64,000 nt of DNA, from contig JASCQW010000190.1 of the NCBI GenBank assembly GCA_030264375.1, forward strand, positions 61,227,369-61,291,368, in the 5' to 3' direction. Source of the DNA: Carcharhinus longimanus (lineage: Eukaryota). Below the pieces are notes generated by a model. It was not told the DNA's origin. It ran no database searches and worked only from the letters and a program-made list of their open reading frames with translations. The translations under genes and the position numbers were made by a program. This document shows positions 1 through 64,000 of this stretch, piece by piece (the first letter of the stretch is position 1; the number at the start of each line of letters is the position of its first letter).

Positions 1-230
1 CCAGACGGAGCGGAGGAGGAGCCGGGGCGGCAGTGCAGAGGGAGCGGGGCGGAATGCAGTTCGGGTCGGTGCTGGTGACCGGCTCCAGCCGGGGTCTGGG
101 TCTGGAGCTGCTCCGCCAGCTGGCGCAGGCTGAGCCGCCGCCTCGGTACCTGTTCGCCGGCTCCAGGGACCCCGAGAGCCCGCGGGCCCAGGTGAGTGGC
201 TTCAGGCCCAGTGTGAAGACCAAGGGAATA
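1..230. promoter_or_regulatory. GC/CpG-rich island covering the 5' end and first exon of the SDR gene
   Basis: High GC with many CpG dinucleotides and GGGGCGG boxes, dropping abruptly to AT-rich sequence after about 230. Confidence 0.6.
54..191 (+). CDS. First coding exon of a C-factor/CsgA-like short-chain dehydrogenase/reductase
   Basis: ATG at 54 encodes MQFGSVLVTGSSRGLGLELLRQLAQAEPPPRYLFAGSRDPESPRAQ, containing the Rossmann TGxxxGxG motif. It ends at a strong phase-0 donor, CAG|GTGAGT (191/192). No downstream SDR exons were recognised. Confidence 0.85.
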
Positions 231-639
231 AACTTCACTCCTCCCCACCCCCAGAACTATTCTAATCTTAAACTTAAATTTTAATCTTTCACCATGAGAA
301 AGTGATTAATGTTTTCTTTCCCTGAAAAAGACCAGAATATTGGAAATGGTGCAATCTTAGATTAATATCTCAACACATTTTAGGCAGTATTTTCCACTCA
401 CTGTTATTGGGCCACCATGCCATGTGGTCCAACCTTTGTCCCTCATTACGAAGCAATCTTTCACCAAAAAGGAGCAGTGGCTTGTTTGAGGTGCTTACCT
501 TTCCCAATCTTGTCTACCTCTTCCAAGATTGTACAAGAAGTGTGTAGTATTGTTTGTCGTCCCTTAACTATCTCTGGGAATGGTGCAGTGGAATGCTAAC
601 CGAGGCAGATCCTCCTTCCATCTACTTCAAAGCCCTCTG

Positions 640-1490
640 GAATATTGGCTTTTGTCTTGAGGGAATTAGAATACAAAAGTGAGGGAAGAAATGCTTCAAC
701 TGAAGGGGTGCCTTGAATGAATCACATCTGGAGTGGGTGCCAAAGCTCCAGAAAGATTTATAATTGCCTCAGAAGAAGTATCGTGTAGATTCACCACCCA
801 GAATGACATCAGACTTTACAGGATTAGATTATAAGAATGAGTTAACACAAACTGGGTTGATATTCTCTTGAATTTAGATGGATAAGGTTGATCCAGACAA
901 GATGTTTATAATGGTAAAGGGATTTGAGTGTGGATGAGAGATTTCCTACGGAGGAATACTACTGTGTGCAGTTTTGGTACCCTTATTTGCGAAAGGATAT
1001 ATTGGCCTTGGAGGGAGTACAGAGAAGGTTCACCAGGTTGATACCGGAGATGAGGAGAGATTGAGTAGATTGGGCCTGTACTCGTTGGAGTTTAGAAGGC
1101 TGAGGGGGGATCTTATAGAGACATTTAAGATAATGAAGGTGCTACATAGGGTAGAGGTAGAGAGATTATTTTCACTTAGAAAGGAAACCAGGACTAGACG
1201 GCACAGCCTCAAAATAAAGGGCGGAGGGTGGGGGGGCGCAGTTTAGAACAGAGTTGAGGAGGAACTTCTTCTCTCCGAGGCTAGTGAATCTCTGGAATTC
1301 TCTGCCCATTGAAATGGTAGAGGCTACCCCGTTGAATATGTGTAAGTCACGGGTAGATACATGTCTGATCGATAAGGGAATTTTGGGGAGCAGGCTGGTA
1401 AGTGGACCTGATCCATGATCTCATTGAATGGCGGGACAGGCTCGAGGGCCTGAATGGCCTACTCCTGCTCCTATTTCTTATGTTCTTAAA
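640..1490 (+). mobile_element. CR1-type LINE 3' fragments (older and younger copy)
   Basis: Translation contains ERLSRLGLYSLEFRRLRGDLIETFKIMK and TRRHSLKI, followed by the typical tail cctactcctgctcctatttcttatgttctta. Confidence 0.85.
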
Positions 1491-2689
1491 GCTCTTCGAG
1501 GTAGGTTATCTGTTCGAGTGGATTTATCAACTTTCAAAAAAGATGAATTCCCCAGCTGTCTTTTAATTTTACTCGTTAATTCTAAGTCTTATTGTTCATT
1601 AATCCCATTTCTTCCAGTATCTTTGAATCGATTTCCCTCCTTGAAGACAAATGCACAATATATTTTCTGTACACTTTCTTCTTCCCAGCTTAAGCCTTCC
1701 TCTTCCTGCCTGTAATTGTCTCGCATTTGCTAATACCTCCCTCCTTCCGAACTTACATAAGCTTTTATAGTCGATTACTAGTTTCTTACCAGGTTGGCCA
1801 CAAATTCCATCTAGAAATTCTTTTTTGCGTTTCTTGATCTTGGCCATCAATTGCTGAATTCTAAAAAAAACACAAATGCGTCGTATCCTCAGATCTGCTT
1901 CTTCTTTGAACATTTTATAAGCTCTTCTTTTGACATTGTACAACATTTAATTTGTCTTCTTAGCCAGGACTGCATCACTTTTCTTTGTAATAATCTTATA
2001 CTTCGTAACGCTTAATTGCAACAAGTTTATTATCAACACTGGTCTTATGTTTGGATCTTTAGCATACTTTCTAGGAAACAGTGCCGTACACATTCCAGGA
2101 ACATGCGTTCTAAAGCAATTGTGCTAATTGTGTTGATCCAATCCACTTGTGAGTTGAACTTCCCAATGTTTTCCCTACTTCCCTAGTTACATGTCTGCAT
2201 TATTCCCTAATTTTACCATGACCCTCATTTTTACAGTTGTATGGCGTATACATAGGTCACGCCAACCTTTGCTCCCACATTGTTTTTATCCTTTCTTCAG
2301 CCAAAGTCATTTGACAATTTCACCTTTACAGAGAAGAACATTTCTCGTTAAATTACTGAACACTTCTTTTTTTAACATTGCTATTTCATTCCGTTTTCTT
2401 TTTCCCTGTATGTCCTAAATGTTGAATTACCTTTGATGTGCAGTTCTCATCATTTTTTCAGGCTGCATCCACATCTGCGCAATAGCAATACGATCACACC
2501 CATTTTCTTCTACTCTTCCATGAGTTGATCCACATTTTTGCAAATGCATAACATTTTAGCATTTCTTTTCCAAACTTCGGATGTATTCGTTACCAGTGTT
2601 TGGACGGAGTAACAGGATGTTATCTGAAAAATGTTAGACCGTGAAGTTGTGATGAAGAAAGTCTGTCCTTTGTATGCCATTCATTCTAA

Positions 2690-3320
2690 GCAGTAGATGC
2701 AACAAGGCAAATGGCATGTTGACCTACATTGAGGAGTATTTGAATATGGGGCAAGGATTTCTTACTGAGGCTGCACAAATCTTGATGAGGTCACAAGTGG
2801 AACATTGTGTGTAGTTTTAGTCTCCTGACCTAATAAAGTATATACATGCCATAGAGGGCACACAGTGAAGGTGCACCACACAGATTCTTGGAATGAGAAG
2901 TTTTTGTGTGAGGTAGGGTCAACTGTATTCACTGGACTGGAGCGGAATGAGAGATAATCTCATTGATTATTTTTAAACGTAGGCAGGACTGGACAGAAAT
3001 CGTTCAAAGATAACCTTTCTCCTCCCTGTGAGGTGTGGAACAAATTTCGGATATGAGGTAGGACAGTTAAGATTGAGATGAGAAGAAATTTGTTCACTCA
3101 CATCGTGCTGTATAACACAGAAAACTGTGAATACCGAATTACTGAATACATTAAAGAATTAAATGGATGTATTTATACCCACTAAAGGGTCAATGCATAT
3201 GCGGTGAGAGCAGGAGTATGACATTGAGATAAAGGATCAATCATGATTTTGTGGAATAGCAAATAAGGCTCTACTGTCGTAAGGGCTTACTTCTGGGCCT
3301 ATTTACATGGCTTCTATGAC
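2690..3320 (+). mobile_element. Degenerate CR1-type LINE 3' fragment
   Basis: Decayed matches to the same CR1 3' region (tgtgtgtagttttagtctcc, gaatgagagataatctcattga, gagatgagaagaaatttgttcactca). Confidence 0.65.
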
Positions 3321-3689
3321 TCCAGCTTTTGGTTAGTTGCTTCGAACATTGCACAACTGGACGTGAAGAGCTCTGCATCGTTTAAAACAGTTGAGGGTTT
3401 TGAGCTTTACTCTCCTTTCAGGCGGCAGGTTCTTTTGACAAATGTCTTTTATGGCGATTGCCTCATCTCCCCACTAGCCTTTCTACCGATCACTTTATTG
3501 GTCTAGTTCCAAGCTATAAGATTGCCGACTAAAGCAAATAGGCCATTCACACCTACTTGAATAGGACACCACAACATGTAATACATCTCAACCTTTATCT
3601 TCTCCTTGCTCCGAGCTAAGGTCACGATTCGCTTCAAGATGTCCACAACTTGTTCCGAAGAAAAGCGAGGCTGCGTGCATTAATGACAA

Positions 3690-5075
3690 GCACGCAGTAG
3701 CTTTGACATCCGTAATTATGAGGTCCTAGGGAGGGTTCATTATGGTATGCATGAACTTCGGTCTCCTAGATCGTCTGGATCCACTGCCACAATAGGGTTA
3801 TTGCAAATGCAATTTACGCTAACTCTGAAACACCTGGATAACAAGGACGATTTGGCCAGGCTCGGATGTATTGACTATAGTTCAACCTGCAACACGATTG
3901 TCCCAAAAAAACTCATTTCCAAACGCCGTGGTCTAGGTATTGGCTCGCCTTCTGAGACTGGATTCTAGACTTCCTTACTCAACAGACCACACTCAGTAAG
4001 GATAGGTAACAACACTTCCTCCGCGATTATCATCAACATTGTGTCCTCCGCCCTCTACTGTATTCATTATACACTTAATACAGCATGAACGAACTCTGCT
4101 CCAACTCAATTTTCAAATGTGTTGATAGCGTCAACGTAGTTTCAAACAATGATATCACGGAGTACAGGAAAGAGTTTGAGAAAAGGATGAAATAGTGTGA
4201 TAAAAATAATCTCTCCCGCAATGGAAATAATACAAACGAGATAATCATGAACTTCAGGAAACGTGGTGGAACACGTGCCGCTGTCTACACCAATGGTGAC
4301 GAAATGGAAATAGTCGGCAGCTTGAAGGTTTATAGTGCTCAGATTACCAGCAATATCTCATTGTCCTTTTATGCAAGTGCTATAGTTAAGGAAATCCACC
4401 AATGCCTCAAACTTATCAGAAGGTTAAGGAAATTCTACATTTCCCGTAGGACTCACCAGTTTACACAGATACGCCATAGAACATAGAACATTATAGCGCA
4501 GAACAGGCCCTTCGGCCCACGACGTTGCGCCGACCAGTTAAAAAGCAATGACCCTCTAACCTAAACCAAACCCTTTCCATCCATAAACCTATCCACGGAT
4601 CTCCAGATGCATCACTGCTTGGAATGTATCCCGCTCTGTCCAAGTCCGCAAGAGCCTACAAAGGATAATGAGCAAAACCAAATCTAACATGCAAAGCAGC
4701 CTCACATCCATTGTCTCAGTCTACAATTTCTGCTGCCTCTGAAAAGTAGCCGGCATAATCGCAGATGCCACTCACACCAGACATACTCTCTTCCATCTTC
4801 TGCCATGAGGAAAAAAAAACACAAAAGTCTGAAAACACTTAGAAACCGAGCCAAGAACAACTTCTTCCTTGCTGCCGTCTGGTTTTTGAGTAGATATATA
4901 TATATTGAGCTGATCTGTTCAATCACCCTATCTGTAACGACAACAAACATTCTTTCCTTCTCCACCTGTAATCCGTGAACGATATTTCTCTTTATAGCAT
5001 ATTGTAAACATAAGAATCAACACTTTCCACTGTGTCCCAATTATATGATAACATTAAATCAAATCCAAATCAAAT
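3690..5075 (+). mobile_element. Degenerate Rex1/Babar-type LINE (RT to 3' end) with a small nested insertion near 4480-4600
   Basis: HLDNKD...CIDYSSTCNTIVPKKLISK resembles the RT motif FIDYSSAFNTIIP; also contains MNFRKRGG...IRRLRKF and ends in a (caaat)n tail. Confidence 0.75.
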
Positions 5076-5929
5076 GTCGCTTCAGATTCATTGGTTCAAA
5101 GGAGGAGAAGCCCAGTCCACCATTTTTTTCCCTCACAGTTGCAAATATCATCTGCTGGCAACAATTTCAATTACTGTGCACTTATTTCTGCAATCTGGTA
5201 AACAGAAGAAATATGATCTTCAAGTTATAACTGAGTTCTCTACTTAAGTGAATAAAGTCGACTCATCATCTCTTCCAGCATAATCTTCCTGTTCAAATAT
5301 TATAAATGGACTGATTCCATTTGTATTCCTAAACACGTCATTATCCCATCCTACTACCTTTTGGGATCTGTTGATAGGCACTCTAACGTCCTTCACTTCT
5401 TTTACACTCCCCATAAAACTCACAACTGTGCATTGTATGGCTTGACATTGCCAAATGCATCTGCTCAAACGTCAGAAATTCGAATTCAATTTGCCCTTTT
5501 TCTGCCTACCTGGATATTCAATTGATATCTTGCACAGTTCTGCCAAGCTACTGCGAGCATATTCTTTTCTATTCTTAGCTGAACCAGAGGTCATCCCATG
5601 GTTTGATGGTAAAGTGAACATGAGTTATATGATAGACTTTTTTTTGCCGAAAGTAGTTCTGTTGTTCTAATGATCCACAGCACGTCTTGGTTGTTCAGTT
5701 CTAAGCTGCAATGTCTGTTCTGCATCTATGCCATTTATAACCGAGAACCCAAAGTGCAGGACAAATGTCCAAAACAATAGCGGGGTAATATTCTGAAATT
5801 GCAAAACGATGCATATTTTCTAGCAGCTGCATACTATTTAATATTTGTTAATCATTTTGCCAATTTACATGTAAGCATCCAAATCTTCTGAAACGTTTCT
5901 GTAAAAAGAGACGTGTTAGCAAATAATAT

Positions 5930-6290
5930 ACTTCAGTGCCTGGAATCAGGGTTTAGTTTCGGCCTGTGTTGCCTGTCTCTGCGGTATTTGCGTGTTCTTC
6001 AATATCTGCTTCGTTGTCCTCCCTGTGCATTGCTTTCCTCCCACAGTCTCAAGATTTGCAGGTTAGGCAGATGGGCCACGCTAAAGTTACTCATTTTTGC
6101 CCAAAGAGTTGTAGGATCAGTGGATTACGAGGTTAAATGGGCCTGTGGGAAATGACACTCGGCGTGGGAAGAATGCGGGATGGAGTGGTGGCAGTGATTG
6201 AGATCGGGCAAGACACTGTTTTGGAAAGTCTGTACAGAATCTATGGATCGAATAGCCCCTTCTGCACTATCGAGATTCTATGGTTCTGCG
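5930..6290 (+). mobile_element. Degenerate tRNA-derived SINE
   Basis: tttcctcccacagtctcaagatttgcaggttagg...gatcgaatagccccttctgcact, similar to the other SINE copies in the window. Confidence 0.55.
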
Positions 6291-6786
6291 AAGTAGGCCA
6301 AACAGTCCATCGAGATTCTTCACTATACCAAATGGTCAATATTGGGCTTCAACTCCTATTGCTGCTGCTCCTCGTATCCCTTAATTCTCTCGGGTATCGT
6401 AAGATTATCCTAATCTGAAATGTAAAGGAACAGATGAAGTTGTGTCATTTTTAAATGGAAATAACCGGCTCTATGTATGCAGTACAGCAACCAGGTAATA
6501 TCGCAAGCAGTATTGTTTCTTCTGATTCAAAACATTTTGCATTAAACCCATTTTCGTTGTTGCTTTAATGTGTTAATTCAATGATTCAATGAATGCAGCA
6601 CATCCTGGTTGAATTGATAGTGGACACGTTCGCTCAATCATTGCATTACATTGAAACTTAAAATGATGATGCGACATTTTTGAAGACAACCTGCTTGTAG
6701 GTGACGTAAATAACTAATGCGTGAGAGCACAGCTGTCTTGCTGAACGTCGGCTGAGTTTTAATTTTTCAAGAGTGAGAGGGTATAT

Positions 6787-9030
6787 TGTTAGACGTAACC
6801 AATGGCAACATTAGACCTGTTGTATGTGACCAATGCTAACAAGCTATAAGGGTCAAATGACAGAGTAAACAATGTAAGCAACGCCAAAAATGATGTGGTG
6901 GTCTGATGACCAGCTGAGCTTAGTATAAATAAAAATCTGTTGGGGAATGGGGAGAGCTCGGAATCGGCCAGGATGAGGCCTGAAGTGCTGTATTCAATNN
7001 NNNNNNNNNNNNNNNNNNNNNNNNNNNNNNNNNNNNNNNNNNNNNNNNNNNNNNNNNNNNNNNNNNNNNNNNNNNNNNNNNNNNNNNNNNNNNNNNNNGG
7101 ATGAGGCCTGAAGTGCTGTATTAAATTGTTATCTTTGATTTATGATTTGGAATAAGCCTTGGTTTGTTTCTTTGCCTATAGCTGAAGAGTTCCTTCTCGT
7201 GGATCAACATTAGTCGCAGAGTGAAACCCATTGTAACATGGTGTTTGTTTTAAAGAAGTGCTACAACCATGAAAGGAGGTCGAAGTAAACTGACGGGATT
7301 TGATTTCCCTGCTCTCCCCCCACTCCATCCCTTTTCAGATGCTGAACTATATCAGCAATAGAAGGCATAGGTGCAAATGTGGACCCTTGTCACTGCAGTA
7401 CCGAAAACAAAGCAAGGCATGCCATTGGCATTGTGCTTCTGCTTAGAGCAAGATAAGGAGCAAAACATTTTCTGATTGGAGAGCAAATGTCCGAAACAAA
7501 AGGAGGCCGACAGCTTGTGCTACCAGACTTAATTAAGCTTTACCAAAAAGACGAATTCTTGGAGAATTATTAGGATGAGTGAAGTTTGACAAGATTAGGA
7601 AATAAGATGTCCAATCCATGAAGGAGTATATCATGAATTTAATAGGGGTCATAACAGGCTATGCGAATTTAATTTGGAGATTCCAGATTGGCCTTTAAGT
7701 TGTTGGATTGTGAGTGTCTTTCGCAAATGGATATTATTTTAGTAATGCCTGGAATGCAATTAAGGGAAACCGAGCCTTTCTTTGATCAAATAACATCATC
7801 ATTAAAAAAGTTTTTCGAGGAACATTCGTTCCCCGCAACATTTTTCAATTTGGATTCGATTGCCAAAACACACAGAATGGAGAAGTCAGTGATAACTCAA
7901 CCACATGCCGGACCAAATGGTAAACGACGGCCCTTAAATAGAGACGGTTACGCTAATAACAGAAGTAGTGTTTAAACCGGATATAAAGACGAGAACCCAT
8001 TTCATGATTTGGAAAGAGGACGCACATGGGAAACTGATAAAAGGCATTGAACTCGAAGAGATGCTACAGGATTACAACTCACTATTTCCAACGTGATACT
8101 CCATATCACTGTGTAGTAAACTGCCCAAAAAGAAGAAATTGTCCTTTGGAATTACATGTGATACACAACACATGGAAACCGACTGTGATTCGGATAATGA
8201 CCAGCGAGGCATTGTTTTGGTGGCAGGAAAGTTGAATCCTGTAATGAGCGCCTTGATGATAGATTATTTCAATTGTGTTATTTTACATACTGGATGCACG
8301 TCCACTCTCTGCTGCCAAAGATTAGCTAAATTCCTATTTGGGGTTTCTTGGTCAGAAAGACTGAAAGGTAGCAAACAAAATTATAGTTCTACCTGTTTTA
8401 GATTTGGAGATGACATTAGGTTAACGTCGTCAAAAAGCGTGGTACTTCCCTTTGGGATTGCGGGAATCAACTTATTCTTACATACAAATGTCGTTTCTTT
8501 GTTGTTAAGAAAGTCTGCGATGAAGAAAGTGCAGATGATAAAACCGTGGTATTTGGGGAAAACTGTGGCCCTGTATTTGACAAGATCCGGCCATTATTGT
8601 TTTCCCTTAAGCAGACCAAATGTATCGGACCAAAGGATTCATGATGCAATGGTATCATTTTCAGATAGTAGCACGATGGTTAAAAACATTATTCTGAAAC
8701 TCCATACGCTGTTTGCTCACCCATCATTACAGAGACTGAATGCATTGTTGCAGCAAGTAAGTTGTTGCACAAGAATTATAATGATCTTATAGAACAAATA
8801 CCAGCTCAGTGTGAAATTTGGATAAAATATAGGACATCCCAGTTTTTAGTTGCGAGTCTACCACTAGCAGGATATTTCAATGATGTAGAGCGATAGATCC
8901 AAATATATGGTACGAGACAAAGGCATCTATCTACTGCAAGTCATGGGCATGACCACCCGGTTTAGCATATCTACCGTGGTTTATAGCAAAGATAAAAATA
9001 TCATTACAGATAAAATTATGACCCACTACA
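6787..9030 (+). mobile_element. Decayed LTR retrotransposon with gag-protease-integrase order (Ty1/copia-like)
   Basis: Putative LTR with TATAAAT near 6925, broken gag with a zinc-knuckle remnant (CY...H...NCP), protease-like ILHTGCTSTLC and FRFGD, then directly KLHTLFAHP...C (integrase HHCC region). Many stops and frameshifts. Confidence 0.6.
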
Positions 9031-10084
9031 TAAATATTTCTCCAACCAATATCTTGAAAATATTGCTCCGTTCAGTTCAATACTGACACATCGGTGTCAC
9101 TATTCCATTCACATTCAGTGTTCCCTTGTTCAATGTGGCATGGTTCCGATCTTGAATTGATGATCATGCATTGAGACCGTAGCTGTTCCATTTTGCATCA
9201 TGAACTGGCACAAATCTACCACTTGATGTGCAACTCGGATTGGACATAATTTCCTTCCGTACCGGCGTGCACCACGATAACAAAAAAAGCTTATTTGTCT
9301 CCAAATCATCAAAACTTCTGAAAACACAGAGAATCCCATGAGAATCTCTGTTTCTGCGTTACAAAGTTGTCGTACAAATATGCACACCATCGCGTTATAA
9401 CACTTCACTTTGCATACTGCATCAATTTGTGTGATTTGTACTTCGATCCTTCCGAGGTCAGTATATATTGTACCCAATATGTTACCTCTTGTATTGTGCA
9501 CCGGAATGCAAATATATGACATATACGATTCCCGCAAAATGTCTTTAGGCGTTAAATGTTCGTTGGATTACCACATTAAGATTGCTTCTGGTTTATCCCC
9601 TTGGATCGAAAAAAAATGGACGAAATCGCATTCGTCTTTGTTGAACTGCATTTCCCACAATCTGCGCATTCACTCTATTGAGTGATAATTTTCATTATCT
9701 CAAGATTGTTTCTGGCAATTCACACTTTACCCTATTAGCCAACCACAATATATTTGCAGACTGAAATTGGCTCACGGCTGACACCTGAGCAGCTGTTCAA
9801 TTTATCTTTCTTATATTTAACTAATGTCATAGTTTCCTCACTCACTATACCTCGAAGATTTTCAATCCCTATGAGATGTTTTCTCTCCTCCAAATTAAGG
9901 TTTATGCTGCATTTTTTTTTCTTTTTCATTTTAGGTGGCCGCTGCTTTGCTAAGCCCTAGATTTTCTTTCTCAAACCTCTGCCAATATCTACCCCAATTT
10001 CTTTGGTGAAAAGACTTCTGGCAATTTGTACTTTCCGATGGAGTTTTAATGCAATGTCTGTAATCGTCTCTTGCATCAGAGGAT

Positions 10085-11030
10085 GGCGAGTGTGTGTGAT
10101 TATCTGAATGACGATATTTGTGTGTGCAGCTGAGTGTCTGTGTGTGTGTGTGTGTGGAATTGTCTTTAAATATGGATTAGAATGAGAGTGTGAGTGTGTA
10201 AGGATTAGTGTGTATGTACATGTGTGAGGATGAGTGTGTGCATGACGATCAGATGGTGTTCTCTTGTGAGAGNNNNNNNNNNNNTGTGTGCATGACGATC
10301 AGATTGTGTTCGCTTGTGAGAGGAGGAGTGTTTGTTTACTAGGAACTGTATGTTGTTAGGATCAATGTCCCAGTATCTATCCCAGTTTCCTTGGTTAAAA
10401 GCCTTGTTACAATTTATATTTTCTAACTGTGCTTTTCTGCAATGTCTATCGTATTTTCTGGTCTTAGATCGGTGAGATGTTACTGCGTGTGTTTCTCTGT
10501 GAGGATGAGTGTATTCATGTGCGCAGATGAGTCTATGTGTGTGCCTGTGTATTTCTGTGTGTGCATGGATTTGTGTATATGTGCGGGGTACAATGAGAGT
10601 ACGAATGTGTGAGTGTCATTGTGTATCAGCATGCATGAGGACCAGTGTGAGAGAAAACGAGTGTTTGTGTACTTGGATGAGTGCGTGTTAGGATGAATCT
10701 GTGCGTTTTAAGATGAGTATGTCTGAGGTTGAGTGTCATTTTGTACAAGTGGGTGTGTATGTACGTTGATAATCGGTTGAGTGAATGTGTGGGCATGGGT
10801 TTCTGAGGACATGGGTGCTGGTATATGTCTGAGGTTGATTGTGTGATCACACATGTGTATGTGTGTGTGTGTCTGTGGTTGCGATGAATGTGTGCATATT
10901 ATGACGAGTTCGTGTGCATTCGTAGATGTGAGTGATTGAGTGTGTTCTTCTGTGAGAAGATGAGTGCATGCCTGAGTGCATATGTGCGTGCGCGTGTTTA
11001 TGTAAGCATGTGCCTGGGTTTGTATGTGAG
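10085..11030. repeat. Long degenerate (TG)n-rich low-complexity tract
   Basis: Near-continuous GTGTGT/GAGTGT units; source of several spurious C/V/H/T-rich ORFs. Confidence 0.85.
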
Positions 11031-11810
11031 GGCGCAGAACTGAGCCCTAACATATGTGTTAGGATGTACCACAGCACAAACCCAGGTCGCAAATCCCTCC
11101 CAGACCATTTGCCCACAACCCACTCTGGGCCTGCATTCTGTTGGGGGACTGAGGGTGTCCTGCCTCGCCTCTGCAGCATCCAGCAACCTGCTGAGGTTGT
11201 CCTCTGTGAATCTTGACGTTGGTCTCTTGGACATCTTTTCCTGCACTGCCTAGATGCCTGTTTGGACTTTTTATGGAGTTGCCCGTTGTTATGGCAGGTG
11301 TGCTGCAAGCAGTTTGAGAGAGTATGCCAGCAAGTTATATGCAGTTTGCTTGTTAGAAATGAAGGGGAGGCAAGTGAGCAATTGCAGGCATGTTGAAGGG
11401 GGGGGGGGGGGGGTGGGGGCGATGGGGNNNNNNNNNNNNNNNNNNNNNNNNNNNNNNNNNNNNNNNNNNNNNNNNNNNNNNNNNNNNNNNNNNNNNNNNN
11501 NNNNNNNNNNNNNNNNNNNNNNNNNNNCTGGGAGGGATCTTGCAGGGGAGCTACGTTATTTTATATATTTTTTCTGCGTATGGGCAGTTAAAGGCTCCGG
11601 TTGGAGCTGTGACTTTCGGCACCTTTAGCCCCGCCCACAGGCTTCTGCAGCAAGCAACTGGTTCGCCGAAAAAAATGCAGCCAGGGTATGTATATGGGGG
11701 CCTCAAAACGAACCCAAAAAGCAAGTCTGAAACACTCCCAGTTCCACGTTCACCCGGCACTGAGACAAAATGTGCTAAAATAACGCTCGCAGTCAGAAAA
11801 AATCATGTTT
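11030..11810 (-). mobile_element. PIF/Harbinger-type DNA transposon fragment (Myb/SANT-like ORF remnant)
   Basis: Minus-strand MSKRPTSRFTEDNLSRLLDAAEARQDTLSPP resembles GRLLNAAAMRRDILFPP at about 50760-50820 and the N-termini of Harbinger Myb/SANT proteins. Confidence 0.55.
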
Positions 11811-11839
11811 GCACTTGATTTCTGTGTTTGTACCTATTT

Positions 11840-12725
11840 CGATTGTCAAGTTTGCTGAACGACACCACCATTATTGGTCGAATCTCAAACAATGACGAGA
11901 CAGAGTACAAGAATGCCACAGAGAATCTGATTTACTGGTGCCAATGCAATAATCTCTCCCTCAATGTCAAGAAAATGAAGAAGATTGTCATCTACTTCAG
12001 GAAGCGCAAAGCAGAACATGTCCCTGTCTACATCAAAGGGGATGGAGTAGAAGGTATCGACAGCTTCAGGCTTCTAGGTGTCCAGATCACCAACAACCTG
12101 TCGTGCCCGCACCCCCACCCTCCCCCCCCCCCCCCCATGCTGACACTATAGTTTAAAAAAGCTCAGCAACACCTCTACTTTCTTAGAAGACCAAGAAAAT
12201 TTGGCATGACCTCCAGGACTCTCAGCAACTTCGACAGGTGCATCATAGAAAGCAATCTTTCTGGTTATATCACAGCTTGATATGGCTTCTAGTCTGGCCA
12301 AGACTGCAAGAAACTACAAAATGTTATGAATGTAGCCTAATCTATCACGCAAACCAGCCTCACATCCATTGACTCTGTCCACTCTTCCTGCTGCCTCAAC
12401 AAAGCAGCCAGCACAATTCAGGACCCCACACACCCCGGACATTCTCTCTTCCACCTTCTTCCTTCGGGAAAAAAATACAAATATCTGAGGTCACATACTA
12501 ACTGACTCAAGAACAGCTTCTTCCCTGGTGCTGTCAGACCTTTGAATGGACTTACCTTGCACTACGTTCACCTTTCTCTATACCCTAGCTCTGACTGTAA
12601 TACTACATTCTGCACTCTCTAATTTCCTTCTCTACGAATGGTAAGTTTTATGTATAGCGCGGAAGAAACAATTCTTTTCACTGTATGTTGATACATGTGA
12701 CAATAATAAGTCAAATCAAATGAAA
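11840..12725 (+). mobile_element. Rex1/Babar-type LINE 3' portion
   Basis: NDTTIIGRISNNDETEYK...WCQCNNLSLNVKKMKKIVIYFRK, with 3' tail gtgacaataataagtcaaatcaaa. Confidence 0.85.
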
Positions 12726-15039
12726 TCAGATCACAGCAAGAAATGCGCATTCACATTAGAAGAATGCTTGGAGTTCTCGATGGTTTTGGGAGGTCATTAC
12801 TTTTTCTGCGATTTGCAAGAGTTTGGAAACCCTGCTATAAACATTTATTCTGTTTTGATGTTGCCAATGTTTGAATATGACACAGGGGAAAGGGGCAAAT
12901 CAACAAGTTTAACTGTTCCTTCAGATGACAATAAAGTGCTACCATCCAATACTTTTTTAAAAAAATCTGCATGGGAAATGTGGGACATGGAAATATTCTG
13001 GTTAATGCATTGTAGCATAGGAACACTTTTGCAAACGTATAGCAAATTTAACAACAGGAGATATAACGCTCAGTGTGTGTATGTGTGTGTGTGTGTGTGT
13101 GCGCGCGCTCGCGCGCGCGTGTCTCTGTTTGTGTTTGTCGTAGAGGGGGAAATTAAGACAGAACATGTTTGGGATTTAACAAAAACATGTGGAGATGGAG
13201 GAAAAAGGTTAATGTCTAAATCACTTCTTTGCTGTAATTTGCCAGATCAGAAGATGAGGTGCTGCTGTTCCAGCTTGTACTGATCTTCAATCGAGCATTG
13301 CAGCAGGCCGAGGAGGGTAAGTGTGGCCATTAGACCAAGGTGCTGAGTTGAAATGATAAGCAAAAGGAAGGTAGTGTCAATCATGGGCGAACGTGTTCCA
13401 TGTCGTTCGTAAAATCGGTAAAACGTATGCGTTTATCCTGCTCAATGTTGAGGACATGGCATTGGGAACAGAGAGTATATTAAACCAAAGTGAAGAAGAT
13501 GCAAATGAAACTCTAATTAAGCGGAAAAGAATGTTGGGCCTTGAATCGTGAGGATGGATGAGGGAAAAGGGCTGGTGCCACTTATTGTGCGATTGCACTC
13601 TAGGATGAGCATGGAAATATTTTTGTAAACACCAATCTGATACGCTAATGGATTGAGCCAAATGAAAGCAGAAAAACAACCATGGAGTTGACTTTTAGGT
13701 CTCTTCTGAAATGGTCAAGCATTTCACATCCAATCAATACCAGGGCAATAAATGCTAGCCCAGCCACATGTGAGTGCGAATTTAAAATAATGTATGGTAT
13801 TAACATTACCGCCTCCGTCCACCCGCCCCGAAATGTTTGTTCTATTAGAGTTAAATTAATCGCCTCAATATAAGTTTCAATGGAATTATAATCGTTGAAT
13901 CCCTCATAATTATCATTGGCAAGGCGTGTGGCCGTTGAGCAGAACATGAGATGGAGTAGCAAAATAAGTTCCGCGAGTACCAGTACAATCGAAAGAGTAA
14001 CGTTTATAACCAAAAGTACAACCAAAAGAATAACCAAAAGTGGAACTGATCAACTTCAGATCAGCCAGGAAGGGTTGAATGGCGAAGCAGGCTCGAAGCG
14101 CTAGATGGCCTACCCCTGCTCCTATTCCTTATGTTCTTATGTTCGATAACAGTTTGAGGCGAGTAAATTTTGGCTCCACAAAATATCTAGCTAATCTATA
14201 TGGCACAACTCCGGCGTGTGATCGAATGTTCCCCACTTTCCTGGACGAGAATTTCCTAACACTTGCAAAGATCAACCAGCATCGACAGTTCCAGAAGTGT
14301 ACTCCACTTTCTCGATGCACTGATGCAAATCAGCAAGCTTCCTTGGGCAACACCTTAAATTTCGAGAGCTCTACCGCCCATGTGGAGAATAGTAAATTAA
14401 TGGAGTACGCAAGTATTCGCCTACACCATGCAAATAAATACGGCGGGCGATATAGTATCCCGATTTCAATCTTCCAGTCCAGTCGTAGTCGCTGTATTAA
14501 AATCCTGCAACTTATCTCTTAACAGCAGTTTTGCCGAAATACACGAGGCATACAGAAATGTTGAATAAACCTTTACCTTAGCCCTAACAATTCGGCATGA
14601 ACAAATCATATTGAACTTGCTAGCAAACCAGTACAGATTAAATGCTAATAGCGAGGCATGCATTCTCACAATATTGTGGAACTATTTAAAATGTTAAGAT
14701 TGTTGAATTGTGTTTACGTCTTTTGTCACATTATAAACAAAGAACAATGAACAACGCAGCACGGGAAAAAGGCCCTTCAGCCCCACGAGCCCGCGCCGCC
14801 ATTTTAACAATTTAACATCGTATCATGGGGAAAGCTGCAGGCGTCAGATATTATACATCTCATTACTATTAGAACCTACACCGGGCAATTTGAATTAGCA
14901 AACTATTTGAAGATATTCACGATGTTATATGTCGGTATTTCATGATATCTCTTAAAATTAAAAGTACCCAACAACTGCCGATTGCTGCTTCATAGAAACA
15001 GGCCACAAGCTATTGAAAAGGATACGTTGCTGTCACATT

Positions 15040-15690
15040 ACATAGAAACTAAGAGCAGGAGTAGGGCATAGGGCCCATTACGCCTGCTCCATCAGTAAAT
15101 GTGATCATCGCAGACCTCTACTATATCAACGCCATCTTTATGTGCCTTGGCATAGCCCTTGATGGCTTTAAAATCGAATTGATTCCATCTCTTTCTTGAA
15201 TACATTCAGTGAATTAACGTTTAAAGCCGTCTTTGATACATAATTTCATGAATAACCAAACTTTAGGAAAAATACATTTTTTCTCATCTCTGTCCTAAAT
15301 GGTTTGCTCCATATTCTGAGAGTGTGTTTCCTGGTTCGGGAGACCCCAAACAAGGAAAACAGTCTTCCTTCACCTAGATTGTCCATCCCTGTTGGAATTG
15401 CATAGCTTTCAATGAGATCTGTTCTCACCTTTCTCAACTCTGATGTATTCAGGCCTGGTTACATCAATCTTTCTTCATAAGAGAGTTTATGATTATGGGG
15501 AATTCATGTCCCCTTACCAGCCTAATAAAACTCGCTGCATTCGTCCTATGGCTAGTGTGTTCTGTCTTAGATATGGAGATTGAGTCTCAATACAGTACTC
15601 CAGACGTTGGCTCACGAAGGCCCTTTATAAATATTGGAAAACATTTCTACTTATGAACTCAAATCCTATTACAAGGGAAGGCCAAGATAT
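15040..15690 (-). mobile_element. Degenerate CR1-type LINE 3' fragment
   Basis: Minus-strand RKVRTDLIESY...SRTRKHTLRI...FRTEMRKNVF. Confidence 0.75.
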
Positions 15691-16539
15691 CTAATTACTT
15701 CCTATATTTTTCTCATCCCCATTCTCATTCTCTCCTTTACTATCCATGCTACCCCACATCCTCTCCCTTTTTGTCTATCCTTTCTAAATAACGAACAGGC
15801 CTGAATGTTCAGTTTCTAAATTTCTGAACCTGTCGCCACATTTCTGCTCTTGCGGCTCACCACGACAATTTAAATCTAGATGCGCTGTCAATTCCTTTCC
15901 ATTTGATGTAAAAATGTGTTGTGCACTGAGGAACAAAGCCTCGGCCTTGACTTTTAAACTTTGATAATTGTCTTGAACTTATATTGCACTACAGCCCCAT
16001 TTTCTATACCCTTGTTTTAATTCCGCCTTACACTTTTTCTTACTATATTTTTGCGTTTTGAAACGATCCTTGTTGATCCTTCCTTTGCTTCCCAGCTTAG
16101 GTTCCCATCTCTCCGCCATTCTAATTTGAATACTGTCCAACAGCACCAGGAAAATCCCCCATCCCCTTGTCCCCCTTGGACGTTTACAGTCCGTCGAATT
16201 GGACTGGTGGAAACTTCCGCAGAACTTCGCATAGCGTCCGAGGGATCTGAAACCCTCCCTCCTGTACCAATTCCTCTGTTACGAATTCATCTGGTATTTG
16301 CCTTTCTGGCTAGCACGTCGTACTGATAATAATGAAGAGTTTATTGTGTTACTACTACTTAAACAGTTTAATGTGTGAGTTGAGAATTAGCAATATATTC
16401 AACAGTGAATTAATTGAATCACAAGGCATTACAAACGTCACTGCCAAAATGAGTTCCTTTGAGGATCGGACACGGTAAACTCAAAAGCTAGCTGCGCCAA
16501 CAGGAAATTGTTAACTCAGTTATGTACGTGCTGCATACT

Positions 16540-16680
16540 CATCGGCTGAAGGAAATAAAACTTTATGTTCCAAGAGGGCCTGGTCCGAGTCCCCCAAACC
16601 TCTATCGATTTCTGGATGATTGTTGCGGACTGCAGGTTTCTTAATTCTGCACTCTTCAGTTGTGAACGAAATGATGAACT
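16540..16680 (+). mobile_element. Probable Penelope-like RT remnant
   Basis: One frame reads PPNLYRFLDDCCG, resembling the Penelope RT motif (LF)RYIDDC.G; interrupted by stops. Confidence 0.35.
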
Positions 16681-17982
16681 GTGTAACCGCGTGACAATAG
16701 ACGAAGATTGATGAAGGTTGGGAAAGATGTATGGTCCACAGGATGAACATCTACCCATGAATATGATGCTTAACATGGATCTGTGAACAGCAAATCACGT
16801 CTGAAGGTCTGCTTCAATTTTCTGAAGGGCCATGTCAACGCTTTTCGCTTACACTCATCAGACATTCTCCAGAATACCGAATGCAAAGCGAATAGAAGTT
16901 CGCGCTTCACGGGACGAGAGGACTGAATGGTTGCAAACAGAAAGTGACAGGTAGTTGCTTTGGCAATTGTTAACTAATGACGGACAGATAAACGCCAAGT
17001 CTCGCTGCAGTGAAATGTGGCAAGTTGATTCTGATTGGTCAATATGTTGCCCAAGTTACACTGCCCAAGTTAATCACTATCCTGTTCAGCTAAAACAGTG
17101 GCAACGTAGCAATGTATGTTAATGTTCCTTCTCTCTGCAAAGAACAGGGATATGCTTATCAATGTATGCACCTTCTTGGACTTATTTTTAAACAAAGCAA
17201 GCTCTATTGATGACAATGAATTGAATGCGCACTTCAAGCTTAGCACAATCAGGATTGTTAGGCAAACGTTTTCCGATCGCCAAATCAAATCTGATGTTTA
17301 TCACTGTGATTTGAGTTTTGCAGGAACGGACATTTTGTACACTGTCAGTGTCTTGCGTCATGTGAAGAGTGACATTTTATGTTGTTCGATATGACTCACA
17401 AGTCTTTGAGACGTACAGCCTACATGTCCAAATTTCTGGGACACTGATATTCAGCAATAATGTGATTCATTGTTTTGATGGGCCAAATGTATCTTTCGCT
17501 TGGCGCTTTGTTACATGTGAACATCAATTGCATTGCTACTGCAAATTGGAAACATGAAACGAGTAGCTTTAAGTGTTTTTTTTTGAGAACCCTCACTCTT
17601 CTCGGTAAACTCGCCACTTTTTCTAAGGTCGAAAGAGAGTATCTGAAGTCTATTCACACATTTGCTTGTGATAGGACTCCGGCGATCTTATGAAGATAGG
17701 CCTTCTTTTGCAGGATGGTTTTATGCCCCTTATTTCAGAAAAGATTTGTCGTCGATTGTATGTTTTTTCCTGTTGTGTGCATAGTCACTCAGAATGTTCT
17801 TTCTCGCAATGATGGACGCCATAATAGACGCCATAGCAAAATTGAAGCTTTGGTGACTATTAGGGAAGAAAAACCATGAAGCTGTATTTGACAATGAAAC
17901 GACATCATACCGTAGACGATTTTTATGCTTCCGATGAAAATTTAAACGAGTTAAACCACTGTCTCCCCGCCACACCCCTCCC

Positions 17983-18023
17983 CATGCGCGCGCGTGCACA
18001 CACACACACACACACACACGCAG
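17983..18023. repeat. (CG)n(CA)n alternating purine-pyrimidine microsatellite upstream of gene A
   Basis: catgcgcgcgcgtgcacacacacacacacacacacacgca, preceded by a GCCACACCC (SP/KLF-type) box. Confidence 0.85.
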
Positions 18024-18029
18024 TATTAC

Positions 18030-18108
18030 CAACAGAACCAACTCCGCGGACGTACACATTTCCTCCAGGGCTTGGTGTTGGCAAAACATTGGTTTGGATA
18101 TTCTGCAG
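18030..18108 (+). other. Candidate non-coding 5' UTR exon of gene A (start uncertain)
   Basis: Good donor CAG|GTATGT at 18108/18109 and a plausible acceptor gctgtttggcag ending at 18479, 27 nt before the leader ATG. No in-frame signal peptide here. Confidence 0.35.
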
Positions 18109-18506
18109 GTATGTACTTATTTCGTCAATATTTATTTGATACATCCAATTAAATTGCCATTATTCCTTAAAACATGCACGGCACGTTGAACTATTATGTT
18201 CAATTGAACAACGATGCGGAATAGCTGTCATCGTTATAGTTCGTTGTATTAAATAACATTTGAGTCCGAAACATAGTTGAATGAGTTGGAGAGCTTTGAG
18301 CTAAATGAAACATACTTCATTTCGACTGGGACTTGGGAAAACGCAGCCAGACGCTGTGACGCTAAGCGTGTCTCTCTTGATATTTCCAATTCTGCTCTTC
18401 GATATTACGTGTCATTTCCTCTGGTTCACGTCAGAGTAAATGATTATATCTCTATGCGAATCACCGTGCTGTTTGGCAGAGAAGACGTGGCTGCCTGTTC
18501 TCAAAT

Positions 18507-18561
18507 ATGTCTGGGCTCAATGTTGGCATTTTAATGCGGATCATAGCCATCTTTTGTACAG
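18507..18561 (+). CDS. Gene A coding exon 1: signal peptide
   Basis: MSGLNVGILMRIIAIFCT plus a phase-1 donor ACAG|GTT, in phase with the V exon after a 109-nt intron. Gene B's leader also ends ACAG|GTT. Confidence 0.7.
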
Positions 18562-18670
18562 GTTGTTTTATTTATTCCTGTCTTGTTTAATGCCCATGTC
18601 TATTTGTTATCTTGTGAACTGTACTGCTACTGTGTGTCTTTCATACAATCATTATTCTGTTTTATAATAG

Positions 18671-18991
18671 CTGGCATTCGCGCTAATTTCCAAGTCTCTC
18701 AAGCTCCTGAAAACACGAACGCTGTCTTGGGCACAAACGTCACCCTCTATTGCACGTTCCCTATTTTTCAAAATGTATTAAATGTGGAAGTTTACTGGTG
18801 GAAACTGGGTGAAATCGGATTTCTGCACAGAAGTCCAGATAACAGGAAGATATTTCTCCGCTTTAAGCAAGGGGGTGCTTCATTTCAGCTCCTGAATATC
18901 AGTGTCCGCGATGCTGGTGTGTATTACTGCGGTGTCAAAACCGTGGAAAACAGGACTGCAAATGGAACCGGCTCAACGATCAAAGTATCTG
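18671..18991 (+). CDS. Gene A coding exon 2: VJ-type Ig V-set domain
   Basis: ataatag|CT to TCTG|GTAGGT, 321 nt, phase 1-1. FQVSQAP...VTLYC...VYWWK...DAGVYYC...NGTGSTIKVS has the canonical B-strand Cys, C-strand Trp, DxGxYxC and a G-strand GxG. Confidence 0.93.
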
Positions 18992-20067
18992 GTAGGTGAC
19001 ATTCTGGCACGAGAAAAAGGAAAGCTCATAGATAATGTGGTGTTGCCAAAATTTCTTAAATTCAAATTGTTTATATATTGGAACAGACATATCCATATCT
19101 ATGTATTGTTTGTTTTCAGGCAGCAGTAACGTGGTTCAGTTAATCGAACGTCGTCGTACCAAGATATATACAGTCGTTGTTCTATGTGTACAGTAGAAAA
19201 TTGCCATACCTATTTAACATGATTTATTGGTTCTTACATCAGCACACCTAGATTTCATTTAAAGTGCCTCGGAAACTGATCGAACAATGCCCCTACTTTG
19301 GGGTTAACATGAATGAGCTGCACTATCCGGATAAAAGCCATATCACGATTTCTTATAAATGCATTGTTCCCTCAATAAATATTTGAACCGTCTAACAAAG
19401 GTGTGAACCAAACGCGAGCCAAACATTTGGTAATGAGCTTGTAAGATTAATCGCTACTGAGAAGTCTGCACAAAATTATTTTTTACAACTCTATGGAAAT
19501 CTTTAAGTTAGGAATGCTTAGAGTGGATTTTCACAGTCCTTCTATGTTATGAAATAATACCTTGCCTAAACTCAATTATGCAAGGAACTCAATTAACTAT
19601 AACCAATATGTGACGAGAGCCTAAATTCATTCAACTATAGCCTATGGCCCGGGATAGATATTGTTTACACTATAGTTATGTTCCCATAGTACTATATATT
19701 ATGAATCAACAATCTTTGATCATTGCCTATTTCAATTTGCTCAACAAGACCCTTTTTGAAAAGTCTTACCGAAAAAGAGAGAAACATGCAACAGACAATG
19801 GAGACATTGGATCAATTATGTTTGCACAGCTTCTTTGTAAAGTGCAATTATTAGTCCTAATTCCCAATGCAGTTTCCCAATAACCCTCGAATCTATGTTC
19901 AAACACTAACAAATATGTTGTTAACTGATTTCCATGCAAGGAATACAAATTTGTTGCAGTTACTTAACGCTCATGGAGATCACATTGGATAAAGAAAATG
20001 TAAGTTATGCAATCAAGAGAAAACTAACCCACATTATTATTCTTTGTTTTGTTTCTACTCTTTGCAG

Positions 20068-20376
20068 TTCCACCAACCCCGTTGAAGATTTTTCCCAAAG
20101 TACGTGAAGTAGACTCTTCTTTCCTTGATCTTCTATGCAAAACCAGTGAGTTTTACCCAAATGTGCTCAATCTCAGTTGGTACGAAGATGGAATTGAGAT
20201 CAGGAACAGCACAGTGACAACGAAGTCATTGAACATAAATGGACTTTATGAAGTTTCAAGTACATTAAAGAGGACGCAACCTGTCAGAAGCACAACTGTT
20301 TACACCTGTCAGGTTTCTCACGTCACACTCCCTGTCCCAGCTAAAGTGGAATTTACTCTTCTGAATCCCAGGCAAG
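20068..20376 (+). CDS. Gene A coding exon 3: Ig C1-set domain
   Basis: tttgcag|TT to CAAG|GTAAGG, 309 nt. LLCKTSEFYPNVLNLSWYEDG...NGLYEVSSTL...YTCQVSHVTL carries the C1 signatures C-x4-FYP, W, NGxY and YxCxVxH. Confidence 0.93.
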
Positions 20377-22649
20377 GTAAGGACCGGCATCCTTAACAAC
20401 TCACTGAACTGGAGATACACTACTGTGCATTCACATTGTAACTTAAGATTGGTGGGGCACACACTAGCTTAAAATACGTTTCAAACATATAGCGTAGATT
20501 TGGAATCATGTAATAACTCCAACGTAAGTGAATGCAAATTCCCCCAATTCGGCAACGTTTTATTGTTACTGGTTGATTCGCCAAGGAGCTTAAATACATT
20601 ACTCTAAACACGTTTATAAAATTATTCTTTATAATTGAGTGTTTCAGAAATTGCAGCTGCAGTCTCAAGACAGAAATTGTACGCAACTTAATAAAATAGG
20701 TGTTTCCAAAAAAAAAGAGGATCTGGTGAATTATCTGGGATTCTCAATCGTTTAATGGCAAAAATGCGAAACCGAAGTGATCATTACAGTTGGATGATGT
20801 TACCTCCTTAGTTTCTTATGTAGTGTGTTTTGTTTGTATTTTATACCATTTTACTTTCGAATTAATCGGAGTTATCTGCAAACAACTCCATTATCTTGAA
20901 GATTTGCTCACATCAACTAACCGGAGGCCTCTGTTACTATTGCAACTATCGTATTTTTCTTTGGACCTTTCTCTAAAATCAAATTGAAGCGTCAAAACTT
21001 GAGTGAATTATCAGCTGTGGACAATATTTTATAATGTATGATCCCCAAAACATGGAAAATTAAGAAATTTGAATAGCCATGGGTATAACGGTCCATTAAT
21101 TAATAAAATGGTAATGGACTCACTCTACTAATTTCAGTTCCGAACTTTATAATCACTTCTTCACTGCGTTCCCTCGAATGCAATCGACATATAATTAAGT
21201 AACAAACCCAAACATACTTCAGACTTTTCAATATTAAGACTTCCATGGATGCATAAAATAATCATGTGGCCGTCAAAATAAAAGCATCAGTTTCCTTCCT
21301 AGTTCTTTCTTGCAAATGGACACAAATTAGTTTGATTGTCAACATTTACTAGCGTGGATTTTTCTTTTGTTGCTTCTCCATCATTTTGAGCAATGTCATG
21401 GTTAAACATGTTCCCATATTATGGTCCACCTGCCCACTTTAGTACCCAGACATTAAATTGATTGATTCCATAGCGACTAATCTGCAACTACTTCCCCGAC
21501 CCCCCACCCCCGCTCCCCCACCATCAAAAAAAACCAAAAATCCGCCTGGTGCTAAAAAAGCTTGAAAACTTACACTTGCTCACTGAATATAAGCTATTGA
21601 TTTATTTTATGAACAACACAGGCGTACAAATCGACATCTGTGGCAACCTAAAGAGTAGAGCGGTCTTATTGAAATAGATTGTTTGCAAATGTATTAAAGC
21701 TACCACTTTCTCTGCGTTTTTCGACAACTCAATGAACTGGAGACACCTTAGGAAAACAATGCTCTAAGTCATTTGTTCCATGAGGCTTTCCCTGTGTAAC
21801 ACACTATTCAACCTCCGCAATCGAATTGTCAGGAACCCTTTCTTTCACTTTCATAACGATACTTCGTTACTGTGAAGCTAATTGAAAATTTGTTCCACAT
21901 TTTCATCATTCTTCCTTTATCGCAGAACACTGTTATGTTTGCCAATTTCCAATGCACGAGAGCCACTTCTCGAAGATAAATTTCCTTCAAATATAATGAT
22001 CTTCTTTTGAACGTATGCAGGCACAAGTATAACACAAAGCCACTTCTCGGAGTTAAATTTTCTTCAAGTGTAATGGTCTTGTTTTGAACATATCCACGCG
22101 CAAGTAAAACAACAAATCTTGTCATATGATCATCACTCTTCTCCATTAACTCACATAAATAAGGCTCTGACGTGAATTTAATTTATTACCCGATGAGCAA
22201 TCGAGCAAAGTCTGCTTCGAAAATCGCATCACAACATATTGTTCTGGAACTGTTTACTGAATGCATTTCATGAACTCGGTCTGAAATCTATATTTCCCGA
22301 TCAGGTTTTCTGAACTAATTCATAAATAAAAATCGCCCAAGAACATTATCCTTGTTATAACGGCTTTTAAATGTGCGTTATTTATCGCGCGAACCATTAC
22401 ATTTGAGGTGAGCCGGGTTTGAAAATACTTCTAACAGTGTGTTCTGACGCTTGTTTATCTCTCGAACTTGTAACCATTCATATCGCTATTATAAATAAAC
22501 TTTCATTGCCCGGAATAACGAACATTACTTCTTTAAAAACAAAATCTATTACAGAAATATTTAGTCTCCAAGTGTTCCGCTTTCAGTTAGCGCTGCTAGA
22601 TGAAACAATTATTCTTTTATTTTTAGTATCACTAGTCGGTTTACATTAA

Positions 22650-23330
22650 CACTGTAATGAAGTTACTGCGAAAATCCCCTAGTCATCACACTCCGGCTCC
22701 TGCTGGGGAACACTGAGGGAGAATTTAGCATGGCACTTAACAGACACGTCTTTCGGACTGTGGGAGGAAACTGGAGCACCCGAAATAAATCCGCACAGAC
22801 ACGGGGACAACATGCAATAACAGTTCAAAGTTGGGAATTAAACCCGGGTCCCAGGTGCTGTGAGGCAGCAGCCCTAACCACGATGCCACCGCACCACACC
22901 GAACTGGCCATTACGTTATCTATCACTTCGAAACATTTGCTGATTCATCGGCGTTTCCTGACATGGAAGCTGTCGCCATTAATTGAGCGACATTCAGAAT
23001 CCTCCAGAAACACTACAGTGCAAAAAGGCCATTCGGCCCACGCAGTCCACACCGGTGCTTTGACCAATTATCTCACCCAAGCTCTCATCACTGCACCATC
23101 CATGTAATCTTCACAGTTTTCTGGGGTAAGCTATCCAATACCTAAAAATTCATCTCACCTGCATACCTTCGGACTGTGGGAGGAAACAGCAGCAACCGAC
23201 GGAAACCCATGGAGATTTGCGGAGAATGTGTAAACGCCACACAGTCACCCAAGATCGAAATTGAACCCAGATCCCTCCAGCAGTTCGCAGCTGTGCTAAC
23301 GATTGTACCATTGTGCCACTGTGTCACACG
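22650..23330 (-). mobile_element. Two tRNA-derived SINE copies in a gene A intron
   Basis: Reverse-strand SINE hallmarks ggactgtgggaggaaac...gaacccgggtccc...gtgaggcagcag occur twice. Confidence 0.75.
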
Positions 23331-23421
23331 GCTTTATCTGTTCTACTTCAGTCATAATATAGATAGATAGAACATTACTTTCTTAATGTGATTTCTGTCA
23401 TTATTTTCCGTTGTCAATCAG

Positions 23422-23532
23422 GTGCTGCATTCCCGTTCAACAATCAAGTTATTTATATCGGTACTGCAGTTGCATTCGTATTTCTACTGATGGTCGCCAT
23501 CACCGGAAGCTACTGTCACCAAAATAAAAAAG
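23422..23532 (+). CDS. Gene A coding exon 4: transmembrane segment
   Basis: caatcag|GT to AAAG|GTAAAA, 111 nt. GAAFPFNNQVIYIGTAVAFVFLLMVAITGSYCHQNKK is hydrophobic, has no charged TM residue and ends in a basic stop-transfer. Confidence 0.85.
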
Positions 23533-23869
23533 GTAAAAGAGGTTTTTATTCCAAAGTAACCTCAAGATCGTCAAATGTATGAAATTGTATAATTTGAGTA
23601 AAAGCTAAAAATCCTATGACAGCCGATTTGTAAAATGCATTCACGTTCATTCGTTAAGTCTAGTGCCTCGGGGAATTCGTAAAGTATCCTCTATGTTTTG
23701 CTCAGTGGTAACTTAATTTAATTATATTTGCTTCACTTTGAGGAGCAGTTTAAACAAAATAGTTAACTGGAACAGTAGAATTCAGGCACTATGAGGCAGT
23801 TATTGTTCTTTTCGTCTGAGTCCTAAACTGCGTCTGCAGTTTTGATGCCATTATAGAAGCACCAAACGG

Positions 23870-24548
23870 GAGGTACGGTAGCACAGTGGTTAGCACCGCT
23901 GTTTCACAGCGCCAGGGACCTGGGTGCGATTCCTCGTTTCTGTCGCTATCTGTGTGAAGTTTGCGCGTACTCCTGGTGTCTGCATTGAGTTTTCACTAGG
24001 TGCTCTGGTTGCCTCCCATGCTCTGGAAGGTGAGTTGGTTAGGCGCATTGACCGAACAGGCGCCGGACTGTGATGACTAGGGGAATTTTGCAGTAACTTC
24101 ATTGCAGCGTTAATGTCAGCCTTACGTGTGACTAATGAACGTAGTTTACATTGTCATTTAAATAATATTTGACATATAATTGAAAAAAACGCCGCTGGTC
24201 CCACTGTTTTAGTTGTTTAAAATCATAGAATCCGACGGTGCTGAAAGAGGCCCTTCCACCCATCGAGTCTGCACCCAACACAATCCCACCCAGCCCCTAT
24301 CGCCATATCCCCACTAATCCATCCAACCTACACATCCCAGGACACGAAGGGACAATTTCTTAGCATGGCCAATCAACCTAACCCGCACATCTTTGGACTG
24401 CGGGAGGAAACCAGAGTGCCCAGAGGAAATCCACGCAGACATGAGGAGAATGTGCAAACTCCACACAGAGAGTGACCCGAGCCAGGAATTGAACTCAGGA
24501 CCCTGGAGTTGTGAAGCAGCGGTGCTAACAACTGTGCTACCGTGCCGC
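23870..24548. mobile_element. Two tRNA-derived SINEs in opposite orientation (23870-24150 +, 24225-24548 -)
   Basis: 5' ends ggtagcacagtggttagcac (tRNA A-box-like) and the reverse complement gtgctaacaactgtgctaccgtgccgc. Confidence 0.8.
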
Positions 24549-24702
24549 TCCGAATTGGAGTTTATTGGAGTAGGATTGCATTTCAAATAATATTTTGATA
24601 TAACTGCCCACGTTTTTATTGGAATCAACCAGATTGTCCTTCTGTAGAATTTTGTTGATCAATTGAAATTCATGGCGGAATAATAATTTAATTCATTATT
24701 AG

Positions 24703-24746
24703 GAGTGTGCCGATATGTGGATACTTCAGAACTTCGTGAACAGCAG
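24703..24746 (+). CDS. Gene A coding exon 5: 44-nt juxtamembrane cytoplasmic exon
   Basis: ttattag|GA to CAG|GTAATT encodes (G)VCRYVDTSELREQQ, phase 1 to 0. Same length, phase and GAGTG start as gene B exon 60754-60797. Confidence 0.8.
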
Positions 24747-24904
24747 GTAATTTCATATTATTGTTGCTCATGTATGTTAAATAAATTAAGAAATGATACG
24801 GCATTGAATCATTGCAATTAATCTCCACGTTGATCAACTGAATTTTACATTTCTTTTTCTACTCACAAACGTTCACAAATACATGTAATCCTTGTTGACA
24901 AAAA

Positions 24905-26700
24905 GTCTGCACAGTGGCACATTGGTTAGCTCTGCTGCTTCAGCGCCAAGGCCTCGGATTTCATTCTTGGTTTGTGTAACTCTGTGCGCAGAGTCTGCCA
25001 ATTCCCCTCGCGTCTGAGTGGGTTTCCTCCGGGTAGTCCAATTTCCTCCCGCAGTCCAAAGGACGTGCTGGTTCGGTGCATTGGCAATGCTAAATTCTCC
25101 TTCAGTATATCCGAACAGGCACCGTTCTTGTGGCAACTGGGGAAAATTCACAGTAACTTCATTGCAGTGTTAATGTAAGACNNNNNNNNNNNNNNNNNNN
25201 NNNNNNNNNNNNNNNNNNNNNNNNNNNNNNNNNNNNNNNNNNNNNNNNNNNNNNNNNNNNNNNNNNNNNNNNNNNNNNNNNGTTGTGAACTAACTAAAAT
25301 GAATAAACTGAGGAAACTGTAGTGTTCTGAAGAAATACATCTCTAGCTCCAACGATAATGTGTGTGCTGTATTTTTGTGAAGTGTATGCGTAGATTATTA
25401 ACATTCGAAAACAGTTATAGGCAGCTGTGCAGTTTGTTCTGTTGAAGATTTTGCGAATATCAATGCATGAATGGATGCTCGGAATGCTCCATATCAGATT
25501 GCAGGCCAGAAACTGCACTGCCCCAGCTCAATATAAAGAAAGTCTTCAGAAGTGATGGAAACCACAAGTCAGTCAGTTTCCTCAACAATGGAAGTGAGAT
25601 GTCCTGTAAATGAAACAGAATATATCAATATTCCGGTCCGTATGGTCACAAAATGTCAAAATTCTACATCAACGTTTCAGCTTTCCATCTAGTTTTCATA
25701 TAATTTGGAAACCAGTTTAAAAACGTATTTTATCAGCTCATCTGCTAATAGGCAGAACAGAGGATGAACTGATGTTTAAATTGCGTTGGGTTCGAAGAGC
25801 TCCGCTATTTTCGAATCAAATAATCCCTACAGTGTAGAAAGAGGTCATTTTTCTAATCAAGCCTCGTACGACCATAATCCCACCCAGACGTTGTCCCTCT
25901 AATCTCACATAATTATCCCCCTAATCTCCCTAATACTGAGGGACAACTTACCATGGCCAATCCAGATAAGCTGCGCATCTCGGAATGTGCAAGGAAACCG
26001 GAACAATCGGAAGAAACTGACATAGACAACGGAAAAACGTGGAAACTCCACATAGGCAGTCACACGCGTCTAGTTATAAACAGGAGAGTTAAACCGCTAG
26101 AGGAATGGACAGCGTTTGCCAAAGCACGATGATAAAAATAGCATGAACGTGCGTCAAAAGTCTATTCTTTACGCTGTTCCATTCAGTGCGGTGCTTCTAC
26201 CAAATTTTATATCAGCTATCTTATTCTTTCCTTTCGGAAAATTATTCAATTGTATAATTATGCATAAAGTGAACCACAAATTCGAAAATGTTCAAATTAA
26301 CAGGATCAAACTTCTGGATTATGGCAGATAATAGCTGACCAAAGTAATTGATACTTTTCCAGAAATTGTCGAATGAGTAGAAAGAGGAATGCGGTGGCTG
26401 GAAATTATATGGATTATCAAAACGCTTCTGATGCAAAAGGCATTAGCGCCAATTGAATTAAAGTTACATTTAATTACATAATTCCTACAGTGTAGAAGGA
26501 GGCATTCCGCCCATCAGGTCTACACGAAAATCCGAACAGAAGGCATTGTACAGCCGTTCTCATTTACTACGACTAAACCATCGAACCTACACATCTTGAG
26601 ACACTCAGGGACAATTTCACATGACCAATCTACATAACACACATGATAGAACCGTTAGCAGGAAACTGTAACACCTATGGAAACTCATACAGACATGGGG
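24905..26700. mobile_element. Cluster of partial tRNA-derived SINEs (about 24905-25180 +, 25820-26065 -, 26480-26700 -)
   Basis: Repeated matches to the SINE body and tail seen in the better-preserved copies. Confidence 0.65.
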
Positions 26701-26704
26701 ACAA

Positions 26705-28562
26705 TGTATTTGATTTGATTTCATTTGTTATTGTCATATGTATAAGTAGTGAAAAATATTATTCCTCGCGCACTAAGCAGACAGAGCATAGCATTCATAG
26801 AGAAGAAAACGAGAAAGTGCAGAATGCAGAGTTACAGTCATTGTTAGGGTGTAAAGAAAGATCAATTTAATGCAAGGGAGGACAATTTAAAATTTTGATG
26901 GCAGCAAGGAAGAAGCTGTTCTTGAGTCGGTTAGTGCGTGACCTCAGGCTTTTGTATCTTTTCCCGATGGAAGGAGGAAGAGAGGAAGTCCGGGGTGCAT
27001 GGTGCTCTTTATTATACTGGCTGCTTTGCCAAGCCGGCAGAACGTGTAGACAGAGTCAATGGATGGGAGGCAGGTGTGCTTGTTGGATTGGATTACATTC
27101 ACAACGTTTTGTATTTTCTTGTGGCCTTGGGCAGAGCAGGAGCGAGAACAAGCTGTGGAAGTTGGTGACAGCTGTAGCTGACATGCCAAGTTTGCTTAGT
27201 CTTCCTTAGCCTTCTGAGAAAATAAAGGCGTTGCTGGGATTTTTTCACTTTTGCGTCGGGACGGGAAGAACAGGACAGGTTGTTATTGATGTGGACACCT
27301 GAAAATTTGAAGCTGCTGGCCCTTTCTACTTCGTCCACATTGATGTGGACAGCGACGTATTCTCCTCTACGCTTTCTGAAGTTGATGACGATCTGTTTTG
27401 TTCTGTTGACATTGAGGGAAAGATTATTGTCGTGGCACCAGTTCACCAGATTCTCCATCTCATTCCTGTACTCTGTCTTGTCATTGTTTGAGATCTGAGC
27501 CACACTGGTGGTGTCGTCAGCAACTTCAAATTGAGTTGGAGGGGAATTTGGCTACACCGTCATAGGTAAACAAGGGGCATACTAGGGGGCTGAGGACACA
27601 ACCTTGTGGGGGAGGGGGAGGGCACTGGTGTTGAGGGTGATCGTGGAGGAGGTGTTGTTGCCTACCCTTAATGATTGTGGCCGTTCCCCTTCCTTTTGGG
27701 GAGCTGTCAGGATCCTTGTCCAGGACCCAACCACAGAGAGAAGAGCGGAGACCCAGACCACGGAGTTTGAAGATGAGTTTCATAGGAATAATGGTGTTGA
27801 CAGCTGAGCTGTCGTCAAGAAATAGGAGCCTAACATAGGTCTTTGCTGTCTAGGCATTGCAGTTTTGAGTGAAGTGCCGGGGGATAGCGTCTGCTATGGA
27901 CCTGTTGTAGCAGTAGGCAAACTGTAGTGGATCCAGGCATCCAGGAAGCTGGAATTGATTCGTGCTAAGACTAGGGTTTGAAACACTTCATAATGATGGA
28001 TGCCAGAATCATTGGATGATTGTCATTAAGGAACACTGCTTGGCTTTTCATTAGTTTCAGGATGATGGTCGTTTTCGTGAAGCAGATAGGGACCTAAGAT
28101 CATTGAAAAGAGAGTTTGAACATGTCTGCGTATATCCCTGCCAGCTGATCACGCAGAATATAAGTGCTCGTCAGGGTACCCCATCGGACCAGTTGCTTTC
28201 TGTGAGTTGACCTTCGAGAAAGCTGATCTGACAGCGGCAATGGTGACAGCTTCATCCAAGCATTCAAGGGTGGAGGGCACGGTCTCACTGATGTCTTGCT
28301 CAAGCCGGGCATAGAATGCATTGAGCTCCTCGGAGGTGGAGGTGGCGTTGGTGGTGCGTTCGAGCCCATGATTTTACATGCCTTCATCATATAGCCTGTT
28401 ATGTCTTGCAGACCTTGCCATAGTCGGAGGAGGCCTGTGTGGCTGGCCTGGGACTCTAGCTTGGTCTGGTACTGTCTTTTGGCATCATTGATGGATCTCC
28501 TTTGATCGTTTCTGGCTTTCTTGTATAGATCAGAGTTGCCTGACTTGAATGCATCAGACCTA
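26705..28562 (-). mobile_element. Rex1/Babar-type LINE, about 1.9 kb, frameshifted
   Basis: Minus-strand AFKSGNSDLYKKAR...RLWQGLQDITGY, PQGCVLSPL, ISNNDKTEYRNEMENLVNWCHDNNLSLNV and QQRLYFLRRLRK; tail tttgatttgattt. Confidence 0.85.
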
Positions 28563-28834
28563 AAGTAAGCAGCCACACAAATGATCTGCCGAGGCTGGAA
28601 TCGAGCACGTCTCCCAGGCACTGTGAGGCAGCATTAAATCAAATTATTTACATGACATGCATATTTGAACAATGGTAGTCGACAGATATTAACAATAATA
28701 GGCAAACACTCCGATTACCAGGATATAACTGGTTTGTTCTCATAGAGCTACGTTGGGACTTTGAAGATTCAAAGGATTTATTCAGGACTTCATGGAATAA
28801 AACACCACACATTGAAATTTCTTGATGACACAAA

Positions 28835-29790
28835 TATAGGACAGTACAAAGTCTCACAACATCAGGTTAAAGTCCAGCATGTTTATGTGGTATCACAAAC
28901 TTTTGGAATGCTGTTCTCTTTCACCAGTGGGGAGGAGTGTTCATAAAGACGGCATATATAGACAGTGTCTCGATTGCAAGATATTGATTGGAATGCAAGT
29001 CTTTACAGGTATAGAAAATGGAAATAGGGAGAGTAATAATTACAGGTAGGCGAGGTGTGAATTGTCTGAAGCCAGGGCAGTTAGTAGGATTTTGCAAGCT
29101 CAGGCCAAATGGTGGGGGTTACATGAAGTGTGACACGAATGCAAGATCCATGCTGAGGATCTTCTCCTCACGTGTGTGGAACTTGGCTATCAGTTTCTGG
29201 CTTGGGGGGTTATGCATTGTCGTGTGCCTCGAGTGTCACAGGGATGAACGGACACCATGCGACAATCACCAGACAGGAATGCTCCCTTCCTGTCGGAGAA
29301 CACTTCAGCAGCCAAAGACATTCAGTTTTCATCTTCAGTTAAACGTTCTCCAAGGCAGACTTCAAGACACATGATAAAGCAGAATCGCCGAACAGAAACT
29401 GATACCCAAGTTCATACGCATGAGGTCGGCTTCAACCATGCTCTTGGGGAGATGTCACACTCCCTGTCACCCCACCATTTGGCCTGGGCGTGCATAATCT
29501 TACTAACTGGCCTGTCTTGAGACAATTCACATCTCTTTAACCTGTTATTAGTCCTCTCTCCACTCGCATTGTTTCTTCCTGCAAAGAATTGATTGCCTGC
29601 AAAGACTTGTATTCCAACCATTCTCTTACAATTGAGTCTCTGTCTATATATGCCGTCTTTGTTAACCCACCTCTGTCACACACCTGATGAAGTAGAAGTG
29701 TTCCGAAAGCCCGTAATGCCAAATAAACCTGTGTTGTGAGACTTCTTACTGTATCCAGCTTAGTCCAAAGCCAGCATCTCCACTTCGAAA
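28835..29790. mobile_element. Penelope-like element remnant with inverted terminal segments
   Basis: EHFSSQRH...EQKLIPKFIR resembles a GIY-YIG C-terminus. 28840-29200 is a diverged reverse complement of about 29390-29790. Confidence 0.65.
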
Positions 29791-30204
29791 ACATAAAAGT
29801 TATTGTAAATCTGTTAAAGGAAAGAAGGGATGTGCTATTTCATCCGTTTGGAGAGATATTCTGGGGACACGGCGACATTTTCTGAAAAACATAGAACTAC
29901 AAATTTCAAGAGTGTAATTAGGAATAAATTCTAGAGGGAGGGAAAAATTCTAACCTTTGTGGGATTGCTTACAAGCATGCTAATTAGTTTTGTTTGAATT
30001 GTTCCCCGAAATAATGTATTAATAGAAACGTGCCACGTGTGTAAATTCAAGGTCGACAGATTCGTGAGGCACTAAATGATTCGCCCCTTTCCTAATGGTC
30101 CCATGTATATTATTTTCACTCTTATTGAACGAACATTGATGCAGTTTTGCTGGTAGATAAATAAAACAATGGGCGAACAACATTCTCCATCGTTGACTTC
30201 ACAG

Positions 30205-30378
30205 ATGGAACAAGTCACCACTGATAACAAGCTCACCTATGCTTCTCTTGATCTGATTGGCTTCGAGAAAACCCGGAAATCGAAATATTATGCGGCAAGT
30301 ACAGAGAATGCTCAGCTTAGTGCCACGATGCCAAGCAGAGCAACAGAGGTTATCTACACCGAAACCAGAGTCTCATAA
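30205..30378 (+). CDS. Gene A terminal exon: ITIM-bearing cytoplasmic tail
   Basis: cttcacag|ATG, phase 0, encodes MEQVTTDNKLTYASLDLIGFEKTRKSKYYAASTENAQLSATMPSRATEVIYTETRVS*. LTYASL fits the ITIM consensus, and the exon aligns with the gene B terminal exon. Confidence 0.85.
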   Translation: MEQVTTDNKLTYASLDLIGFEKTRKSKYYAASTENAQLSATMPSRATEVIYTETRVS

Positions 30379-31389
30379 CATTGATTCGTCGTGTGGCAAC
30401 CGATTTAATGTTCCTCTTCATGTAATTGTTCTCTTAAGTATATTGTGTTTACACTGGTTTTCTAAACAAACATGATGCAGTTAGATTATTTGCCACTTCA
30501 GGAAGCACCACAGTCGTATGATACCGCTTGCATTTGCAATTAACAGTGCATTTTGGTTCCTAGAAGTATTNNNNNNNNNNNNNNNNNNNNNNNNNNNNNN
30601 NNNNNNNNNNNNNNNNNNNNNNNNNNNNNNNNNNNNNNNNNNNNNNNNNNNNNNNNNNNNNNNNNNNNNNCCTAGAAGTATTTATTCATGAAAAAATATT
30701 ACCTTTATTCAATTCTGGAGAAAACAATATGTAGCTGTAAAAATATTACTTGAAAAGTCGCAGAAAACGAATTTTTAATTTCAGTTCTGGCCGCTCATCA
30801 ACATTTGCAAATAATGTTTTCCTTGTAAAGATCTTCGTTTCTTTTTTCGCTGCTCTGCGCGTTTGATTATTCTACGGGAATAGCCCTCATTCCCTCATTT
30901 CAAACTTAGTTATTTACCATTGCTATTGCGTTTTACTGATCTGCTAATGTTTGTGATGATGCAGCATAATTGGGAAGGTGCTCAGTTACCAACGTGAATC
31001 TGTTACTTTCACGCACATAGCACTTAAGAAAATTGTGCAATTTGTTTTTGAGAAAAGGTAAATGTAAGGAAGACTTTATCAGGAGCAGAAGTGAAAAAAA
31101 CATAAATAAACCGATCATCACACAATTCTGTCCGTCAAAAATTCTACATTTTCAGCGTTAATTCACTGTAGTGAATATTAACAAACTTATTCTAAACCAG
31201 GCCAAAGAAAGCATGGATAATATTATACAAGAGATAGAATAGTGTAATGGGCAGTAAGAAAAACCGATTATGTTAATTGTTCCTGGACACACGTTGCCAA
31301 AAGGAACGCACATTTTACAATTTCATTAAGTATGTCATGTGAGAACCTATGGCAGGTGAGAATCTAGAAACTATCATTATCACGCAAGA

Positions 31390-32790
31390 GGTAGTCTTGG
31401 GCAAGTAAATGGGGCTAAAGCTAGACAAGTCTCCTGGTCCTGATGAAATGCATCCCAGGATACTAAAAGAGATAGCGGGAGAAATAGCAATTGCACTCGT
31501 GGTAATTTACAAAGTTCGCTGGAATCTGGGATTGTTGCCACAGATTGGAAAACAGCAAATGTGACAGCACTGTTTAAAAAAAAAGGAGGTACACAAAAGG
31601 CAAGTAACAACAGGCCAGTTAGCTTAACTTCTGTAATAGGTAAAATGCTTGAATCTATCATCAACGAAGAAATAGCGAGACATCTAAATATAAATTGTCC
31701 CATCGGTAAGATGCAGCATGTGTACATGAAGGAGTCATGTTTGACTACTTTTGTGGAATTCTTTGATGACATTACATGTGCAGTGGGCAATGGGGAACCT
31801 GTGGATGTGGGGAGTCTGGATTTCCAGAAGGCATTTGACTTGTGTCGCACCAAAGACTGCTATATACGATAAAGGTGCACTGGTAATGCAGTAACATGGA
31901 TACAGGATTGGTTAACTGACAGAAAGCAAAGAGTGGGTGCAAATGAGTGTTTTTCTGGTTGGCGATCAATGACAAACAGTAAGCCTCAGGGATCAGGGTC
32001 AGGCAGATGGATGCAAGGTCATCTATTTTGGTAGCAATGACAGCAAAATCGACTAATATTTAAATGGTAAAAAAAAAGTGCAGCATGCTACTGTGCAGAA
32101 AGAACTGGGTGTCTTTGGGCCGGAATCTCAAAAAATTGGTCTGCATGTGCAACAGGTAATTAAGAAGCAAATGGAATTTTGTCCTTCATTTCTAGAGAGA
32201 TGGAGTTTAAAAACAGTGAGGTTATGTTGCAGGAGTATAAGGTGCTGGTGAGGCCACACCTATAGTACTGTGTACAGTTCTGATCGCCGTACTTGAGAAA
32301 GGGTGTACTGGCACTGGAGGGGGTGCAAAGGAGATTCACTTGGTTGAGAGATTTGGCTTATGAGGAGAGACTGAATAGACTGGGGCTATTCTCATTGGAA
32401 TTCAGAAGAATGAGGGGAAATCTTATTGAAACATAAGATTATGAAGATAGAAGCAGGGAAATTGTTTCTACTGGGGGTGAAAATAGAGCTATGGGCCATA
32501 GTCTTAAAATAAGGGGCAGCAGATTTAGGACTGAGATGGGGAGGAACCTCTTCACACAAAGGGTTGAATATCTGTGGAATTCTTTGCTCAGTAAAGCATC
32601 TGAGGCTACGTCATTGAATGTTTTTACGGCCAGGGATAGTTGAATTTTTGAACAGTAAAGGAATTAAGGGTTATGATGATCGGGCGGGTGAGTGGAGCTG
32701 CGTCAACAAAAAAAATCAGCCATGATCTTATTGAATGGCGGGGCAGTCTTGAGGGGTCATATGGCCTATTCCTACTTCTAGTTCTTATGT
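31390..32790 (+). mobile_element. CR1-type LINE (RT region to 3' end, with an internal deletion)
   Basis: SPGPD.MHPRILK, ALFKKKGG...NNRPVSLTSVIGKMLESII and LDFQKAFD, then the CR1 3' tail. Confidence 0.9.
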
Positions 32791-35696
32791 AAGCATTGTC
32801 AATGTGTATCAATGTGTATATTTCTCGAAAAATTGGTTACCATTCCGATCTGTCTTGATACCCAAAATCCAATTTTATTAAATGGGTTGTCAATGTAGTC
32901 TACCTCCTGAATGCAACTTAAAGAGAAGTTATTGAATAGCAGTCAATTCCCTCAAGTAATATACTGTGGCACTGCAGTAAATTAATATGCAATAATAAGA
33001 TGCTCTTATAATATGTCACAATTCCAACATTGATTGAATATGTAAGTAATCGCATGTTTGCTCATCAAGGTTCGTTTATTCTGTTACTTGAAACTACTGA
33101 CAGGATATAACTACATCATTTGCTTACTAATCTATTCAGGTCTAAAAATTAAAACATTATACGTGTATTTAAGTCTAATAAATGTAGATAATAAAAAAAC
33201 GACAATCTTCTACTCTAAATTCAATCTATATATCCCGCGAGAATAAAGAAATACATTATGTATGCCTAAGTTAAAGCACCTTCGATGTTTGACGCATATT
33301 TCTCGCAGCATTTTCCTTTTTCTTAATTAAATTGCTTCGGACATTTGGCTTTACAGTAATGTTTGTGTTTTTTTCACACTCTGGTCGCTGTGCCAAAACA
33401 GTTAATGTCAATCCGCTGAAGTAAAAACTATGTGCATACGCTACACAGAACAAAAAAAAACCGTTAGCAAAATACAAAGTGCTCTGACCGAAATAAACAT
33501 GCATTGAAACATTCTTCATTGAAGTTTTACTTATTCACTGTTCCATGGGAATCTGTTTATTTCCAAAAGTCTCTGCTCAAATTATGTAATATTGAATTCA
33601 CCACTTTTTAAACCATCAATATCCGATGACGTATTTAGTTATTAGTGTGAAATAAGTTGTTACAGTCAGTGCCCTTGTCGTGAATCCTCATATTTTTGTT
33701 CTAGTCATGAAGTCAGAACACACAGTCGCAAACGAATTCAGCCATTTCGATGAAACTTGTTTCATTCACCTGAGCAAATGAACACTTTTGCATATCCCTT
33801 CGGTCTTACGTTAATTAAAATACAATTGTCTAAGATAACGAATCAATTAGTCTTCTACTTTGTAGCTATGTATTTCATCTTTCATGAATGTTTCTGATAA
33901 CAAAAGTTGGAAATCCCTATTGTCGCTGGGTCCCTAAACTGTATATCCAAACGGAATAATACCCACAATGAGGTTATATAATATACACTTTCAAGTGCTC
34001 TTGTGTGAGTTGTTATACATGACGTAGATTTTTCAGTCTTAATGGTTTGAACAATAATCGGCTCTGATATTCAGTGAAGCATCTTTATACTTTCATCTTT
34101 AAAATGTTATATACCAGTCATATTTGTTCATTAACCCATGAAAATAAGGAGCATTTGCCAATTAGAAATTGATTGTTTCGATCAATTCGATAAATAATAT
34201 AGTTTACTTATTGAATGCAATTTAAAGAGAAGTTATTGAATAGCATATAATTCCTCGCAAATAAGTACTAAAGCACTGCACAATCTTACAATATGTTGCA
34301 ATTCCAGCATGGTTTAATTCCTTATTTTAAAAATGCAAGGGCGATCAATATTATCATTTGACAATATTTATTACATAGTGTTTGCAAACAAGTAGCAGAA
34401 TCTAGTGACTATATATTACAGGATGGATGAAACCGAGATGTGCACTTTTTTTTTCATTTTGTAATTTCAAATTTGCTGATAGATTGGAGACGGGTTTTGT
34501 AATCTCTTTGAAAAGAAGAATGCTAAGAGGAAATGAGAAAGATGTGCTGAAAATCATGAGGGGGCTGGAAAGAGTGCATAGAGAGACAATGTTCCCGCTC
34601 CAAAAGTGATCAAGGACGAAAGGCCACCGACTTAAAGTGAAATTTCACAAACCCAGTGGTTCACTGTGGAATGCACTACCCAGAATTCTAATGGAACAAA
34701 CTTCAATCAAGGCATTCAAAAGGACGCAGGACATTGGTTATTATTTCAATATAATGATGTGCAGTGGTGCAGGACAAGGCGGAAAAATGCTCAAAATCAT
34801 TGTAAGAGGAATTTTATGTGATGTCCCACTGGGATGCCTTAAACTCTACTGATCTCACTCTAGCAATACAAAGACTACGAAAGACAACATGTAGTGAAAG
34901 AACAAACATACTCTTACATGTATCAGGTAAGAAGACAGTCAGCGAGTTCAGACCATTCTTCCTGCGGTAAAAAGTACATGTTGGTGATATATATAGTTTT
35001 CAGTATAACTGGATATCTTTCTCCCAGCATATCACCCAAACTTGAGGGCCCAATTACGCTGTTATGCATTATTATCTAAGGCAATAATATTCCACCTCTC
35101 AGCAGGAATAGGAGCTCATTAGCCCATTGTACCTGAAAATCCATCCCTCGTTACTCGGAAATTTAACTACGTAAATCTTGTATGTTCAAGGCTATTGTTA
35201 ACACCCGCAAATTTTAATTGGTAAAAGAGTCAATTCTCTTGCCTGAAATCGGCCTCCCTTCCCAACATGAGAAACTGTACCAGCCTCCCTAAACAGGAAT
35301 GAATATATTCCCAATAATTCCAGACCGCTGTTTAACTTGCCCCTGCCTAACAGATGCCGCTAAGAACGAACTACTCACTATGCTTCATTGTCTCACAGAA
35401 TGTGACATGTCTGCTGCTGTCTGCTTCCTATCTTGCTGAGAAAACTGACCGGGATTTGGCCAAGACTCACAGACACATTTTTAAACTGCATTTAGTTGCA
35501 ATACCTGTTTAAAAATCTTTACTATTGATTATATGTGATTAATGGACAATAACTTTGCATTTGTTGTATTGGCACACGATGGATCCATATTCCATATGCA
35601 AAGCATTTTGTAATCCTCTTGGTAACCTAATCTACTTATTGTAGTAAATTTTAAACGACGACCTTTATACTAGGGATTATATACTATCCTCCATCA

Positions 35697-36950
35697 CTCC
35701 CCGCTTTTGGGCCTGGGGTTTAGCTCAAGATAAGACATCTAAATAGAGGTGCCAAGTACCTGTCCCTGCGTCCCGAAGGACAACTGGTCCCTTCGTATCA
35801 TTTCTTGCTCAACTTAATATCATTGATGCTATCCTTCCTGCGGACTTGGACAGCCTTGCACAGACACATTAACGATCACGATCAATGTCAAGATCAGCTT
35901 GAAAATTATTGCAATCCCTTGTGGGATTGATGTTCCCAGAGCACCGAGCCATTCTAATAGCCATGCACCCAAGTTAAACAATGACGGCTGTTTAAGTTTC
36001 ATCCCCTCTTTTCTGCTGTGAGCAGCCAGAGAATAGTTATGTTTTCTGTACTACCTGGTATGTAGATGCAACGCTCTGAAACAATCACTGCGCATGTCCC
36101 ACCTCTCTCTGACAAAACATAATTCAATTCCAATCGATGCTGAAGCACCATATTGTCATGTCAACCATCTCATTGTTTATTGCAATTAGGACAGTAGCTG
36201 TGTCATTCGCTACTTGTTCCAAAATGGAGATCAATATTAAAAACTCGGACATTACCTTAGCCACTCCACAGCTGGGAAACAGTATGCCAAAGAATCGTTC
36301 TCTTTATGAAATTGCCTGTCGAATTCTTGGCAAGGGAAGACTTTTCTGAGTGTGTTATATGTATGGGAGCACACGTCCCTTCAATCGAATAGGGAACCAA
36401 GTTCATGCTTTATTTCTACAGATCAAATGAGTGCCATTGGATGTTGGGTAAGTATTGCCCACTTCAATATAATAGGAAATGATATATGACTGGTCCCTTT
36501 TGGGTGGACTCTGGTAATTCAAACTGTTTGACCTACATTGTAGTTGCATTCACTTACACGTAAATTCTTCGTAGGGCCTTTCAAATTCTCCACACAGTAA
36601 TTTTCCTTTGGTTTCGAGTTTGACTGTTTCAAAATCTGATTAGGAACTGACTTCTTTAGCTTATGGACAGGTGTGCACTATCTCAGTTAACCAATCTTCC
36701 CTTCACAACCCGTACTGCTATCGAACTTTCTCCACATCTCTGTGTTGTCAAATTCTAGTATGTGGTGTCCGGGATATCAAGCCTCCTGATATACCTGTCC
36801 AGCTATTATCAATCCTGGCCATGTCAGGGGTGTTGGTTATAAAGGCATCCCTCCTCCCGCCTGGATATGGACATGTGAACAAATATAACGTTTTAACTAG
36901 TTAATCATATTTTCATATTGGCCACATCCATCATCCCCATTCTGAAACTG
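35697..36950 (-). mobile_element. Endogenous retrovirus env relic (class I/gamma-type TM subunit) followed by a polypurine tract
   Basis: Minus strand reads RIRQAIS*RERFFGILFPSCGVAK...LEQVANDTA...INNEM, then after a frameshift VLQHRLELNYVLSERGGTCAVIVSERCIYIP (immunosuppressive domain plus decayed CX6CC). PPT AAAAGCGGGGAG is followed by TG at about 35696. Confidence 0.8.
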
Positions 36951-36984
36951 GACTGCACAGTGAGGAGATGCGGGGATTGCGAAC

Positions 36985-39900
36985 CAAGGTAAATAGCGGA
37001 GGTCAACTGGATTTGTACCCTATTTCAAGAATAGATTATCTCTATGCTAAGTTAAAAGGGCGCCCCAAATCCAAAAAGCTGGATATCAGTCATGCTTACC
37101 AGCCGCTGGTAAGAAGACTTCAGAGAGTTAGTTACAATACGTATCAACAACTAGTTGTATCAAGACACCCGATTGCCATTAGTTGCTTCATCAGCCTATG
37201 CCATTTCTCAGTACACCGTGAAAACTTGCTAAAGTTGTCTTGTAGGGCGGCATAATGGCACAGTGCTTAGCACTGCTGCATCACATGGCCAGGAACCTGG
37301 GTTCAATTCCTGGCTGCACGATATCCCTGAGCCTGCATAGGTTTCTTCCGGGTGCTCTGATTTCCTCCCATTGTCCGAAAGACTTGCTGATTAGGTGCAG
37401 TAGCCACACTAAATTCTCCCTCACTGGGACTAATGGATTTTCACAGTAACTTCATTGCAGTGTTCGTATAAATATATTTGTGACACTAATTAAATAAACT
37501 TTAAACGATATCTTATTGAAAGGAATGCCACCCGAGTAATACCGTGCAAACCTGCTGCATGTCCTGAACAGTATTACATCAGCTGGCATATATTTAACAT
37601 AACTGACATCTACCATTTTAGCTGATTGGATTACCGACCTTGGTTTCAAAGTGGATGAATAAGGGTTGCATCCCCTCGGTTACAAGGTGAAAACTATTAA
37701 GGCAACACGTGCGTCGAAGAATGCGATAGAATTGATCTCCTTCCAGGAAATGCTCAATTCACATTGAAGGTCCCTGACAAATGTATTAATAACCATGGCC
37801 ACGCATACCAGGATTTAAAATAACCTCAACTCTAGAAGTAGGGAGGCACGCAGGCAAAAGGCTTCAACCCAAGTAAATCAGGCTTCGCAAGCAGCGACAT
37901 GCTCATTCACTTGTACCCGAGCAAACAATTAGTAGTAACGTGTGTCCGTCACTGTACGNNNNNNNNNNNNNNNNNNNNNNNNNNNNNNNNNNNNNNNNNN
38001 NNNNNNNNNNNNNNNNNNNNNNNNNNNNNNNNNNNNNNNNNNNNNNNNNNNNNNNNNNCACTGTACGGAAATGGCGAAGTGCTATTCCATAGAATTACGG
38101 TTGGGGCGGAGAGATCATATGTGTTTGCTTGGAGAAGGTCGTCAAATGCTGAGAAAAGCTGGTTACAATTCAACAGAAAAAGCCTAGTAGGCATTTATGA
38201 TTAGAAGGAATTTTAGCAGTGCATCTATGGGCCACACTCCTATCAGGGCAAAAGCCAATGCTGGGACTTTTCCTTGAGATGTGCCAATGCCTCTTATTAT
38301 CTCGGCTAAAGTGCAAAGAGGTGTCTTGCTGCTGACAGCAGACAACTGTGCATTCCTACATCGGGCGGGAATACAAATCCCTAATAAAGTTGAGCTTTGT
38401 CACCTCCCGCTGCCAGATGTCGCACGGCGACCACTTGTGCGAAAGAAGATAGTTTTGGCTTTCAGAATGTGGAGACGCTGCCTGTCTCAGCAACCCACAT
38501 TATGTAACGAACACAAACAAAACCATTGCTATTGCAGGTCAGAAAATGGTGCAGTTAGGTTGGCACTTCGACAAGGCAGAGCAAATGAAGACGTTTATAA
38601 TGCAGGAGTAACAACGCGCAAAGATGGGAGTGACGTTGGGGCGCGGGGTGGAGTGGGGGGGGGGAGATGTGGAGGGATTGGGGACATTCCTTTTCATCAC
38701 CCCAGGGGCGATGGCCAATGATCCATGCTGATGCATATCTTGGCCACACATGAGTGGAAATTTTGACAAGAAAATACATCTGGTGGCCTGACATGAAAGA
38801 TAAATTGAACATAATTGCGTTTTTTGGAAGCGTTTCAGACGAAACAAAGGCTCCAATATTGAAATTGAACCCTTGGAAATTATCATGTCGCCCGTGATTG
38901 ACCTTCATATAGATTTTCCTGCGCCCTTAATTTGGGATGGAGATGGGGCTGCTGTTGTCTGATATCGCACATAATTTCAACCTGTTCAGGGACTCCCGAC
39001 ACTGGCAAAACGATGCAACTCTGCCAGTGGCCCTTCAGCAGTCGAAGGTGCATGATCCGCAGAAGAAGCGAATGGATGAGGTAGCCCTCATACAGTGCCA
39101 CTGCAGGCCCCTCCATGAGACTCGTTCACAGAATTCGGAGATTCCCTTGGTCCAAATTTGGGCATCGAATGTCTGAAGTTCACAAGCTGGTGTGGTTGAA
39201 GCCGAAACTGGACCCACTTGCTTGCCTTCCGGAGCTGCACCCATCCTCTTACACAAATGACCGACATGTTTCTTCTCTCGATGGCTCTGTGCCTCTTGGA
39301 CATACGAAACCGGCCCTGACTTCTCTATGTCTCCTTGGCAAACAGGATATTTTCGCCACCAAATATTCTTTCCAAAACGAGTTTGGTAATGCTAAGTTCT
39401 GGCACATGTTCTTAATCCTTGTAGATGCCCACTCCAAGTGGCTGAAGTGTCAACTCATGGGATCCACCACCACTAAATCTATTGTTGTTAAACTGAGTTG
39501 AATCTTCATGGTCATCCTCTTACACACGTGGCCGACATGCTTCTTCACTCGAAGGTCCCGTGTCTCTAGGATGATAACGGAACATCGAACGGGATTTATG
39601 GCTGACAAATTTCCGACTTTCGTGAAGCATAATGACATCGGTTGTGTCAGGACGGTCCTCGACAATGCTGCCTGAAATAGGTTGGAGGAGACAGCCGTGG
39701 AGTTATTATTCGCTTCTATTAAGAAGGAGGGAGTTGCTATTTGGATCTTAGACTATTACTATTTGGATTTTCAAACATTGCTGCCCTGCAGCACTCTACT
39801 TCGTTTCCTACCTGGGGTCACGTTTGCACGATTGCTAATGGGTCAGTGCCTACATACTTGCTTAGACTTAATGTTCGTCAATTGTCGAGAAGGGAAGAGG

Positions 39901-40495
39901 TCAGCTAAGCCTCTCAGAAAGTCTATCATAACTCTCAGAAAGAGGACAGTCCTATAATGTTGATGATCTCGTTTTGTAAAGGTGTTTTGGTAGGGGAGCT
40001 TCCTGCGTGGCAAGAAGAGCCCTAGAGAAGAAAAGGCGATTTTGAATGTCCTAGACACACAGGGCCTTCGAGTGAAGAAGCATGTCGGCCACGTGTGTAA
40101 GAGGGTGAAGCATTGTTTCGATGCCTTCTCTATGAAAGGAATGTTTTGTCTGTATAGAACGCAGGAAACAGTACTTTTCACTGTATGTTAATACATGTGA
40201 CAATAATAAATCAAATCAAATCATTCGGGTCCAGTATCAGTTTCATCCAAACAAGCTTGTGAACTTGAGAGTTTCGATGCCCAGATTTGGACCAGGGGAC
40301 ATCTGAATTCTGTGCACCAGAGCCCAGAAGAGGCCAGCAACGGCCTAGCACCGGAGGCAGCTACTCCATTTTCTTCTTCTGTGGATCATATGCCTTCAAC
40401 TGCTGAAGCGCCGCTGACAGAGTTGCATCGTTCTTCCAGTGTCCGGAGTCTCTGAACAGACCGGCATTATGACTAGACCCAACCAGTGCCACCAG
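36985..40495 (+). mobile_element. Decayed, internally rearranged Ty3/gypsy pol
   Basis: RT-like YPISRIDYLYAKLKG...KLDISHAYQ, RNase H-like YPSKQLVVTC and integrase-like FLILVDAHSKWL, in RT-RH-INT order with many stops. Confidence 0.75.
37245..37500 (+). mobile_element. tRNA-derived SINE inserted in the gypsy RT
   Basis: gggcggcataatggcacagtgcttagcactgctgc...cctgggttcaattcc...aataaactt. Confidence 0.75.
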
Positions 40496-43400
40496 NNNNN
40501 NNNNNNNNNNNNNNNNNNNNNNNNNNNNNNNNNNNNNNNNNNNNNNNNNNNNNNNNNNNNNNNNNNNNNNNNNNNNNNNNNNNNNNNNNNNNNNNNNNNN
40601 NNNNNNNNNNNNNNNNNNNNNNNNNNNNNNNNNNNNNNNNNNNNNNNNNNNNNNNNNNNNNNNNNNNNNNNNNNNNNNNNNNNNNNNNNNNNNNNNNNNN
40701 NNNNNNNNNNNNNNNNNNNNNNNNNNNNNNNNNNNNNNNNNNNNNNNNNNNNNNNNNNNNNNNNNNNNNNNNNNNNNNNNNNNNNNNNNNNNNNNNNNNN
40801 NNNNNNNNNNNNNNNNNNNNNNNNNNNNNNNNNNNNNNNNNNNNNNNNNNNNNNNNNNNNNNNNNNNNNNNNNNNNNNNNNNNNNNNNNNNNNNNNNNNN
40901 NNNNNNNNNNNNNNNNNNNNNNNNNNNNNNNNNNNNNNNNNNNNNNNNNNNNNNNNNNNNNNNNNNNNNNNNNNNNNNNNNNNNNNNNNNNNNNNNNNNN
41001 NNNNNNNNNNNNNNNNNNNNNNNNNNNNNNNNNNNNNNNNNNNNNNNNNNNNNNNNNNNNNNNNNNNNNNNNNNNNNNNNNNNNNNNNNNNNNNNNNNNN
41101 NNNNNNNNNNNNGCGTGTATGCCCCTCGTTGGACACGAGGTGGACCGACTTAAAACCTGTGAATGAAAAGAGAAAAAACATTATTATCAAACTATACCCA
41201 TTTACATTACCAGGGACGCCCCAATGCTAATGACCCTTACTTAAAAGGTTCTCCTATATCCACCCATCTCCAACTCAGTCATGTGCCACACAACTAAACA
41301 GACTGCACTGTTACCCTGACTAATATCAGGTTGCTTGCGCAAAGTGCAGCCTTTCCAATTATATCTACACTCATATCATTGAATTGTGCAATCACCGGAT
41401 TAGATGTTCTCACTAAGCATAGAATGAACCATTGAATATGGACTTGCTTTTCATGTGGTGAACTCGAGAGAGGGAAAGCTATGGGGTCACCGGAGTGGGG
41501 TTATGGGCGGCAGTAGCAAAGACCTCAGTTTGACAGAAGACAAGGACAAATACTAAATGTACTGACGAGGAGAAGCATGAACCATTAGTGGGCAGACTGA
41601 AAGCAAGGCATATCAAGTATGAACAAATAAATGCAGAGCTCATTTGGAAGAATTAAAACGGCGTGAACTCAAGGTCAAGAAGGGCTCCAGAACCAATGTT
41701 GGAGTATCACTTTATGCAACCTTGGAACACTTATTTTCCTTTACAGTACTGCTGGCCAAATTCACTAGTAATGTTGCTAACACAACTGTGACAACATATA
41801 TAATGGTAATTTCCACGTTTACTTTGGAGCGCTTCAGTTACAGCTCAGATTACCTCCTACAGGCCGACATCTGATGGTTGCCATTCTGACTGGCAATTTG
41901 TATGTTCAGAGAACAGCTGCATCCCTTCAAACTCGGTGGCCAATGCCTTCCCGAGCCATTGTGCCTTCTTACCCAATTAATATTAACGTTTACTGCAATT
42001 ATTGCTGCAGTCAGTGAGGTTCCGCTGCGTAGGGCACATGAAAAAATGACATAAAATAATGTACAAACATAATTATTGAAACTTCGATGACCTGATAACT
42101 CAATTACACTTGGAAAGCTTACTTTGTGGTGCGTTTTATTTTTGCATTGTCGCCTGAGCGTTAATTTTAGGTGCGCGGCAGAGTATTGTCGACTGGTGAA
42201 CGGGGAATGGCTGTTATAATATCGACATTACAGGAGAATACGGTTAAATTGTAATCGCTGGATGAAAGAGGCGGCTCACTTTTTTGCCTGGCCATGATTT
42301 CTTCCCACAAAGGCCCAATCGTTCCACTGCGCCGTCCCATTCATTTTGTTTCACATAAGTATATAATGTGATCGTTGATTACAAGATATGCCTCTTCAGG
42401 TATTTTAAATTTTATATATCATGGTAGCTTAGCACGAAGGATGGCGAACAAGCATCAACAGGTTATTTATTTATAATGACAATTGAAAGAAGGGACATTG
42501 TTGCTCCAGGACAACAGTGATCTGACGTACGCCAATTGTTGCAGCAAAATAGCCTGCCTTTTCTAAATACTGCGTATGTTGAAAACTATGGTCATCAATA
42601 ATGCTGTCATTATATTATCCTTGTCGCCCAATATTCATGGAGTTGTGGTTGAAACATCCATGAGTCAGTAAAAATGTTCGTCATGAAATCGTCGCGATGT
42701 GTGCCAGAATGCCATTAACTGACCTGCTCATAAAATCCCGACGCTAACACACTATTTGGCGTTGAGTCAATCGTTCTGCTTTCTGCAAATGCAATAGCCT
42801 ACAACGGTTCTCTGCAATGCAATTGCCATTCAATAAATGGCGCACTTCATGGCGAAGGCAGTAATCTTGCAAGGCCTCTTTCCAACTCCCATCGCTTTTC
42901 TCTGGCAAGGTATAATGCATTCAATATATAGTTTGTGGGTCGAAACTTAGTGTACTCGCGTATGAAATATCATCGTGGCAATGCTGAAATGTTAATAAGG
43001 CCTTATAATCAAGCCTCAAAGGTGCCAAATTCATATCTGGAAATGTACAGAGGCAATTATTGCCTTGCGGAAAGATTGCACCTTTGACTGGAGCAGTTTG
43101 CGGATTTCAGTGATGGAACCTTTATTGTGGTTTGAGCATCTCTTACACATTTCCTCGATCAGGTACCATTGTGCGAATTGATCCCTTGGGACTGTCAAGA
43201 GTTCTGTCCTAATTTACCCAAACTTGAAAACCATCTTTCGGAGCTGCCTTTGATCATGCCCTGTTGCACGTTGTCTGACACACTTTGAAGCACGCCTGGG
43301 CGCAATGAAATTTTACAGCAGTCCTGTAATTTTCATCAAAAAATCACAAAACGTGCTGGAAAACCTGAAATATAGGAAGCACGTGGACATCCGCGGAGTT

Positions 43401-44255
43401 TCAAAACAAATGTAAATCAGGAATTAATCTATGAACATTGATTAGGGCGTCCAAATGGAGCTGCCAGCTGTCAAAAGTCTGCACTTCCGCAGATCAATTT
43501 GCCGACCGAAATACCGTTGGAACTCCCAAAATCGAGCGCTACAGAGCCCACATTCTCCCACAGCAAGTCTCATTATGGATTTTTCAAGCTGATTTGTTGA
43601 CGTGTTGTACTCGCGCAATTCACAACTCTTTAGAGGACAATCCATTTCAAATAATCTACTATAACATAAAATTCCAGCTGAAAAGCCGGAGGATACTGAG
43701 CGAACAACAATACTTACAATGCATGGCCAGAGACATTGTCTATCCTTAATTCATTGTCACAAATAAATTTTGAATGATATGTTTGCCCATTGCTTTTGTC
43801 CTTATCTCTCTTATCTGGACCCTTGCACTTTTCTATGCAAAACATGCTCTCCTCATTTCCTGTTCTACTCAATATTCCCTGTAGGGAACCGCCCCAGCCT
43901 ACTTAAGGCGATTTGTTTTTGTGTAGCGAGTAGTCTATGATCAATGGTTTTGCGGCCCCCTTACCCTCCTGTACATTTATCACATATTACTTTGTTATAA
44001 AACTTCCTTTTGTCTGTATAACGGAATTTGGTCCTGTGTTACTGCCATTTGAATCATGTTCGGGTCAGTAAATTATGCAACGGGCCAAACTCGCCCGCTC
44101 CCAAGTCGTGACTTCTTTCCAGTGAATAACCATGGGAAATTCAACTTTGCTGCCTTTTTTGGATGCAGAAATACATATTCTCGATCATAGCATACATTTA
44201 TTATGTCAAACAGCCTAATAATAGAAAGCTACAACTTGAAAACGCGCGTTACACT

Positions 44256-44581
44256 TGTTTTGCGCTGGTTATGCAACGGTCTCCGGGGCTATGTATGGAG
44301 TCCTGACTCATACCGTGTCATTGTTCCCTATTTCCTACATTAGGGTTCCTAAGCATGTTGTTGTGCTATTTGAAGTGACGTGCGGCCGTTACAGGTTTTG
44401 TCTCAATTTTTTACAATTTCAGGTACATCATGAAAAGAAGTTGAAAGGAAACCGTAGCGGAAAAGAAAACAATGGGCCTAAAGTCGTCATTATCTTTTAT
44501 CCGTTGATTTCCTTGAGTAATCCTCAGAGAAATTTGGAGAATTTCTATGCATAAAATGCAAAAAATCAGAAATTCACAACA
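44256..44581 (+). repeat. Copy 1 of a ~330-bp segment duplicated upstream of gene B; cut off by the N gap
   Basis: Colinear with 52108-52434 apart from scattered substitutions. Confidence 0.9.
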
Positions 44582-46109
44582 NNNNNNNNNNNNNNNNNNN
44601 NNNNNNNNNNNNNNNNNNNNNNNNNNNNNNNNNNNNNNNNNNNNNNNNNNNNNNNNNNNNNNNNNNNNNNNNNNNNNNNNNAACTGTGGACCTGCAATCA
44701 AAGGGTGGCGGGGGGGGGGGGGTGGGGAGGGAGTGGGGGCTGGTGCGTGGATGGACACACATTACCACTCACCACAGTGAACCCCGAGGGGTACACGGTC
44801 TGGGAAGATGTAGGAAGTGGGTTGCGTTCAATAGGGACGTCCATAGGTGACACAGACCCCGGATCACTGTGCCCAGCCGAGCCCCCAGCCGAGTCAGAGA
44901 GATCCGCATAACCAGGAAGCACCCGGGTGATGAGAAATCCGCACCACGATATGGCGGACTTTATCAGAGCAATGGAGAGGTTGCGCTGAATGAATGCTGG
45001 TTAAAAAATAGACGGCCCCCGAGAGAAAGCGATAGAAGCCCCTGGGGGCGCAGGAGTATAGTTCGAGTCCTGGGTTACTTGAAGGGACTCTAATGGTTAC
45101 AAAGAGAGGGAGACAGAGACAGAGAAAAAAACTGTAGACAAGCTGTGTGTTGAGACACTCAGTGCCCAATTTTACCATAAAGTTGTCCCCGTTTTCGGAC
45201 GTGAAAACTTTGTAAAGTCAGGCGTGAGGCGAGGAGCACGATTCATGCTCGCCTCCTCGTTGCCTTTACTGAGGCCTGGAAATGGATGCTATTGGGGCCG
45301 CAACACAAACGGGTGTGATGGTCATTTAAACGCATTTGAATGCATTTAAATTGAATTAATGGGCTACACGCCCAGATTTACCAGCACTTCACCCTTTACC
45401 ATCGCGTTCGCCAATCCGCATCGGCCCGAAGGAGACAAGCCCACTAAAGGTCCCATTCATGCGCACCACCAGTGAGGGTTAGTGAGGGGGTGATTGCATA
45501 GTGTCTGACGATTCTCTGCTGCTCACGGGTGTCCTTTCATTGCGGACATTTTCATTTCGGGTCGGTGGCTCTGCGAGTGCGCGGGAGGTGGAGGATTGTT
45601 ATTCAGCAGCGTCTCCGACGTCCGACTTGCAGGACTGACCTGGGCCTCAGCACTGATCTCGGGTCTTACGGTTCTGTTGGATCCTAGCTCTCAGCTTTCT
45701 TCCAGCTGAAGGATGTGCACAAAACCCTTGAAATTTCACTGCTGCTGCCTCTCAACTTGTCAAGGAGCTGTGATGGTGGAGAGCATGTGACTGGGAGAAT
45801 TGTGGGGGGCTGTGTATTTGGGGAGCATGTGGCAGGGGGAATTGCGTGGTCGACAACTGTGAGAGTATGCAGCTGGAGAAATTTTGGGCTGTGACTGCGG
45901 GGAGCATGTGCCTGGGGGAATTGGGGACGGGGGCTGTGATTGTAGTTACCTTTTGGCTGGGGGTATTGTGGGGGCTGTGATCTTTGGGAAGCGTATGGCG
46001 GAATTGGGAGTATGAAGCAAGCAGAATTCCTTCATCTCGACATGAGTTCCTCTACATTCCCCACTCTGCCCACTCACAACCCCCTCCCCTCCTCCCAACT
46101 TTCAGAATG

Positions 46110-47345
46110 ACCTGATGGCTTTTGAAATGCAACTGATAGATCTTGCTATTCTTTTGGTTGCTGCTGGGGCTGAGGAGGAGAAATTGGAGGAAGATTGCAG
46201 GTACAGGAGGCACAGGCCTCACCACTGGCAGGAGGTGGCGGCCATTCAACTGGGGGGGGAGGAGGGGTGGAGAGGGGCACAGGACAACGAAGGAACAGGG
46301 ACCCCGGCACTTCCTTGCACGAATGTCATTTGAACAAATGTTGCCGACGTCTCTGCTTCTGAAAGGAAACAGTGCAACATGTTTGCAACACGTTACAGGA
46401 CCTGGCACCTAAAGGCAGGAGAGTGCACCCACTCTTGGGGGCTGTAAAATTGGTGGCTGCTCTGATCTTTTATGCGACTAGCTCCTTCCAGACCTGAACA
46501 AGTATGCATGTGGCGTTTCCCAATCAGCTCTGCACACTTGTATCAAGCATCTCACAGATGCCCCTGTACGCTTGAGCTGGGCAGTACATCAAATTTAACC
46601 TGGACCAGGCGCAACAGGAAGTCTGGATTGCAGGGTTCGCAGCCCTTGAAATGATGCCTAATGTACAGTTGACCATTGGCTGTGTCCCGACTCCCTCAAA
46701 GCCTCCTGACAGAATCCACAAAAACCCTTCAACAAAAAGGGTTTCACACCCTGAATTTTCAACACAAGTGTGACCATACAAGAAATGTTATGTTTCTCTG
46801 CGCAAGACGGAGTTATTATGTGTGGCAGCTTCATTGCCAGGAGCTCAGATGTGCCCGAGACATTTGAGGAGGAACACAGGCTGCGCGGGTGGCTTGTGGG
46901 TGATTTGGGTTACCTGCTTCGGACATGGCTGATGATACCCATGCGGAGGCCTGTGACTGAGGCTGAGACCTGGTATAATAAGGCCTATGTAGCCATCTGT
47001 GCGATAGTGGAGAGCTGCATTGAACTCTGCAAAATGATCCCGGTGCCTTGATGACTCTGGTGGAGCCTTCCAATACAACCCCGTGATCTTGTCCCGCATA
47101 GTAGTCATGTCTGTGCCTTGCACAGTCTGGTTCTACAGAGAGGTGACATATGGGAGAAGGAGGAGGAGAATGTAAAAGTTTACCTGCTGGGCATTGCTAG
47201 GGAAGATGAACAGCAGAAAGGACAGGAAGAGGATGAGGAGGAATAGAGGAAGAGCACACTGAGGAACACTACCCAGGCACTGGAGGGCTGGCAGCTCAAA
47301 TGAAGCATGTGAGGGAGGCAAAAGAGGCCCTAATCACCAGACAGT
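46110..47345 (+). mobile_element. PIF/Harbinger (HARBI1-like) DDE transposase pseudogene
   Basis: KGFHTLNFQHKCDH...GWLVGDLGYLLRTWLMIP...AETWYNKAY...IVE and LQYNP match Harbinger transposase motifs; frameshifted. Confidence 0.8.
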
Positions 47346-47825
47346 TCAGTCGCTAGTGGCTTGTATATGTGGGTTGCATCCCCCCTCCCCTGAAAATTTC
47401 CTTCCATCTCCTGCGACATTGTCACACCAGAGTGGTCGGCCAGGGTACTCTGTGTGATTGATTTTTTTTTGGCAGGCAGGAGCGTGTTGATGACTCTTTA
47501 AGCACTATTATGATGATGCCATGGTGAAAATTAGTCTGACTCCTATCTGAGCTCTGCATTCGTGCTGGCTTCTAGGCTTATGCCTGTGTAATGGGTAAGG
47601 GATCTGAAATCCCCGTACAGGGCCCTGGGGTGGGTGGGGTAGTGGACAGTTTGGAATCACTCGTGGGGCCTGGGGAAATAATGGCTTCCTTTTCTCAGTA
47701 GCACAGCATTGAGGGGCCTCCCCAAATGACATTGACATGAAGCATCCCTCCCGCGATCATCAATGGAAAAGGATTTCTGTTGGAGAAAAATCTGAGGCAA
47801 ACTTGTTACTGGCGGCACAGTGAAA

Positions 47826-48160
47826 AGGGACAGCACAGTGGCAAAGTGGTTAGCACTGCTAACTCACAGCGCCAAGGACATGGGTTCGATTCCCAACTTG
47901 GGTCCCTGTCTGTGTGGAGTTTGCACATTCTCTGCATGTTTGCGTGGGTTTCCTCTGGCTGTTCCGGTTTCCCCGCACAGTCCAAAGATGTGCAGATTAG
48001 ATTGATTTGACATGCTAAATTAACCTTGAGTGTCCTGGGATATGAATGGTGAGAGCGAATAGTTGGATAACAAGGCGATGATAGGGCTGGGTGGGATTGT
48101 GGTTGGTGCAGACCTAAGGGGCCGAATGGCCTCCTTCATCACTGCACGGTTTCTATGAAA
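47826..48160 (+). mobile_element. tRNA-derived SINE
   Basis: gtggttagcactgct...catgggttcgattcc (A/B-box-like) through gggccgaatggcctcct...ctatga. Confidence 0.8.
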
Positions 48161-48269
48161 GGTGTTTAAATAAGATATTTTGACAGAAAAAAACTTGTGA
48201 ACAGAAAAGGTTAAGGTGCTTAAAGAACTTTCTAATTAGTACAGCCCTTCTCCCATGCAGTTCAGTGCA

Positions 48270-49172
48270 ACAGTGGCAGAGCAAAGTGTGCAGAGGACAC
48301 TGAACCTCTATAAAGGGATACAGATAGTCTAAGTGAATAGGCGAGGGTCTGGCAGATGGAATACAATGTTCAGAAATCTGAGGTCATCCATCTGGTAGGA
48401 ATAACAGCGAAATGGACTTATTTAAATTATAAAAAAAACATTGCAACATGCTGCTGTGCTGAGTGTCTTTGTGCAAGGATCACAAGGAGTGGGTTTTGTA
48501 GGTGCAATAGCTAATTAATAAGATAAAAGGAATTTTGTCCTTCATTGCTAGAGGGATGGAATTTAAAGACAGTGAGGTTATGTTGCAGCTGCATAAGGTG
48601 CTGGCGACGTCACACCTGGAGTGCTGTGAACAATTTTGATCTCCTTACTGGAGAAACGATATACTGGCACTAGAGGGAGTGCAGGGGATACTCATTAGGT
48701 TGATTCTGGATTTGAGAGGGTTGACTTATGAGGAGGGGCTGAGTAGACTGGGGCTATACTCATTGGAAATCAGAAGAATGAGGGGAGATCGTGTCGAACG
48801 TATAAGAATATGAAGGGAATAGATAAGATAGAAACAGGGGAGTTGTATCCACTGACGGGTGAAAAGAGAACTAGGGTGTGTGGTCTGAAAATAAGGGGAA
48901 GCAGATTTCGGGCAGAGTTGAGGAGGAACGTATTCACAGAAAGGATTGTGAATCTGTGGAATTCTCCACCCAGTCAAGCAGTTGAGGCTACTCCTTCGAA
49001 TATTTTTAAGGCAAGGATAGATACATTTTTGAACAGGAAAGGATTTAAGGGTTATGATAAGTGGGCGAGTACGTAGAGTTCAGTCCACGAAAACATCAGC
49101 CATGACTTAGCGAATGGCGGAGCAGGTTTGAGGGGCAAGATGGCTTACTCCTCCTCCTATTTCTCCTTATGT
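48270..49172 (+). mobile_element. CR1-type LINE 3' portion
   Basis: YEEGLSRLGLYSLE...MKGIDKIE...FRAELRRNVFTERIVNLWNSPP, then the 3' tail. Confidence 0.85.
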
Positions 49173-49199
49173 AACTACAACTAAAACGTCCATCAGAGG

Positions 49200-51392
49200 T
49201 CGGGGGTGGGGGGGGGGGGGAACGGAGGGGGAGGTGGTGGGGGGAGGGCAGCTGCCTACCATTCCCCATTGTTTGTGATGCTCATGGTGTGTGTCCTTTG
49301 GAGGCCCTAGAACTTGAGGACCCTAGTGGGCTTCCAGGTTTCTGGGATGTTTCCATTGCACCCTCTTCAGTGTTGCTGTATTGGCCTGGGAAGAATGCAA
49401 GACAAGCAACAGCTGGTGTGCCTGAAAATTTATGGGACTTCTCTCAACGGTCTCGCAGTTGGGTCAGTGTGGCCATCAGCCCTTCTTGCATTCCCAGCTC
49501 TGTTGTTGTAACTCCAGCAGCTGACGGAGAAGTGATCACAGAGGCCCAGCATGTAGCCTGGGGCCGCTGATTCCCTGCATCCAGCAGACCCCCACATGCC
49601 AGAAGCCTCAGGCACTCCCTCCCCTGTCTGATATACATTATTAGATGTGTCATGCTCATCAGAGAGTGACCCTGAAGTCTCTCCATTAACTGGACCTACT
49701 GAAGCGTCAGTATCTGGGATCATGAATTGTGAGGTGGATCTGACACCAAAATGGTGCCAACTTCAGAGTTCCCTTCACCCATACTTGTCTGAGCTGTCCT
49801 CAGCAGGATGGGGGCTGCTGCAGCTGGGTTCCAGAAGATTCCACAGCATCCAGTTCTCTCCCTGCAACACAGTCATAAGGTCAAGTTCAAGGCAGAGAGA
49901 GGAATTTGGGATGCAAAACATGATCCACATTTCTCCATTGAGCATAGAACAAATTACATCACAGGAACAGGTTTTTTAGCCCTCTAAATCTATTGTAACC
50001 AAGCTGCCCATCTGATTTGTAATCCCATACCTGTCCCGGGCCTATTGGTTGGATTCGCTTTCCATTCACATAGCTGAAAAGACACATTTTAAATATTGCC
50101 ATTGTATCTGCCTCTACAACCTCTCCCAGCACCAAGTTCCAGGCATCCACTACCCTCTCTGTGCAAATGAACATGCCTCCTACATATTCTTTAAACCTTA
50201 CTCCTTGCACCCAAACTCATGCCCCTGAGATGTTGCCTCAAAGTGAGTGGAGGTGTGACAGGTGTTCACATGTTGACAGCAGCCCAACCATGCAGTCACG
50301 GACAGCCCACAACTCCCATTCCTTTGCGAGCTCCAGTGTGCTCATCAAAGGGAGTGAGGACCAGAGGTCTGACTCACCATCCCCTGTCTTCGCTCTCTCC
50401 CGGGTGTTATGGTTGGTCATCTGCTGTGTTAACAGAAGGAGCCATGGAAGAAATGAAGGTGTGGCTACTGCAGAGTATCAGATGGTGGCCCATAGAGGGT
50501 CAGCACAGTGGAACTCTTGGGGGATTGGAAGGAGCTGCTTGAAGATCAGGAACTGGAAGCATGCAGGGTGCTTGGGAATGAGAGGATCTGGGAAAGATTT
50601 CGGCGAAGATGCAAGATGGCGATCAGCACTCACCCTTGGTGCCCACATGAGTGCATTGACCTTTTTGCAGCATTGCTTCCCATTTCAGGTGGCCAGTCGC
50701 CTGGCACTTACGAGGCAGCAATTACCTCCCAGGCCACATTGCCATTTGAACTCCTGAGCTTGTGTCCTCCTGGGGGGAAAAGAATATCCCGCCTCATTGC
50801 TGCTGCATTCAATAACCTGCCGGATGGCCGTCAGAAACAAAACGAGGAGCTAATAATGTGCACATTGTCCTGTACTGTCTGCCTGTCCATTATTGAGTTT
50901 TTAATTGATCTACCCCCCCCCCCCCCCCACCCCCCCCCCCCCCCAACCCCCCACCCCGTTAGAGCAGATAGGCTGCAGCCAATTCGGCAGAGCATTGTGG
51001 CTGATATCAGTCGGGGGGCGGGGGGTGGGGGGGGGGGCGGTTCATTGTCATTCTGCCTGGGATCAATAAGGGAGAATGGGGGTCCACTGCCACTCAGCAT
51101 GAGACTAGTGGGGGGCGAGGGGGGAGAGGTGGGGGTAGAAGGGTTGTGTCTGCTGCCAGTCTGCCTGAGATCTGTGGAGGGAAGTGGAAGCCTCTTGATC
51201 GGTCAGTATGGCATGGGCATGGGGCTATAAGAGGGCCAGTAATGTTGTGGGGGTGGGGCAATGTCCGGGGACAAATTGTCCGGCCCAGGGGCGATGTGGT
51301 ACGGGAGCGTTCGTCTATCATTTTTTTCTGCGCATGCGTGGTTCGAGGCACCGACTGGCGCTGCAGGATTTTAGGCAGGTGAAATCCTGCCC
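49200..51392 (-). mobile_element. Harbinger Myb/SANT-like accessory ORF remnant and probable element end, with a CR1 fragment nested at about 49930-50220
   Basis: Minus strand near 50640-50820 gives GRLLNAAAMRRDILFPPGG...AWEVIAA...KQCCKKVNALM. Candidate terminus ggtgaaatcctgccc ends at 51392. Confidence 0.55.
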
Positions 51393-52107
51393 ACAGGGTT
51401 GTGCAGCGCAATTTGGAATTACTGATATTTTTGGAAGCAGTGTGCCTACAGAGGTGCCTGAGAGCAGATCTAAAATCGAATCTGAAACACTTCAAATCCA
51501 CGTCTGCCCAGCAATTAGAATCAAAATGGTAAAATAGGGCTTCCAGAGTGCGGATTGGAGGTGTCACCTTGTGGTGACATGCTGGACAAAGGTAACATGC
51601 AATTCTGATTTACAATCGGGGCATGGGATGGGTTTATTCAGGTAATGGCAACAGACCGCGGGAGATTTATTAAGAAAATGATGGAGAATGGATATGAGCC
51701 GGGCATATCGACTTGAACAAAAGGGATGGTGGAAATTGCCGACGAATAACAAGTCAGAGATGGTGATTGTTATATTAGGGGCCCAAATGAGAATTCACCT
51801 TCAGGAAAAAGGATATTTACAAGCAGATTGCAGCAGAAGATGTAGCACAGCTAATAAAACAAAATACACCGTTTGGAGGAATAATAAACCAGCAATTGTG
51901 ACGCCACCCCCAGGAGAATCAAATGAAAATCATATAGATATTGAGAGTTTCTTAGAGGGAGAGCACCAGAAAATGACAGTGTTTCTCTTTCCTACATTAC
52001 CGTAATTCCCACCGTACCAGTTGCCCCACATCCAACTTTAATGACGACGCTCGCCCTGGAAGAGGGAGTGCAACATGTTGCTACCATGAAGTGCTGCTGA
52101 CAACAGC

Positions 52108-52434
52108 TGTTTTGCGTTGGTTACGCAATGGTCTCCGAGGCTATGTATGGAGTCCTGACTCATAACGTGTCAAATCGTTCACTATTTCCTACATTAGGGT
52201 TCCTAAACATGTTGTTGTGCTATTTGAAGTGACGTGCGGCCATTACAGGTTTTGTCTCAATTTTTACAATTTCAGGTACACCGTGAAAAGAAGTTGAAAG
52301 GAAACCGTAGCGGAAAAGAAAACAATGGGCCTGAAGTCGTCATTGTCTTTTATCCGTTCATTTTCTTGAGTAATCCTCAGAGAAATTTGGAGAATTTCTA
52401 CGCATACAATACAAAAAATCAGAAATTCACAACA
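52108..52434 (+). repeat. Copy 2 of the duplicated segment, ending about 270 bp upstream of the gene B leader ATG
   Basis: Colinear with 44256-44581. Confidence 0.9.
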
Positions 52435-52704
52435 GCCCAGGAAGTTTTAACCATTGCATTGTATATGGATCGAGGCCCAGGGGCGAAATGATGCGCGTGA
52501 TACTTGTTGAATCTTGAAATTGTGGTTTATTCCAAAACATCAAGCTGTTTTAGCAGATTTGAACAAAATAATGACAACATGCTCTTGACACATCGACCGG
52601 ATGTTACACTTCATTGTGACTATTGAATATGTAGGCAACTTCGCGTCGTTGTAAACCAAAAAACAGTAAAGACTTTGTTGCTGTGGCTCATTGACTGGTT
52701 AAGA

Positions 52705-52753
52705 ATGTTGTCAAGTGGGATGTGCTTCTCTGTCCTGGCGCTCGTTTTCACAG
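52705..52753 (+). CDS. Gene B coding exon 1: signal peptide
   Basis: MLSSGMCFSVLALVFT plus a phase-1 donor ACAG|GTT (weak), then a 166-nt intron to the V exon. Confidence 0.72.
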
Positions 52754-52919
52754 GTTCCAGTTCATTTTCTATGCGGTTTGCTTATTAAATCGCACAATTT
52801 CCAAGCTGCATGTTAATTCATAATGTTTCCTTGTACTTGAGACAAATTAAGTAACTCATCAAACGCGCGCTTTTTATCGTACTATTGCTCCGGATTAATT
52901 CGGCTTTGATTCTCATTAG

Positions 52920-53240
52920 GCTCTGGTCAATCGGTGGTGAAAGTAACTCAGCTACCTGCGAGCGTGAGCAAAAACAAGGATACAAATGTGTCCTTCCATT
53001 GCTCGCTTCCTTTCTTTCAAAACGTTCCGGCTGTGAATATACAATGGTGGAAACACGGTGACAACCAATATATACGTACAGAAGAAAATGGCCGAAAAGT
53101 AACTGGATTAAAGACAATATTCAGCGGTTTCCTTCAGATCAAGAATGTGACCTTGCAAGACGCAGGGGTATACTATTGCACTGTCACTCATCGGGGCAGT
53201 ATTGCTGGTAATGGGACGGGCTCCAAATTATCTGTCCGAG
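52920..53240 (+). CDS. Gene B coding exon 2: VJ-type Ig V-set domain
   Basis: ctcattag|GC to CGAG|GTAGGT, 321 nt as in gene A. VKVTQLP...VSFHC...IQWWK...DAGVYYCTV...GNGTGSKLSVR. Confidence 0.93.
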
Positions 53241-53895
53241 GTAGGTTTGGATGAAATGAGATTGAGAGATCCATAATGAATAATTCGCGTGTCAAAGCAT
53301 GTCTCGATTGCGCGTCGAATATTTTATATTGGTTCCTAGCAGAAGGCTTTGTTACCGTTTATTAGGATTTGGATGTCTCCAGCTAGGAGAAAATGTATTT
53401 GTTCATCTCAATCCCCTTGTGCTCGGATTTGATAAAGTTAATTAAGATTAAAACAAATTGCACTGGGTCTTCGTTCTCATATAGGCCAGAACAAGCAACG
53501 ATGACAGCAGAGCCGCCGGTTCAACTACATACGCAGTTTCTGATTGTTTCATATGTATATATTCATATTGCAATAATTATGACAATTGCTTCCTCTAATT
53601 GAAATTACAGTTTTCTATCCAGCAGGGAAAAAAAAACACATGGACTCTGTGTGCAGCTCATTTACTACTGTCATTCATTTGCTGATAATTTGAATTTCGC
53701 GTAGCTATTGCCATTGCTTTCATACATCAATTTCTTATGATAAAAGCCCTGCGCAGTGGAGATCTATGCACAGCACAAACCAACGCGATATATTCTGCAA
53801 AGCAACACGATGTTGTCGAAAAAAAGGCCGAAACAGCAGAGGGACTGTTAAGCTTTTTCGATGACGAAGCATTTTCCCTTTCTTTTATTTCATAG

Positions 53896-54207
53896 TTCCA
53901 CCAACTCCGCTGAAAATTAATTCTCAGTATCCTGAAAATGACGCATCCGCGCTTCCTGCTGTTCTATGCTCACCGTCTCCATTTTACCCGAAGAATATCA
54001 ATTTCACTTGGTACAAGGATGGCATCAAAGCTACAGGAATGATAAAGACAATAATTGAATCCAAGACTGATGGACTATATGAAGCTTCTAGCCGTTTGCA
54101 AGAGACGCAGTCTATCCAGTTAGGAACTATGTACACCTGTCTGGTGACTCACAGCACTCTTCACGTTTCAGCGTCCGTCAGTCACATTATCACCAATCGC
54201 AATACAG
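53896..54207 (+). CDS. Gene B coding exon 3: Ig C1-set domain (donor site mutated; the frame reads on to TAA at 54231-54233)
   Basis: ttcatag|TT opens VPPTPLKI...VLCSPSPFYPKNINFTWYKDG...DGLYEASSRL...YTCLVTHSTL with no internal stop. The expected phase-1 donor reads ACAG|TTAAG. Confidence 0.88.
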
Positions 54208-55380
54208 TTAAGCAGTCTGATAGAGGAATATAACTTCAGAGAACGTGCAATCTCGCATATCCGTGTAGATTCTTTGGAGAAAAAATGTTTCATTTGGTCC
54301 CACGTCACGGATTTGCTTTAAATTAGTTTGCTTCAAACGTATCTTCAAATGCCTTTTTTGAAAAATTATAAGTTCATTGTTCCTAAAACTTCCTGCATCT
54401 TCCTAGCAATCCGTGGGAAAGCGTTCTTCTCAAATTCCATTTATTTTAGACAAACGAAAATCAACTTGACTGCGGCTTATCTATGCAATTGAAAAAGTAT
54501 ACGTGCATTTGTTCTCCTTCGAAATCAGGTGTAGCACGATTCATTCTTTCAAATTGCATTTACGCTCCCCTGCTGTAATGGTAAAAATCATAGTGTCTCA
54601 TATCTCTCAAAGTAACTAAAGCGGTTCAGCCCTTCCAACGTCCTGGGCATTTTTCTCCTATACTTCCTGAGGTGAACTGGCGATTATTGTGTTTAGTTGT
54701 TCAGCAAAGAATTGAGTAATCTCTTAAGTTTGGCATCATATTTTACGTTTTCTGATTCAATAAAGCCACTATTCTTAAAATTCAATTAATTCCAGAATCA
54801 TCCCTAAGAAACTTACGGTTTTGTCCTGCCACGCCCAAAGACGTTTGCATGTGCAGCTTTGCATTTTATTGCTTTTGGCTGAAAATAATACCTTTTTGGC
54901 GATTGGTGCACTCCATCACTTTCACCCCAAAAATCTCATTGTCATTATTATTCGTATTACATTGTACTTATATTTCGTCTGCTCATGTTGGCAATCTTGT
55001 TGTACTATTGCCAAGTTTCCTACTGCTGTGCACGCTACATGCCACCATTAATACAATTTTTATGACCCACTAACTTCGAAATTGCACTCGATATTTCCTA
55101 GTCCGTGTCATTGAGTCTTTCATATCCAGCACTGGGTCTCACAGTTATGGCGGCTGAAGACTGGGGTCTTGACATAAAGATGGCCTTTATAAGTGGTTGC
55201 TCAGTTTGCAGTTACCAATAGCCCACACACAAAAAAAATCTCACACACGCACCCTCTCCCCCTCCTTACCCCCACACCACCCAGAGAAAACATTAAATCT
55301 GGTCTTGATGTAGATAAATTGCAATGTAAATTTGCCAACAATATCTCCCCTCCAAGCACCGTTTTCCTGTAGTGTCATGC

Positions 55381-55735
55381 TTCCTCCATCACCACTGAAA
55401 ATTAGCTCTCTGCAAACTGTCAATGATTCATATCTCTATATTGCTATTATTTTCGAGGAACCTTCCTGCCCCCCACCCACCACATGCCACTCGCCACCCC
55501 AACTCTGCCCACTCCACAGCCCCGCCAATCATCGAAGAATGCCAGGTACCATTTGAATAAGAATGTCTCCAAAATTACAATAGATACAAATAACATTGCT
55601 CAACTAATAACCAATGGGTCATAAGGAACTTGGCTTTGCAAAGTTCCCTGCCTATCAATTTTGTACTTGTTTATGGCTATCTGCAAACTTATATGATTCT
55701 CCATATTTCAGCCACGGTCCTCACATTGTCGCGTC
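55381..55735 (+). pseudogene. Decayed second C1 exon of gene B
   Basis: Three colinear blocks match the functional C1: LPPSPLKISS, LNKNVSKITIDTNNIAQLITNGS* and LQSSLPINFVLVYGYLQTYMILHISATV. The acceptor AG, both Cys and the Trp are lost, and a C-rich insert lies at about 55460-55545. Confidence 0.7.
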
Positions 55736-58504
55736 TATGGATGAAAACAAAATCTTGCGGGTTCTAGAAATATGAAACGAAAAGCAGCAAATGCAGTATA
55801 AATTCACTGGGCCTGGCAGGATTAGTAGAAAGACGCACAGTTAGCGTCTCGGGTCTAAATAACCCCTCTACAGAATAGTTTTGTAGAATGCTGAGTTTAT
55901 CCAGCATTTTCCATTTTGATGCAATTTATCCTTACATCCGTAATGCACCTGAATGAATTGTAGAAGCATTACGCATGCTTGATCCGTTTAATCATTGTAC
56001 TTTCATGAAAGAAGAGTCTAATTTATTTTCTCAGAGAGCTTGTTCCTATTCATTCTGCAAATGTAAACTCTTAAGACATACACTGACCTGTCTTTCCTGG
56101 AAATGCATACATCAACTGCTATTATCATTCTTTCAGGTAGATTTTGCCCACGGTCCACGACATCATAGTTTTTCTCATTTACTTTGTATTTCTTAACCAT
56201 TTCTATTTTGCTTTATGACATTGGTTTACCTATTCACTATCCTTGAGGGTTATTGCACCTCGGTCCCGCCATTGGGTGTCTGTGCCTGTTATTAAATTTA
56301 ATAGCCTCCTGATTTGATTTGGTCTAATTGCAAAAACGGCGCTTCTCCAAACTCACCAAATCACTGCGGACACACATTTCCCTCAACCTTTACTCTGCAA
56401 CTCCGTCTCCTCTCATCCCTGCTAAAAGCTAATGCCGATAATGCTACATATCGGCGCAACAGAACAGCAACGCGTGATTTGTCAGCGCTTAACATGATTT
56501 CTTTTTTTCTATTTATCATCATCTACAGTCTAGAAATCTCTTAGGCATCCCAAAGCAGCTTAACATCTTGCCGACAATTGAAAATTCTCCCTCCGTTTCA
56601 GATGTGTGTTACCATTCCTGTTTTGATGTGCGTTATCCTTCAGTCTGCTGCTATCCCTACATTTGAGAACAAGTTAGCATTCCCAAAATTTAATCAGTAA
56701 AATCCTTATATCAAGTAAAACACTCATCATCATGCTGATGCCTGGGGAATTCCAGTGCACAACTCTCTAGTATGTGATATAAAAACAATGGATCTTCACA
56801 AATTTCGTGAAATCCTGTCCGATGTCAACGGAGAAGGCCGTTCTCCAAGCCTCGCCTGCCCCTCGGAATCGGGGCGGGCGAGCAGGTAAAATTCCGGTGA
56901 TCGGAAACTGGAATGAACTGCCTAGGAATTTGATAGAAGGCGGAAAGCATATAATCATTTACAATTTTTTTTCGATGAACACTTGAATCATCATAATACT
57001 CAAAGATATTGGACACGTGCCTGCAAATTGTATTAGCACGAATTTGGTGATGCTTATTGTCGGAGCAGACTCAGTGGACCGAAGTGCATTTTCTGCACTG
57101 TACAAGTCTATAATTTTGTGGCCTGCGTTCGAATCTTATCACAGCAGACGTTCACATTTAAATTAAATAAAACATCACAAATTAAAAATCCTAATGATTA
57201 CCATAAAACCATTCTCCATTGTAATGCAATCCCACCGGGTCCAATCCTTTAAGGAAGGAAACCTGCCATGCATTGCTGGTGTGGCCTTAACACGATTACG
57301 GAGGCAAAACATTGTCGGTGACTGTGACATGGCCATAGGCTAATGGTCTTTACGGATGGGCAATAAATATCATTCCAGTTAGTGATACCCACGTTACATG
57401 AATTAATAATAAAATGCCTTTTAAAATTTCAGTCATCTTCAGGCAGTTTTCACTAATTATTCCTGTTGTCGACAATATAATTCGACCAGCTTCATCAGAG
57501 ACAATTTCTGCTTTAACATATCTGAATACTTCAGCTCTGATAATGGCTCCTCCTAACTCGAAACGTTGGCTCTCCAAAGTTATTATCAGACCTGCTGAAA
57601 TTTTCTGGCATTTTCTGTTTCTGTTTCAGACTCCAACATTCACAGTTTTTCAGTTTTATCTGAACATTTCGCCCCTTCTTAACCAATGTTATTCTAGTGG
57701 CATTTAGCTGACAAATGACCCTGTTATCTTTTCCATTACCATATTTCGTTTTACTGACTCATAAATTATCCGACTATTACCATGCATTCTCGCCAGTGTT
57801 GCGATCCACCGCCGTCATTAATTTGTTACTTACTACCCTTGATATTCCAGCAGTTATTTTGTCCTTACGCTTTTGTAACTGTGGTATGGTATTTCCCATC
57901 CCAGTTTTTGTGAAGTTTGTATTGCACAGCAGACGTGACTGAATTCTTTCGACCGTAAATGAAAATTAATTTTTCCAGTCTAAGCTCACCGTACATGGTC
58001 CACGGTCTACTGTTTTGCTTACACCATGCTAGAAATACAAATAGGCTTAAATTTGGGAACTGTTATTAGCCTTTTTTTAAACGAAAACTTCTTCACTCTA
58101 CGTTAGCGGAAGGAAAACGTTCCGCCCATTGATTCTTGTCAATTTGATATTTCACACAAAGTAAATATTTGAAGTCATATACTTCAGCCTTGTTTCACCC
58201 AGAAGCACAGGGACAACTAAAATGCCAATAAGGCCAAGGCACCCTAGCGATAAATGTATTTTTACACAAATTGTACGAAATCGTCAAATAATTGTCAGTC
58301 GATGTCGAGGTTATGCATCCATTCAATTGATCCGGTTGATGCAGTTTGAATGGTTCTGATTCCAACAGGAAGGGATCTGTTAGAGCAGTAATGCAATATG
58401 TGGATGATGCGTTGACTTGGAGGCCACGGTCACAAGTCAAACACTTCCATCAACATATATAGTAGGGTTTTTGACCACAACTTCACTCGACAGATAGCTA
58501 TCAT

Positions 58505-58840
58505 TACAGAATAACTACAGTGCAGAAACAGGTCATTTGGCCCATCGAATCTGCACCGACCACAATCCCACCCAGGCCCGATCACCATATCCCTAAATCT
58601 TTACCCGTTAACCCCTCTAACCTCCGCATCTCAGGGCACGAAGTGACGATTTTAGCATGGTCAATCAACCTAAACCGCACATCTTTGGACTGTGGGAGAA
58701 AACCGGAGCATCCGGAGAAAACCCACGCAGGCACGAGGAGAATGTGCAAACTCCACACAGACAGTGACCTAAGCCGGGAACCCAACCCAGGTCACTGGCG
58801 CTGCTAAGCAGCAGTGCTAACCACTGTGCTACCGTGCTGT
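58505..58840 (-). mobile_element. tRNA-derived SINE
   Basis: Ends gtgctaaccactgtgctaccgtgctg and resembles the 24225-24548 copy. Confidence 0.85.
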
Positions 58841-59858
58841 CCTGGTGCTATCGCTGAACTGTTGTTCAGATTTTCTGTGACAGAATCATGCAATTTCGAT
58901 ATAGGGATTAGGTATCAGAGTGTGATCAGTTGCGTTTGCAATTAAGTCGGAAATAAGAGTTTCAACATTAATCACTTTGCGCGCATGAAATATGTTCCGG
59001 TATGTGCCTGCGTGTTTATGTGTGTGAATCGGTGGTGAGAGCACCGTATTTAATACAGGTGCGCGTTTGTTTCCGTCCTCTGCCGATGGGCTTCAGTCCT
59101 CTGCCAATGGGCTTTGTTACTTGACCATGATTTGTGTTCCGGCGCGTTGTCACAAACGTGTTGCAACAGACTGATTCCAGGCTATTTTCTCTCAATATTC
59201 CGGAAATAATCCTCATGACTTCCGTTAATATTATATTTACGACGTTTGAAATCTCCTGAGTCTGGTTGCGTAGCAGTGCGCACTGTCAGGTGGAATAGGA
59301 TGTGCGAAGTCGTGTAATCTTCGCACCACAGAGCACCCAGCAGACTTGATTTTGAGATTCGCATTCGCCTTAATATTTCCATTAGGTTTCCGAGGTGCTG
59401 CCAGTAGTTCAAGAATCATACAAAGGCATCTTGATCGCGCAGACATGACAAGCTGCAGCATCCCCGAAATGATTAATCCACACACTGTCTTTCTTCATAA
59501 TATTTATGGGTGGCCCTTCGCCCTCAAAGTCGTGGTCATTTGGACATACCGACGATTGGATACTGGTTTTCCAGCCTAGACTACCCTAGATTATCCAAAA
59601 AATACCCAGCAGGGATGTATTTCCTCTGAAAGCTTATTTCAGATAAAATGAACTTCAGCCAAAGGGGTGCCTATACTATCGCTTCAGCATGTAATCTGAG
59701 CAACTCGATAGCCAAGGGAAGATCATCATGCCGTGTTTTTTAGCTGATCTTCACCAAACACGAAGTGAGCGAAATGCACGGTCATTTATGGCATATCTTC
59801 GCTGTTAAACTGGACAGAGGAGTGCCTCAGGTTTATATGTTTGATTTGAACTCTGCAG

Positions 59859-59969
59859 GTGGTACCATCACCCATTACTTGCTAATCTCTGCAGCTTCTT
59901 GTGGCGGATTTGTTTCATTGGTGCTGTGCATTATAACTCTGAAGCGGCGTCTGTCAAAGAAAAATAACG
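59859..59969 (+). CDS. Gene B transmembrane exon
   Basis: ctctgcag|GT to AACG|GTAAGA, 111 nt as in gene A. GGTITHYLLISAASCGGFVSLVLCIITLKRRLSKKNN has no charged TM residue. Confidence 0.85.
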
Positions 59970-60753
59970 GTAAGAAGTAATGTAATCTTTTTGGTCCGAA
60001 GAAAATGCGTCTAAGAGCTTCTTGTTATGCGTACAAATCGTAGAATCATAAAATCCTTAGAACGTTATTCGTTAGGAGGTTATTCGGCCTATCGAACCCA
60101 GACTAACAACAATCCAACTCAGTACTTCTCCCGTCATGCCATATATTTACTCTGCTGATCCTCCTGATACGAAGGGGCATTTAGCATAACTCATCAACCT
60201 AACACATACATCTTTGGACTGAGGGAGGGAACTGGAGCCGACTTTAACTGAATAGCAAGAACAACAGTTTGTTGCCTCCCAGTGACGGAGACATTGCTCA
60301 ACATAACAGTGTAGCCTAGTTTTAAGCAGTGTTGACACTTTGCAATCACCTTCGTACGCTTCATTTAGGAAGGTATTAACTGTCCATTCATTGTGCATGG
60401 TTTCCTACTAGTGTGACGCCAGTTTCGACTTTGGAAAGTATGTCGGAATTTTTGAAACATGCTAAATAATCCGAAGGAACGCGTGGTCCAAATTAGTTTC
60501 TATCAAACCAATCATTTAACTGTCTTCGGTGTTACTCAACCTGTGTCGTCGTGTCCTGAATTTTCCAGTCAATGGCTGATCGTCCACCAGATGCCGAAGA
60601 AATCCCCTTCCCGAAAGCAAAACATGTCAGAAATCAAATAATTCCTTGAAACAAATATTGATGTCTGTGTAATGTTATTATTTTCATTGACCTAACTAGA
60701 TGTGTCTCTTTCGGATGCTTAAATGTTTCATTTCAAATGTCATTTGTTTCCAG

Positions 60754-60797
60754 GAGTGCAAAAGAATGACAAAGGACTCAAATATCCTGATCAGGAG
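60754..60797 (+). CDS. Gene B 44-nt juxtamembrane exon
   Basis: tttccag|GA to GAG|GTACGT encodes (G)VQKNDKGLKYPDQE, phase 1 to 0. Confidence 0.82.
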
Positions 60798-62334
60798 GTA
60801 CGTTTGCACAAACTCAGTCTTAATGCATCTGAATTCAATCTATTTAATGGAATGACAATCATGCTTTACCATGTTGCTCCGAGACTTATGCAACATAGTA
60901 CACATTTAATTCGGCTCTCGTGGAAAGACTACGCGGTAAAAATGGAATGTCAAGTGTCCGAGGCAGCTTAATTATAACAGCAATGTTCCAGTCGTTAACA
61001 CGCTGATTAAAATACATTACAATGCAGGCAGTATATCTTTACTGGTGTACCATATATTCTCATTATTAGAAGGAAGGGGGGCAGAAGTATCAAATTTGAA
61101 GAGCAACCATTATAGTTTGAGATTTGCATTCAGTGCAAACCTGACCATGCGGCTTTTGGATTTATTCCAAAATGTTGCAGAGCTTCGCAGAATAACTAAT
61201 TCACCGTCCTCAAGGTGTATGAAACATTTATAACCGCAGTCAATACCGTCCGCTTGAAGTTCCTTTACAAAGCAGCACAACATGTTTATTCAAGCAGTAA
61301 TGAAAATTAATGTCTTTTCTGGCCATTCGCATAGGTTCATAATTAACATAACCATCCTCATAAAGTCACAGGCTGCTGTTGCCAGCATTGCAGTCTGGTG
61401 ATCCAAATTCTGTCATGCTATAACGGTGGCAAAATAAATGCACTGGACAAATCGGCAAAAAAAACTAGGAGAGAACTGACACAAAATCATTGCTCCCTTC
61501 ATTTTCCCACCTCTATTGTCATAGAATTCAATTAGGAGTTGGCTTCATGGCACATTTGTCTGCACGCAAATATATTTCATCATGCCAGTGTATACTTTTC
61601 AATGTAGTGCAGAAGGTGCTATTCAAGCCATATATCTCGGAGTGTGGATAGCCACCTTGCACCTAGCCCCTCTTGCCTCTGGAAGGACACCCTTGTCAGA
61701 GGTAGAGTGCAAGGGTTATTCACAATACCGGTTCGGCTAATGAAAATATAGTTGTATCAGGCAGTATTGAGAAGATTAGTTCCACATTCTTTACAGTTTA
61801 GAAGATAGAGATGATCTTGGTAAATTATATCGTTCTTTACGGACTTGACAGATTTGAAGTGAAGACATGATTCAGTGGCTAAACATCCAAAATACTTGTT
61901 CAGTTTATCAGAACAAGTATTGACAGAATTTTTCTTCAAATTAAGTATAATTGTGAGCATTCCCTACAATAGAACCTTGGGTGCTCAACTGTTGACTACA
62001 TTTAGCAAATGCGCCGAACACTGCGGTAGTACTATGCGGTTAAATGACGTAGACATCATGTCCGATTATGAAATGTTAGTTATATCTTATTCAATTCCGT
62101 AATCGGCTACAAGAGTCAAATGACTTACTCCAATGCTTATTTCAACGTTTCTTGTTGTCTTTTAGTAAACCTGTTTTCTAGAATCTTTGGATGACAATTG
62201 TTTTTTTTTCATTCTTATCCATAATTCTGAATGTTTACACCGTCAGATTCATTTTGAAGCGAAAACATGAAATAAAATCATAGATATAAGCAAACGTGTA
62301 TAGACATAGGTGCTTTATCTTTCAATTCATGCAG

Positions 62335-62433
62335 GAAGCAACAGATGTGATGACGCCTTATGCTGCGCTAGATATGAATAATTTCCGGACGGCACCAAGA
62401 CTAAAGCAACAAGAAAGGACAGTTTATGCCCAG
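62335..62433 (+). CDS. Gene B extra cytoplasmic exon with a tyrosine-motif pair (can read through to a stop at 62530-62532)
   Basis: catgcag|GAA to CAG|GTAGAT, 99 nt, phase 0-0, encodes EATDVMTPYAALDMNNFRTAPRLKQQERTVYAQ. Confidence 0.78.
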
Positions 62434-63355
62434 GTAGATGTGCAAATAGCAACGCTTAGACGCAATCGAACTGTAATGGTCAGGCTGGGGGTTCAGTGTT
62501 TTTTTTTGCGTGTGCAGTCATCTAAAGGTTAAGCAATAACTTCCGCAATGCCTTGATGGAATGAAGTCCTCTGATTCCTCAACAGGTTTTGCCAGAGAAC
62601 AATTTTCAGTGTTGTGAATCTTTAATTGGAGTGCTCCACAGCTGCATTTTTTGTTCCCTGAAATTCACGACTTGAGCCGATTTGCTGCACAACAGCCTTG
62701 TTTATTGCGGAAAATGATGAGGAGTTGCCAATATTGTCAAAGGACGGTTGGGTTGTGGGATCTGTGATGGGATTTTTTTTTTAAATTTTGTTGTTTTGGT
62801 TCCATTCACGCTCACATAGGCTTTCTCCTGATATATTTTGGCATTATGGTATTGGTCTCGGAGGCTGGTGCGAAATGAGAACAATAAATGTATTGGTAAT
62901 TTCCTTCTGTAGCAGCTAATTGGACTGATGTAAACCTTTTCAATGAGCCGTTGTGTTACAATATCCCTCTTATCAGAGGTGGCGCGATGTTGATCACGAC
63001 TGGGACCCAGGGAAGTTTAATCGATCGGAAGGCAACCAAGTTGATATGCGTTTTTATATTCATCTGGGTATCTTCAAGATTAATAGAGGATGAATTTTCA
63101 GTACTGGTGAACAGTACTCTGTTGTCTAATGGAGGATGGCAATGACTGAGATCCTTAAGATTTCTGCGCCTGCACCCAAATTGGTGAAGAGATTATTTCC
63201 AAGTTCACTTGAAATGAAATGAAATGCTTCCACTGCTGCCTTGAAATTGCTGCACTCACAGAAGTTTTGTGAAGCGCTGTCTATTACAATGTTTTGACGA
63301 ACATTAGACTTCTAACACATCGAGCTAATGATTTTTTCTAACAATCTTTATACAG

Positions 63356-63523
63356 ACTAAAACAATTCCACGGGAAAGTAAGGTGACCTACGCTGCTCTA
63401 GCGATGGCAGCTCCAAAGAAAGCAGATAAGGCTAATTATAAAGAGAAGAGTACAGTTTACGGTCAGATTCGCATGGAAAAGCAGAGAGCAGACGCTGGTT
63501 ACACGCAAGGAAAGGACGAGTAA
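63356..63523 (+). CDS. Gene B terminal exon: ITIM plus ITSM (absent from the supplied ORF track)
   Basis: ttatacag|ACT, phase 0, encodes TKTIPRESKVTYAALAMAAPKKADKANYKEKSTVYGQIRMEKQRADAGYTQGKDE*. VTYAAL is an ITIM and TVYGQI an ITSM. Confidence 0.85.
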   Translation, partial: TKTIPRESKVTYAALAMAAPKKADKANYKEKSTVYGQIRMEKQRADAGYTQGKDE

Positions 63524-63646
63524 TATTTTCATTCAATGCAGAAGCCTCTGTTATTGATACGTATCGAGAAATGCGACAGCTTATGCAAATACCGCGAAAT
63601 GAGGCAGAGAACGACAGTTCAGTGAAATACTATAAACCAACATTAA

Positions 63647-63652
63647 AATAAA
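63647..63652 (+). terminator. Candidate polyadenylation signal of gene B
   Basis: AATAAA about 125 nt after the stop codon; a second copy lies at 63967-63972. Confidence 0.4.
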
Positions 63653-64000
63653 AGAAACGACTCGTTCAGTAATTTAGAATCAAAAACTTGCATTTTCAAG
63701 TACAGCGGATGAATTCTGCTGGTTCAGTGTGAAGTAAGTCTGATGTAATGACTCCTCATAACGCCGGAAAATCGGACTACGAAACCTTCCACCGTTCTAC
63801 ATTGACATGATAGCCTATACTATTATCTGAAACCTTCTCTGGTCATTGTATCATTAATCTTATCACTCGAAGTGCAAAGTTTTGTCACTGGCCCAAGGTG
63901 GGGTTGGGGGAAGGGAGCAGCGTGATTAGGGGCGCAACGGAAGGAGAACAAATACTGTTGACTTCCAATAAATCACTTACTTTCGGAACTTACTGCGGTT

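Follow-up and report, generated by a model that had tools for sequence, protein, structure and literature searches.

Does a single base at the end of one exon turn a shark receptor gene into a source of decoys, silence it, or leave it almost unchanged? The question is raised by gene B, which lies with a comparison gene, gene A, in a stretch of 64,000 nucleotides of Carcharhinus longimanus DNA (the window, to which positions refer unless a contig is named). The C1-set exon of gene B (53896-54207, forward strand) is followed by TTAAGCAG, and base 54208 is T, giving the junction ACAG/TTAAGC (a slash marks the exon end). In gene A, the corresponding exon (20068-20376, forward strand) is followed by GTAAGG and the donor, CAAG/GTAAGG, is intact. 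The reading that we favor, with reasonable confidence, is that T at 54208 is a derived, apparently polymorphic splice-donor allele in a gene with intact reading frames, and that it is likely a hypomorph or null for the full-length receptor on the haplotypes that carry it.

In its normal register (junction 54207>59859), the gene B model encodes 367 amino acids in the order leader, VJ, C1, transmembrane (TM) segment and ITIM/ITSM tail (Table 1). The J-like end, GNGTGS, lies in the same exon as the V-set domain, the C1-set exon comes next, and the TM core, LLISAASCGGFVSLVLCII, is uncharged. We take the tail motifs VTYAAL and TVYGQI to be an ITIM and an ITSM, respectively. The ITSM consensus is TxYxxV/I. 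The TM and tail exons are intact, as the preliminary description had claimed: the TM exon and the three tail exons are open and have GT/AG ends. Because the remaining exons and splice sites are intact, the gene has no additional sign of decay, which weighs against the reading above. The leader donor (52751-52761, CAG/GTTCCAGT) is weak, with 6 of 11 U1 matches, and is unchanged in relatives among the differences listed. No annotated protein of gene B itself was found, the best match being at 70%. At the other end of the window, positions 51-194 (forward strand) encode a VLVTGSSRGLG motif; a Pfam scan of these 48 amino acids gave no match, and this is presumably the first exon of a probable short-chain dehydrogenase.

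Table 1. Features of genes A and B and of the altered donor, in window coordinates
Feature	Position	Strand	Remarks
Gene A	18671-30369	+	V 18671-18991; C1 20068-20376; TM candidate 23422 or 23449 to 23532; last exon about 30208-30369, LTYASL
Gene B leader exon, coding part	52705-52753	+	phase-1 donor ACAG/GTTCCA, weak; aligns with homologue leaders
V exon, non-rearranging VJ-type V-set, YYC...GNGTGSKLSV	52920-53240	+	Pfam V-set E 2.7e-9; donor GAG/GTAGGT intact
C1-set exon, 312 nt, phase 1/1	53896-54207	+	Pfam C1-set E 1.1e-11; both cysteines and tryptophan present
New GT one base upstream, ACA/GTTAAG, phase 0	54207-54208	+	frameshift with 59859 acceptor; predicted NMD target
Donor +1 position	54208	+	T in assembly and run X1; G in X11, X2, X5, X6, X7, X8
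Read-through tail (V)KQSDRGI, then stop	54208-54233	+	TAA 54231-54233
First intronic AATAAA, 552 nt past donor, putative poly(A) signal	54759-54764	+	frequency at chance level
Decayed second C1 copy in C1-TM intron	55373-55731	+	tblastn; frameshifted, with stops and without matching splice sites
TM exon, phase 1/1, uncharged TM	59859-59969	+	in-frame upstream phase-0 AGs before 59744, 59831
Cytoplasmic exon 1	60754-60797	+	
Cytoplasmic exon 2 with TPYAAL, TVYAQ	62335-62433	+	
Last coding exon, ITIM-type VTYAAL and ITSM-type TVYGQI	63356-63523	+	fit to ITIM/ITSM consensus

An intact second C1 domain or an alternative exon in the intron was also sought, and only the decayed C1 copy was found, which meets a stop or frameshift from any incoming phase. 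Its local alignment score is 71, compared with a maximum of 45 among 100 shuffles. Judging from this remnant, gene B may once have been V-C1-C1, which is the SIRP-like layout.

The donor is exceptional within its own C1 family. Loci were obtained for 30 of the 33 C1 matches in the genome (gene B and 29 others), and all 29 others have a phase-1 G/GT at the end of the C1 exon, which leaves gene B as the sole exception. In the closest paralogue, L002, the site reads ACAG/GTAAGA. The change from GT to TT that had been proposed by comparison with gene A is confirmed from the window.

We compared base 54208 across contigs from 7 of 20 public sequencing runs; none of the 20 is recorded as RNA, a fact without bearing on expression. 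In the best-covering run of the same species, X1, a read-derived contig spanning 53984-54860 has T at this position at a depth of 11.7. An error of assembly or base calling might have been suspected in a fragmented assembly (68,774 contigs) with 8 gaps in the window. However, the X1 contig rules out the assembly error that the preliminary description had left as an option, and the nearest gap is more than 9 kb away; we consider an error of either kind extremely improbable.

X1 is the only run with T. The other six have G at their full depth, and therewith the phase-1 GT donor after C1 that is found in all 29 paralogues and lost in the assembly allele. One of the six is X11, a second sample with the same species label (depth 3); the others are runs of relatives (depths: X2, 15.4; X6, 2; X5, 117.6 in 6 contigs; X7, 8.6; X8, 20.3). 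As judged against the relatives that cover the sites, X11 shares derived letters with the assembly at 54181, 54241 and 54286 but is ancestral at 54149 and 54208, and so resembles an allele from the same lineage. It is unlikely that sequencing error recreated two ancestral letters. Because G occurs in five runs of relatives and in another sample with the species label of X1, we conclude that G is ancestral and T derived, and that T is apparently a polymorphic allele within the species rather than fixed. The examination of reads and other individuals that the preliminary description had recommended therefore upholds T in X1 and speaks against T as a fixed feature. Its option of a recent null allele gains support from the same six runs, while a switch that is fixed species-wide or shared across species is unsupported.

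It is important to consider how the G in X11 is to be read, given that it comes from one 213-bp contig of depth 3, flagged as possibly erroneous, in a sample whose species label is coded. It could instead represent a very close copy that is missing from the assembly. These points bear on an explanation in which T is fixed, the whole species carries gene B as a young pseudogene or truncated gene, and X11 owes its G to a mislabelled relative or an unassembled, nearly identical paralogue. In X1, the reads at 52761-52942, the boundary of intron 1 and the V exon, follow two paths separated by 10 differences in 182 sites. The deeper path (depth 9) matches the assembly exactly; the second (depth 3.8) and the multiple X5 contigs could be extra copies. 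However, the three derived letters that X11 has in common with the assembly are absent in the relatives covering them, the depths of the two X1 paths add up to about the single-path depth of 11.7, as would be the case for two alleles, and a DNA search for a second copy of 54100-54330 found none in the species' own genome assembly. We therefore consider fixation very unlikely.

The locus itself is highly polymorphic. The minor X1 path is an allele of deep divergence or else a close copy missing from the assembly, and 6 listed of its 10 differences are common to X5. Relative to the assembly, the 877-bp X1 contig around the donor has 7 site differences and a 9-bp in-frame deletion, yet keeps the T. 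This hints that the T allele is perhaps not very recent, or the contig may be a mosaic of two haplotypes. Because contigs can be mosaics, haplotypes across the locus cannot be phased, and because contigs drop alleles, X1 may be T/T or G/T. X1 is possibly the source sample of the assembly, so T may rest on one individual. Two side observations concern the C1 domain. The 9-bp deletion, at 54108-54116, removes three C1 codons on the contig with the T donor. At 53973, two residues past the first C1 cysteine, the assembly and X1 have proline (CCG) and X2, X5, X6, X7 and X8 have threonine (ACG); the proline is lineage-specific and could affect folding.

With T at the +1 position, the predicted duplex of the donor with U1 weakens from -11.0 kcal/mol to -4.3 or -4.8 kcal/mol. 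In the normal register U1 still matches CAG/TTAAGCAG at 8 of 11 positions, and the U1 5' end is canonical, without a compensating variant, in the 3 motif-readable copies among 12 examined (of 42 genomic copies). According to PMC6280755, most human GT-to-TT mutations disrupt splicing, and among non-canonical donors TT is the most used after GC. At the level of pattern, the gene B site fits '..G TTAAG.Ag', which has G at -1 and a strong U1 match. It resembles TT donors of the FANCC c.165+1G>T type (Erkelenz 2018, PMC6280755), in which a G at -1 is followed by TTAAG and a GT register at -1 competes with the TT register at +1. In the human reporters described in PMC6280755, donors of this pattern without a GT at +5/+6 were cleaved at -1 as well as at +1, or cryptic sites took over, and accurate use of +1 needed a second GT at +5/+6 together with splicing enhancers. 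Gene B differs from these donors in lacking that GT, with GC at +5/+6, and in its shark context. Shifted U1 registers have also been described (PMC9311317, PMC4856993).

These data make it conceivable that the allele is nearly silent, either through cleavage at TT or through joining of the GT at -1 to a different acceptor, so that a useful membrane receptor is kept in frame. Given the leak at TT in human reporters (PMC6280755), some full-length receptor could return. Moreover, the phase-0 acceptors before 59831 and 59744 both have open frames into the TM exon and could rescue the -1 donor in frame. However, the acceptor at 59831 has only 5 pyrimidines in 15 positions, the one at 59744 is 115 nt upstream of the normal acceptor, and in the reporters variants without the +5/+6 GT were spliced inaccurately or wholly at cryptic sites. 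A nearly silent allele is accordingly unlikely, in our estimation.

Under the reading that we favor, the substitution would lower U1 pairing from about -11 to about -4 or -5 kcal/mol and leave the C1 exon poorly defined, so that T haplotypes would probably lose most of their full-length inhibitory receptor. Loss of a donor usually results in exon skipping or intronic polyadenylation, in keeping with exon definition and with the protection from premature polyadenylation that U1 provides. Skipping of C1 (junction 53240>59859) stays in frame and would yield a V-TM-ITIM protein of 263 amino acids. Read-through from the ATG at 52705, combined with intronic polyadenylation, would yield a soluble leader-V-C1 protein of 235 amino acids that ends in NRNTVKQSDRGI before the stop. 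Use of the -1 GT, or of cryptic donors farther downstream, would lead to premature stops and decay, and a small leak at TT would restore some normal receptor. The skipped and read-through forms would be the main surviving mRNAs, since skipping and intronic polyadenylation escape decay. We extrapolated this mix of products from human splicing; a +1 G-to-T change can plausibly lead to skipping or read-through.

As reading frames, the roughly 235-residue read-through product without a TM segment and the in-frame skip between two phase-1 exons, V and TM, are as the preliminary description had them. It had also proposed a second soluble protein from the -1 GT. Here the frame holds: in the model derived from the window, junction 54206>59859 gives 235 amino acids ending in VVPSPITC and a stop. 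However, this stop lies 227 nt upstream of the last junction, and under the 50-55-nt rule for nonsense-mediated decay (NMD) the product is predicted to be an NMD target and not secreted. An in-frame cryptic donor before the read-through stop was considered as well. The best candidates, 54144 (phase 0) and 54119 (phase 2), are out of frame; no phase-1 GT is found among the 22 best-scored sites, and the only phase-1 site is a weak TCA/GTCACA.

The intronic AATAAA lies where it had been reported, but it loses its value as a cue for a decoy. From hexamer frequencies in the window, the probability of at least one AATAAA in 531 nt is about 0.33. Among paralogues, the hexamer occurs within 600 nt of the donor in 11 of 25 gap-free flanks (12 of 26 with gene B; four loci were left out because of gaps or a short flank). 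Likewise, in the 27 other C1 loci with a readable flank, read-through would reach a stop after 3-45 codons. Because both features are common across paralogues, they are not specific to a decoy.

An alternative that gives the T allele a function is that it is an old variant under balancing selection, a one-base switch on divergent haplotypes that turns a membrane V-C1-ITIM receptor into a secreted V-C1 decoy, a V-only inhibitory membrane receptor, or both. The skipped and read-through products keep the frame and should evade NMD, T is found on two sequences about 1% apart (the assembly and the X1 contig), and the minor X1 path at the intron-1/V boundary has letters common to other species. Soluble forms may also be normal biology in the family, given that 9 of 59 homologous models lack a TM segment (7 after removal of one borderline and one partial model). 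However, T is absent from all five runs of relatives and thus not trans-species, and neither the poly(A) signal nor the early stop is particular to gene B. Tails that look like read-through at the C1 donor occur in two automatic models without a TM segment, one from catshark (XP_038663088.1) and one from a chimaera (P0040), which suggests that soluble forms probably do not depend on T. We regard a balanced switch as quite unlikely, and it applies at most to T-carrying haplotypes. We read the T allele not as a selected switch but as a hypomorph or null that a redundant birth-and-death family tolerates.

The family is large. In the species' own genome (2.68 Gb) we found at least 33 C1 and at least 27 V matches, mostly in two clusters of non-rearranging VJ-C1 receptors on contig C190, at about 53.9-54.2 Mb and 61.1-61.6 Mb. 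Homologues occur in sharks, rays and one chimaera, and all the named ones are from cartilaginous fish, with automatic names. Over 363 amino acids, the 367-residue gene B model shares 60% identity with Heterodontus francisci XP_067906080.1, which has the same domain order, and its C1 domain falls in a tree clade (support 96/93) with RefSeq models of cartilaginous fish. In its V-C1-TM-ITIM order, gene B resembles RefSeq models named 'tyrosine-protein phosphatase non-receptor type substrate 1-like' (SIRPA-like), namely XP_067906080.1 and XP_067905932.1 (both H. francisci) and XP_038663088.1 (Scyliorhinus canicula); these are predicted, automatically named proteins and do not represent a studied family.

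Several members are broken. In paralogue L003, a TAG interrupts C1 and 30 kb contain no V match, L039 has a frameshifted V in a 20-kb stretch of which half is a gap, and L060 has a V domain with a damaged F strand. From these and from the decayed C1 copy in gene B, we infer a birth-and-death multigene family. At L044/L045 (contig C190:54138029-54139271), two V exons with identical translations lie 940 bp apart before one C1 exon, which reflects either a recent tandem duplication or a duplication in the assembly.

Judging by its sequence features, the family may act like SIRP or PRARP-type inhibitory receptors. Gene B has the V-set domain with a J-like GxG motif (GNGTGS) and the cytoplasmic ITIM (VTYAAL) of SIRP proteins. 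SIRP proteins have two C1-set domains, however, and gene B has one intact C1 with the second decayed. In a ranking of Atlas features, SIRP-like clusters came first (0.96-0.97), which is a lead only. Against the PDB, the horn-shark homologue best matches UrIg2 (E 2e-20), followed by SIRP-alpha (E 3e-14). With SIRP-alpha and UrIg/UrIg2, gene B has in common a VJ-type V domain and a C1-set domain. Unlike UrIg/UrIg2, which according to PMC12227049 have three to nine and more C1 domains, it has one; and while UrIg is only secreted, gene B encodes a TM segment.

A further comparison, at the level of architecture, is with PRARP (Fu et al. 2019). These are reportedly VJ genes that do not rearrange and that encode ITIM/ITSM tails; most vertebrates are said to have a V-C1 form, and birds a degenerate C1. 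By this definition, gene B is similar in its single-exon VJ, C1, TM segment and ITIM/ITSM tail; the shark family differs in its size of about 30 members. Because the avian C1 is said to be degenerate, the predicted C1-skipped product of gene B would resemble the avian form. NCR3/NKp30 combines one V domain with a charged residue in its TM segment, whereas gene B has a C1 exon and its TM core is uncharged.

Soluble, null or skipped alleles are familiar from other receptors: the 22-bp deletion of KIR2DS4, the 9A allele of KIR2DL4, LILRA3 and exon-2 skipping in CD33. As in these, the variant lies in one member of a redundant immunoglobulin-superfamily cluster, with predicted loss of the membrane form or a soluble or shortened product. 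However, the families are unrelated, and those alleles are known from population and transcript data. A literature search for precedents of KIR-type alleles found none. For the cluster itself, the search of openly available literature gave papers on UrIg, MHC and CD28 and no description, PMC10751288 and PMC11599192 included; Ohta 2019 and Fu 2019, which are behind subscription, may cover it.

On its own, the T allele matters little, as donor null or hypomorphic alleles are to be expected in redundant, fast-evolving clusters of immune receptors. It does provide a natural G/TTAAG donor in a non-mammal, in which in vivo measurement of the choice between the -1 and +1 registers would be possible. 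The allele further draws attention to one polymorphic locus of a large shark VJ-C1-ITIM family, which seems to be known chiefly from automatic annotation and is relevant to the origin of antigen-receptor-like genes; the family may outrank the allele in interest. If the balanced switch were true, it would amount to KIR/LILR-like functional polymorphism in a chondrichthyan family of roughly 30 genes, and if the decoy or V-only form were abundant and the allele balanced, this would be the first such functional receptor polymorphism in cartilaginous fish.

Follow-up and report, generated by a model that had tools for sequence, protein, structure and literature searches.

The window, which is the entire 64,000-nucleotide stretch of Carcharhinus longimanus DNA that was analysed, contains two tandem immunoglobulin superfamily genes, gene A and gene B (Table 1), whose named relatives all come from cartilaginous fish. 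Identity with these relatives reached 69% in the V and C1 domains. Gene B was nearest to P0061 and P0001, while the nearest relative of gene A was P0044 from Mustelus.

The exon phases of gene B are mutually compatible. Apart from the C1 donor, all of its exons look intact. The C1 donor reads TT at 54208-54209 in the window and GT in all four of the related genome runs examined, and a GT one base before the TT is out of phase. Either an allele or an error in the assembly could account for the TT. If it is real, skipping of the C1 exon would yield an in-frame V-TM-ITIM receptor, joined phase 1 to phase 1. Over 53898-54206 the gene B C1 exon differs from these relatives at least 12 times, and at least seven of the differences are amino-acid changing.

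Several other features of the window were recorded. A 330-nt segment occurs twice upstream of gene B, at 44251-44581 and 52103-52434, with 93% identity, and the first copy adjoins an assembly gap. The cluster is bordered at positions 3-200 by an exon resembling the first exon of a short-chain dehydrogenase (SDR), with an adh_short E value of 0.045, below the cut-off, which might provide a synteny anchor. The annotated tail of the catshark protein P0005 matches a repeat that is common in the window (22760, 24391, 24993, 37300 and 58683), so the P0005 model ends in a repeat.

Table 1. Coordinates of the two genes and of the lesions and borders of the decayed C1 copy
Feature	Position	Strand	Remarks
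Gene A, tandem paralogue of gene B	18507..30375	+	leader from 18507; V ~18670-18990; one C1 20068-20376
Gene A, remaining exons	TM ~23421-23534; tail ~24702-24749 and ~30202-30375	+	
Gene B leader exon	52705..52753	+	phase 1, GT donor
Gene B V exon	52920..53240	+	joined J-like GxGT motif, phase 1-1; GNGTGS at exon end
Gene B C1 exon	53896..54207	+	Pfam C1-set E 1.1e-11
Old acceptor of the decayed copy	55371..55380	+	GC at 55379-55380 where gene B has AG
C-rich segment with net 59-nt insertion	55455..55534	+	exact placement ambiguous
Frame-breaking lesions	55618..55724	+	TAA 55622-55624; net 4-nt deletion near 55618-55629; 1-nt deletion near 55720
Probable start of an interspersed repeat	55740..55800	+	where the old 3' end/donor would lie; contig pile-up in relatives
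Gene B transmembrane (TM) exon	59859..59969	+	uncharged, phase 1-1
Gene B cytoplasmic exon 1	60754..60797	+	
Gene B cytoplasmic exon 2	62335..62433	+	TPYAAL, TVYAQ
Gene B last exon	63356..63523	+	VTYAAL, TVYGQI, stop

Homology and disablement of the intron segment

The segment from 55381 to 55735 on the forward (+) strand is a decayed copy, or pseudo-exon, of a gene B-type C1 exon, and is referred to below as the fossil. It starts 1.17 kb past the end of the gene B C1 exon, inside the 5.65-kb intron between the C1 and TM exons, consistent with the preliminary description, which had placed a fossil second C1 exon about 1.2 kb downstream of the first. The nhmmer match extended from 55366 to 55732 with an E value of 1.8e-9, and a blastn comparison of the gene B C1 exon with the window gave matches at 55381-55431 (72.5% over 51 nt, E 3.8e-4) and 55533-55730 (59% over 203 nt, E 1.4e-7). 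The similarity of the DNA to gene B begins about 17 nt upstream, at about 55363, within the old acceptor tract. The three peptide blocks that had been aligned with the gene B exon were found at their positions and in the same order, and the substitutions TGG to TTG (in the region of 55552-55554) and TAT to TAA (55622-55624) are both visible.

A single gapped local alignment covered the entire C1 exon with a score of 144.1. None of 1000 dinucleotide shuffles, which averaged 64.7 ± 7.0 with a maximum of 104, attained this value, and among 416 real 600-nt windows taken from both strands, higher scores were obtained only in the two that represent the gene A C1 exon, the best non-C1 window scoring 90.9. 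The tblastn comparison that had been proposed as a check also returned two matches, but with E values of 0.079 and 0.20 it was weak and not significant alone. The signal of the fossil therefore sits at the DNA level.

A score no better than shuffled controls and a match to a repeat family had both been named beforehand as grounds for rejecting homology. The first is contradicted by the alignment score. As to the second, a comparison of the 64-kb window with itself found no other copies of the fossil except the C1 exons, no tandem repeat was found within the fossil, and no Rfam match was present within 54200-59900. The possibility that the resemblance is fortuitous or due to a repeat element, for which the tblastn values could be cited, is negligible in view of the shuffles, the nhmmer E value, the lack of other copies in the window and the absence of any pile-up of contigs inside 55381-55735.

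The fossil is thoroughly disabled. The AG nearest to the old acceptor, at 55371-55372, lies 8 nt upstream and is out of frame, and no donor is present. When the first frame is read onward through the C-rich segment, a stop is encountered at 55554-55556. Both cysteines and the tryptophan of the immunoglobulin core have been replaced. Unrelated contigs of all four related runs begin or end at 55740-55796 and there is a rise in depth in the bin 55717-55787 in runs X2, X6 and X9, as would be expected of an interspersed repeat, although no second copy of it was found within the window. No such pile-up of unrelated contigs occurs within the fossil itself, unlike at 55740.

No remnant of a V, TM or tail exon was found beside the fossil by nhmmer, tblastn or profile searches, and the homology of the flanking intron was within the range of shuffles (100 against a maximum of 107, and 154.5 against a maximum of 191). 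A candidate fossil TM exon at 54904-55044, suggested by one tblastn match (E 0.025), was rejected because it scored -3.0 bits on the profile of activating TM segments and did not match the inhibitory profile. No fossil C1 exon was found in gene A. An nhmmer match of the gene A C1 exon at 47690-47852 (E 0.001) was also discarded; with a local score of 86 it does not stand out from the background, and it extends into a repeat.

Source, selective history and age of the fossil

When the fossil was compared with 133 C1 domains using a frameshift-aware aligner, the top nine all belonged to the gene B subgroup, with scores of 87.5-56.9. The best were P0002 from the horn shark (87.5), P0050, the second protein from Heptranchias (78.3), and gene B itself (76.5). 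The gene A C1 domain scored 40.0 and ranked 41st of the 133, and the four gene B-type proteins from rays fell outside the top 40. Nineteen SIRP D2 and D3 domains, from proteins named as coelacanth, bird and tenrec SIRPs, scored 22-36, compared with a shuffle null of 29.8 ± 4.5 (maximum 46).

At 264 aligned DNA sites, in a codon alignment that was built against gene B and so favours B over A, the fossil was identical to gene B at 152 and to gene A at 116, while genes A and B agreed at 153. Sites at which the fossil shared the base of only one of the two genes numbered 59 for B and 23 for A. A decaying copy that is as close to gene B as the intact paralogue gene A would have separated from gene B later than gene A did. 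The fossil would accordingly postdate the split between genes A and B, and by a wide margin any split from SIRP D2 or D3.

Maximum likelihood trees (one quick tree, together with LG+G4 trees of 32 rows and of 49) nested the fossil in the gene B clade, with an SH-aLRT value of 97 in the quick tree and support of 69/98 in a later one. The fossil formed a long branch (1.2) on 90 columns. The C1 domains of the family formed one clade (100/99), apart from SIRP D2 (99/99) and D3 (96/91). AU tests marginally rejected the grouping of the fossil with SIRP D3 (p 0.046) and with the second C1 domain of the skate (p 0.042). Groupings with gene B (p 0.18) and with the batoid (ray) gene B clade (p 0.23) were not rejected, nor were trees that excluded the fossil from the gene B clade (p 0.30) or from the family altogether (p 0.245). 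As judged from these comparisons, the placement of the fossil rests on similarity more than on the tree tests, whose power is low.

The differences between the fossil and gene B were distributed evenly over the three codon positions (0.46/0.40/0.42 at the 264 sites). Over 90 codons dS was 0.65 and dN 0.62, giving a dN/dS of 0.95 (95% interval 0.51-1.73), whereas the intact genes A and B gave 0.47 for C1 and 0.43 for V. Simple arithmetic predicts a dN/dS of about 0.74 if the fossil had been dead from the start and about 0.47 if it had been working throughout, and only 1.4% of the resamples fell below 0.47. These rates suggest that decay likely set in almost at once, selection being absent during most or all of the fossil's existence. 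A long functional period is disfavoured, and a short early spell of function would be compatible with the wide interval, which extends down to 0.51.

Four of 19 listed related genome runs, each from a different study, were compared over 53800-55900 and the fossil was at the same place in all four. Record 17 of run X7 covers 53800-55784 without a break and shows 74 substitutions and four gap letters, none of the gaps in the fossil, and the sole indel listed inside the fossil in the related runs was a 2-nt deletion in one X9 contig. The frame-breaking indels of the fossil are thus older than the splits from these genomes. The window differs from X7 by 3.7%. At a constant rate, the dS of the fossil (0.39-1.11) would make it roughly 10-30 times older than the split from the X7 run. 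The duplication may perhaps date from about the origin of the galeomorph gene B subgroup.

The reading that best accounts for these observations, with a probability of about 0.75, is that the C1-TM intron of gene B houses a broken C1 copy whose origin was a duplication inside the gene B subgroup and whose decay was unconstrained by selection for most, if not all, of the time since. Behind the original exon, a second C1 exon of phase 1 would have been placed either by a short tandem duplication or through unequal crossover with a neighbouring gene B-type paralogue; since no V, TM or tail remnant is present and the flanks no longer align, the two routes are indistinguishable. The duplicate would soon have been disabled, its splice signals being lost early, and would now be removed with the intron by splicing, adding nothing to the protein.

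P0002 and P0050 outscore gene B itself, and a sibling gene B-type paralogue, rather than the C1 exon of gene B, is a possible if doubtful source of the copy. Such an origin, by unequal crossover, would be compatible with the duplication just described. The horn shark has several gene B-type paralogues, and a paralogous contig, record 21 of run X7, differed from the first 35 nt of the fossil at five positions compared with nine, counted by hand, for gene B. Past the first 35 nt, however, the paralogue was no closer than gene B by hand comparison, a sister relationship between the fossil and gene B was not rejected by the AU test, and the C1 and TM of gene B both match the same catshark protein, P0061.

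Exon duplication of this type has precedents. Pseudo-exons generated by tandem duplication of symmetric phase-1 immunoglobulin domain exons are a known kind, and the fossil resembles them in its 1-1 phase, in the location of the copy in the next intron and in the loss of its splice sites. There is no categorical difference, although the fossil is notably old and yet still alignable. It is an ordinary pseudo-exon whose neutrality and datability would make it a useful marker in this slowly evolving genome. It provides evidence that the C1 exons of this cluster are duplicated and is uninformative about the ancestor of the SIRPs.

C1 number across the family

Among 64 relatives from cartilaginous fish, 55 were V-C1, three had C1 only and one had V only. 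The others were two V-V-C1 proteins, one of them a split-V artefact, two apparent fusions of neighbouring genes (P0014 and P0016) and a single V-C1-C1 protein, P0007, a predicted model from Amblyraja radiata. The two C1 domains of P0007, which differ at 3 of 102 residues, cluster with the single C1 domain of Leucoraja (100/100), so the second would be either a young, independent copy or an artefact of the model. Of 120 further matches, the 67 under 750 residues were classified, and 39 of the 67 were V-C1. Six of the 67 had tandem C1 domains, but these scored low on the family profile and fell outside the family clade. Tyrosine-motif or TM-plus-tail segments were duplicated in P0008, P0098 and P0109, and the number of tail exons in the family is therefore also variable.

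The preliminary description had regarded the fossil as a sign of an ancestral SIRP-like V-C1-C1 ectodomain and had proposed that the family varies its C1 number by exon duplication and loss. The second proposal holds in part: duplication occurred at this locus and probably also in Amblyraja, where it depends on the predicted model P0007. The first was not upheld. The fossil matches the gene B subgroup, SIRP D2 and D3 are at the level of shuffles, there is no sign of selection, and the recommended search for relatives with two intact C1 domains recovered adjacent copies, nearly identical, in only one of the 64.

Two versions of a two-C1 ancestor can be considered. In the first, a C1 duplication within the family gave rise to a working V-C1-C1 receptor that was long retained in the ancestor of shark gene B, with later loss of the second domain. 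The fossil is old, with its best matches in the horn shark and Heptranchias; the Amblyraja model belongs to the same subgroup, and the AU test did not reject a grouping with the batoid gene B clade. This history is nevertheless unlikely, given 1) a dN/dS near 1 in the fossil, 2) the near identity of the two Amblyraja domains and their grouping with the one domain of Leucoraja and 3) the single C1 domain in the gene B-type proteins of Heterodontus, Chiloscyllium, Hemiscyllium, Scyliorhinus, Mustelus, Heptranchias, Mobula, Hemitrygon and Leucoraja.

In the second version, the fossil is the counterpart of the second C1 domain (D3) of SIRP-alpha, inherited from a V-C1-C1 ancestor common to cartilaginous fish and bony vertebrates. 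The tail of the host gene is SIRP-alpha-like, the position and order of the exons fit, and the AU test rejected the grouping with D3 only marginally. This is very unlikely. The D3 and D2 domains align with the fossil no better than shuffles do, in its DNA the fossil lies no farther from gene B than gene A does, which should be impossible for a neutral exon dating from the root of jawed vertebrates, adjacent C1 domains are confined to one of the 64 relatives, and the V domains of the family score no higher on the SIRP V profile than an IgNAR-like V domain. The fossil is likely not a relic of the two-C1 layout of mammalian SIRP-alpha.

The host family and SIRP-alpha

The host family is of more consequence than the fossil, since its members are V-C1 receptors of the paired type, whose four-tyrosine tail resembles that of SIRP-alpha and whose V domain is not of the SIRP type. 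The V-C1-C1 arrangement is the usual SIRP layout, and four-tyrosine ITIM/ITSM tails recruit SHP-1/2. SIRP-alpha (SHPS-1) and the other SIRPs share with the shark family the order of a joined VJ-type V domain, a C1 domain and a TM segment. The spacing of the four tyrosine motifs is typically 23/14/23 in the shark family and 24/17/26 in bird SIRP-alpha. A profile built from 25 tails of the family gave 43-47 bits with the tails of three bird SIRP-alpha proteins (shuffle maximum 9.4) and 11.1 bits with a coelacanth tail (shuffle maximum 4.8), the controls being shuffles only. The best ESM Atlas matches for P0012 were SIRP-alpha clusters, at 0.97 and 0.96. From its four motifs, gene B is predicted to encode an inhibitory receptor which, like SIRP-alpha, would act by recruiting SH2 phosphatases.

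Seven of 91 family members combine a short tail with an arginine-bearing TM segment and are likely of the activating type. Clustered pairing of inhibitory and activating members is thus seen in the two tandem genes of the window together with these seven. The ITIM motifs of SIRP-alpha and the concept of paired receptors are treated in PMC5413580.

There are also clear differences. Gene B has one C1 domain and SIRP-alpha has two, although the V-C1-TM order of the host and the likeness of its tail to that of SIRP-alpha were upheld. The C1 domains of the shark family form a clade of their own, with no resolved link to SIRP D2 or D3. A SIRP-type V domain is absent; the V domain of gene B gave 22.3 bits on the SIRP V profile and falls in a separate clade, and the family as a whole gave about 22 bits, the same as an IgNAR-like V domain, compared with 66-106 for SIRP-like V domains. 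Nor is the V-C1-C1 layout strict among SIRP-like proteins. It is seen in P0147 and P0188-P0196, of which P0193 has no C1 domain, and the coelacanth proteins P0186 and P0187 have one.

The unsplit VJ exon followed by C1 is likewise found in UrIg/UrIg2 and in other non-rearranging VJ-C1 genes (NKp30, PRARP). A joined VJ domain with the GxG motif is also described for NKp30, CD8 and PRARP in PMC11599192. When the family profile was compared with the PDB, UrIg2 (9dmx) ranked first by summed score and SIRP-alpha (2wng) second. With the V-C1 unit alone, antibody light chains scored about 69 bits, SIRP-alpha 55.6 and UrIg2 46.7. UrIg2 differs in having a V plus three C domains, and UrIg-like C1 and V domains group apart from those of the shark family.

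In annotated genomes, V-C1-TM models of the host family have been named automatically as 'tyrosine-protein phosphatase non-receptor type substrate 1-like', 'Ig lambda-like' and 'tapasin-related-like'; these are predicted and the naming is inconsistent. A literature search found no paper on this receptor family or on the fossil, which does not in itself establish that none is in print, and the terms SIRP and ITIM were not found in a search of the main text of PMC12227049.

The family could, tentatively, represent the SIRPs of cartilaginous fish, in the form of a large cluster whose paired V-C1 receptors carry the four-tyrosine tail of SIRP-alpha. If this were true, SIRP-type signalling would already have existed at the root of jawed vertebrates, in receptors with one C1 domain, and doubling of C1 would be recurrent and derived, as in the fossil, the young Amblyraja copy and the D2 and D3 domains of bony vertebrates, the reverse of the polarity first proposed. 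According to PMC9652883 the origins of the SIRPs are still unknown, and the SIRP family is placed under Tetrapoda in PMC13262535. A cluster in cartilaginous fish with a SIRP-alpha-like tail makes the question of SIRP origin testable, by synteny and CD47 binding.

SIRP-like V domains were observed in P0105, P0123 and P0140. P0105 has six in tandem (best 79 bits on the SIRP V profile), joined to a domain that by eye resembles a serpin, and is probably a fused gene model.
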